Origin: Utricularia gibba
Lineage: Eukaryota; Plantae; Magnoliophyta
Direction of reading: 5' to 3'
DNA: 64,000 bases
Assembly (NCBI GenBank): GCA_002189035.1
Contig: NEEC01000021.1
Span: 1,054,001-1,118,000, forward strand
The stretch's first letter is position 1, and the number at the start of each line of letters is the position of its first letter. The notes beneath the pieces were generated by a model. The model did not search any database and was not told the origin of the DNA. It saw only the letters and a program-made list of their open reading frames with translations. Shown here piece after piece: positions 1 through 64,000 of the stretch. A program made the translations under genes and the position numbers.

Positions 1-529
1 GTTACGGGTAAAATCGTATCCGGTGGGAGGCCGATTTAAGGTGATAGGTGCGATCGGGAATGTCACACTTAGTCGCGTTTTTCACGGCTCGTTCAATTGA
101 AGTAAAAGTGAGTGAAGATTTTTACGTAGAAACCGTCGGAAAGCGGAAAAACCACGGAGATACTGGAGCTTACCGGGAAAGATTTCCACTAGATCAAGAT
201 GGCGAAGAGGGGAATACAAGTTCAAAAATCCTCTTTTTCTTTGTCTCCCTGGCGCTCGTCATAATTCCTTCTAGTTATAGGAGAGGTCACTCTGACCGAA
301 TTCTGATGTCTGCAAATATCGATTGCTTTATGCTTCTGCTATGTGATCTCGCTTTTCAGATATTGGCCGTCTATCATGCCGTAATTCGACCACTTTTTAG
401 ACTGTGTCATGCGGCCGTATTTGTCAGATTTCTGACAGATATCGGTCTGTCGACCGGCATTATCCCCCCAAAGTTTCTTTTGACAGCCTTTTAGATGCCG
501 ATTACGTCTGGCCGATTTATCCCCTATCA
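1..529 (-). repeat. 3' LTR (its terminal T lies just outside the window)
   Basis: Reads gttacgggtaaaatc...atcccctatca. It aligns over its full length to 9503-10031 with roughly 35-40 differences counted by eye. Confidence 0.95.
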
Positions 530-657
530 TTCAGCCCTCTGATTCGCCGATATTGGCCCTTCCGGGATAAGTCGGGGAATCAGAATCACCATAATGCCGA
601 CTTTTGAGGGGCCGCCTTCCACAAATGAGCCACAAACCGCTTTGCACCGATACCTCT

Positions 658-756
658 GCCACGTGTCGGCTCGTAAACATGCCACGTTTTTTCCTGCCCA
701 TCCAGGGTACCTCAAACGTCGTGTCGCTTCGTCTCTCGAATCCTTACATTATAAAT
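658..756 (+). promoter_or_regulatory. Putative internal promoter of the antisense gene (G-box + TATA)
   Basis: GCCACGTGTC at 658-667, GCCACGTT at 681-688 and TATAAAT at 750-756, followed by a pyrimidine-rich leader up to ATG 1035. Confidence 0.5.
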
Positions 757-1034
757 ATCCGCACCCCTTGTCATTTCTCCCCTTTGCTTTCTTCGTTCGC
801 TCGCGAGATTCCAGCGCTCTTTGAACTCCACCGTGCTTGCTGCCGTGTCATCCGCAGGAGATCACAATTTTCCAGGTATCCACTCCTTCTCCGTAACTTT
901 TTGCATCCCTACGGTTGTTTAACTCCCCTTTAGGTCTTCGGGAGTTTTTGACGGGTAGCTACCGCCTTTCTGAGTCGTTTACTCCTAAATTCCGTCTTGT
1001 TCTAGGGTTTGGGGCTTCTTTCGATTTTTCGAAA

Positions 1035-3255
1035 ATGGGTAGGAGATCTAGTGAACTTAACATCCCTCCCTTCACATTCGGTACTCGATTCCTGATGAGT
1101 ATCAACTTTCTCCTGCTCGGGATATCGAAATCCCTTGGGGGATCGTGAGAACCCTTGCCTCCATTCAGTCTTCCGGTCCCGCTCGCCTATTTCGAGAGTG
1201 GTTTACGCTTCCACTCCATCCTTTAATAGTCCGCTTTCTTTACACATTTGCGATTCCGCTTTATTGCCTCGCCCCGAATTCCATATTCTGCTTCACTACC
1301 TTCCTCTTCTATTCGGCCGGTATGGATCCGGTTATGACTCTAATAGACTTTCTCCATCTCTTCAAGGTTGCCGTGCGTAAAGCGAAGTCCCCGATGGATG
1401 GCCGATCTCATTTTCAGTTCCGCCGATTTGAAGATAACCCCACTTTGTTGTTAAGGCCCCCGATACCCACCATGATTGGTGGTCTTCTTTTGTTTGGGTA
1501 GCTCCCCTCTGGGTTCTCGGTGGAACTTCCCAGTCGATCCTCCAACTCCTTTCCGGATCAAAATCTTTGGTGCGTATCGGTCTTCTTCCGAATCTCGTGA
1601 AGTTCTGTATGAGAGGCTTAGTCGAGGCTCAGTTCGGTACGAGTCTCGTGCCTTGATGTTCTCGGGTGAGTCGCTGAAAAGATCAGATATTATCGGTCGT
1701 TCTTGAGACCCCATTGGCCCGATATCATTCCTTTCGACGGTGCCTATTCGAGAAACATTCCTCTTGACCCCCCTCCATCACTTCCTCTTGTTTCGGCTTC
1801 ATCCCGATCCCCCCACCTGTTCAAACGGGGCCCCCAAGAAAAAGAAGAGGGTTAAAGCACTCGCGCACAAACCCTCAAAGTGGTAAAGAGGTAGTTGGGC
1901 TCAGCTTTCCCGAGTTTCAGAATCGGCACTATGCCTTATTGCTTTTCCTACTTTCGTTTTCAGCTGAAGAGATGGCTCGGAGAAACTCCCTGGAAGATTC
2001 GGTGATGGCGCGGTTCTCTACCGAGATGCAGAGGGCCAGGAACCCGAGGTGCCCTCCCCTGCACAGGTCTGTCTTCTATCTAACAGTTACCGTGAATTCC
2101 CGTTTATAATCTTTTTTCGGTTTTTCTTCTAGATTGCTACCTTTGGGGCTCATCCGGATGCCGCCGATCTCTCCTCGGGGGAGGATCAAGTGGTAGAAGT
2201 CTCCGAGACTTAGGAGTTGACTCCTCGTCCTTCAGCCAGAAAAGGGAAAGAGAAACTTCCACCATCACCCAATCTCACCGATGCTCCCATTCCTGATGCG
2301 AGGTTCTTTTCGGCTGATGCTTCGACATCAGCTCCCCCATTCGAGATATAGAGGGATTCTGCCCTTGTGGAAGTAAGGGATAACCCGGTGCCCCCTCCAC
2401 CTTCAGTTCCAGCTGAACTAAGGAGAATCCTGGATGGAGCTATGCCTAGTACCTCGGACGTTCGGCCGGAGACGGTACTTGAAGGGATCTGGCAGGTACG
2501 CATCCCGTTTCCTCTTCTAAATTCTAAGTAGTCGGTTCTTGACTTGGCAATATTCCTTCAGGCTTTAACTCTTGGGTGGAGAGTGGTTAGAGAGATTGGT
2601 TCTCAATCGGAGGCAGTCTCTCGACTTCAAGCCCAGGTTGTGGCTCAGGAGTCCAGATAAAGTTGCTAGAGGAGGAGGGGAGTTCGCTGAAGACCGTTTT
2701 AGGGAAACGCACCCGCCAGGAGGAAGAATTGCGGAATGTGATCGAGGAAATGGGAAAGGCGGTTGACGACGCTAAATCGGAGAGAGAAGGCTTCAAAGTC
2801 CGATTTGAGGAGAAGCGGAGTTAGAGCATTCCAGGGGCCGCATCTTGGCATTAGAGGCCGAATTGCTTGATCAACAAGCATCTCCGCGGGTCTTCTGAAT
2901 GATTTTGTCAACTCGGCCTGTTTCGCCGAACTCTCCGATATCTATGCAGAGACTTAATCGGCTTACTTCTATACCGTCAGAGGCGACAGTTCAGCCGGAA
3001 TTTGGGCTTTCAATCATGGATCTACGCTTCGATAGGGTAAACCCCTTGACGAAGGATGAGAACATGCTTGATGTTATCGCGGATACTTTCCAGGCCCCAG
3101 AGTTCGGGTTCGAAGCTGATCGGGAGCGGCTGATTGCGCTGATTCGGGCGAGGATAGGGCGAGAGAATGATGCCAAGTTGAGAGCCAGGATAGAGCGACA
3201 TACCGGTTCCTCTACCAATCCTCCCGTTAATCCCCCATCTCCCCCTGTACTTTAA
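1035..3255 (+). pseudogene. Antisense extra gene of the retrotransposon: TRP28/Transposase_28-like N-terminus, NLS, C-terminal coiled coil, spliced, degenerate
   Basis: ATG at 1035. Joining frames gives YFESGLRF-PLHPLIVRFL…LAPNSIFCFTTF and HDWWSSFVWV (~1180-1510). PKKKKRV lies at 1833-1853. Candidate GT-AG introns at ~1883/1891-1963, 2067-2132 and 2496-2561. Heptad-like AVSRLQAQVVAQES…RQEEELRNVIEEM after 2562, and stop at 3255. Confidence 0.72.
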
Positions 3256-4046
3256 TAACTTTTTTAACTTGGTGTATTTTTCTCCTCTGCGTGGGGTTTC
3301 TTGAACATTTTTGATATCCCAATTCGGGATTTCTTCTAATTTACTCCATTTTTTGCGCATCATTTCTGCCTTTGATGATATCACATTTCGGGGGGAACCC
3401 CGAGTTGGTTTGTTATGTCTATCACGTGCTTAGACTTGGAAGTTTCGCCTATGCTTTTGTGATCCGGGGGCGGGTATCTCTTCGTCAACCCTTTAGTTGG
3501 GCTTTTTAATTTCCGTTTGCCTTAGTATTTCCTCATGCGAGCTGAACTGCTGCTAAGGAAGTAGGTCGGAACCCCTCATGAGTTGAGCAACTTCCCCAAT
3601 CCGGAAGGGCCCTCTTCTGGCCGAACCCCATTGGGTGGATTTGCTTTGGGTGCTCTTGTCGTCTCGAGATTTCGACAATAAGTTCAATACTTAAGGGCTT
3701 TTCAGGACTTACGCATGCGGTTTACGGGAACCGGTGCCCGAATTATACCAGAGCTTATTCTTGTCACCGACTTATGCCTGGGTTTGGGGGATCACTTGTA
3801 TATATATCGGGGAGATCCCGAGTTGGTTTGCTGTGTCCTGCAGGGGATTTGCCTGGGCTCGCGTTGTTTGGCCAGGGCTTGTGGTTTAAATCTTTTAGGG
3901 TCTGCTTGGGCTTACTCAACTCGGCCAGGGCTTATGGTTTCGTTTACTCATCTCCACTTTGGAGGAATTTACAGGCACTTGAGTGTTTTGAGGAAGAGAA
4001 TACCGAATTCTGCACACTCCTGTGATGGAGATTGACATTGACCCAG

Positions 4047-7000
4047 TTAGGTGTAGAATTTCTTTAGGTGTGATGCATTCCACGACCTTGAGAATTCCAC
4101 GCCGTCTAATTGTTCTAGACGATACGCTCCTTTTCCGATTACCCTTGAAATCCGATAAGGGCCTTCCCACTTGCGATCTAATTTTCCAACATATCTCTCT
4201 GGTTGAATGCTTCGGAGCACCAAATCTCCCTCAGAGAATTCCCTTGGGGACACCGACTTGTTATATCTCTTCTCCGTTCTCCTCTGATGAGCCCCTAGTC
4301 GGCTATAGATGCTTTGCCGTTTTTCTTCCAACAGTTCCAACTCCAGTTTTCACAGGTCAGCATTTTCTTTTTCATTATAATGTTCCACCCGGTAGCTCTT
4401 CAGGGTTAGTTCGATAGGGCATATGGCTTCTGAACCGTAAACCAATAAGAACGGGGATTCTTCTGTGGTGGTCTGAGGGGTGGTGCGATATGACCACAGC
4501 ACTTCATCCAAGTGATCTGCCCATGACCCTCCAAAATCTTCAAGCTTAGTTTTCATTCCTAGCCTGAGCGTTCGATTCGTTACCTCTGTGAGACCATTGC
4601 TCTGCAGGTGATATACCGAGGTGAAGTTTTGCTTGACCATATATTTATCCAGGAATGCCTCCATTCTTCCTCCAACGAATTGGGTTCCATTATCGGTCAC
4701 TAGTTCTTGAGGGAACCCGAACCGGATGAAGATATTTCTCCACAAAAACCGACTCTGATATTTTTGCCACGGCTTCGGCCTCCACCAATTTGGATAAATA
4801 CTCGACTCCCACGATGACAAATTTCCTTTGGCTCGAGGTTTGGGGGAACGCCCTATAATATCCACTCCCCATCGATCGAATGGGCATGAGAATGGAAGAG
4901 AGGTCAGGTTATTTACCGCTTTCTCGATGTACTCGCATGATATTTGCATACTTTGCATTTGTTCACCATTTTGGTAATATCCCGCTCCATAGTTGGCCAA
5001 TAATACCCGGTTCTCAAGGCTTTCCTGCATAAGAATCGTATCCCGACGTGGCTGCCACATTCCCCTTCATGCAGATCGGTTATAAGTTCTTGAGAATGCT
5101 TTGACCCGATACACTTCAAGAGGGGTCCAACTAAGGATCTGCGATAGAGAATTCCATTTACCAGTGTATATCTCTTTGCTCTAATCTCTAACCGTTGGGC
5201 TTCGATTTATCAGATGGTGTTTCTCCATTTCGTAGATACAAGACGTAGGGGGATGTCCAATCATCGAGGTGACTCAGCTGTGGAGAGATATCATTTCCTG
5301 GTTGCTGGGTAATATAATTCACGGCTTGCAAGGTCGCTGAAGGTTGATCCCGCAACCGAATCGTCACACTTCCCTCAGCTCATGAAACCCTGCAGAAAAT
5401 CGGGCGAGGCTATCTACGGATCCGTTCTCCTCGCGCGCTACATGCGACAGGGTGAATTCCTTGAAGGTTTTTGCCAGCTCCTTTACCTGAATATGGTACA
5501 AGCCATGAGGGAGTCATGGGTCTCGTATTCACCCGAAAACTGTCCTTACACAAGTCGTGAATCAGTGTAGACGTCGAGCTCCGCAACTCCTAGTTCCTTG
5601 GCAATTTTCATTCCTTCAATCAAGGCTTCATATTCAGCCACATTGTTGGAGGCTGGGAATAAGAATTTCACGTGATATAAATGTGTTCCCCGTCCTGGGT
5701 TCGGATGTCTATTCCTCCTCCAGCGCCGTTGTATGTCGAACCATCAACGTGCATGCCCATCGGTCACTGGCTTCTTCAAAACGGTCTATAGACCTGGTAA
5801 TTTCGACCACAAAAGCGGCAAGAGGTTGGGCCTTGATTGCTGTTCTCGATTTAATTTCAATATCCATTGTACTGAATTCGACCGCCCATTTGGCAACCCT
5901 TCCGGAAATCTCTGGTCCAGATAGGATATTCTTTAAAGGCTGATTGATGAATACCACGATTTGCCGATCTTGGAAATATGACCTCAGTTTTGTGGCCGCC
6001 ATCTTCAAAGCCAAGATGAATTTTTCTGTCACCGTATACCGGGTTTCGGCCGGTAACAGAACCTTGCTCACATAATACACCGGCAAGTGTTTTTCTGTCG
6101 AGATGGTTGTCAAACTGCGCTGACTGCAACAGGCAATATAGATAGATATAGTCCTAAGGGCTCTCCTGCTTTCGGAGCCACAAGAAGCGGGTGTGATGAG
6201 AGATATTCCTTGAGTTTTTCAAAGGCAGTCCGGCAATCCTCGTTCCATTCTAAAGCGTTTCCCTTTCGCAAGACCTTGAAGAAGGATGCCGACTTATCGG
6301 CTTACCGAGATATGAAGAGGCTGAGAGCAGTCAATTTACCCGTGAGACTCTGGTACTCCTTGATAGTTCTTGGGGGTTGCATTTCGCATATTGCCTTAAT
6401 CTTCTCGAGGTCAGCCTCGATTCCTCTCTCCGATACATAATGCCCCAGGAATTTTCCGCTTCGCACCCCGAAGCAACATTTCAGTGGGTTGAGTTTTAAC
6501 CCGTATGACCGGCACAGAGAGAAACAAGAATCCAAATACGCTAAGTGGTCTTCTTCATGCATAGATTTTATGATCATATCGTCCACATATACCTCCATCG
6601 AGGTACCGATTTCAGAAAAGAATATTTTATTTACTAACCTCTGATAAGTCGCCCCAGCATTCTTTAGACCGAAAAGCATGGCCTCGTAGCAGTAAACCCT
6701 ATCCTTGGTGTAGAAGGTGGTTTTCGGTTGGTCTCTCTCAGCAACGAAAATTTGGAGGTATCCTGAATAGGCATCCATGGTGTTCAGGAATCGGGATCCG
6801 GCAATGGCGTCCACTAGCTTGTCAATCTTTGGCAAAGGATAAGGGTCCCTTTCGCAGCAGGCGTTGAGGTCGGTGAAGTGAATGCACATCCTCCATTTTC
6901 CCCCGGGCTTACCCACTCGGAGTACTGGATCTTCACATAACCAGCTTCCAAGAGCATAACCAGCTTCCAAGAGCTCCCTTGTTTTTTCTTTGATAATTCT

Positions 7001-7927
7001 TTTCCTTTGAGAAATGCCGTTGCTTCTGCTGAACCGGTTTTTGCCCCCGGGTAGGTATCAATGTGATGCTCGGCAACGGATCTATCAATGCCTACAAAGT
7101 CTGTAGCAGTCCAGGAAAAATATCGGCGTTCTTCATCAAAAGTTCAACTAACCTCTTCTCAAATCCGGTGTCCAGATTAGCACCAATGCGGGTTGCTTTC
7201 TGCGTATCTTTTGGTACTAGTTGCACCGACTTGTACCCTACTGGTTCCATTGCTTGTCTGGGGGGTTCTCGGGGTTCCTTTTCTACCATCATCACTCTCG
7301 GCTTTTTCGCGCAGGGGTCTTGGTAGGAAAATACATAACAGGACCGAGCGGTTGGTTGGTCGATGCCCATCGTGCAAATGCCCCTCGAAGTCGGGAATTT
7401 AATTTTCAAATGCACAGTGGAGGGTATCATACTGAATTGGTTGATGCCGGGTCGCCCGAGGATGATGTTGTATGAGATCTCTGAATCTAGATCAAGAATT
7501 CCAACCTCTCGGTTCGGTTCTGCCCTGCCGCTCCGAATGTTACGGGCAAGGTTATTTTCCTGATAGTTTGCACGGCCCGCTGATCGAAGGCATATAACTC
7601 CATTCGCACGTGGCGGATGTTTCCCTCGTTGGATGATGCCAGTAACTCGGCTACTTCCTTCTTCATGATGTTGCAGAAGGATCCTTGATCAATAAGAATC
7701 CTTCTTACCTTGGTGCTCCTGCATATTTTCGATACCACCAAAGGTTCATCTCTTGCAGTTGGGGCGATTGGGACGCCTCGGCCGAAGAAGCTGATCTCTT
7801 CTTTTTCCCAAGCAGTTTTCTCAGTTGGACCATTTCCGATCTTGAAAACTTCTCCTCTTCTGGCTTCATCCAAATATCTCTTCCGCGCTTTTTCGGATAC
7901 ATCCATTTCGGTCCCTCCGGATATCAC
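4047..7927 (-). pseudogene. Retrotransposon pol (protease, RT, RNase H, archaeal-type RNase H, integrase), fragmented
   Basis: Protease RILIDQGS (7487-7927); RT TDLNACC…PYPLPKID…YVDDM (6302-6970); RH PVYYVSKVL…ETRY (5709-6113); aRH SNNVAEYEALIEG…VYTDSRLV (~5380-5760); INT HEGECGSH…CKVC, WGVDIIG, DNGTQF, SNGLTEVTN, WEGPY…WNASHLK (4047-5119). Confidence 0.93.
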
Positions 7928-9424
7928 ATGGATTTCCCGAATGTAGGGGGACTACCTTGCATTTGGTGTGAATTCCGTGAACTTTCTGGTATGTCTTGTC
8001 CTCCTCCGAGATTCGGTTCCCTGCTGGCTCTCGAGTCTTCCTCACTGGTTTTGGGGGGAACTTCGGATATCGGTTACCTTCATTCCCGGTTCGTTCGTTA
8101 CGCCTTCTTTTCCGGTCCGTCATCGATGCGGGGTTTCGTATTGCGTTGCTCATTTCCCGCCAGCATGATATTGCTCGATCATCCTTTTCATTACTCAGCA
8201 GTTTGCAGTATCATGCCCGTTGGTCTTGTGTATTTCGTAGTAGATATATGTTCTGGTTGGTTCCACCTGATATATTTCATGGCGCTTGCTGCGGGCTCGG
8301 CGGGCTCGGACGGATCTCCACGCGGCTTTTCATCTCGGCCCTGAGGTCGTCGTCAACTCGAATGTACTTCATGATTTTCCTTAGCAATTCTCCGAGATTC
8401 TTTTTGGGGACTTTGATAGACTCTGTCCCAATTTCGATGTTCCTAAGGCCCGTTTCATTATTTTCACCCTCTACTTTAAATCCAGCTGGACGTCTTGCGC
8501 TTGACAGCTACATCGGTCGATGAACCTTCTCAAACTCTCTTTTCGGTGGTCATACCGAACAGAGTATAATGCTGCCTTTGAAGGTGGAGCTTCGATGTTG
8601 ACAGCGTATCGAGTAGTGAAAAGCAGCACTAACTCCCGATAATATGCCACGCTGCATGGTTCTAACTGTTTGAACCATGTCTTTGCTCCTTTTTGGAGCG
8701 AGCAAGCGAATAGCTTACACTTCATGGCCTCTGAATGTCAAACCGTGGACATCCTCATATCGAAGTCGGTTACGTGCAATATGAGGTCCCCTTTCCTGTC
8801 ATACGTGGGTAATCTGTTGGGACCCTGAATCCTCTCTCGGGTTCTTCCTCGACTAAATCGTCCGAGAAGGGGTCAAAACGCAGCGTTGTGATCCCAGCTG
8901 CTCCCTCAACCCCACTCTTCAAGGCCAAAGCGATGTCGGCCAGAACGTCCCCAAACCTGGTAGATACGTTCTGATCGAAAACGTCCTTGAAGCCCCTATC
9001 CTCTCTTCTCCCCGTCGATCTCCGCTTGTTGATAAGTCTTCTCCTCTCGCAGATCTGATCTAACTCTCTCTTCAGCTCTCCTTTCCTTTCTTCCAAGATT
9101 TTTCCAGCCATGTTTTCCCTATTAGTTCCTGGCTCATATATGACTTGGTTGCACCTCTTTCTTCGCAGCATCTCCTCCTCGATTTCGGATTCAGTCTCCG
9201 TATCCGGGGGTAATCCAGAATAAGAGGTTGCTTCTCCGTTCGTGGTGCAGTTTTGGGTGTTCCCTCCTGGGCGTTGGAGTTGAACCTGAAGGTGCCCGGA
9301 GGTCGGCGAGGATTTCCGTTAGCAGGGCCTTCAGTTGCTCCCTGCTGGTGATCATAAGGCCGAGGTCTCGAGCGTCGGCGCTTTCGTCCTGAGCCGGGTC
9401 GGTGGCTGTGCTATTTTCCGCCAT
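7866..9424 (-). pseudogene. Retrotransposon gag, fragmented
   Basis: ORF pieces 9191-9424, 8770-9171, 8471-8725 (KLFACSLQKGAKTWFKQLEPCSV…FTTRY, Retrotrans_gag-like) and 7866-8153. Confidence 0.8.
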
Positions 9425-9480
9425 GATCCGTGATTAACGGGTGGCTCCTGTGGGTTTCTCAAGTGGGGCTGTGGAACGTC

Positions 9481-9498
9481 GCCCCACGGTGGGCGCCA
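9481..9498 (-). promoter_or_regulatory. Primer binding site, tRNA-Lys(CUU)
   Basis: The minus strand reads TGGCGCCCACCGTGGGGC 4 nt from the LTR, complementary to the 3' end of plant tRNA-Lys (…GCCCCACGGTGGGCGCCA). Confidence 0.9.
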
Positions 9499-9502
9499 AT
9501 AA

Positions 9503-10031
9503 TGTTACGGGTAAAATCGGTATCCAGTGGGAGGATGATTTAAGGTGATAGGTGCGATCATGAATGTCACACTTAGTCACGTTTTTCACGGCTGGTTCAA
9601 TTGAAGTAAAAGTGAGCGAAGATTTTTACGTGGAAACCGCCGAAAGCGGAAAAACTACGGAGCTACCGGAGCTCACCGGAAAGATTTCCACTAGGTCAAG
9701 ATGGCGAAGAGGGGAATACAAGTTCAAAAATCCTCTTTTTCTTTGTCTCCCTGGCGCTCGTCATAATTCCTTCTAGTTATAGGAGAGCTCACTCTGACCG
9801 AATTCTGATGTCTGCAAATATCGGTTGTTTTCTGCTCCTGCTATGCGATCTTGCTTTTCAGATATTGGCCGTCTGTCATGCCGTAATTCGACCACTTTTC
9901 AGACTGTGCCATGCGGCCATATCTGTCAGATTTCTGACAGATATCGGTCTGTCGATCGGCATTATCCCCCCATAATCTCTTTTGGCAGCCTTTTAGATGC
10001 TGATTACGCCTGGTCGATTTATCCCCTATCA
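9503..10031 (-). repeat. 5' LTR
   Basis: Reads tgttacgggtaaaatc...cccctatca (529 bp), directly followed on the minus strand by the PBS. Confidence 0.95.
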
Positions 10032-12908
10032 TTTATCTATACAAACTATATTTCTATCATATTGGAAATTCATATAAGATTAGTATAATGTACTTTCACT
10101 CTTTATCAATGTAATCAATGAGGTTTATACTACCACCAATTATAGGCATGAGTTTGTATCTTATATAGATAACTTGTTTAAACCAATCAATTTTCTAAAA
10201 AATTTAAAATATAATTAAAAATTATAAATCTCAATTCAACTCATTATATAAAAAAGATCTTCGATTCGATTCTATTAATATCTAATATTTCAAATACTTC
10301 TGTATTTGTATTGGATCGATAATCATTCCACATTCCATATGGCATACTTTTTCAAGAATGCTAATCCTTTGGAGGGCAGTACAACATAAGCCTACTGATT
10401 AATGTTTGAAAAATGTTATGTTTTTTAGTAAACCACCACTTGTTGCCAATTATTGGTCTAGGGTAGTTATGGTAAAGAGGTCTTTGTTGGTAGTTGCAAT
10501 TCATTAAATTTGCTCATACATTATAAGTTTTATTAATTTATTTCATTATTAAAAATAGCTATATTTCAAGATATTTAATATCCCATAAAGAAAATACCAA
10601 ATAAAATATAAAAAATAATATAAAGACTTTTTTTGGTAATTTTACAAAAAAAAAATTTGTAACAAATATAATTGATTTATATTTTTAAAAAATAAAAATT
10701 TAGAAATCATTCTTATTTTTAATAAACTACAAGACCATTGATTCTGATTTTGTTTTGTTTTGATTTTTAAAAATATTTTTCGAATGAAAACCCTTATAAA
10801 TTTATTTTAAAATAAAAATGATATTTATGGGATAATATCATTATTTAAAAACGTTTTTTTTTAAATATAAAATAAGTATCAAACTTCAAGGAGCATAATG
10901 CATCCAAAAGATTCTGACGTGTACTGATGGGCCCACATTTCGGATTTCCAAATCCACGTCATGTCCAGCACTGTTTTTTTAGTTCAAATGGATCTTTCAC
11001 AAGATAATGCATCACAAGGGACACGACAAGCAATGTATGAACACATGGAACAACACTCCCACATAACTTATCTCGTTTGATCACGTGATAATTTTTTTTT
11101 TAAATATCATTCATATTTCTTGTGTATTTCAATTTTAACTACGTCATTAGTAAAATATTCACCTCCCACTAACCATACTACTTTGATCACATTTTAAATG
11201 AAAATAGCTATTAGTTATTAAAAAAGGGCTTTTTAAATCAATAGTGGAATTAGGAATAAATATCAAATAATTAATCACTAATCATAAGTTCAAAGTTCAA
11301 TAATTACACACATTTTCGTTATTGATCAAATGGACAATTATGTCCCTTTCTCCAACTAAATGATCTCAATGTAAATGTTTTGTCTTTATTGTTTGAGAAA
11401 TTGTATGTTTTTGAAACAAGTCCAAACATTTGGATGAATTATTACTATAATACACTTTGTTGAATTAATTTCAAAATTTTTTTGATCATCAAATATTTTT
11501 TTATTTAGTGATAGTAAAAAGAACTAGAAATACTTAAGTTTAAATATAAAATTTATACAGCATGTGATTTATATATTTGTTCAAAGCATTGAAGTAATTT
11601 TTTTAAAAAAATAAATTTGAATATTCATAAATATTAAAAGAAAATGTTACTATCAATACAATAAATGTGTTATTAACATAAGTGGTGTATATATTATATA
11701 TTTCAAAGATATTTTCATTTTTAAATATTTTTTAAATTTATATTATATTATATAATGATTAGATTAATCATTATTCTTGTGCCACTGTTGACTTCATATG
11801 CATTGGAAATATCCAATGATACTATACATTTTGGATACTTAATTATCACGTTATTTTACGTTTTTTTCGAGCAAATTTTGTATACATAATTAATTTCATT
11901 ATACTTGATTCTTTTCATTAATTTGCATGGAGTGTTTAATGAATATAATTTTTATTCATAAAATCCAAAATTAGTTTTTAAAAATTACTATTATAATCTA
12001 GTTTTGTGTACTAGTCATTGTGGGCACTTCTTGTATGTCTTTTCTTTCCCTTTTTTTATTTGAATAAATAATGAATAATAATTCAAATTAAACAAATCCA
12101 ACACATTTATCTAATGCTGTATCTTGGGCATTGACCAAACCCTATGAAGATTTTTCTGTGGATGAATATTTTATTATAAATATTACTAATAATCATCCAA
12201 AAATGTAATGTTTTTCTAATTATAATAATGTGGAATAATATTTTTTTATTATTATTCTTTAGTGACCTTTATTGGTTCGATAAGATTTTTACTGGCATGT
12301 TGCCTTGATAAGCACGTGACCGTATAAGAGAAAATTCAACCCACGTTTTGAACATTTTTATGTTTATGAATCTCATCAATAACACATCAAAATTAGTCAC
12401 TCACAACTCAGGAATAAAAAAAATGCATATCCCAGTTACAAATAATTCGCTTATAAACTATAGTCTAAATCTTAGTCTATAAATTGGTTTGACCGGTCAA
12501 GTCGATTTATGCTTAGAAAATCCATATCTTACATCCTATATTAGTATAAAATGGATTATTTGCGTCATTGATTCTGATTATTGACGTCATTGGTTCCCAT
12601 TATTTTACAATTTAATGTAATTAGTCATCACTGTTTCAAAAGAATATCAAAAATTGATTACAATAATTCAATGATTATCGCTTACATAAATATTTTTGTA
12701 TAAATAATATATTATTTAAAATAATTGATATTAATAGTCCTCAAATTTGGTAAAATTAGTTTCCAAACAAACTGTTAATTATACCCAGTGTTTAAATAGT
12801 AAAAAATAAAATACGTTGAAAATATAAATTTTATAAATTAATTATGTTCAATATGCTAAAATTTTGGAGATCGATTTTGTCATTAGGAATAAACTAAACA
12901 ATTCATGA

Positions 12909-13207
12909 TGAACTAATTTAAGTAAAATGTTAAATTAAGGTTTTTTGACGTATTTTTCTATTATAAATATATTATTAATTGAAAAAAATTCTATCAAAAC
13001 TCGAAAATTAAACATGTGCGTGTAAAACATGTTTGAAATGTGATACATAATTTATGTTAAAAAATCTGAACTAATTTTAGTAAAATGTTAAATATTAAAG
13101 TTTTTGACGTAATTTTTTCATTATAAATATATTATTGGATGGAAAAGAGTCTATGAAAACTCTAAAATTAAGCATGTTCGTGTTAGAATAATTTCGAAAT
13201 GTGATAC
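12909..13207. repeat. Degenerate tandem duplication, ~158-bp period
   Basis: tgaactaattt(a/t)agtaaaatgttaaa…ttataaatatattatt…aaatgtgatac occurs at 12909 and again at 13067. Confidence 0.75.
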
Positions 13208-13642
13208 CCGTTCGTAAGATATCGCAATATGGCACCGGGATGGGCTACATGATGAGTTACCATATGTTATATCACAATTTAGTTCTTAATTTTATAGACA
13301 TGATTTTTATTCCGTATGGATGTGTTTGTAGAGATCCGAATTGTGAGACAACTGATCAAACAACAGTCTTGACACGTAACATGAAAGATAGGCTTTCGGG
13401 CAACTTATGTCTGTACGGGGACTGGTTTTGTAATAAAAAAAAAGAAATAAAAAAGAAAAAGGATTCGTACACAACAACATGATCGAAGTGTAACAATTCT
13501 CTCTATAAATTCTTGCATCCCGCCGCTGATCCACCCCAACCATCCACAAAGTGCGGTGCTCCGCTCCATCCCCATCCCCCTGGTTCCCGGCGGCGAAGCC
13601 TTGAACGTGATCCCGTCTCCGGCAGAGTTTCTCCGATCGAAA

Positions 13643-14506
13643 ATGTCTGTGAAGAAGGAGAATCCCTTGAGCCTGTCTTCTCTAAACCACATCTCTCTGG
13701 TATGCAAATCTGTGGAGGAGTCTAACGATTTCTACCAGAACGTGCTCGGGTTCCTTCCTGTTAGACGCCCCCAGTCGCTGAAATTCGATGGATCCTGGTA
13801 AATCGAGCGCATCTAGGCTGTCCCTCTTCCGATTTTGTATAGTAATTCTCATCTGTGATTTTGCGCTCCAGGCTTTTTGGACATGGATTCGGGATTCATC
13901 TTCTTCAGTCTGAAGATCCTCAAAAAATGACCAAGAAAACAGTGATTAATCCCAAGGATAATCACATTTCTTTTCAGGTAATTACTCCATCTTACACTGA
14001 TCTCCTTTCCCTTCTGCTCCTCCCGAATTGAAGCTAGTGAAATTGTTAACAATCTTCATTTTGTCGCTTCCCCATTAAAAAATACATTTTTCCCTCTTGG
14101 TAGAGGAAACAGCTGCACATGGGAATATTACTCCCCTTGATTGACGAATGATGATGTGTCCCTTCTGACTTGGCACCAAGAATTCAATCCCAATCACACA
14201 CTCAATGCTTACTTGCACGAATCCTCCAGCCTGATCATCTTCTCCATCTGGTTTTCTGCAGTGCGAGAGCATGGGAGCTGTGGAGAGCAAGCTGAAGGAG
14301 CTGGGAATCCCTGGGTGCGCCAAAGAGTGGAGGAAGGCGGCATCTTCATCGACCAGCTCTTCTTCCACGATCCCGACGGGTTCATGATCGAGATCTGCAA
14401 CTGCGACGACATGCCGGTGATCCCCCTCGCCGGCGTCGGAGAGATGGGCGCCTGCGCTCGCCTCGGCCTCCATCCCCATCTCCCCATCTGCTCCATGACG
14501 AGCTGA
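13643..14506 (+). CDS. Lactoylglutathione lyase/glyoxalase I-like (VOC family) protein, 3 exons, one apparent -1 frameshift
   Basis: Exons 13643-13797, 13872-13977, 14261-14506. Motifs LNHISL, WLFGHGFGIHLLQ, INPKDNHISFQCES, VEEGG..DQLFFHDPDGFMIEICNC match GLYI4/GLYI7-type proteins. One C is missing at the CCC run 14309-14311. TATA at 13504. Confidence 0.9.
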
Positions 14507-16720
14507 TTCCGAGGTGTCCACACGAGACTGTTCATACAATGAATCCATTTCCTTATTCTTTGCGACACCTCTCAGAATTCCACATTCTAAAATGCGGTTT
14601 TGGGTGTGGATTGAAATGCTGGTGTTTTGTTCTTAATCGAATTTCGAATAAATTATGAGAAAAATTTTCATAAAATTTAATATCATAAAATTTCATAGAA
14701 ATTTAAAACAATATGAGTGATGGATTGGTGTTCAATAATTGGAAGTTCGAATCATGAGTGGGGCCCATCATGCAATTATTGGCCACCTTGATTGGTTTGG
14801 GAGCTGAAGAGGGATCAATATCTCAAGATTCTTGAAATTTATGTAAAGTTAAATCATATTTTTGATATAATTTCTCTCATCATTTTTTCAAGAAGTGATT
14901 TTAAAAATTATAAGTTGACTTTTTTGAACTTTTTTAAAATAAAAATATAATCCTTGAAGTTATAGGTGTGTTGAAAACTAATATGTTTGGTAGATGTTTG
15001 TTTTGAATATGAATGTTCTTCGTTTATATAAAATTCTTATCTTACATGAGTGTTATTATTAAAAAAAAGAATTATAATTTTTTTATATTATTCAAAATAT
15101 ATTTATTAAATATAATGATATTTTACTATAAATTTTTGAAACGTGTATAATAGAATAATTTTAATGATATTTTTGAGATGTGATTATCACACATGATGAT
15201 TCAAAGTCAATACTCCAAATTCAAAACTAAGTGGTTGTGCACCATGTTACTACAAAAAGACTATTCAATTTTCATTTCTTGATATGATATTGTCTAATGC
15301 GACACAAGAACAAGACCTTTTTTGCAACACAAAGAGGAAGTAAATTTTAAGAGAAGATTATGAGTTCTACATTGGTTATGGGAATTTTAAAGTTAAATGT
15401 GATCTAATAATGAGAAAAACGTAAAATTATAATAACTGTATGTATTAAAATATAATAATATTGTATAAAAAGTCACAAGTTATGATAAAAGATTGAATTA
15501 CATGTTTGAAACCTGAAAATTAATTTAGACGTATGTCTTTTTAATTTGTATCCATACTCTATGATACACATTCATGAAGAAACCCCAAAACACTGACGGC
15601 TACTGACTAGAAAAGAAGTGTAAAATGACTTATTGAATAAAAAAAGTTCACGGCGGCCTGCCAGTTTTGGCCTTTTCGGGGAATAAGAAACAAATCCGTC
15701 GACTTCCTATTCCCGGGCCGCCGCCGTCCCCCCTTCACGAAAGCAAAGCCCACAAACAGAAAGCTTCGGGGATGGCGGCTCCTCCGCCGCCGTGGCTGCC
15801 TTGTTCTTTGTTTTCGTGGGCGTGAGGCGCCACCGGAGCTCCGCTTTTTAGGATTGGCGTCGGAAATCTGTATTTTTTCCCCGGACAAGAATCTGTCTTC
15901 CCAAACCAATCCCGATGAGCCTTGTCTCTCCTGAAAGATACCGCTGATCTCTGTGGTTTTTCAAAGGCTAATCTTTGGATTTTTTCTAATTTCTCTGTCT
16001 TTTACATTGCATATTTATTTTTGATCTATTAAATATAATTTAGATGATAATTACATAATAAATGTTTATCAAATATACAAAATATTAAATATATTATTAA
16101 TATGACTATATTGAAAGATGCACTCTAAATGTAATAGAAATAATTAAAGTGCAATTTATTCATTTTCAAATTTAATGTTGGATATGCACTGGAGTGAAAG
16201 GGTTTTCGGATTTGTGACCTGTCAAGGGCAATTCCGTCTTTCGAACTTCTGCTGCAGCTATTCTTTTGGGCTGGGCTTCTATCATTTGGGTCACAAAGAA
16301 GCTTTCAAACATTCAGTAGACGAATGGGCTCAAAATTTCCGGCCCATTCGAAACATTCAGCATAAAAAAATTGCATTGTTCGAAACTCGAAAAAATTTCG
16401 TATTTCAGATTGGATCTAAGAAGAGAAATTTTGGTTGTATTTTGGATGAAAATTACTTAATTTTGAAAATATTTTGTTTCCAGAAAATAATAAAATATTT
16501 CAAATTTTTTGATGGCATGTAGAATACTTAATATTTGTTTGCTACTAAATATGAGTGTAATTATTTATACAAAAAAGAGTGATTTGAAAAAAATGCTGAT
16601 TTGGTATAAAACAAAAATAAACTTTCAAGATCACTTTTTGGCGAAACACATGTTGAATATTTCATATTAAAAAATGAAAAAATAGTAAATAAACCCGTGC
16701 TGAATAAGCATGGCGAATCC

Positions 16721-16781
16721 CGACACGTGTCGCAACGGTATACGCGTGTCGGCTTCTCTGGAATCCGTACGAAGGTTATAT
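16721..16781 (+). promoter_or_regulatory. ABA-response complex: ABRE + CE3 + TATA upstream of LEA
   Basis: Palindrome CGACACGTGTCG at 16721-16732, ACGCGTGTC (CE3 core) at 16742-16750, and TTATATA ~70 bp before the ATG. Confidence 0.8.
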
Positions 16782-16848
16782 ACTGGTGATGGCCATGGAA
16801 GTACCTCCACCGCAACTCGAAAAGCGAACAGACGCGTAGCTACAGAAG

Positions 16849-17243
16849 ATGGATCAGCAGCAACCAGCGTACAAAGCCGGCGAGGCCAAGGGCCAGATGC
16901 AGGAGAAGGCCGGCCACGCCGTGGGAGGAGTGAAGGAGGCCGGCCACCGCGCCGGGGACATGGCTTCTCAGGCGGGCGAGGCGGCCCGTTGCAAGGGCCA
17001 GGAGGCCAAGGAGCACGCCGGGAGTCACGCGACCGCTGCCAAGGAGAAGGCGGGCGGCGCTGCGGAGGCCACAAAGGAGAAGGCGGGAGGATGGCGGAGG
17101 CCGGGAAGGAGACGGCGCAGGCGGGTAAGGAGAAGGCAGGGGGGATTCTGCAGCAGACTGGGGAGCAGTTGATGGGAGCAGCTCAGGGAGCCACCGAAGC
17201 TGTGAAGCAGGCCGTTGGGATGGGCGGAGAGAAGGAGGAGTAA
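16849..17243 (+). CDS. Group 3 (LEA_4-type) late embryogenesis abundant protein, intronless, one apparent -1 frameshift
   Basis: MDQQQPAYKAGEAKGQMQEKAG…AKEKAGG repeats. Adding one G at 17089-17090 joins this to MAEAGKETAQAGKEKAGGILQQTGEQL…AVKQAVGMGG, the typical LEA7-like C-terminus. Confidence 0.88.
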
Positions 17244-17420
17244 GTGAGTGAGTGATTGTGGAGAAGATAAGCATCATCTTCGCCTTCCCATTTCGCGTGC
17301 TCCCTTTGCAGTTTCTCTAGTCCCCTTTCCCGGGAACAATGCCATTTGAATAAGACAGTCACTTAAGTTTTTTAAAATTAATATGATTAGTGTCAAAATG
17401 TAACCATTCACCCACCTTTA

Positions 17421-17662
17421 GTCTTCGTTTGGTTAATGTGTTTTAAGTATTAATGGGTTTAAATTATTTAGATTTAATTAAACCTAAATATGTGTGTATA
17501 AAATTAATCATACCTCCCTTGGTTATATATATAATCATATTATATATATATAATGATTATTATACTCATATATATAAAATATAATTATACCTATAAACTA
17601 AATAATATAATTTTATTAAATTTATCATAAATCAATATTATAATCTTATATCAAACGAAGCT
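17421..17662. mobile_element. Tourist/PIF-Harbinger-like MITE
   Basis: Ends gtcttcgtttg…caaacgaagct (11-bp TIR, 2 terminal mismatches), TTA on both flanks, AT-rich interior. Confidence 0.6.
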
Positions 17663-18053
17663 TTAGTATATTTTAGTCATAAAAAATTTACGTTTTTTTA
17701 GTTTTTTATATAAGATTGAAAAAATATTTTATTTAAATATATTATTTATTCCATCCGTAATCAATGTGTTACATTGATCGATACTCACTAGATCCCAAAT
17801 CTTAAATAATGACTCTCGACATACTCGTTAAATGTTCCCTTATCATATCATTGGTATCAAAATTAGTTTAATAATAATGATATAAGTAATTTTTATTGAT
17901 ATATTTAATACTCAAAATTTACGTATTTAGTATATTTAATAAAAAACACTTAATTATTATTTAGAACATGCACATGATTCATTATTCCACAAAACAATAT
18001 CTTTTTAAAAAAAACATCTTGATTCTCCACCATGCGCCACTCCGAACCAAGAC

Positions 18054-19976
18054 CTAAAGCCCAAGCCTGGCCTTCAGCCAAGAGCCGACCTCGTCCATCA
18101 CCGATGGTACGGTGTAGTGACCCACCCTGCAACCGCCGGCGTGTCAAAACAGGGGATGGAAGCATGATGATGACAAACAAACTCACTCTTGAAACGTTCT
18201 GAAGGTCAGGTTTCTGAAGCCAGAGGAGGAGAGGACTTGGTATGACTTCTCCCCATGCGTGTATGGAACCACTTCATCGCCTGTTGAACTTGGGGTGATC
18301 AGAACCGACCAAAATCGGAGTTTTTACGCAGAATCGTGTTACGAAAACGAGGAAAAGTTGAGAATTGTGATGCGTACAGAGGCCATGAGCGAGCAGGATT
18401 GGTAGATGGGCAGCACGTTGTGTGTAGTCGTGTGATCCCTCCATCTCTATGCTCATGCCCCTGCAGTGTTAGGCACCGAGTTCAGATATCTTGCATGCAA
18501 GTTTCTAATAAGGAGGAGGAGGAGGAGGAGGAGAACCCTGCACTGGGAAGCCAGCCACTTATGGCAACGATGGCTCTGAGGTTAACTTGGTAAGGGCAGC
18601 CATTTCCATGCTTGCCGCGGGCGAAGCAACTCGCGGAATACAATGCTGTGGCGGCACCCATGCTGAATCCTCCGATTCCGAGCTTAACTGCACCATGAGT
18701 ACAGTAAACTCAGGAGTTGTATGGGCATGGAAATTGGCAAGAAAACTTGCGTGATAACTGTTTATCCTAAGATGATGAAGATAGGCAAGGATAGCTAGGT
18801 GTTCATACCATCATGTGGCTCACTAGAGAGCAAATTAGAAATGTATGCAGCCGAGGCATCTAACTCTTCAGAATCCTCAGGAAACTCGTCGGTGAGCTCT
18901 CTGCCATCGAACCCTGGGATGGAGGAGGAGTGAAAATATGTTTGGTGTTGCAAGTATGAGATGTTTTACTTACAAGCAGTGCAAGGAAATCCCCCAAGTA
19001 GTGCAACTGGACGAGTGGGAGCAGTAGGGCATATCCATTTTATCTGCAAATCCAAGTTTTGGTACCACAGCGATATAGATTTCTGCCATACATGATTGTT
19101 ACTTACATTTGGAAGTTGCAGGCTTTCCAGAAGGTGTAGCCAACTGAAGAAGAAAAGAGCAAACCGGCCAACTCAGCAACGTGTACAAAAGACTAAAGCT
19201 GAAAATAACATCACATAGGATATTTTCACGGTACATGGGATTTTGTTGCTTGTTCATCTGGAAAGTGAACACGGATAGCAACAAAAAAAAGGTGTTCCCT
19301 TTAGCATAATTTAGCTGAAGCAATGAGTGATGAACAACACGAAAGCAACTAGGTTACCATTGCTTCAAAAATCATCACCTCGGGAATATTCCTAAAGCTG
19401 AAAATAACATCACATAGGATATTTTCACGGTACATGGGATTTTGTTGCTTGTTCATCTGGAAAGTGAACACGGATAGCAACAAAAAAAAGGTGTTCCCTT
19501 TAGCATATTTTAGCTGAAGCAATGAGTGATGAACAGCACGAAAGCAACTAGGTTACCACTGCTTAAGAAATCATCACCTCGGGAATATTCCTAACTCATG
19601 AACTCGAAAGTTAAAAAGCGTAAAATCCGCATACACTTTATGACGATTTAGAAATATTTGAGTTGATTTTGTTTAGGGATCTGAAATGATCGTTAACAAC
19701 ATTCAAACACACTGCTAAATAGACAAAATGTACCTAGAGCCATTGTCCCCAAGCCCGTGAAGCCAAACGATAGTGGCAAGGTGCTTCCCCTTTGGCTTAA
19801 CAACATATATCCTCCCAAACTCAAATGTTGCTCGGCCTGTTCTGCTCCCTGAGATACGATCAAGCAACACAAGCATATTACACATGAGTCAAGAAAATAG
19901 CTAGAAATGTTATAAGAAGAATCACAAAAAAATTGAAACTCTTCGGATGCTAACCAGAGCCACCAGAATAACTCAT
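18054..19976 (-). CDS. Acyl-protein thioesterase / phospholipase-carboxylesterase (alpha/beta hydrolase), 9 exons, 249 aa, intact
   Basis: Exons 19955-19976, 19734-19848, 19107-19143, 18974-19043, 18809-18913, 18537-18687, 18378-18460, 18187-18280, 18054-18126 sum to 750 bp with consistent phases. Motifs IVWLHGLGDNG, IKWICPTAP, GGFSMGA (Ser), HGLCDEVV (Asp), GHYT (His). Confidence 0.93.
19193..19590. repeat. 199-bp tandem duplication inside thioesterase intron 2
   Basis: Units 19193-19391 and 19392-19590 differ at 5 substitutions by eye, with CTAA microhomology at the junctions. Confidence 0.95.
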
Positions 19977-20894
19977 TTTGTTTCTGTTGTCAAATAAATC
20001 GAAATGTCATCCACAAGAAAGCAATTTATGTAAGATGGAAGTAAGAAACCAGGCACCCTCATGCATTTATACTCAAACAGAGCAAGTGAAAATGGAATAA
20101 AAAACACTCCTGTAACCAGCTGCCGCATGCCAAGTAACAAAAAAGTAAAACACTGAGCATCCTTAGAAAGAACCAGGGGGCAAAAAGGAATGCGAAAAGC
20201 CAAATATATTTTCAACGCGCAAACAGACAAAAAGGGTATGCTTAAAATCACTCACTATTATTCTATTTTTATGCTCTCAATGAACAAGTAGAAGCAACTA
20301 AGGGAGTTACTTTGATCAACTCTTAAGATTAGAGAATAAAACTCATTTCAGCAAAACGTTTTAAACCTAATTCCTTCAACTTTTTTTTTAAAGAAGAATT
20401 TCAAACAGCGCAAAAAGTACCAGAAAAAGAAAAAGAGGAGCATGCAGAACTGCTTGATTCATTCCAGCCGTTGAGGTTGGAGGAGTCTTGGTTTACAGCC
20501 AATGTGGGGAATTTATGCCTTCAGCAAGACATATCAACGTTGAGAATCTTTCCCCCAAAAAGTGAAAACAATGGAGAATACTTCAATCTGCCAAAATTGA
20601 AATCAATGAGAACGAAAAAGAGAATCACGCCCCCCATCATTTGTTTCGCGATTCTCTGATGATTTGATGCTGCCCATTATCTTCACCATCAAGATAGAAT
20701 GTCAATTAACGAAGGCTGTTAGTCTTGACAATAAGGCTCTCTCATGTACAGACCAAAATTCCAGATCCAAGGAGCGTAGAGACAGGAGATACTTCTCCTT
20801 CTTGGATGATTACAGTTATCCCTAAATGCCCACAGGATTAAAAAATAGTTAGTTAAATCACGAGATATGATCATGATTAACAAATCATATGGAT

Positions 20895-21015
20895 AAGCAT
20901 GGTAACTAAATAGATAATATGATCATTTGAAATCACAATATTCTCACTTCAAGCATGGTAACTAAATAGATAATATGATCATTTGAAATCACAATATTCT
21001 CACTTCAAGCATGGT
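20895..21015. repeat. Perfect 56-bp tandem repeat (2.2 copies)
   Basis: aagcatggtaactaaatagataatatgatcatttgaaatcacaatattctcacttc at 20895 and 20951, with a partial third copy at 21007. Confidence 0.95.
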
Positions 21016-21211
21016 CTGTTGATGAAAAGTTTAGGAGGTGATCCAACGAGGGTAGAGGCAGAAATAGCACGACAATTTCTGAAACATCAGGCCGGTGCAT
21101 CAAACTGGCGTTGGGGAAAAACACTAAAGCCGGTGTGGAGCCAGGTTATAGCCCCACATTCACCTTTTTTTTTAACGGTCACCCATTTCAACAGGGCTCA
21201 ATCAGGAGGAG

Positions 21212-22810
21212 TCATTCATCGCTTTGGCTCGAAAATTCATCCTTACTTCTGGATGATATTCCAGGATCCCTGTAGCATTTCATCACATTTGAGGCCTCTT
21301 GAATACTCTTGGAAGTGCTTTTTTCCATCTTGTCTGCAAGTATATCCGCTTGCTCAGCAAAACCTGATCCTATAAGCTTATTTCTTAACAATTCACAAGT
21401 TGAAGTATATGGTGGAATCCCTTCATCAATCATCATCTCAAAAAACTTACAGGCTAGCTTAAGTTTACTTCTTTTCCTACAGAGTCCATGGACCATGACA
21501 GCATATGTTGAAACAGAGGGGTAAAATCGAAGGTCTTCCATGTTTTTCCAAATTTCTTCAACCATATCGAACCTCCCTATCCGAATTAGCATTTTGAGAA
21601 CCATATTGTAAGTATGCTTATCAGGTTGGCATCCATCTTCTTCCATCCGTGACATTAGCTTAAGAGCCCTGTTAACTTCATTAAGATCACAATGAAGAGC
21701 TAAAATGGTATTGTAGCTCCATGTATCCGGTTTAGAACCACTCTTGATCATGTCAGACAGAAGCTCATAAGCCTCATCCGTCTTCTGCTTCCTACACAGT
21801 GTCTTGAGGATCCGATTATAGGTAAAAACATTCGGAATAAGATTGTATCTTTCCATTGAATCTAGGACTCTAAATGCTGAATGAAGATCATTGGCATCAC
21901 AATAAGCGTGAATGAAGATCGAATAGGAGTAGGCATCAGGTTCAAAGGCCTTGTTCCTAAGTTCTCGAAACAACTTATACGCTTCATCAACATTCCCTCC
22001 CCTGCACAACGCGTTCATCAAACTATTCAAAGCCAACAAATCAACATCCAATCCTTTCTCAAGCATTTCATCAAACAGTTGCTGCGCATTACTAGATTCG
22101 CCTATGTCACCCCAACCGCGGATCAGGATACTGTAGGTTTTTATACTCGGGCACAACTCACTGCCCTTAACCCTGTCAAAGAGCTCCTGAGCATCCTTAA
22201 CGTGTTTCTTCTTACACAAGGCAAACAAAAGCTGATCAAGGTCATCTAGACATGGTGGAATCCCAAAGTCCACCATCTTGTTATATGCCCTAATTGCATC
22301 ACCAGGCATATTAGCCCTACTGTAAATCCTAAACACAACCCAGAAAATATCCCTCGTAACTTCACAAGATTCACTCTTTTTCATCTCCATCAAAAAATCC
22401 CATAAGATAGCAAACTGCCCACTTCTTCCTAGTACATCTAACACAATGCGATAGCTCTCTTCGCTGTGTCGAAAACCGGGGATTCCCTGAGCCCATACGA
22501 AGAACCTATGAGCTGCAAACCCAAGATTACTGCATCTCTTCAGTACCTGTTCAACAACGTCAACCGAAATTTTCGAAACAAATGGCAAAAGCGCTGATTC
22601 AATGTCGTGATGGGCACTCCTGTAGTCACTGAGAACCCGTGACAACTCATTGACAACATCAGAAACAGGCGCAATGCAATTTGATTCTAGAGAACGGTAC
22701 GGAATCGAGAGAGACAGGACGCCACCGGCGACAATTGACTTGCGCGCCATCCAGTGACTTCCAGGTCGACGAAGAAGCGAATGGAGCAATCCAATCGCCA
22801 TTTTCGCCAT
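21212..22810 (-). CDS. P-class pentatricopeptide repeat protein, likely mitochondrial (At1g52640-like)
   Basis: Single-exon 532-aa ORF with tandem 35-aa repeats (TYSILIRGW, ALNSLMNALC, SYSIFIHAYC, TYNRILKTLC, TYAVMVHGLC) and an Arg/Ser-rich N-terminus. Confidence 0.95.
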   Translation of the reverse strand: MAKMAIGLLHSLLRRPGSHWMARKSIVAGGVLSLSIPYRSLESNCIAPVSDVVNELSRVLSDYRSAHHDIESALLPFVSKISVDVVEQVLKRCSNLGFAAHRFFVWAQGIPGFRHSEESYRIVLDVLGRSGQFAILWDFLMEMKKSESCEVTRDIFWVVFRIYSRANMPGDAIRAYNKMVDFGIPPCLDDLDQLLFALCKKKHVKDAQELFDRVKGSELCPSIKTYSILIRGWGDIGESSNAQQLFDEMLEKGLDVDLLALNSLMNALCRGGNVDEAYKLFRELRNKAFEPDAYSYSIFIHAYCDANDLHSAFRVLDSMERYNLIPNVFTYNRILKTLCRKQKTDEAYELLSDMIKSGSKPDTWSYNTILALHCDLNEVNRALKLMSRMEEDGCQPDKHTYNMVLKMLIRIGRFDMVEEIWKNMEDLRFYPSVSTYAVMVHGLCRKRSKLKLACKFFEMMIDEGIPPYTSTCELLRNKLIGSGFAEQADILADKMEKSTSKSIQEASNVMKCYRDPGISSRSKDEFSSQSDE

Positions 22811-22921
22811 GTACGATGAAACAACCCGATTACAGAACGAGGAAGCAGAAGAGCTCCAAATGTTCTTGAGAACTGTTCTTTCATTCTAAATAGGCCCACA
22901 TTCAAGATATTAATGAGACTT

Positions 22922-22967
22922 TGGGCCAACTTAACTGGCCCAGAATGATGAAAGCCCAGTAGCCCAT
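22922..22967 (-). promoter_or_regulatory. Site II (TGGGCY) cluster upstream of the PPR gene
   Basis: Four TGGGCY/RGCCCA motifs ~110-160 bp upstream of the ATG, typical of TCP-bound promoters of mitochondrial-protein genes. Confidence 0.6.
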
Positions 22968-23814
22968 TGGATCGACCCATTTGATTCTCTTGTATACAAA
23001 TATTTCTTGAAAAGATATTTTCTAAATTAAAAGTAGTTAATTTTTTTATTAATTTTAATTCTAAAAAAATACTTTTTAATAAGCATTTTTAAAAAATAAA
23101 AATTGAATTTCTATAACTTGTAAAATCTAATAATCAATTTCAAATTCTTATTTTTTTGTAATAAAAATCATTCATATTTAATAACATTTTTAGTAATTTT
23201 CGTAAATGCTGATATAGTTTTCCAAAAATCACTATTATTTTTACGAAAATCAACAATTTGGAGAAACCTAATTCTATGGAAAGCAAAAGCAGCGTTGTTT
23301 CCTTGAAAATGAGACTTCCACGAATAAACCTCATTTCATGTTTTTTCTATGATTTTACTATTCGTTTACCAAAATTGATAAAGTAAATTACAAAAATTTG
23401 TAAAATAAACTTAATAAAGAAAAGACACGTCATTATTTACTGAAATCACTAAAAATATTCTAATAATATTTTAGTATTCATGGTATCATCAATTATTACA
23501 ATTTCACATGTTAAAGAATCAATGGTTACACAATTCCAAATATTTTAAATCTGATCAACAAAACCCAATCATACATTATCGATTTTTCATTTAATCGACA
23601 TACATATGTCAATTAATCAAATGCTCATCATACTATCAACATGTAACACACATAAACTGGCAAATTGGTAGAAGGAATATTCATGGTTTGGTTTTCTACA
23701 TAATGTGTGTGAGATGTTCCACTAAGGTCATGTCGTAAAACGAGTACATCGAAACGCAACTCCCTTCTGGCAAGTTTTCTGCATTGTTAATACGAGAAAT
23801 CAGTGCAGGCAGCT

Positions 23815-23888
23815 GCAGCAGCAGTAGCAGCAGCAGGAGCAGCAGAAGCAGAAGCAGAAGCAGGTGCAGCAGCAGCAGCAGCAGCAGC
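23815..23888. repeat. Imperfect (CAG)n microsatellite
   Basis: gcagcagcagtagcagcagcaggagcagcagaagcagaagcagaagcaggtgcagcagcagcagcagcagcagc. Confidence 0.9.
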
Positions 23889-25908
23889 CACTGAGCACAT
23901 GGTCCAAGAGAATCGAAAGGAAAACAACACAAGCAAACAAACAAAACCAATTCACATGCACCCACTTGAGCATTTAATGTCACTCTCACAACAGCCCCCC
24001 GCATCTTCCTCCACTCCGATCACACTCCACCGCGCCCGGAGCAGCCGCCTGCCGCTTCCGGTGGGGTTTCCAGCAGTGAATGGCGGCTGGGGTTTCCGGG
24101 AAGATGATCGGAAAACCCTGATTACGATTCAGATATGGATATTCAGGTTCAAAAGGAGTGGGGATTAGAGACAGGATTAAGCAACACATCATAGTTTAGC
24201 GACAAAAATGGTTCCTTTTGAAACATAGGACGAGGATCGTACTGTGTGATACAACAGGGAGGACCATTTGGCCTTCCTCAATCATTACATAAATGTCATT
24301 TTGTATCATTTTGTACAATTTAGACTTGATCTCGTTTGGTATTACATGAAATTTTACTTTATATTAAATATTTTTTGTATTTAAGCCTTATGAAATAAAA
24401 ATTGCATTAGACGAGTTTAGTTACTTGACAAAGTATAATTTATTCCAAAAAAAATTTCTTCTAAATATCTATTATAAATATTTTATAAATCTAATTATAA
24501 AATTTTAGATATGATCCAAGCTAAGGAAGAGTAAAAGAATCTTCTTCAAATCTCACTTTTGTTACGAATGGGATAGTGAAACATTTTACATGAATGGATC
24601 TTTTTTAATTTTACATGAAGCTTTTTTTTAAAGATAAGAACGTAAAACCATGAATATTGAATATTTGAAATACACAATATAGTGCAAACATAAAATAGGT
24701 TATTACAAACTTAAAAAAAATCGTAATTTTCAAATCTTTGATTTTTATGTAAATTAATTTTACTCCTATTAATTATCGAGCAAATTAAAAATTTCTATCA
24801 AACAAATTTTTAGTCTTGATCTAAGATATCGATTTTTTAAGACGAAATAGTTATAAAATTTGAATGATATTTATCCTTTTTTGAATCATTTCAATGAATT
24901 AATTATGCATTCATACAAACTTAGATCATCAAACACTTTGATTAATCGTATCAGTATCCATTGATAGTTTATAAATCGTATTTTTTTTGCTATATATTAA
25001 AAACATTTATATTACAATAAATAGATAAAATTGGGAAACAACCACTTGAACACTGAACCCGGCAATTTATTTTTGTGGGGACTACGTTAGTAACTCTAGG
25101 GTACAAGATTCGAAAGGTGGCCCTATGTGATTGGTTGATATTTTTATTACAATTTTTAATGAAAAAAAGGTGATTTATTGTAGACAAGCCAACTGGCCAA
25201 TTGGCCATGACTATTTATTTGTCTGACTATTTTGCATAGTTTAATGATTGTTTTGTCCCATCACGTTATTGATCAATTATTGCTCCCAAGAAAATAACAA
25301 AATACCCTTTCTACAAAAATAAAATAATATAAAAATCCACTATCTAATAAATAATCTCGAAATTGATGAATAATACGAAAAGGGGTAGGTTTTGGTATTG
25401 CATCACGTTTTGCAAACTGTATTTATGCTCTTAGTGTGGTCATGGTTGTATGAGAATACTAAGGTTAGTGGAAAGGGGCGTAACATGTCGAATACAATAC
25501 GAAAAAACATATAAGATTACGTTTGATTCTTCGATAAATATAAGGAAATCGTTCTATTTCATGTATCAAGAGTTGTTCTAGAAATAATTTCTTATGTAAT
25601 TTTTAAAATGACGAAATATAGTATTTTGTTGAATGCTTGAAGTGTACAATATCAATATCTGCATGAGTTGTAGTGTTTGCATCTATTTCAATTTGAATTT
25701 ATACTTGGAACAATGCCACTTCCACCACCAACTTTTTACAACACATACTACACAAGTAACTCCATCTACTAGTAGTCCCACAAACCTCCCCCATAGCATG
25801 TGACCTTATACTTTACACACAAACTTGGTTAGCATTCTAAATTCGAGGGAGCACAGTAGTGTCTCGAAATGACGAAAAGACCCTCATCGCCGGTACTCGA
25901 AAAAATCC

Positions 25909-27991
25909 TTATAACTTGGTGAACACGATGGGTGCACCATGTTGGGGCTGAAGAAGCATTTCAACAGAAGGTGCATGTTGGTAGCTTGGCGCAAGCTCAA
26001 AAGAGAATCTCTGCAATATCATGGACATGGCAAGCTTGGCTTGCAGCATAGCCAAGTTCTGTCCGATGCACCGGCGAGCTCCCATTCCGAAGGGCATTAG
26101 CGCCATCGGATGCTTAGCCGCATGCGCCACTCCTTTAGAAAATCTCCCCGGATTGAACTCATGAGGGTCGTTGCACCATAGCGCCGGATCATGGTGTATG
26201 ACGAGGATCGGAATTAGGAGTTCCGTCCCACCGGAGATTCGGAGGTGCCCCAAATGGACATCCCGCGTCGCCCGCCGGATAATCGCGACGGCCGGCGGGT
26301 ATAGGCGGAGGGATTCGTACAAGATCATGCTCAACTGCAATGGGGAGGAGAGAAGTATGTCATAAAACCGTTGAAAACTAACTTGATATGTAACTAATTT
26401 TATGGTTACTAGAAGATTAGAGTAGTAGAGTAGGATGCGGTGGGGACCACAGGGGAGTAAAAAGAAGTGGTACCGTTTTTAGCTTGGCGAGATCATCTCG
26501 GGGGGGTGTCACGTGCACCGCAAACCCTAAGAACCTCCTCACGTGCCTGTTCCTGCCAGTGCGGGTGCATACTCAGCAACACCGTCGTCCATGTCAGCAG
26601 GTTGGACGTGGTGTGTTTCCCGGCGAAGAAGATGGTCTTGCACTCCTCCGCCACCTCGGCGGCGGTCATCCCGGAAGTGGAATCGCCGGCACCCATCATC
26701 ACCTCGAGCAAGTCACTGGATTTTCCGGGACTGTGCTCTCTGTGGGCGGCGGACTTCCCCCGGAGCTCAATCAGCTTTAAGAGGGAATCCCTGATTTCCC
26801 TCTCTAGTCTCCGGGCGACCCTGTTTTTCCTCGTCGGCAAAAACCTGCTCCAATAGGTTCCCAAAAATTTGATTACTACGACGCCGTTTTGTTCGCCGGG
26901 GAAAGCGGAAAACTGACCTGTGGCCGGGGAAACAGATTTTCTGATACGCTTCGGTGGCGTTGGCCATTTGCTGGGACTGGAGTCGAAAAATGGCGCGCCC
27001 CAAGTCGTAATTCGTGTCCCCAAAAGTGACACGCGTGATCACTTCTTCAACCAAATTTTCAAACCATTTCGAAACCTCCACTTCCACTTTCCCGCCGTCG
27101 CCCATCTTCTCCGACCACTCCGCCACCGCGGTGTCGACGCTCTTCGCTACCATCGGAATCATCAACTGCACATGTGAAACCCAAACTCATTTCCTTGTTA
27201 AGATATCCAACCGAACAAACTAAACTACCTTCAGATTCTCAGCGTGAAAGGCTGGCTGTATTGTTCTTCTGTGGTGAGCCCATTTCTCCCCCTTCAAACT
27301 CAACAGCCCGTCGCCTTCAATCTTCCGGACCAGCGTCGGCGATTCGTTTTTCTCGAAGAACTCCGATTTCGCAATGAAGATGTCTCTAATCAGCGCCGGA
27401 TCGGAAATTGTGAGCCTCGGCGTTGGCCCAAACCACACAATAAAAATTGACCCTGAAGCAGCAGAAGAACAAGAAACAACAGCGGTATCAAAGAAACAGT
27501 AGCAGGGAAATCAAAGACGAGAACAAAACAAAAAAAAAACCGAGGAATCATAATCACAAGCTTCTGTTTTTACCAAAAGAGGAATCACAGAAAGAAAGCC
27601 GATTCTATCAAAATTTTCTCAAGCCAATGGATATAGTGTAGACCCTACAAACAAACAGTTTCTTCTTCACAATCACAAGCTTCTGTCTTTACACCGTACC
27701 GTAAATCTTCTTCCAGTGATGGTAAAAAGAAAGAACTCGAGGGACGATGTTATGCGATCTATTCGTCAAAGATTGGGAAGAAGCAGTGAAATTCAAACTA
27801 GCGAGCTCCTTCAAGTTCCCCAGGAGAAGCCTGTAACCAGGCCCGGAAATCCCCTGTTCTCTGAAATGACGCTCGACTCTTCTGGGAGTCCACCAAACAT
27901 GAGCCGCTAATTTCAGAGCAAAAACAAGCAGAAAATTAGAAACCAGGGTCGTGAAAACCCATCTCATCACCCAAGAGGATTCCACTTCCAT
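25909..27991 (-). CDS. CYP734A1: Cytochrome P450 CYP734A (BAS1-like brassinosteroid C-26 hydroxylase), 5 exons, one apparent frameshift
   Basis: Exons 27700-27991, 27229-27452, 26918-27165, 26474-26844, 25909-26334. Motifs HNIVPRVLSFYHHWKKIYG, FAGKHTTS, ESLR, PGRF, FGMGARRCIG. The frame breaks in the 7-base G/C run at 26490-26496. Confidence 0.92.
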
Positions 27992-29269
27992 GGCGGATTT
28001 ATATTCTGGGAGGTGCGAGTATGGCCTTTATACAGAGGAGAAGACGATGGCTCTGAGCGTGAAGGCTGAGGGCTGAGCAAAAATAAATAGTAAAAAAAGG
28101 TCAACTTATTTGGCATCCAAAAAGAATTAAAAATTCAAAATGGGGGTTGTGAGGGAATTGACGGAAACACCCTTGTGGACATTTCATTTTATTTAGACAG
28201 ACATGAGAATACAGTCACAGCAACAGCATTAATTAGGGGTGTTTCCCGATGGCCTGATCATGTCATGTGGAAGTACAGAGGTAACACTCACCCCACCCCC
28301 ATAACCCAACTCCAACCGTAGCACTAATGTTCATATTTTATAGTCTTGTTCGTGTATCCGAAATACCATATTTCGTCACAAATTACGTTTGTTTGATAGA
28401 CGTATGTTCTAATTGTAAACGTAAAGTTTGGATATTTGAAGTGAACAATATCGTATAAAAAAATTGTGAATTGTGACTATATGGATTTCGTATTATTTGA
28501 ATGAGATTTGGTTTAATATTTTTTTCATATGCTTTTAATATATCTTTCAAATATATAACTATTTTAAAACATATATTCCTAAGATCTATATACCAATCAC
28601 ATTTTCAGTTTTAGTCATATGACACGATACTAATGATTCAAATACATTACTAGTCAAATTATCTTACCAAATGACTCTACAGTGTGCTCATTCATATACA
28701 ACTCTACCTTAAAGGGATATAATCAACTAAATTGCATTCAACTATATACAATTCTATACTATAAGCATTTGATATAATGTTATACAATGAAACTACCTAA
28801 GTGTATTCGCCTATAAACAACTCTATCGAATGAGAGCTCAATCAAATGTCATGCACCGAAATCATCTAAACCTTTGTTTAGAACAATTTTTTTTCTAAAG
28901 TTCATAAATAGTTTTATTATCAAATAACTATTTTATGAACTACATTGCACTATGATACATTGCTTTCTGAATGTCAACACACTCTTGGCATGAAACCCTT
29001 TGTTTATGAGTAGTGATTAGGGTGAGTTAAGTACTCATAAACCTTGATTGAGGTTGTTGTGTGAGCCCCCTACTTAATTGGACACGTGGACCTAGCTATT
29101 CATACTAAAACAAAAGCAATTAACCGGTAGATAGGTTTGATTGATTAATCAAATATGGGCTGGTATTTTTTTTATTATAACCATAAGTTTTATGCAAGTA
29201 TGACAAGAAAATTGAAAAATAAAGTAATGTATACATTGAATCTAGTACGTAGTATAATATCATCTACAT

Positions 29270-29870
29270 TGTTAGGTAAAGGTCGTGATGCTTGGAAGGC
29301 TAAAATATTTGTCTAGATTAAGGACTTGTGTATCTAGAGTTGAGGGTAAGGATAATGACATCCTATATGTGTATGTAGTGACAATGTGTGAAGGTCGAGA
29401 GGTGGAGCTAACATCCAACTTGAGGCTATATGAGCCAGCAATGTGGTTGTGTGAGATGGTCATGGAACACTTTTTGATAGGAGATATTGTATAATGTTAG
29501 ACTACCATGTGTAAGGCGAGGGGACTAATGATGATATCTCATATTGATTATGCATGTAAACAAATAAGAGAATATATTCATCTTCATCTTGTATGAAGCC
29601 TTTTTTTAAAAAGAAATACATAAAACTATTGGGATTGAGTATTCGAAATAAATAATAGCATGAGTGATAACATTTGGTATCAAAGCCAAACTTGAACATG
29701 TGCCAATGGTGGGATAAGATACATTCATCAAAGACACTAAGTATTTAAATGAGGGAGAATATAAGACCAAACACCTAATGATGATATCTAACATTAGTTA
29801 AGAGCGAGAGGATGAGATGTGATTAAATAAATGGATTTCATAATCTTGTACGAGAGACTTTTCCTAAAAA
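29270..29870 (+). mobile_element. Degenerate LTR-retroelement/TRIM-like remnant
   Basis: TGTTA starts at 29270 and 29495, and …GATAACA ends at 29672. It is followed by a Met-i PBS-like TGGTATCAAAGC (29675), a PPT-like GAGGGAGAA (29751-29759) and a partial second LTR sharing CTAATGATGATATCT (29525 and 29775). Confidence 0.55.
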
Positions 29871-32800
29871 AGAATAATATAAAATCGTGATAATTAGATA
29901 TTTAAAATAAACAATATCATAAAAATAAAAACATAGGTTATGACAACTATAAGACACATTGAGGATGCTTGAGAACAAGAATATGCAATTTCATGTTATG
30001 TTGGTATTTGAGATCAAATAAAAATTTATAAATCTTCAAGCAATACACAGTAAAAACATAAATATCAATAACTAAAGTATAACATCAATTTCTAAAAAAA
30101 AAAACACATGTGTGTGTTCATGCATCACTACAAGTACCCAACATGATCATACTATATCACACAAGAACGTGATTACCTTGATTCTTTTGCATATAAGATT
30201 CAAAAGGTGTAGAATGTACACTCTATTATCTTTCATAATGCATATTTTTATTTTATATTTATATAATATTAAATTTTTCAAAATAAAAAACATATACAAA
30301 TGGGTCAAACTCAATGTTCATAGATAGGCATGGGTTACGTTTTGGAATCCGATTTTAATATACCTATGATACGAACAAACAAATGTATTAACTTTTTTTT
30401 TTCCAGTAGCCAATAAATGCATGTTGTCATGAGGCAGTAGAGGGACCAAGGCATTGATGAGCAGGCTTGCTCATAGATTCTGCCCCTCCTTCCAAACCGA
30501 CGCACCGGAGTGGTACGCTACAGACATTTATATCATGTTCAGCAACTAACTACAGACTTTGGGTTATAACAATTTGGATCGCATCATACACCGTATAAGA
30601 GGTTCTGAATCACAACCGAATTGGGGATTCAACTATATAATATAGAAATTAAGGATTCGATGTATCAGATGAATATATGTGAAATTCCATAGAAATTTAG
30701 AATCAATCTAATTAACAGTGATTTGTAATTTTTTTATATATATACTTGATTATTTTAATTTCATTTTTCGATATAAGATTACTAATTATAATATCCATTC
30801 TCAAATTGAATTGGGTTTAGATCCGGTTAAAACTTGTTTATTTTTTTTATGATTGTGAATAGTACTAATGCACATTGATGAATGAGCATATCTATGTTTT
30901 CAATCCAATAATTCACATTGAGTAGTTCAAATACATGGAGTGTAATCACTAGTAATTAGTTGGATTTAACGTTTTTGAATCCAATACACATATCTTATAT
31001 ACTTGGATTTGATGATTTTTGATTCATCGAATTCCTAATTTCACAACTATCGAAATGAGAAGTGTAGAAGCTGCATGAAAAAATGGAAGATGGGAAAAAT
31101 TCCTCCATTTATACATACCAGTGGAAGGGTAGTGCAATGGGTGGTTCTGGGCGAGCTCTCCCTCCCTCCCAGTGTTAGCTTCGCAGTTCTTGGCAATTGG
31201 GATGACATGACATGAGGAGACGTAAGAGGATTAGCAGAGAGGGGAGGTGATGGTAGATGGTGGCATCCACATCCACATCCACATCCATGTGGATGCCAGC
31301 ATGAAGTTAAGCTGTTGTTTTCCCCGACATGCCATGTTTTTCACTCCCTCTGATTTCCATGAAGCCCAGGCATTTACTTTCTGCGTAGAAAACTGTGTGG
31401 TTCGGAAGGGAAGGGAAGGGGAATAGGGAGAGAGAGAGAGAGAGGCACATGGGACACAAGAGAGTGTCAATCGTTGAGAGTTTGTCCCCGAGCCCCAACA
31501 AGGGCTGCCCCACATCCTCGTAATCTTGTCCTAATGTCCCCAAAGCACCATGGCCCCCACGCCATCTCTGACTGCTTAACTGCGCCACTTCTCGACATGA
31601 CTGTAGCCTGTATTCCCATTCCCAATTTGGCATTTCCAGTCCACGCCAACCCCACTCACTTCCCGCCCCTTTTTTCCTTGAAGAGTCAGTACTAAACCAC
31701 ACCCCCCGCCCCCTTCCTCCCCTTGCCCTTCACCGGAGAACCAACATAACCGATACCGATTACCCGTTTGTTGAAATTAAGGATTCGATAAGTCGAACGA
31801 ATGTATATATAAGAAACACGAATGGCATGTGAAAAAAGATTAGATCTAATTCATTATTAATTATTCGTAATCTTTTATATAATTTTAATTATATTATTTT
31901 AACTTTTTGATATGAAATTATTTACTCTAATATCGCTAGTAATATTAGATTATTCCAAAGTTCTTGAACAAAAAGACCAATTGGTTAGACTGTGCAAAGA
32001 ATGGTTGACACCTTATAACCCAACTTAGTATTATCAACAATGGTTTAGGATTTAGGGTTTAGAATGTTGATCGCATTTGAAGTGGAAGGATTAGGTTACA
32101 TTTTCGTGAGACAAGTTTAACCACCTGAGTAAAAGCTATCACTATACATATTAAAAATAAAACGAAGTTTGTGATAAAAAACGGTTGGTAGATGTATTTT
32201 GTTATGTTAGATTTGTTTACTAAAAAAAATCATTAATCGGATAAATACGTGTATGAGATTTAAAATTAAATTTATATTTGAATTTCGAATTGTCATTCAT
32301 TTAATATTATTCAAATCTCTAGGCTAAAAATATGGTTAAAAAAAGACGTGACAAAATATTTCAAAATCCAATAAATTGGAAAAATGAAAACTGAAAAATG
32401 AAAATAAAATATATTTTATTCCTTTTTTAATGCATTTATTTTGAGGTGGGAGGGGTACAGTGAGTCAGAATCCGGTCAGAAGGGGCATAGTAACATAACG
32501 TAACGTAACGTAACGTATTTAATTATTGAGATCTGGGTTCAGTAGAAAGTGCCATGGCATGTGACATCAAAATTTACTTTATTTATTTATTTTAGAAAAA
32601 AAAAAGAAACCAATTTAATTTAAAATTAATTCAATTTGGGGCCTGGCAGCTGCTCAGTTCTGGCGTCAGGTTCAGAGCCCTTTTCCCTTTGTATTTCCAA
32701 CTGGGGCATTCTAATCACTTGGAAATAACACCATGATCATTTCCTTGATGCTCCAGACAAAACAAAAACAGGACATGGATCTTTGTCCGGAGTGGGACAC

Positions 32801-35800
32801 TGCGAGCCTCCTTGTCCTAGGCACCAATATATCTTAGATGTAGAGTATGAACTACTATTGCATCGAATCTAACAATATCGTATAAGTTTTGGAGCGCTCT
32901 CACATACTAAGTACCAATGTATATTTGTCTTTTGAAAGTTGATTGTGAACCGTAATTGCATCAAATCGAACAATGTCATGTGTGGTATTATAGATTTACG
33001 ATTAGTACTAGGATGAGTGACCACGTGAAATTTTAGAAGAACTTTGAAACGATTATGTTATTTAAAAGAAATATGCACTTGGTGATCTTACTACATGTGT
33101 GTGTGTGTGTAAAGATTATTCATTGGTACAATACAAATGCATCTAGGGTGTGTTCTGATTCAATCTTGAAATTTAGAACATGGTCTTAGTTATAAGATCG
33201 AAAGAGCAATGTGAATTAAGAACATTCTAGAAGACGTTACGATAAGTGGTTTTGGGGGGTGTTTTGGAAAATTTTAACTTCCAATGTATATGTATCAAAT
33301 ATATTCTTAATTGTTCGAATCATTAAAAATCGCAATCCAAACACTTCTACATAACTAAACCTATCTACCAAACACATATTAAGTCTAAATACACACACAA
33401 ACTTCATTTTATTTTAAATTTTAAACAAGCTACCAAAGAATGTACCTTGAAATCAACTCTCATGTGTTCTTGTAAAGGTATCAACCAATCATTTCAAGGT
33501 ATTGCACTAAAAGTTGGATGATAAATCCCAATAAAATTTTGTCCACAAACCCTAAAAGCTGTAAGAGTGCATAGGGTAGTGGAATTTATGATCAGAATTC
33601 AGGTCCCCTCACAATTACAAAATAATAATAACAATAAAATAAAAGAAAAGAAAAAAAGCAAATCAAATGTATCTTTCAGAATTGTGGGAGGGAGGTGCTG
33701 GAGGCAATTGGTGCCATGTGCTATTAATTTGCTGAAAGGACTTCCAAGGGGCCGGTGGAGATTCAATCGCGATCAAAGGATTAAAAACCAAGGTATGTGA
33801 CTGCCAAACTACGAGACAATGTTCGTTACAGGTAATTTACAATTCCGATCATCCTGACTTTCTGTCTCACACACACATATATATTATGAGATGATCAAAT
33901 TTTTCTTTGTGCGGGTGCCATTAGGTACATTTGTAAAAGTTCAAGCAATGTTTGAGGGATCTACTCAAATATTGAAAAGATTCATTGTTCAACTAGAAAC
34001 GATCTTGTGATGATTCTAGAAATGTGAAAACTGGGGATGTTGTTTAGATAAATTACGAGGGTCATTTAGAAATCTGATCATTAGTACATTCTTTATCATA
34101 TACTAAGACAAAAGAAAATATATTATGGGTGGTTGGATTTTTCACACATATGATGTTGGATGGCCAGATTTATCCAAGAAAACAAGTGGTCTTCATAGGG
34201 TTTTCTTAGATGGGAATGCTTAAAGAAAAAAATTGACGATTGGCTTGGAATGAGCTTCGAAAAATAATCAACGAAATAATTGATCACTTTGGAGCTCCAC
34301 ATTAAGCCCAAGTAGTGCACTAAATTCTTCCTCAGCGGGGGATGACATCGATCTCAGCAAAGTCCTTGAAATTTCTAGGGTTTGTTGATAGTCCCAGCGA
34401 CCAACTAAACAAAGCCTGGAGCAAGTTTGAAGGTAAGAGAAAGGAGTGATGGATGAGTTGTGTGTTGTAACTGTTGGAGGGGCTCTTGAACAGCAGGGGA
34501 ACTGCGGTAGATGCCACCGCATCCTCTTCACATTGATTTTGGTCAACCACGTGTCCGTCACCGATGAGCAGCTCATCTGCATCAGCTGGGGTTAGGAGGG
34601 TGGTCAGCATCTGCAACAGTGCTGGATGCATCATCCTCAATCATCCTTTGGAATGCTTCAACGAAGTTGCTGTGGAATCACGGTGGCTGACGATACCAAA
34701 ACGGGACGTCACCGATCCGACCGGTGGCCGTGAACTCTCTCAATTCAGTCGGAGGACGCCTGAGCAAGCAAGCCTTGGGGTTTAGAATCATGCGTTTTGA
34801 TAAGGGATTCCGAGATCAAATCGAGTTGATATGAGAATACTTAGTTTTTTCGTGAGATATGTCAGGGATTCTAATCGAGGTTAAGGGAATAAGTATTAGA
34901 GCAAATGATTTTAAATTTGAAAATGAAATAACGAATATATAATAAATCATAAATCACTAATAATTTTTTGATTTTAATATTTCTTTAATATAATTAATAT
35001 TTATTATGTACTTAAACTTCACATATACTTCTTTTTTATATACTTCTTCAATTTATTGAATTCTTAATTTCAAAAATCAGTAAACAATGATGATGTGATG
35101 TTCACCTATTTATTCATGTTATCTTGATGAACAATATTTTTATTCTTTAATCATTTGTTTTGCTCACCTTCAACCCAATGGTCAATATTTATTACATGAT
35201 TGCCAACATATCTTTTTTTAATATGCAAGGAGATGAGACTCATGTCATGGGAATGAGGGATGGAAGAGTTTAAATAGAATGATTATTTTAATTTTATGCA
35301 ATCAATTTTCTATATAAAGAAAAAAGACGTAAAATTAATAACATTATATGTTCAAAGCAGATAATATGGTAGGATAATATATAGAGATCATGTTATTTTA
35401 ACACAAGTAATGATTTCGAAAAAAATGCAGGTGGCTCCATGTAGAGAAGAAACCTAATCAGGATCAGTATTTTAAAATCGGATTCTAAAACCGAATTGAA
35501 TGTGCATTGGGCCCTACTGGGTCAAGAGTGAATGGGCTAGTCTCGGGTCGTGACTTTCCAGGCCCCTGGCCTATGAACCTATTAATGAATTATTTATTTT
35601 AAATTGTTTTATACTTATATCTCTATTAATTATTTTTAAAATAGCGGATTGAATGCTGTATTAAATCCCAACTTTTTTGTTTAAATTTAATAAGTCTTAT
35701 AAAAAAATTAAAGAAAATCCTAAAAATTAAAAATATTAAATTTAATTATCTTCATGAAAAACAAAAACTCAAATAGATTGAAGAATGAGTTATACCTAAT

Positions 35801-36144
35801 TTGAAACCCTAGTCTCACATACACCAAATCGATCATCACATGAATTAATTAGAAATTGACCATATATTAAAAAAGTATGCGAAAACAATAATATGTGACA
35901 GAAGAAATGACAATCACTAGTGATACTCCACCCCCAATCCCCTGGCCAAGCCCCAAATCCTAGGGCATTCTGATGAATCCAAATTCATTCTTACAGGGAA
36001 AGATCCCAATTGAAAAAAAAAAGACCAAGATGTAATAATAGAAGTGGGTTTACGCGGAATCTGATTTGGGTTTGAACATCTAGGAACCAGAAGCAGATGG
36101 TGTGTGAAGAAGGAAACTGCGCTGACGTAGCCAAATAACTACAC

Positions 36145-38942
<2,798 letters not shown>

Positions 38943-41900
38943 GATGTCCCCAAAACTTCCCCTTACGAATGGATTCTCAGCTTCAGTTTTCGTTTGCCAC
39001 AAGCCAAAAGAAGAACGCACCAGACGATTCCGTTATATATGCCGCAGTCCTCCTTACAGTTAACATATTACCAATTTACCCCTAAGGTATGTAAGCGTCC
39101 TAATGGGCTGACAACGTTATAGGCCTCCAGCTCAACTGCATCCCAGCGACCCACAATGAAGTCCAACAGCAAATACCATACTTTTAACTTCAACATTATT
39201 ATATTTTTAATTTTATATTTTAAACAAATCTAGGTATTAAAAAAATTTTCAAATACAAATAAATTAAAAGATTTTTTAGAAATGGATTAGTAATTTAGTA
39301 TTAAACAATGTTTTCGAAAATGCTAGGTATGTTACTTTAATTATTTATATATATATAATAGAATATATATTTGATAGAGCAATTTAACAATACATGAGTA
39401 TTTTACAAATAAATGTAAAATACTTCTAAAAGTATATTTTAAAATAATTTTTGTTAAAGAACTAAAATTTTTAAATTACTTATTCTAAACATAATCTATC
39501 ATACATAATATTATTTTAAACACACTTGTGTAAAAATTATGTATTAAATAAAACTTAATATTCAATTGCATGACACGTATTGATCTCAATTCAAATAACT
39601 CAAATTCATTATTAATTAAACTATCTTACTAAACACACTCTCAATATATTGCCTATTTTTAAACTTGATGTCTGATTTCATTTTTTCGGTAATAATTATT
39701 AAAATTTAGGTTTTATATAATATAAGCTCTAGAAGATGTTTTTAGATAATTGATTTTGAAAAAGTGTAAATTGGGGGTGTAGGGTTTCTAAATTTTTAAT
39801 TTTTTAAAATAGAAATAATTATTATTTAATAAAAAAATTAATTTTAAATCATTTTGAATAGGGATAAAGACGATCCCTTTACAAATTGCTGGTTTATGCA
39901 TTCTTAAACCCGAGTGGACACCAGGTTTTCCAAAATGGGGTTTCTCGATTCAACCATATCCTGTCTCTCAGTGGAGAAGAGGGCCGAGAGCAAGTGGAGG
40001 ATCATTGCTGAGGAAGAGCAACCCAACCCCATCACGCACACTCCCCATTCATGGATTCTTGAAGTCGCCCACAGCGCACAATCGCCATTATCCTCACTCT
40101 TTCTGGATAATGATGCTTTTCAGCGCAGATGAATAGTTCAAAAGCGTTGCTGGTGCGTGCGCCGTAGTGGAGTTCAATTCGATGACTGCTCCCCAGCCCC
40201 GATACGGCTTCTTTGACAAGGGGTTTGTGGGAGATGAGAATATCAAATATGCCCACCAAGTGTTCGAATAAAGAACAACACGAAAAATGGAAGATCAGCA
40301 AGTGAGGAACTGCTGTTCTAAAGCTGACTCGGACGCGGGGATGGTTCTTCTGATGCCCAAATGTGTCTGTTAATCAGGACGAAGCTCGATCCTCGTCCAT
40401 GGAGCTTGCGGATGCCGATAGGATGATCAAGTGAGGTTGGTACCACCGGCAGAGGGGTTCGATTCCGATCGAGAGATGTGGATTCGTGGCATCTTTTCGA
40501 CCGTGTGATGTGACACGTTGGTGGATGGATGGATGTTTGTCATGGCACTTTGGGATCGATCCCCACTAGCCAGATAGGGATGAATTTTTGGATATCTTTA
40601 TTCTGAATTCTTGTTTTTTTTTTAATTTTAATTATGAACACATTATTATTATTATTATTAGAATAATATTTTTAAATTCCTCTAAAAAACTTGTCCAAAT
40701 CTTTCATAATATGTACCATATGTATAACCTAGTGTATACAAAATCTTATATCGATAACAAATGAAAGGTAGGTCTGAATTATAAATATATTATACAAATC
40801 TAGTATAAAGCTTTTACTTTTAAATGAGAAAAACGTAAAATTATAAATTATAAAATATTTACTTCGTGAGTTTAAATAAATTTGTAATTACATGGGTTTT
40901 TTTTAATTTTATGTACATGGGTTGTTTATATCCCTTTTACTTTATTTAATACTACTTAATCTCAATTCTAATCTCAATTACTAACACACTATTTCAAAAG
41001 TAATACTTCTACGTCAACTTTGTTTAAACTAAGTAAATTAAACCATTTTTTTATCTTATTTCCATCAACGAAACACTTCCTTAAAACGAACATTATTTTA
41101 TCTCATACGGAAAAAGCAAAATTAAGAAGAATCAAACACCTCCCAATTCCCATCCCTTAGGGTCTCATATCCATGGAAATGGGATCATGTAGCATCTTCA
41201 TCGAATACGATTCCGGTATTCGACAAGATGATCGTGCGAGACCAAACTTTGATGACACATTAAGGATCTAGACTTTGGTAAGCCACTCACACAGCATCCC
41301 AAAAAGGTGAAACTTTTTTTACTCAAAGTGGAAGTGATGCGTCAATGATTTACCCAATCAGAACAGAATTCACCTCGGATTAAATTCAAAAAAAAAAAAA
41401 AAAAAGCGAACTTCAGGGAGTAAAGAATCAGCGTGCAACAGTCACTTTTGTCGGCCATCGATGTCGCCAAAGGAGACCCCATCGCCTTTTATCCATCACC
41501 CTTCGTGTTGTTCGTCAATACTTTGTTTGGTGCAGATTTTTTCGACAATTATTTTTTGAAAAAAAATTAGAAGATAGAATTTTCAATTTGTAAAATAAAA
41601 ATCATTTATATTTGATAATAAATTTAATTTTATAATTGTCTATGCTATAATTTAAAGTTACGTTTCAAATTATGTAAAATAAAATTATTTAAAATCGTGT
41701 AAATAAAATTAATTTGAGATTTTAAAAATGTTTTGTGGTATAATATAAATTTAATAGAATAAAATATATATTATAAACTTTAATATGTTAATATATAATT
41801 TAATATTATGATATAAATATATTTTTGAACTAGATAACAATTAAATAATATAATTTTTCTGATTAATCTTTCACTTAATTAATAAAATAGAAATTTAAGA

Positions 41901-42121
41901 AATTTAATCATAAAATATAAATTTTTTATTTTATTAGAAAATAGTTTAAAAAATAAAATTTTAAAAAATTAAATAGAGAATGACAAATTTAGGGTATCAC
42001 TGAGCATGGTAAAATTGGAAGGGCATGGCGGAGAAAGTAGTTACCCGCCGGAGGGAAGTTCTCAGACGACAAGCTCTGGTAGTTACAAGCACCGGGGTGA
42101 AACCTGAGAATGAAAACGGAA

Positions 42122-43211
42122 TTACAGATTGCTCTCATGAGAGAGACGGAGGGAGGTGAGAGCCTTGTCGAAGTGCTTAGCCTTGGTGGCTAAATAATCC
42201 TCCCATGTGATTGGTTTGTACACCGCCGGGTTCCACTCGTCGATCAGTTTCTCCACCGGCCCAATTTTCACCCCGCCGGTGGACCAAAAAGGAACGCCAC
42301 TGAAAACCGGCGCCGGCTCTTGTTCACCACCGCCCGGTGAACGACGCTGTTGTACGCGCCGTTGGATAGGATATGCATCAGGTCTCCCACGTGCACGACT
42401 AGGCCGCCGGGGATCGGGGCCACGGGGACCCAACGCCCCCGCCGGAGAGAATCTGGAGGCCGGCGGTGTTGCTCTGGTGGAGAATCGTGAGGATTGTGGA
42501 ATCTGTGTGGGCAGCCAGGCCCATGGCTCGGTCCGGTTCTGGGCAAGCGGGGTATGAGTTCAACTGCATGGCGGAGCCGGGTTCCAGTCCGCCGGTCCGA
42601 GCCCATCTCAGATCTTCTTCCGATATCCCCAACGCTCCGAGCATTAGCCACATCAGACGCTTCGCTAGCCCCTTCATCGTCTTCTGGTAATCCTCAACCG
42701 TCTCACTGCAGACACGAAGAAAACATGTCTCAGAAATCAAAATACCCGGATTCCTAGCCACGATTCATACCAGAAATCGGCATAGTCCTCCGGCCAGAGC
42801 AACCGTGCGTGTTCCAGAGGGGAGCCCATAATGGTGAACCCCTCCGACCACATACGCTTCGTGAAGAACTGCGAAATACGCGCCGCGCCGTAGCCGGCGA
42901 GCCCTTCTTGTCCCCGTGCGGCTTTCATCTTGAGGTGCATGGGGAGCGAGAAGAGATCCACCGCCGCCATCTCCACTTGATCACTCAACTCGCGAGGAAC
43001 CCCGTGGTTAATGACCTGAAACGCCCCCCTTTTTGCATGCATGCCCTATAAGACTGAGGGCATTCTCGTCATTCAGATCAACAACCGGAACGGTCTCCAT
43101 GGTCCCGGCGGCGTCGTCTCGCCACGGCGGCCATGCATGGGTTTCCGGCACCTCGGTGAGGGAGCCGAGATCCAAGGTATGCTTTTGATCCACAAGGACT
43201 CTTGAAGGCAT
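42122..43211 (-). CDS. GA3ox: Gibberellin 3-oxidase (2OG-Fe(II) dioxygenase), 2 exons, three apparent homopolymer frameshifts
   Basis: Exons 42771-43211 and 42122-42705 with the conserved phase-2 intron. Motifs VPETHAW, FQVINHGV, KRMWSEGFT, NSYPACPEPDRAMGLAAHTDST, HRAVVN…RFS. Frame breaks at G-runs near 43025, 42436 and 42271. Confidence 0.88.
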
Positions 43212-44982
43212 GTTTCTTTTTTGAGAAGAAAATGAAGACCCCTGGTGTTGTTTATATAGAACATGAGTTCCCATTTTACTTGGCAATTTGGTATATTTTT
43301 GAATCAATGTATCGATATTGATATCACTATTAGTTTTATTTTTTATTTTTTTTATACAATCGATTTCATATTTTGATGTATATTCGATAATCGAAAAATC
43401 GATATCAAACTCCTACTTATTCATCCGAAAACCATGATTTATCAATATAAACAAAAATATTTCCTTTCTGTAAGGAAATTTATTGAAAAAAATGTGAAGA
43501 ATAAAAGCAAATTTAGGGTAAATGTCTATGGTTTGTTTGAATGAAAAGATTATTAATTAAAAATTATTATTATTTATTATCTTCTCTTTTTTAAAAAAAA
43601 ATCTAAAAAGAGACTCAACCTGACTACCGGCCCTTCCGGTCAAAAGGATGATTCGATTTTGGCCTGACTGTGTAATAAGAGCAGAATGAATCTTTATACA
43701 GCAGTGTTTTTTATAATTTTTGCAACTTATTTTTTACTTTTATAAAATTCAAAAAATAAGAATTAAAAATGAATAAATTAGTTTATAAATTTAATTTATT
43801 TTTACTATAATAAAAAGAAAAATAAATAGTATTTTTCGAACAAAACTATTTTTTATTTTTCAAAGTAAAAATAGATTCTAAAAATTGTAAATAAAACAGC
43901 TTTAGACTCAATCTCCTATATTCATTTTGGAAAAATTGTGTTAATAGCCCATCGTCCAAATTTTAAAAACTTTATGCTGTCGAGTGCCCGACCTATTTTT
44001 GTAATATGAAACAAAAAATAATGTGTACATATATATATATATATATGATTATAAAATTAAATGAAGAAGAGTAAAAAAAGAATTTAAATGGTGATCAAAC
44101 AATGTTTGTTTGTTTGAAAATTAATTTTACTATCAAATATGATCGACTTTTTTAAAAAAAATTGAAACCATAAACCCTTTCGTTAGAATCATTTTAATCT
44201 TTTAAAAGAGATTAAAAATAATAGTCGTTTTATTTTTTAAAATATTTGTGGGTGAAAAAATGAAAGAGCCCTCAGCCTTTCGATCACTCCAGAAAACAAG
44301 GGTATTGTAGTCTTGCTGTGGAAACTTGTGAGATGCCTACCAAGAACAAAACCGCCTCAGAAAGTGAATCGGTGGCCTTATCTTCTTTTCTCAGTTTCCT
44401 GTTTTCGGACACATTCGTAGGATAACTCGAAAATGTAATGGAGATTAATTTATCTAATTATAATTGAGATATAGATTTTACAAGTACGTGTGTTTAAAAT
44501 CTATTGTATTTGATAAAGTATCTGAAAAGTTTTGATAAACATGATTGAAATTGTTATTTTAAAAATTATGCGTATATTGACGAATACGTTTACTAAATAG
44601 ATATAGTTCTTAATATGCATGTATTTAGAAGTGATGTACCAAATGTGTGCCTATGCCTTTGTGGCAATGAGATACCATGCCTTTGATATCCATCTATTGA
44701 ACCTCTTTACTACAAATAAAGATTGCATTCTTACACTTTTTAACTTCTTTACTTAAGGAGTAGAGCAATATGTAGATCATTGCGCATACTACCATATAAA
44801 TCCGTCAACTCTCATGATACGATGAAATTAAGTATGGAATGAATCGAATGAGTATGTATGTAAAATACAAATACATCAGAAATATGAATCATATTTAAAA
44901 ACATTAATTAATTACGAATAATCTATAATCTTTGATATATTTGATTATATCATTTTAATATGATGAATTCGACAAACACATA

Positions 44983-45219
44983 GGGTGTGTTTGATTGGAT
45001 GTAAATGTATTGATTGGGTTTAGAGAATTTGGGTATAGATAATTATTCTCAAAATCCATCTAATTAGTGTGTTTTAAAAATATATACAAATTAGGTTTAT
45101 GAAAGATTATATGTGGGTTTTGGTGTAAAAATTAGTTAAATATTTAATAAGATACCAAACAAATATATGTTTTATTAACCCATTTATACCCACTTTGTAT
45201 CAAACAACCAAACACACCC
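44983..45219. mobile_element. Tourist/PIF-Harbinger-like MITE
   Basis: Perfect 11-bp TIRs GGGTGTGTTTG/CAAACACACCC with a 3-bp ATA duplication on both sides. A degenerate relative starts at ~33146. Confidence 0.8.
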
Positions 45220-47380
45220 ATACAGTGTGAGCGTTGCTAACACATTGAAAAGAAGGAAACTGCGACAAGGAGAGAGGCACAAGATGGTGCTTGTGTGAGT
45301 GTCTTATTGCGTCGGAGCAAGTGTTGAAAGGAGAGCCACAAGTCGAAAAGAGAGGTGCATCCAAAAATGGCGACCAATGGGTGTTTGATGTGATCTCTGG
45401 AGGCATGCCACAAGCTGCGTCCACACTACGGCAAATCAAGTATCGGCAAATGAAGTGCCGATCCCTGACCACATACAGCACAAGGGAAAAAAAACTCAAG
45501 AAGCTTTCCATTTTCCATCCTTTTTTTTTCTGATTAAAAGTGTATTTTTTTTAGCTGTAGGCATCGCAAGTAAGTTTTTTTATTGCTTGTTCAGAGTTTA
45601 GAATTAGAAATTGTGTATAAAATTATTTTATATAAATAAGTTTCTTATAGTATAATTGAATATATATATATATATATTTAATTAAATATAATGTTTGATA
45701 TTCGAAAGTAGAAATATCAATCATATACTTATTTTGAACATATGTGTGGTATAATGATACAAGATTAACATATATATGTTAATTAATTAAATAATAATTT
45801 ATGTGTAAATTTGAATATAAATCTTTTATACTATATTGTCAAACAATTTTTTCACGATATTGAAAAAAACTAATCTAAAAATAAATACATTTAAATAGAA
45901 GTGTTTTATTAATCTTGTACGAAATTTTTTTTCAAAGTAAATAAACTGAAATTATAAGGATTAAATAAATTAAAATGAATGATATTATATAAAAAGAGTT
46001 ATCAAACAAACACATACAATAGGTTAGGTTAGGTTAGGAGATTTAACACCATATAAAATATCATATCAAACCATACTTCATTATTTGGTATTATTGAACT
46101 CCAAAAAAATGGTTTCAATATAAAAAAATTTTTGTATCACAAACAAATACCCAAACACACCAAGAAAGCACAAATTTTGAAGGGGGCTTCATTTCCCCCA
46201 AAAAATCTTTTGAATCATCTTCTTAAAACATAGAGATCCTAAGTGGTGTGCACAGACTGCTGCACTTTCAAGACCTATTTCTGCAGGCAGCATCAAGCAC
46301 TGTAGTTTACTGCACAGGCTGTGAAGTGACAGGACCATGAAAAAGATGACTGATTTCCAACATGATCAAATGTAGAATCACATCATCATCAGAGAATATA
46401 AATGCAGCCAAGTGATTGCTCAATTATTGACTCTGCCTGAGCCTGAACCAGAGCAGGAGCAAGAGCCACAGCCATGTTTCTTTTAGCTGATGATGAAGGG
46501 AACAGAGGAGATTGCAGCAGATGGCAGAGCTTCAGAGGGCACAAGAACAGATAACTGGAAAACATTGGGCCAATACTCACATGCCAACAGCAATAATTTT
46601 GTGGGAGGTCCCAAGGATCAACAAGATAGCATCTCCATAGATTGTATTCTATGCGGCTTTTAAGTAATGCACAAACTTTCATGATTGCATCCAAAAAAAG
46701 GCAACCATAGCCACACATATATCAGTCATCCCCATTTCATTTTCATGCACCAAGACCATCTACACTGTTGAATAAACAGAAGCTGCAGCAAACTCACTGG
46801 TTGCTTAATGCAAATATGACCAAAATCCCACCAAGAATCAATCACATCCACAAAAAAGGCGCTTTATCTTGGACATCTTTATTCTGAGACAATGATGCTC
46901 TCTCTATCCCTTTCTAAATGGTCTGAAGTGACCACAGACATTAAAATGTCATGGATCAGTTCCATATTTTTGAGTGGGAGCAGAAGCAGAAACTCGCGCA
47001 GGTGTTCCTTTCTGATGCACTGTTTGGAAACAGTGTTGCGGTTCTGTTTTCACTACTTTTCACTTTGGAATCCTATCCTATTTATCACACTTTGGGAAAT
47101 CCAAAAAGAAGATCAAAGGGTTACCATGCCATATAAACAAGCTTGTATAAGAACCCAAAAAATAAGTGTATGATTCTTCACACAGAGGTGCAAGTTACCA
47201 GTCTGGGTGATTAGAGTACTAATAAGTTGAAAAAACAAAATGAAAAGCAAGAATGAGAGTTTGGTTTCTCTAGGGTAGAAAAGTTGGATGGATGGTTACA
47301 GAGTCTTTGTGCAATGGAGCCATAAAATATGATCCGGGAGTAAGGAAGTAGCATTCAATGCAGCAGTTGAGCATGCAAAC

Positions 47381-49325
<1,945 letters not shown>

Positions 49326-50733
49326 CTTTGGAAAGGGAAACAATTGTCCAGAGATACTTACCAAGTCCCCTGGATATCTATTGGTTCTCAAAACTTCCTT
49401 ATCAACTTCCCACATACCTTTTCCTCAAGATTCTCATTTCAACATCAACAACGTTCGAATGAAGATCTAAAAAGGCAAACTGGGGTTCACAAAGATTCAA
49501 ATTTTACAAAGCCTGGACTAACAAGTGAAAAATCAAAATGGGGTATCTTTTTCCAAATTCTGTTTGTAGAGTCCATACTAAGATCAAGTCTTCAGAATGC
49601 AGATTCCACCTTGGCCTTTTGGGCGAGGATATTGGGAGGGATACTGCTAGCACATTCAATGAAAAGTGTGTAATCAAAACCTTCATCATCTATCAGTCTC
49701 AAAGTTTGTCAGTATTAACAAGCATGTGATCATTTGGAAGTATCGCCATGGTTGAGTTCTTGAAACAAGAGGAGCAATTGGTTCCTCCCCCTAACATTTG
49801 AGCTCTTCAAACCGGACATACGTGCATAATCAGTGAGATTGAAATACCAACTTCGTTTGAGAACAATGCAGTGTGTCCTTAAAACACATGTTTCAAAAGG
49901 TGCATAGCTCTTGGAAACCATGATAGTGAGTTTGGAATTAGGAGGCAACTCAATACTCATCCTTTCCTTGTCCTTATCCCCAAGGAAAGTCTCCTGAAGT
50001 TGCCTAATGGCTGGCCTTCTTCTTTCTTCTAGTACATCAAATATCTGCTAGAACCTAAGGTGTCATCTTTCTTAGTGGTGCTGCTTGTTCTAGTCATCCT
50101 GCAGATAGACTACAATGGTAATCCTTACACCGAGTTGGTAATGAAAAAGAGAGAACAGGGAGGACTGATCTGATAATCAAGTCTGTGAACTCATCACAAG
50201 GTTAGTATCAGATGACCAAAGTGAAGTGGTTCATTCTGCTATGCTCTGCTTTGGGTGTTTTTTTTGTCGTGTTGTACTTTTCTTGAACAAAGTGTGGTTT
50301 AGGGTTCAGTTGGGTTGTCCTAAAAGACTAGTGTAATACCACAAATGTGGCAGTGAGTATATGAGCACTACTCCCCCGGGAGCAGAGCCAATTGATTAAT
50401 CCCACTTCGAATCTCATGATATCTGCTGTTGAACCAGGAAAAAAGACACAAGGGGGGTTTACATTATACACCTTTTCCCTGTGAAGGGGCCCCAAGATCC
50501 ACTAGCAAAATCTGCATCAGCACCACTACCAAAGTGGATTCATCACTAACCACTGAGAGAAAGTAAAAGCAAATTTCTTATCAAGGAGAAGATTGATGGA
50601 CATTATCTCCTGTTTGTCTGTTCTTGGACCAGGATATCCCAACTAAAAGGCAATAACACATGGATGAACCAAATGCTAGGGGCGGTTGGTCACTGGTGCA
50701 TCAAAGGGGGGTATGCAGTCTGGATCAAATTGA

Positions 50734-52230
50734 TCACGGAAGCGGGTTAGTCTCTGGTTTCGTGATAGAGGATGCTTCTGGAGGTTGTGTCCGGTAGATA
50801 GCTGAGGCAAGAGATATAGGCATGATGCAGAGTCCCTTGGACTGGAGGAACTGCATTGCGGCCCCAGTGTTCTCTTCCATGAGCTTTGCGACCTCTCGTT
50901 CTGTGCCATCGTTTGACCACTTCTCCCAAGCTGGCTGAGCTCTTGCACCATCGTTTCCTTCATCCTTTTGGCGAAAACAGAGCAGGCCATTAAGATGTTG
51001 CTTTGGCTGCATACTGTTGCCAGTAAACTTTACCTCTAACGACGATATCGGGATGTCCATCACGAGGGGTGCCACCGCTCCGGCTCCTCCCAGTCGGCTC
51101 ATGCTTAAAACCTGGAAGATCGACATCACATGTACTTTTACTGCATAAAAATCAATGAAGATACTGTACACATAGGAATTACAGAAACATCGGCTCACCT
51201 TAACTTGGAGTCTTAAGAACTTAACATAATCCATAATTTCATCAAGCATTGCCGCCCTATCAGTCTGCAGAAGCAGGAAATCAGATTAGAAGCAAAATGC
51301 TTGCCAAGATGAAGCATTCATGTGAATACTAGTGAAGTTCACCTTGTTGACATTGGGAACCAGTTCTTGTAAAGCTCTAATTTTCTCAGCTATTCTTTCT
51401 CGTCGCAACTGTAATAAAGAAGATGCAGAATCTATGACAAAGTGCGTGATGACAAGACAAATATCTTCTACTAAACCTCTAGCGAGCAACAGTTCTTTTG
51501 TGACTTGTCACAGGTTGCACAAGTATGGTGTTTTGTTTCTGCACACTTACCCTCTCCGCAATACTGTGTGGATCCGTCGCTTGGCCTCGTCTGGCTCGCA
51601 CCCTCGGTCGCATTTGAGGTGGATGTGGTGCTGCAGGTACTGTGTTTGCCATTGGAGGAGCATGGAAACTCTGAGAATCAAAGGGCACCGTCATGAAAAT
51701 GTCCACATTCAACATAACTCCAAGGATCATATGCAACCAAAACCAGATAATCAACAGCACACACATCAGACTATAATCCAGTGGATGAAGCACAATGTAT
51801 AAAAGTGCAAACTAAAACAGTACAATGAGAAATTACAGGTATAATAGATCAAAGATGATGGGCATCACCGGTTTCACAGACGAAGCAGAGCCACGAGAGT
51901 CAACAAGATCATCACGAAGAAACCTATTCCCACTCCCCGAGGCATCCCCAAAACCAGCCTTCCCCTGGTCCAGGCTCAACCCCAACGGAAACCCCCAGCT
52001 CCAGCCCCAGGCGCTACACCATAAGCGCCCCCGATGCCAACTCCAAGCCCCGCCGCACCCATAACTCCCAGATGCGGGGACCCGTCACTGGACCCCAGCT
52101 GAAGCATCATCGCAGCCGGCGCCGCGTCGTTTCCGCCCAAATTGGTGTCCCCCGGAGCTCCGTAGCTGGGATACCCCAAAATCGACTCCAGAAAATCGTC
52201 CGACGCCGCTTCGCTGTGATTGTTCGCCAT
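50734..52230 (-). CDS. UNE12: bHLH transcription factor, UNE12/bHLH7-like (subgroup XI), 6 exons, one apparent -1 frameshift
   Basis: Exons 51869-52230, 51551-51670, 51343-51408, 51199-51264, 51034-51111, 50734-50964. Motifs [61 protein letters not shown]. One G is missing at 51992-51996. Confidence 0.92.
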
Positions 52231-54086
52231 GGGGTGAACCCAATTCCGGTGGTTGGAAATTGAAGTGCAGAGAAAGAAGGAACTCCAATCCACTCTCACT
52301 CAGAGTAGTCACGGAATTCCGAACGAGCTCCTCGGGAAGACGACAGAATGGCTGCAGTTCAGTGGCGCGTGCGTGCGTACGTTACATATAAACAATCAGC
52401 GCACAGAAAGAAAGAAAGAGAAAGAGAGAGCCGGCTAGCGAGACCGAGAGAAAGGAGCTGACTCACCCGACCCGCTCTTCAAAAGTGGACATTTTTGTCC
52501 TCGTTGGATTTTACGCCTTTGCCCCTGCTTTACCTTCATACACACAACAATCATCCATGCTTGTGTCTGCCCCATTGTCATATTTAGGTAGAGTTCTAAC
52601 TGATTTGAATCGGAACTGCGAACTGAAATCGTATTTCAATTTTGATTCAAAATTGTAAACTTTTTTTAGATTCCGGTTCTACAACCGTAAATTATAATGA
52701 AAAAAATGTTTTTAAGTATTCACAAAAACTATTGTGAATGATCGTAAATATATTTTAAAAAATATTGAATTGAAAAATCAACCAAATATATCGCATCTTA
52801 TTCTTAGTTTTTATTAATAAATTTCGTAATATATATTTAAATCCCGCAACCAAATACAATCTTAAGGTACGTTTGGTTTCAAATGAAATTTGATCTAATT
52901 GGTATTGTGAAAATAAATAGTATTTTTGCATGATATTTCAAGGAAGTATTGGATCACTATATTCATGATAATTCAAATTGTCAATAAACATTACATTTGA
53001 TATAATTGTAGAAATCAAAATAAATGTGCTAGGAGTTGTAATGCTTGGTGACATCATGAATATAAAATTGAAAAATCCAATAAAATATGGAAGATTTGAT
53101 ATAAGATATGAGAATCAATATTTTAAAATCATAGGATGGACCTAGGGTTTGACCTGGTTCAATTTGATTCTATGATTTTTTGGGTTTGGAATCAATACTT
53201 TTTATAAAAAATTAAAAATTCTAAAATTTTAAAATATTACATATGGATAATTATTTTATTTTTATAATATATTTATAATAAGTTCAACTCAATTCAATTC
53301 ATTATCAAAAGAGTTTAACCTAAAATCAAGCATATTCCGAATGATAAAGTGAAATCATTTTTAAAACACTGATGAAAATGCACTAATAAAATTTAGAAAT
53401 ACAACATTTAGATAATTATTTTATTTTTATAATGAGTTTGACTTGGGTAGGCCAATTTGCGCGCAATTTGTGCCGCAAAAATGCTCCTCAAATTTGATCA
53501 CAATTCAAATGATGCCCGTACCGCTGGCAAATGATAAGATAAAAAAACCATTTGATTAAAAAAAAAAGAAAAAATCAACTAGAATGTGATTCCGAGGGGT
53601 GGTGCAATGCACTGTGCAGCATCAGATTTCATTCTCTGGATTGGTCCTGGGCCGGAGAGCGAGGCTCAATCACGGATTCCGATGCATGGACTCAAGTCCA
53701 GTTACAGAATGGGCCCTCCTGAAGATATGCCCTACGGGACCCACACTACGTCTGACGCGACACGCGGCTTCATTTATGGATACGCCAGGTGTCAGTGGTT
53801 AAAGGGCCCACACACGTGACTTGGGTCAGGGAGTTACGGGTCGGGTCGGGTTGGCTCGTACCATTTGTGGACAATGGATACTTGAGTTGTGGTTTCTGAA
53901 TTGAGCAAATTAATTATTAATTAATTATGCGAAAATGTGATTTTCCGTGGCCTAAAATTTTCCTTTGTAGGCATGAAGCTGGCTGCGAGAGCCAGTTGCT
54001 GCCACTCGTCTCTTGGTTGGCCACGGCTGGAGAAGTGGTAGGTGGGTCTCGTCCGTGAAGAGGGAAGGGGCTTGGTAGTGTCGCCA

Positions 54087-55261
54087 ATGGCTTCCGCGGT
54101 GATCAACGGAATTGCTTGGACCCCGAGAGGGCTGGGGTCAGATCTCAACGGCAGGAGTTTTCCCAAGCTCAATTCGGCGAAGATTCCGGCCGTATCTGGT
54201 GCTGGGAGACGAGCCCATATCGCAAAATGCAGCCTTTCTGCCTCGAGACCCGCGTCGCAGCCCAGATTCATACAGCACAAGAAGGAGGCTTTTTGGTTTT
54301 ACAGGTTTCTTTCGATTGTGTATGACCATGTGATAAACCCTGGGCATTGGACTGAGGATATGAGGGATGACGCTTTGGAACCGGCTGATTTGGATAGCAG
54401 TAAGCTTATCGTTGTGGATGTGGGTGGAGGAACAGGGTTCACTACTCTTGGGATTGTTAAGCATGTAGATGCTAAGAACGTCACCATTCTGGATCAGTCT
54501 CCTCACCAGCTTGCCAAGGCTAAGGCCAAGGAGCCGTTGAAGGAATGCAAGATGATTTTGGGGGATGCTGAGGACCTCCCTTTTCCAACCGATTCTGTCG
54601 ACAGATACGTCTCTGCTGGCAGGTACTGCATATGCATGCAAGTGTTGCTGCATTTTTTCTTTGAAATCAGTTGAATAATCAATATTTGTATGGTTTTCTC
54701 TGGGTTCATTCATCCTACAGTATCGAGTACTGGCCAGACCCACAGCGCGGAATTAGAGAAGCGTACAGGGTTCTAAGATTGGGAGGGAAAGCTTGCCTCA
54801 TTGGCCCTGTGTATCCAACTTTCTGGTTGTCTCGTTTTTTTGCTGATGCTTGGATGCTTTTCCCCAAGGAAGAAGAGTACATTGAATGGTTCACCAAGGC
54901 AGGATTCAAGGATGTGAAGATTAAGCGGATTGGCCCCAAATGGTATAGAGGCGTCCGCCGCCACGGGCTCATCATGGGGTGCTCTGTCACCGGAATCAAA
55001 CCTGCATCCGGCGACTCACCATTGCAGGTAGTTAGTTAGTTTCCCATCCTTGAGGTCTGTTTATTTCATGCTGTGATTGGTAACATATTTGCTCTTGTGC
55101 TGCAGCTTGGCCCCAAGGCAGAAGATGTCTCTGAACCTGTGAACCCCTTCGTCTTCCTCGGCCGGTTCATTCTCGGCGCCTTGGCTGCTACTTACTACGT
55201 TCTGGTTCCAATTTACATGTGGATTAAGGATCAGATTTTCCCCAAAGGACAACCAATATGA
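54087..55261 (+). CDS. VTE3: MPBQ/MSBQ methyltransferase (tocopherol/plastoquinone synthesis), plastid-targeted, 3 exons, 332 aa
   Basis: Exons 54087-54622, 54721-55027, 55106-55261 sum to 999 bp. Motifs RFIQHKKEAFWFYRFLSIVYDH, VVDVGGGTGF, SIEYWPDPQRGI, and C-terminal anchor YYVLVPIYMWIKDQI. Confidence 0.97.
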
Positions 55262-55915
55262 GTAATGTAGTCCCATGGTTCACCTCTTGCTTGCTGCAAC
55301 TTAAGTTTTCTTGTAGGACATGCTTCACCATGTATTTGAGCAATAAACAAAACTCTATCATGTGACCAGATGTGGGAAGCTCTAGAATTTCTCCTGATGC
55401 AGTTTGATTTACCAGGTTTCATAGACTCTCTGAGCTGATTCATATCCATGTGAAATCCAATACAATAAAACTTGGGGAATGTATGTAGGTACAGTTCATA
55501 CAGTCATTCATTCATGCACCGCTTGCTTGCCCACAAGCTTAAATACCCCAAAAAAAGGGGTGTTACATTTGCACAACAGCTACTAAAAAACTTGAGGAGG
55601 CTGCAGCAGCCAGCTGCAATCGCCTTCCTCCTCATGCACTTGTACATTACATACACTAAGAAAAATCCGCTTCCCGCCAAACCACATGTACATGCAAGCA
55701 GCACCAGCAATCTCCCTGAGTCCCAGACTCGTGGCATGTTGCTAACACACACCATGCAGTGTTGTATATGGCCCCTTGCGGAAACAGGGGCACTCCGACT
55801 CTGGTGGCGGTTCTCATCCGCTAGCATTGATGAGGATGATGATGGTTTCAGGAGCTCTGGCAATGGGCCTTGACAGCCAGTGGCACCGTGGTGGTAACCA
55901 TTGATCAAGCATCTT

Positions 55916-64000
<8,085 letters not shown>

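Follow-up and report, generated by a model that had tools for sequence, protein, structure and literature searches.

The window analysed here, a 64-kb stretch of DNA, opens with a dead copy of a Retand retrotransposon that carries the antisense accessory gene of its lineage, and this gene is, in our judgement, probably split by three short introns. As had been proposed in the initial annotation, the gene lies between integrase and the 3′ LTR on the strand opposite gag-pol: it occupies positions 1035–3255 on the plus strand, with the end of pol (~4050) on one side and the LTR (1–529) on the other, and all gag-pol domains recognized by Pfam are on the minus strand.

Positions 1–10031 of the window form a single Ty3/gypsy LTR retrotransposon in minus-strand orientation (Table 1), and the window starts 1 nt within the outer end of its 3′ LTR. 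Compared as direct repeats (1–531 against 9504–10033), the two LTRs are 92.9% identical over 532 columns, and GC content falls from ~0.50 within the element to 0.23 just outside the 5′ LTR. Between these LTRs, which are bounded by TG..CA, the coding domains follow the Ty3/gypsy order gag-RT-RH-INT. The extra RNase H is represented by two RVT_3 matches (5549–5743 and 5367–5513), each above the Pfam gathering score; downstream of integrase, Pfam detects an SH3-like domain alone, with chromodomain absent, and no Pfam match to a protease was obtained in the element. We consider this an old, dead copy because pol is fragmented into many stop-to-stop pieces in differing frames, RT contains a perfect 19-nt tandem duplication (6936–6974), and the LTRs have diverged by 7%. 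No second copy of the element is present within the 64-kb window.

Table 1. Positions of the retrotransposon features and of the parts of the antisense gene, in window coordinates.
Feature	Coordinates	Strand	Remarks
3′ LTR	1–529	−	Pairs with 9504–10033; TG at 529–528 in element orientation
5′ LTR	9503–10031	−	TG ... CA ends; AT-rich host DNA beyond
Primer binding site	9480–9497	−	Starts TGGCGCCC; 2 nt from the 5′ LTR, on its inner side
gag-pol, decayed	4050–9430	−	Pfam domains, all on the minus strand
gag	8474–8737	−	Pfam
RT	6305–7057	−	Pfam
RH	5712–6301	−	Pfam
Extra RNase H (RVT_3 type, aRH)	5367–5743	−	Pfam; between RH and integrase
Integrase, zinc finger and core	4353–5206	−	Pfam
SH3-like C-terminal domain	4050–4349	−	Pfam
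TATA box TATAAATA, candidate promoter of the antisense gene	750–757	+	Pattern scan; putative function
Possible 5′-UTR intron, 130 nt	876–1005	+	CAG/GT ... TTCTAG/G; 39% T; inferred only from sequence
Exon 1: ATG 1035, TRP28-like N-terminal region, basic cluster	1035–1882	+	Translations
PF04195 (Transposase_28) match	1202–1369	+	Profile positions 11–67 of 69
Basic cluster PKKKKRVK	1833–1856	+	Translation; just before the first putative donor
Putative intron 1, 81 nt	1883–1963	+	G/GTAAAG ... TTTTCAG/; alternative donor 1891; passes filter
Exon 2, 103 nt	1964–2066	+	TGA 1965 in exon 1/3 frame, ATG 1972 outside that frame
Putative intron 2, 66 nt, strongest of the three	2067–2132	+	CAG/GT ... TTCTAG/; passes filter
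Exon 3, 363 nt, acidic and proline-rich linker	2133–2495	+	TAG at 2211 and 2349
Putative intron 3, 66 nt, weakest of the three	2496–2561	+	CAG/GTACGC ... CCTTCAG/; fails pyrimidine-tract filter
Exon 4, helical coiled-coil-like (~2600–2895) and C-terminal part (2899–3252)	2562–3258	+	Translation

Judged by its layout, the element is a member of the Retand lineage (Ty3/gypsy, non-chromovirus, Tat clade). According to Neumann et al. 2019 (PMC6317226), the angiosperm Ogre and Retand subclades of Tat have an extra RNase H placed after RH and before integrase. We assign the element to Retand rather than to Ogre because there is no space for an ORF before gag (only ~70 nt separate the primer binding site from the start of the gag-frame sequence) and because the extra gene is instead found after pol, on the opposite strand. 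Antisense ORFs between pol and the 3′ LTR have been described for Grande, RIRE2, Retand and PvRetro13 (PMC7264820). The proportion of Retand elements with Transposase_28 (TRP28), a domain predicted to bind DNA (Vicient 2025, PMC11963269), was put at 23% (Neumann et al. 2019, PMC6317226); antisense TRP28 ORFs, often together with Smc-like ORFs, were reported in 97% of recently active Retand clusters (Vicient 2025, PMC11963269). The initial annotation, which drew on the existence of antisense TRP28 ORFs in Retand/Tat elements, is on this point borne out by all three publications.

The distance from the end of pol (4050) to the 3′ LTR (529) is 3.5 kb, within the range of 2,933–6,566 bp published for Retand (Vicient 2025, PMC11963269). 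With Silene latifolia Retand-2 and the 122 clusters surveyed (PMC11963269), the window element shares the extra RNase H, the long region between pol and the 3′ LTR and an antisense ORF, here with a Transposase_28-like stretch; its LTR and internal sizes are likewise in the range of these clusters, whose hosts are flowering plants including Lamiales (Ballota nigra, Salvia splendens and Linaria vulgaris are listed with recently active Retand elements). It differs from them in that the copy is dead, the TRP28 match is sub-threshold, and the region between pol and the 3′ LTR contains no tandem-repeat array. The element with its antisense TRP28/coiled-coil gene is nevertheless an ordinary case of the published type.

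A TRP28-like domain, as proposed earlier, is matched only weakly, with a score below the Pfam cut-off: the longest open piece of the gene (1061–1498) matches PF04195 with an E-value of 0.0074 and 16.9 bits, the gathering score being 26.2 bits. In the ESM Atlas, the clusters closest to this piece are hypothetical proteins from Streptophyta, one of them with PF04195 (score 0.95), a result in favour of the match; an AlphaFold model of it, computed with no alignment, had a pLDDT of 44 and was unusable. The basic cluster at the end of exon 1 looks like a nuclear localization signal, and its putative function is read from the classical monopartite pattern. Further downstream, the piece 2663–2821 is predicted to form one unbroken helix of 51 residues (mean pLDDT 91.6). 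This prediction fits the coiled coil of the initial annotation as well as the Smc-like hits of Retand antisense ORFs. A double TAA at 3253 closes the gene, and AATAAC at 3254, which resembles a poly(A) signal, and a T-rich tail come after it.

This copy of the gene is broken by at least four frameshifts and five in-frame stops. The reading path needs changes of frame near 1060, 1465–1500, 2655 and 2822, and encounters stops at 1704, 1965, 2211, 2349 and 2896; the antisense gene in this copy cannot make protein. The decayed ORF pieces that were earlier reassembled into one gene can be connected only with four frame changes and across five in-frame stops.

Three intervals along this path carry the signals of short introns. 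The GT donors and AG acceptors are located at the positions given in the initial annotation, including the alternative first donor, and the 363-nt exon described there is open save for its two TAG codons. All three intervals are of the GT-AG type, U-rich and of plant-like length. The pyrimidine tract that had been attributed to each of them is present in the first two, but the third has a weak tract that does not pass our filter. T content of the three putative introns is 37%, 48% and 38%, respectively (GC 0.44, 0.35 and 0.42), and exons 2–4 contain 17–24% T at a GC of 0.52–0.61. When positions 1790–3255 were segmented by composition only, blind to GT and AG, the top three T-rich islands (2068–2144, 1930–1960 and 2508–2573) matched the three putative introns to about a dozen bases. 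A filter combining G/GT, at least 36% T, a pyrimidine tract, YAG and a length of 55–160 nt, which was chosen after the sites had been seen and is thus only indicative, retained four candidates on the plus strand, namely introns 1 and 2 with two possible donors each, and none on the minus strand; 300 dinucleotide shuffles gave a mean of 0.27 candidates, with 3 of the 300 reaching four. These splice signals and this composition, within one broken copy, make it moderately probable that the three introns are real.

The most serious alternative is that the accessory region of Retand is unspliced, consisting either of separate antisense ORFs or of one long frame, in which the T-rich stretches would be spacers or low-complexity coding sequence; we regard this as possible, though clearly the less likely account. 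In its favour, the putative introns, at 81, 66 and 66 nt, are all multiples of three and therefore keep the frame, such that one frame spans 1476–2657 whether spliced or unspliced. With real introns, three multiples of three amount to a 1-in-27 coincidence, whereas they are expected of one unspliced frame. Because all three lengths are divisible by three, continuity of the frame is by itself uninformative on splicing. Each putative intron holds one in-frame stop, and two of these stops belong to the GTAA or TAG splice signal itself. Exons 1, 3 and 4 are linked by one frame, in which the TGA at 1965 is met immediately past the junction of exons 1 and 2, and the frame of the ATG at 1972 cannot connect to exon 3. 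Removal of the intervals is not needed to restore the frame, which is still compatible with introns because the copy has decayed.

Published surveys also favour an unspliced region: they count 104 antisense ORFs, grouped in 63 clusters, and introns are mentioned nowhere in them (Vicient 2025, PMC11963269). The word ‘intron’ is absent from both Vicient 2025 (PMC11963269) and Vicient and Casacuberta 2020 (PMC7264820), and we found no description of introns in these genes in the literature, of which Kejnovsky 2006, Steinbauerova 2011 and Gomez-Orte 2013 were not covered; the 2020 review does urge attention to ‘antisense and spliced transcripts’ (PMC7264820). Several observations nevertheless argue against an unspliced region. 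G/GT and YAG flank exactly the three T-rich islands, an arrangement that the other strand lacks and that shuffled sequences rarely produce; the intervals translate into hydrophobic runs, unlike the acidic, proline-rich sequence on either side; and plants would translate a further ORF on the same mRNA only poorly. In the sense of the genomic RNA, the T-rich stretches appear as purine-rich tracts.

Additional evidence comes from a relative of the element, L002, a 9,247-bp IMG/VR contig with a 53-bp terminal overlap, whose RT is 49% identical and in which the extra RNase H is likewise present. Searches with RT, integrase and the L002 ORF across viral contigs and prokaryote genomes returned no relative besides L002. 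On its antisense strand, TATAAATA lies ~90 nt before an ATG, and the TRP28 match (30.7 bits, E-value 3.8e-7) is above the Pfam cut-off; in-frame stops are present here also. The antisense region has exactly one T-rich island, located where the TRP28 ORF gives way to a second ORF. The interval, 118 nt long, opens with G/GT 6 nt before the stop of the first ORF and includes a pyrimidine tract, and its removal joins the frames of both ORFs; it closes, however, in CG rather than AG. The missing AG acceptor favours an unspliced region, as does the start of the second L002 ORF, which has its own ATG in good context: like the ATG at 1972 of the window, this ATG reads ATGGC and directly follows a T-rich stretch. 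The sequences surrounding the two ATGs are, however, not significantly similar at the nucleotide level.

L002 shows no counterparts of introns 2 and 3. Downstream of its T-rich interval, the domain order is a linker, a piece with weak coiled-coil Pfam matches and a C-terminal part. The architecture of the gene is thus common to L002 and the window element, with one intron-like interval at a similar position, and what L002 says about introns is ambiguous. BLASTP comparison of every window piece with every L002 piece gave nothing significant. A motif shared by the window and L002, ATGGCTCGGA, was dropped as evidence because local DNA alignment of the two antisense regions did not rise above shuffles.

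We consider it improbable that only the TRP28 ORF is real, with the sequence past ~1900 representing neutral remains in which GT and AG occur by chance. Such an artefact of decay would account for exons 2–4 having no detectable relatives and for the many stops and frame changes, and the sites were chosen by eye; yet there are only five stops in the ~320 exon codons of the one frame spanning 1476–2657, exon 4 holds a confidently predicted helix and ends at a defined double stop before the T-rich tail, L002 shares the order of linker, coiled-coil-like piece and C-terminal part, and intron candidates of this kind are rare in shuffles. It is highly improbable that the element acquired the gene in a single capture, by transduction or nested insertion, from the host or from another transposon: a promoter of its own and an intron-like structure would suit such an origin, but a gene of this position, strand and TRP28 content is the norm in Retand (97% of clusters, PMC11963269), the distantly related L002 is arranged alike, and no insertion boundaries are seen. 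The gene is an accessory gene native to the Retand lineage, not a captured host gene, and the description of it as host-like was overstated.

On the preferred reading, that of an intron-containing accessory gene, transcription would start at a TATA promoter belonging to the gene itself and run antisense to the genomic RNA, and the gene would be interrupted by three short U-rich GT-AG introns. The protein would have TRP28 at its N-terminus, then a basic cluster of the nuclear-import type, a disordered acidic and proline-rich linker and a coiled-coil-like helix, and finally a tail at the C-terminus. Judged by analogy with Grande GENE23 and by the prediction for TRP28, it may bind DNA in the nucleus and assist or regulate the cycle of the element itself; the more specific suggestion of an anti-silencing or chromatin factor finds no support beyond the basic cluster and analogy. 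The introns would be copied through reverse transcription, because they are on the wrong strand for recognition in the genomic RNA, and would pass to each new copy. As the initial annotation argued, introns antisense to the genomic RNA survive reverse transcription, by the same logic that underlies retrotransposition reporter cassettes. In such indicator cassettes, too, only introns that are sense to the genomic transcript are removed before reverse transcription, those on the other strand being copied whole; the cassettes are engineered, and in the design of PMC12786077 the intron has the orientation of the element and opposes the reporter, the mirror of the window case.

Known systems resemble the window gene in different respects. 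In maize Grande (gene23) and rice RIRE2, too, an accessory gene lies antisense in the interval from pol to the 3′ LTR (PMC7264820). For Grande gene23, a promoter of its own and a nuclear product have been reported (PMC7264820); the window gene has a candidate TATA box and a basic cluster. Ogre, also of the Tat clade, provides a functional intron in a plant LTR retrotransposon. That intron, situated between protease and RT, has the sense orientation, and just a portion of the genomic transcripts lose it by splicing; the extra ORF of Ogre is located upstream of gag and encodes a plant mobile domain (PMC6317226). The putative introns of the window element, in contrast to that of Ogre, are antisense and would never be exposed to splicing in the genomic RNA. 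HBZ of HTLV-1 is a spliced antisense retroviral gene that encodes an accessory nuclear protein near the 3′ end and has its own antisense promoter. It has no homology to the window gene and belongs to an animal host, and its promoter is in the LTR, whereas the candidate promoter of the window gene lies inward of the LTR. For HTLV, an antisense promoter located in the 3′ LTR is cited in PMC7264820.

Published Retand maps show separate ORFs with no introns, whereas the window gene has three putative introns. We lean, by a little, towards the broader view that across Retand the antisense TRP28 gene is a true intron-containing Pol II gene whose exons have been mapped as separate ORFs, making it a plant counterpart of HBZ-type genes. 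The window copy itself, being dead, adds little. If the introns are real, the published maps under-describe the gene, and several of the ‘antisense ORFs’ would together, as exons, encode a single protein. The choice of which protein to express and localise when addressing TRP28 function would change with this, and the gene would show introns being passed on through reverse transcription in nature.

No protein relatives of any exon were found in the databases searched, in which exons were used as queries singly, never joined. A word search of a protein database with 1061–1498 and 2899–3252 was blank, full-length relatives falling outside the length window for such short queries. A HMMER search of 1.84 billion representatives with 1061–1498 yielded no true relative; its sole match, a repeat protein that fits a short motif seven times, was rejected. 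The C-terminal piece gave nothing above 0.79 in the Atlas. Metagenomes queried with the TRP28 and integrase pieces yielded no relative, the one contig returned being unrelated. The lack of close protein relatives of the element is explained by the source genome's own proteins not being in these collections; they are probably absent from the databases searched, because the exact protein of a neighbouring PPR gene is not there. This PPR gene (21212–22810, minus strand) is intronless and orthologous to Arabidopsis At1g52640; the host is taken to be an asterid eudicot, probably belonging or close to Lamiales, because the best matches of this protein come from many Lamiales families and are 66–70% identical.

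Virus-collection contig L002 (IMGVR_UViG_3300021324_000032), a distant relative of the element, is over its entire length a plant-type Tat/Retand LTR retrotransposon. Its assembly is circular, with an overlap of 53 bp between the contig termini, and its TRP28 gene lies in antisense orientation and is also broken by stops. A short stretch of DNA is alike in the antisense genes of the window and L002 (positions 1438-1462 and 6976-7000, respectively; 21 of 25 nucleotides identical). The peptides specified there, PHFVVKAPD and PRFVVKAPG, resemble each other; this match does not exceed shuffled controls, and its location within the gene differs between the two.

When putative intron 2 of the window's antisense gene (2067-2132) is read on the minus strand, its pyrimidine tract becomes a long purine run on the genomic RNA of the element, resembling an internal polypurine tract; this polypurine-like run may be a mere by-product of the putative antisense intron.

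The tandem duplication in the reverse transcriptase region (see table) is among the lesions disrupting pol. At the edges of the element, window position 1 lies exactly one base inward from where the 3' LTR ends on its outer side, the flank beyond it falling outside the window, and the flank at the opposite end reads ATAAA.

The host DNA beyond the element contains the repeats, the genes and the ORF listed in the table. The exact sequence of the PPR protein was not found in the protein database; its closest matches are from Lamiales, with 66-70% identity, and the host accordingly appears to be an asterid.

Lesion within the element, and repeats and genes in the host DNA beyond it (window coordinates)
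Feature	Position	Strand	Remarks
Perfect tandem duplication, 19 nt, 2.1 copies	6936-6974		Within reverse transcriptase region
Two AT-rich repeats, 90 nt each, spaced 160 nt	12934-13183		Host DNA beside element
Tandem duplication, 199 bp, copies 97% alike	19193-19590		Host DNA beside element
PPR gene, intronless, 532 aa	21212-22810	minus	Orthologue of At1g52640
Methyltransferase-like ORF	54042-54674	plus	
Large BEACH-domain protein gene, several long ORFs	55916-63532	minus	DUF4704, PH_BEACH, BEACH and WD40 domains
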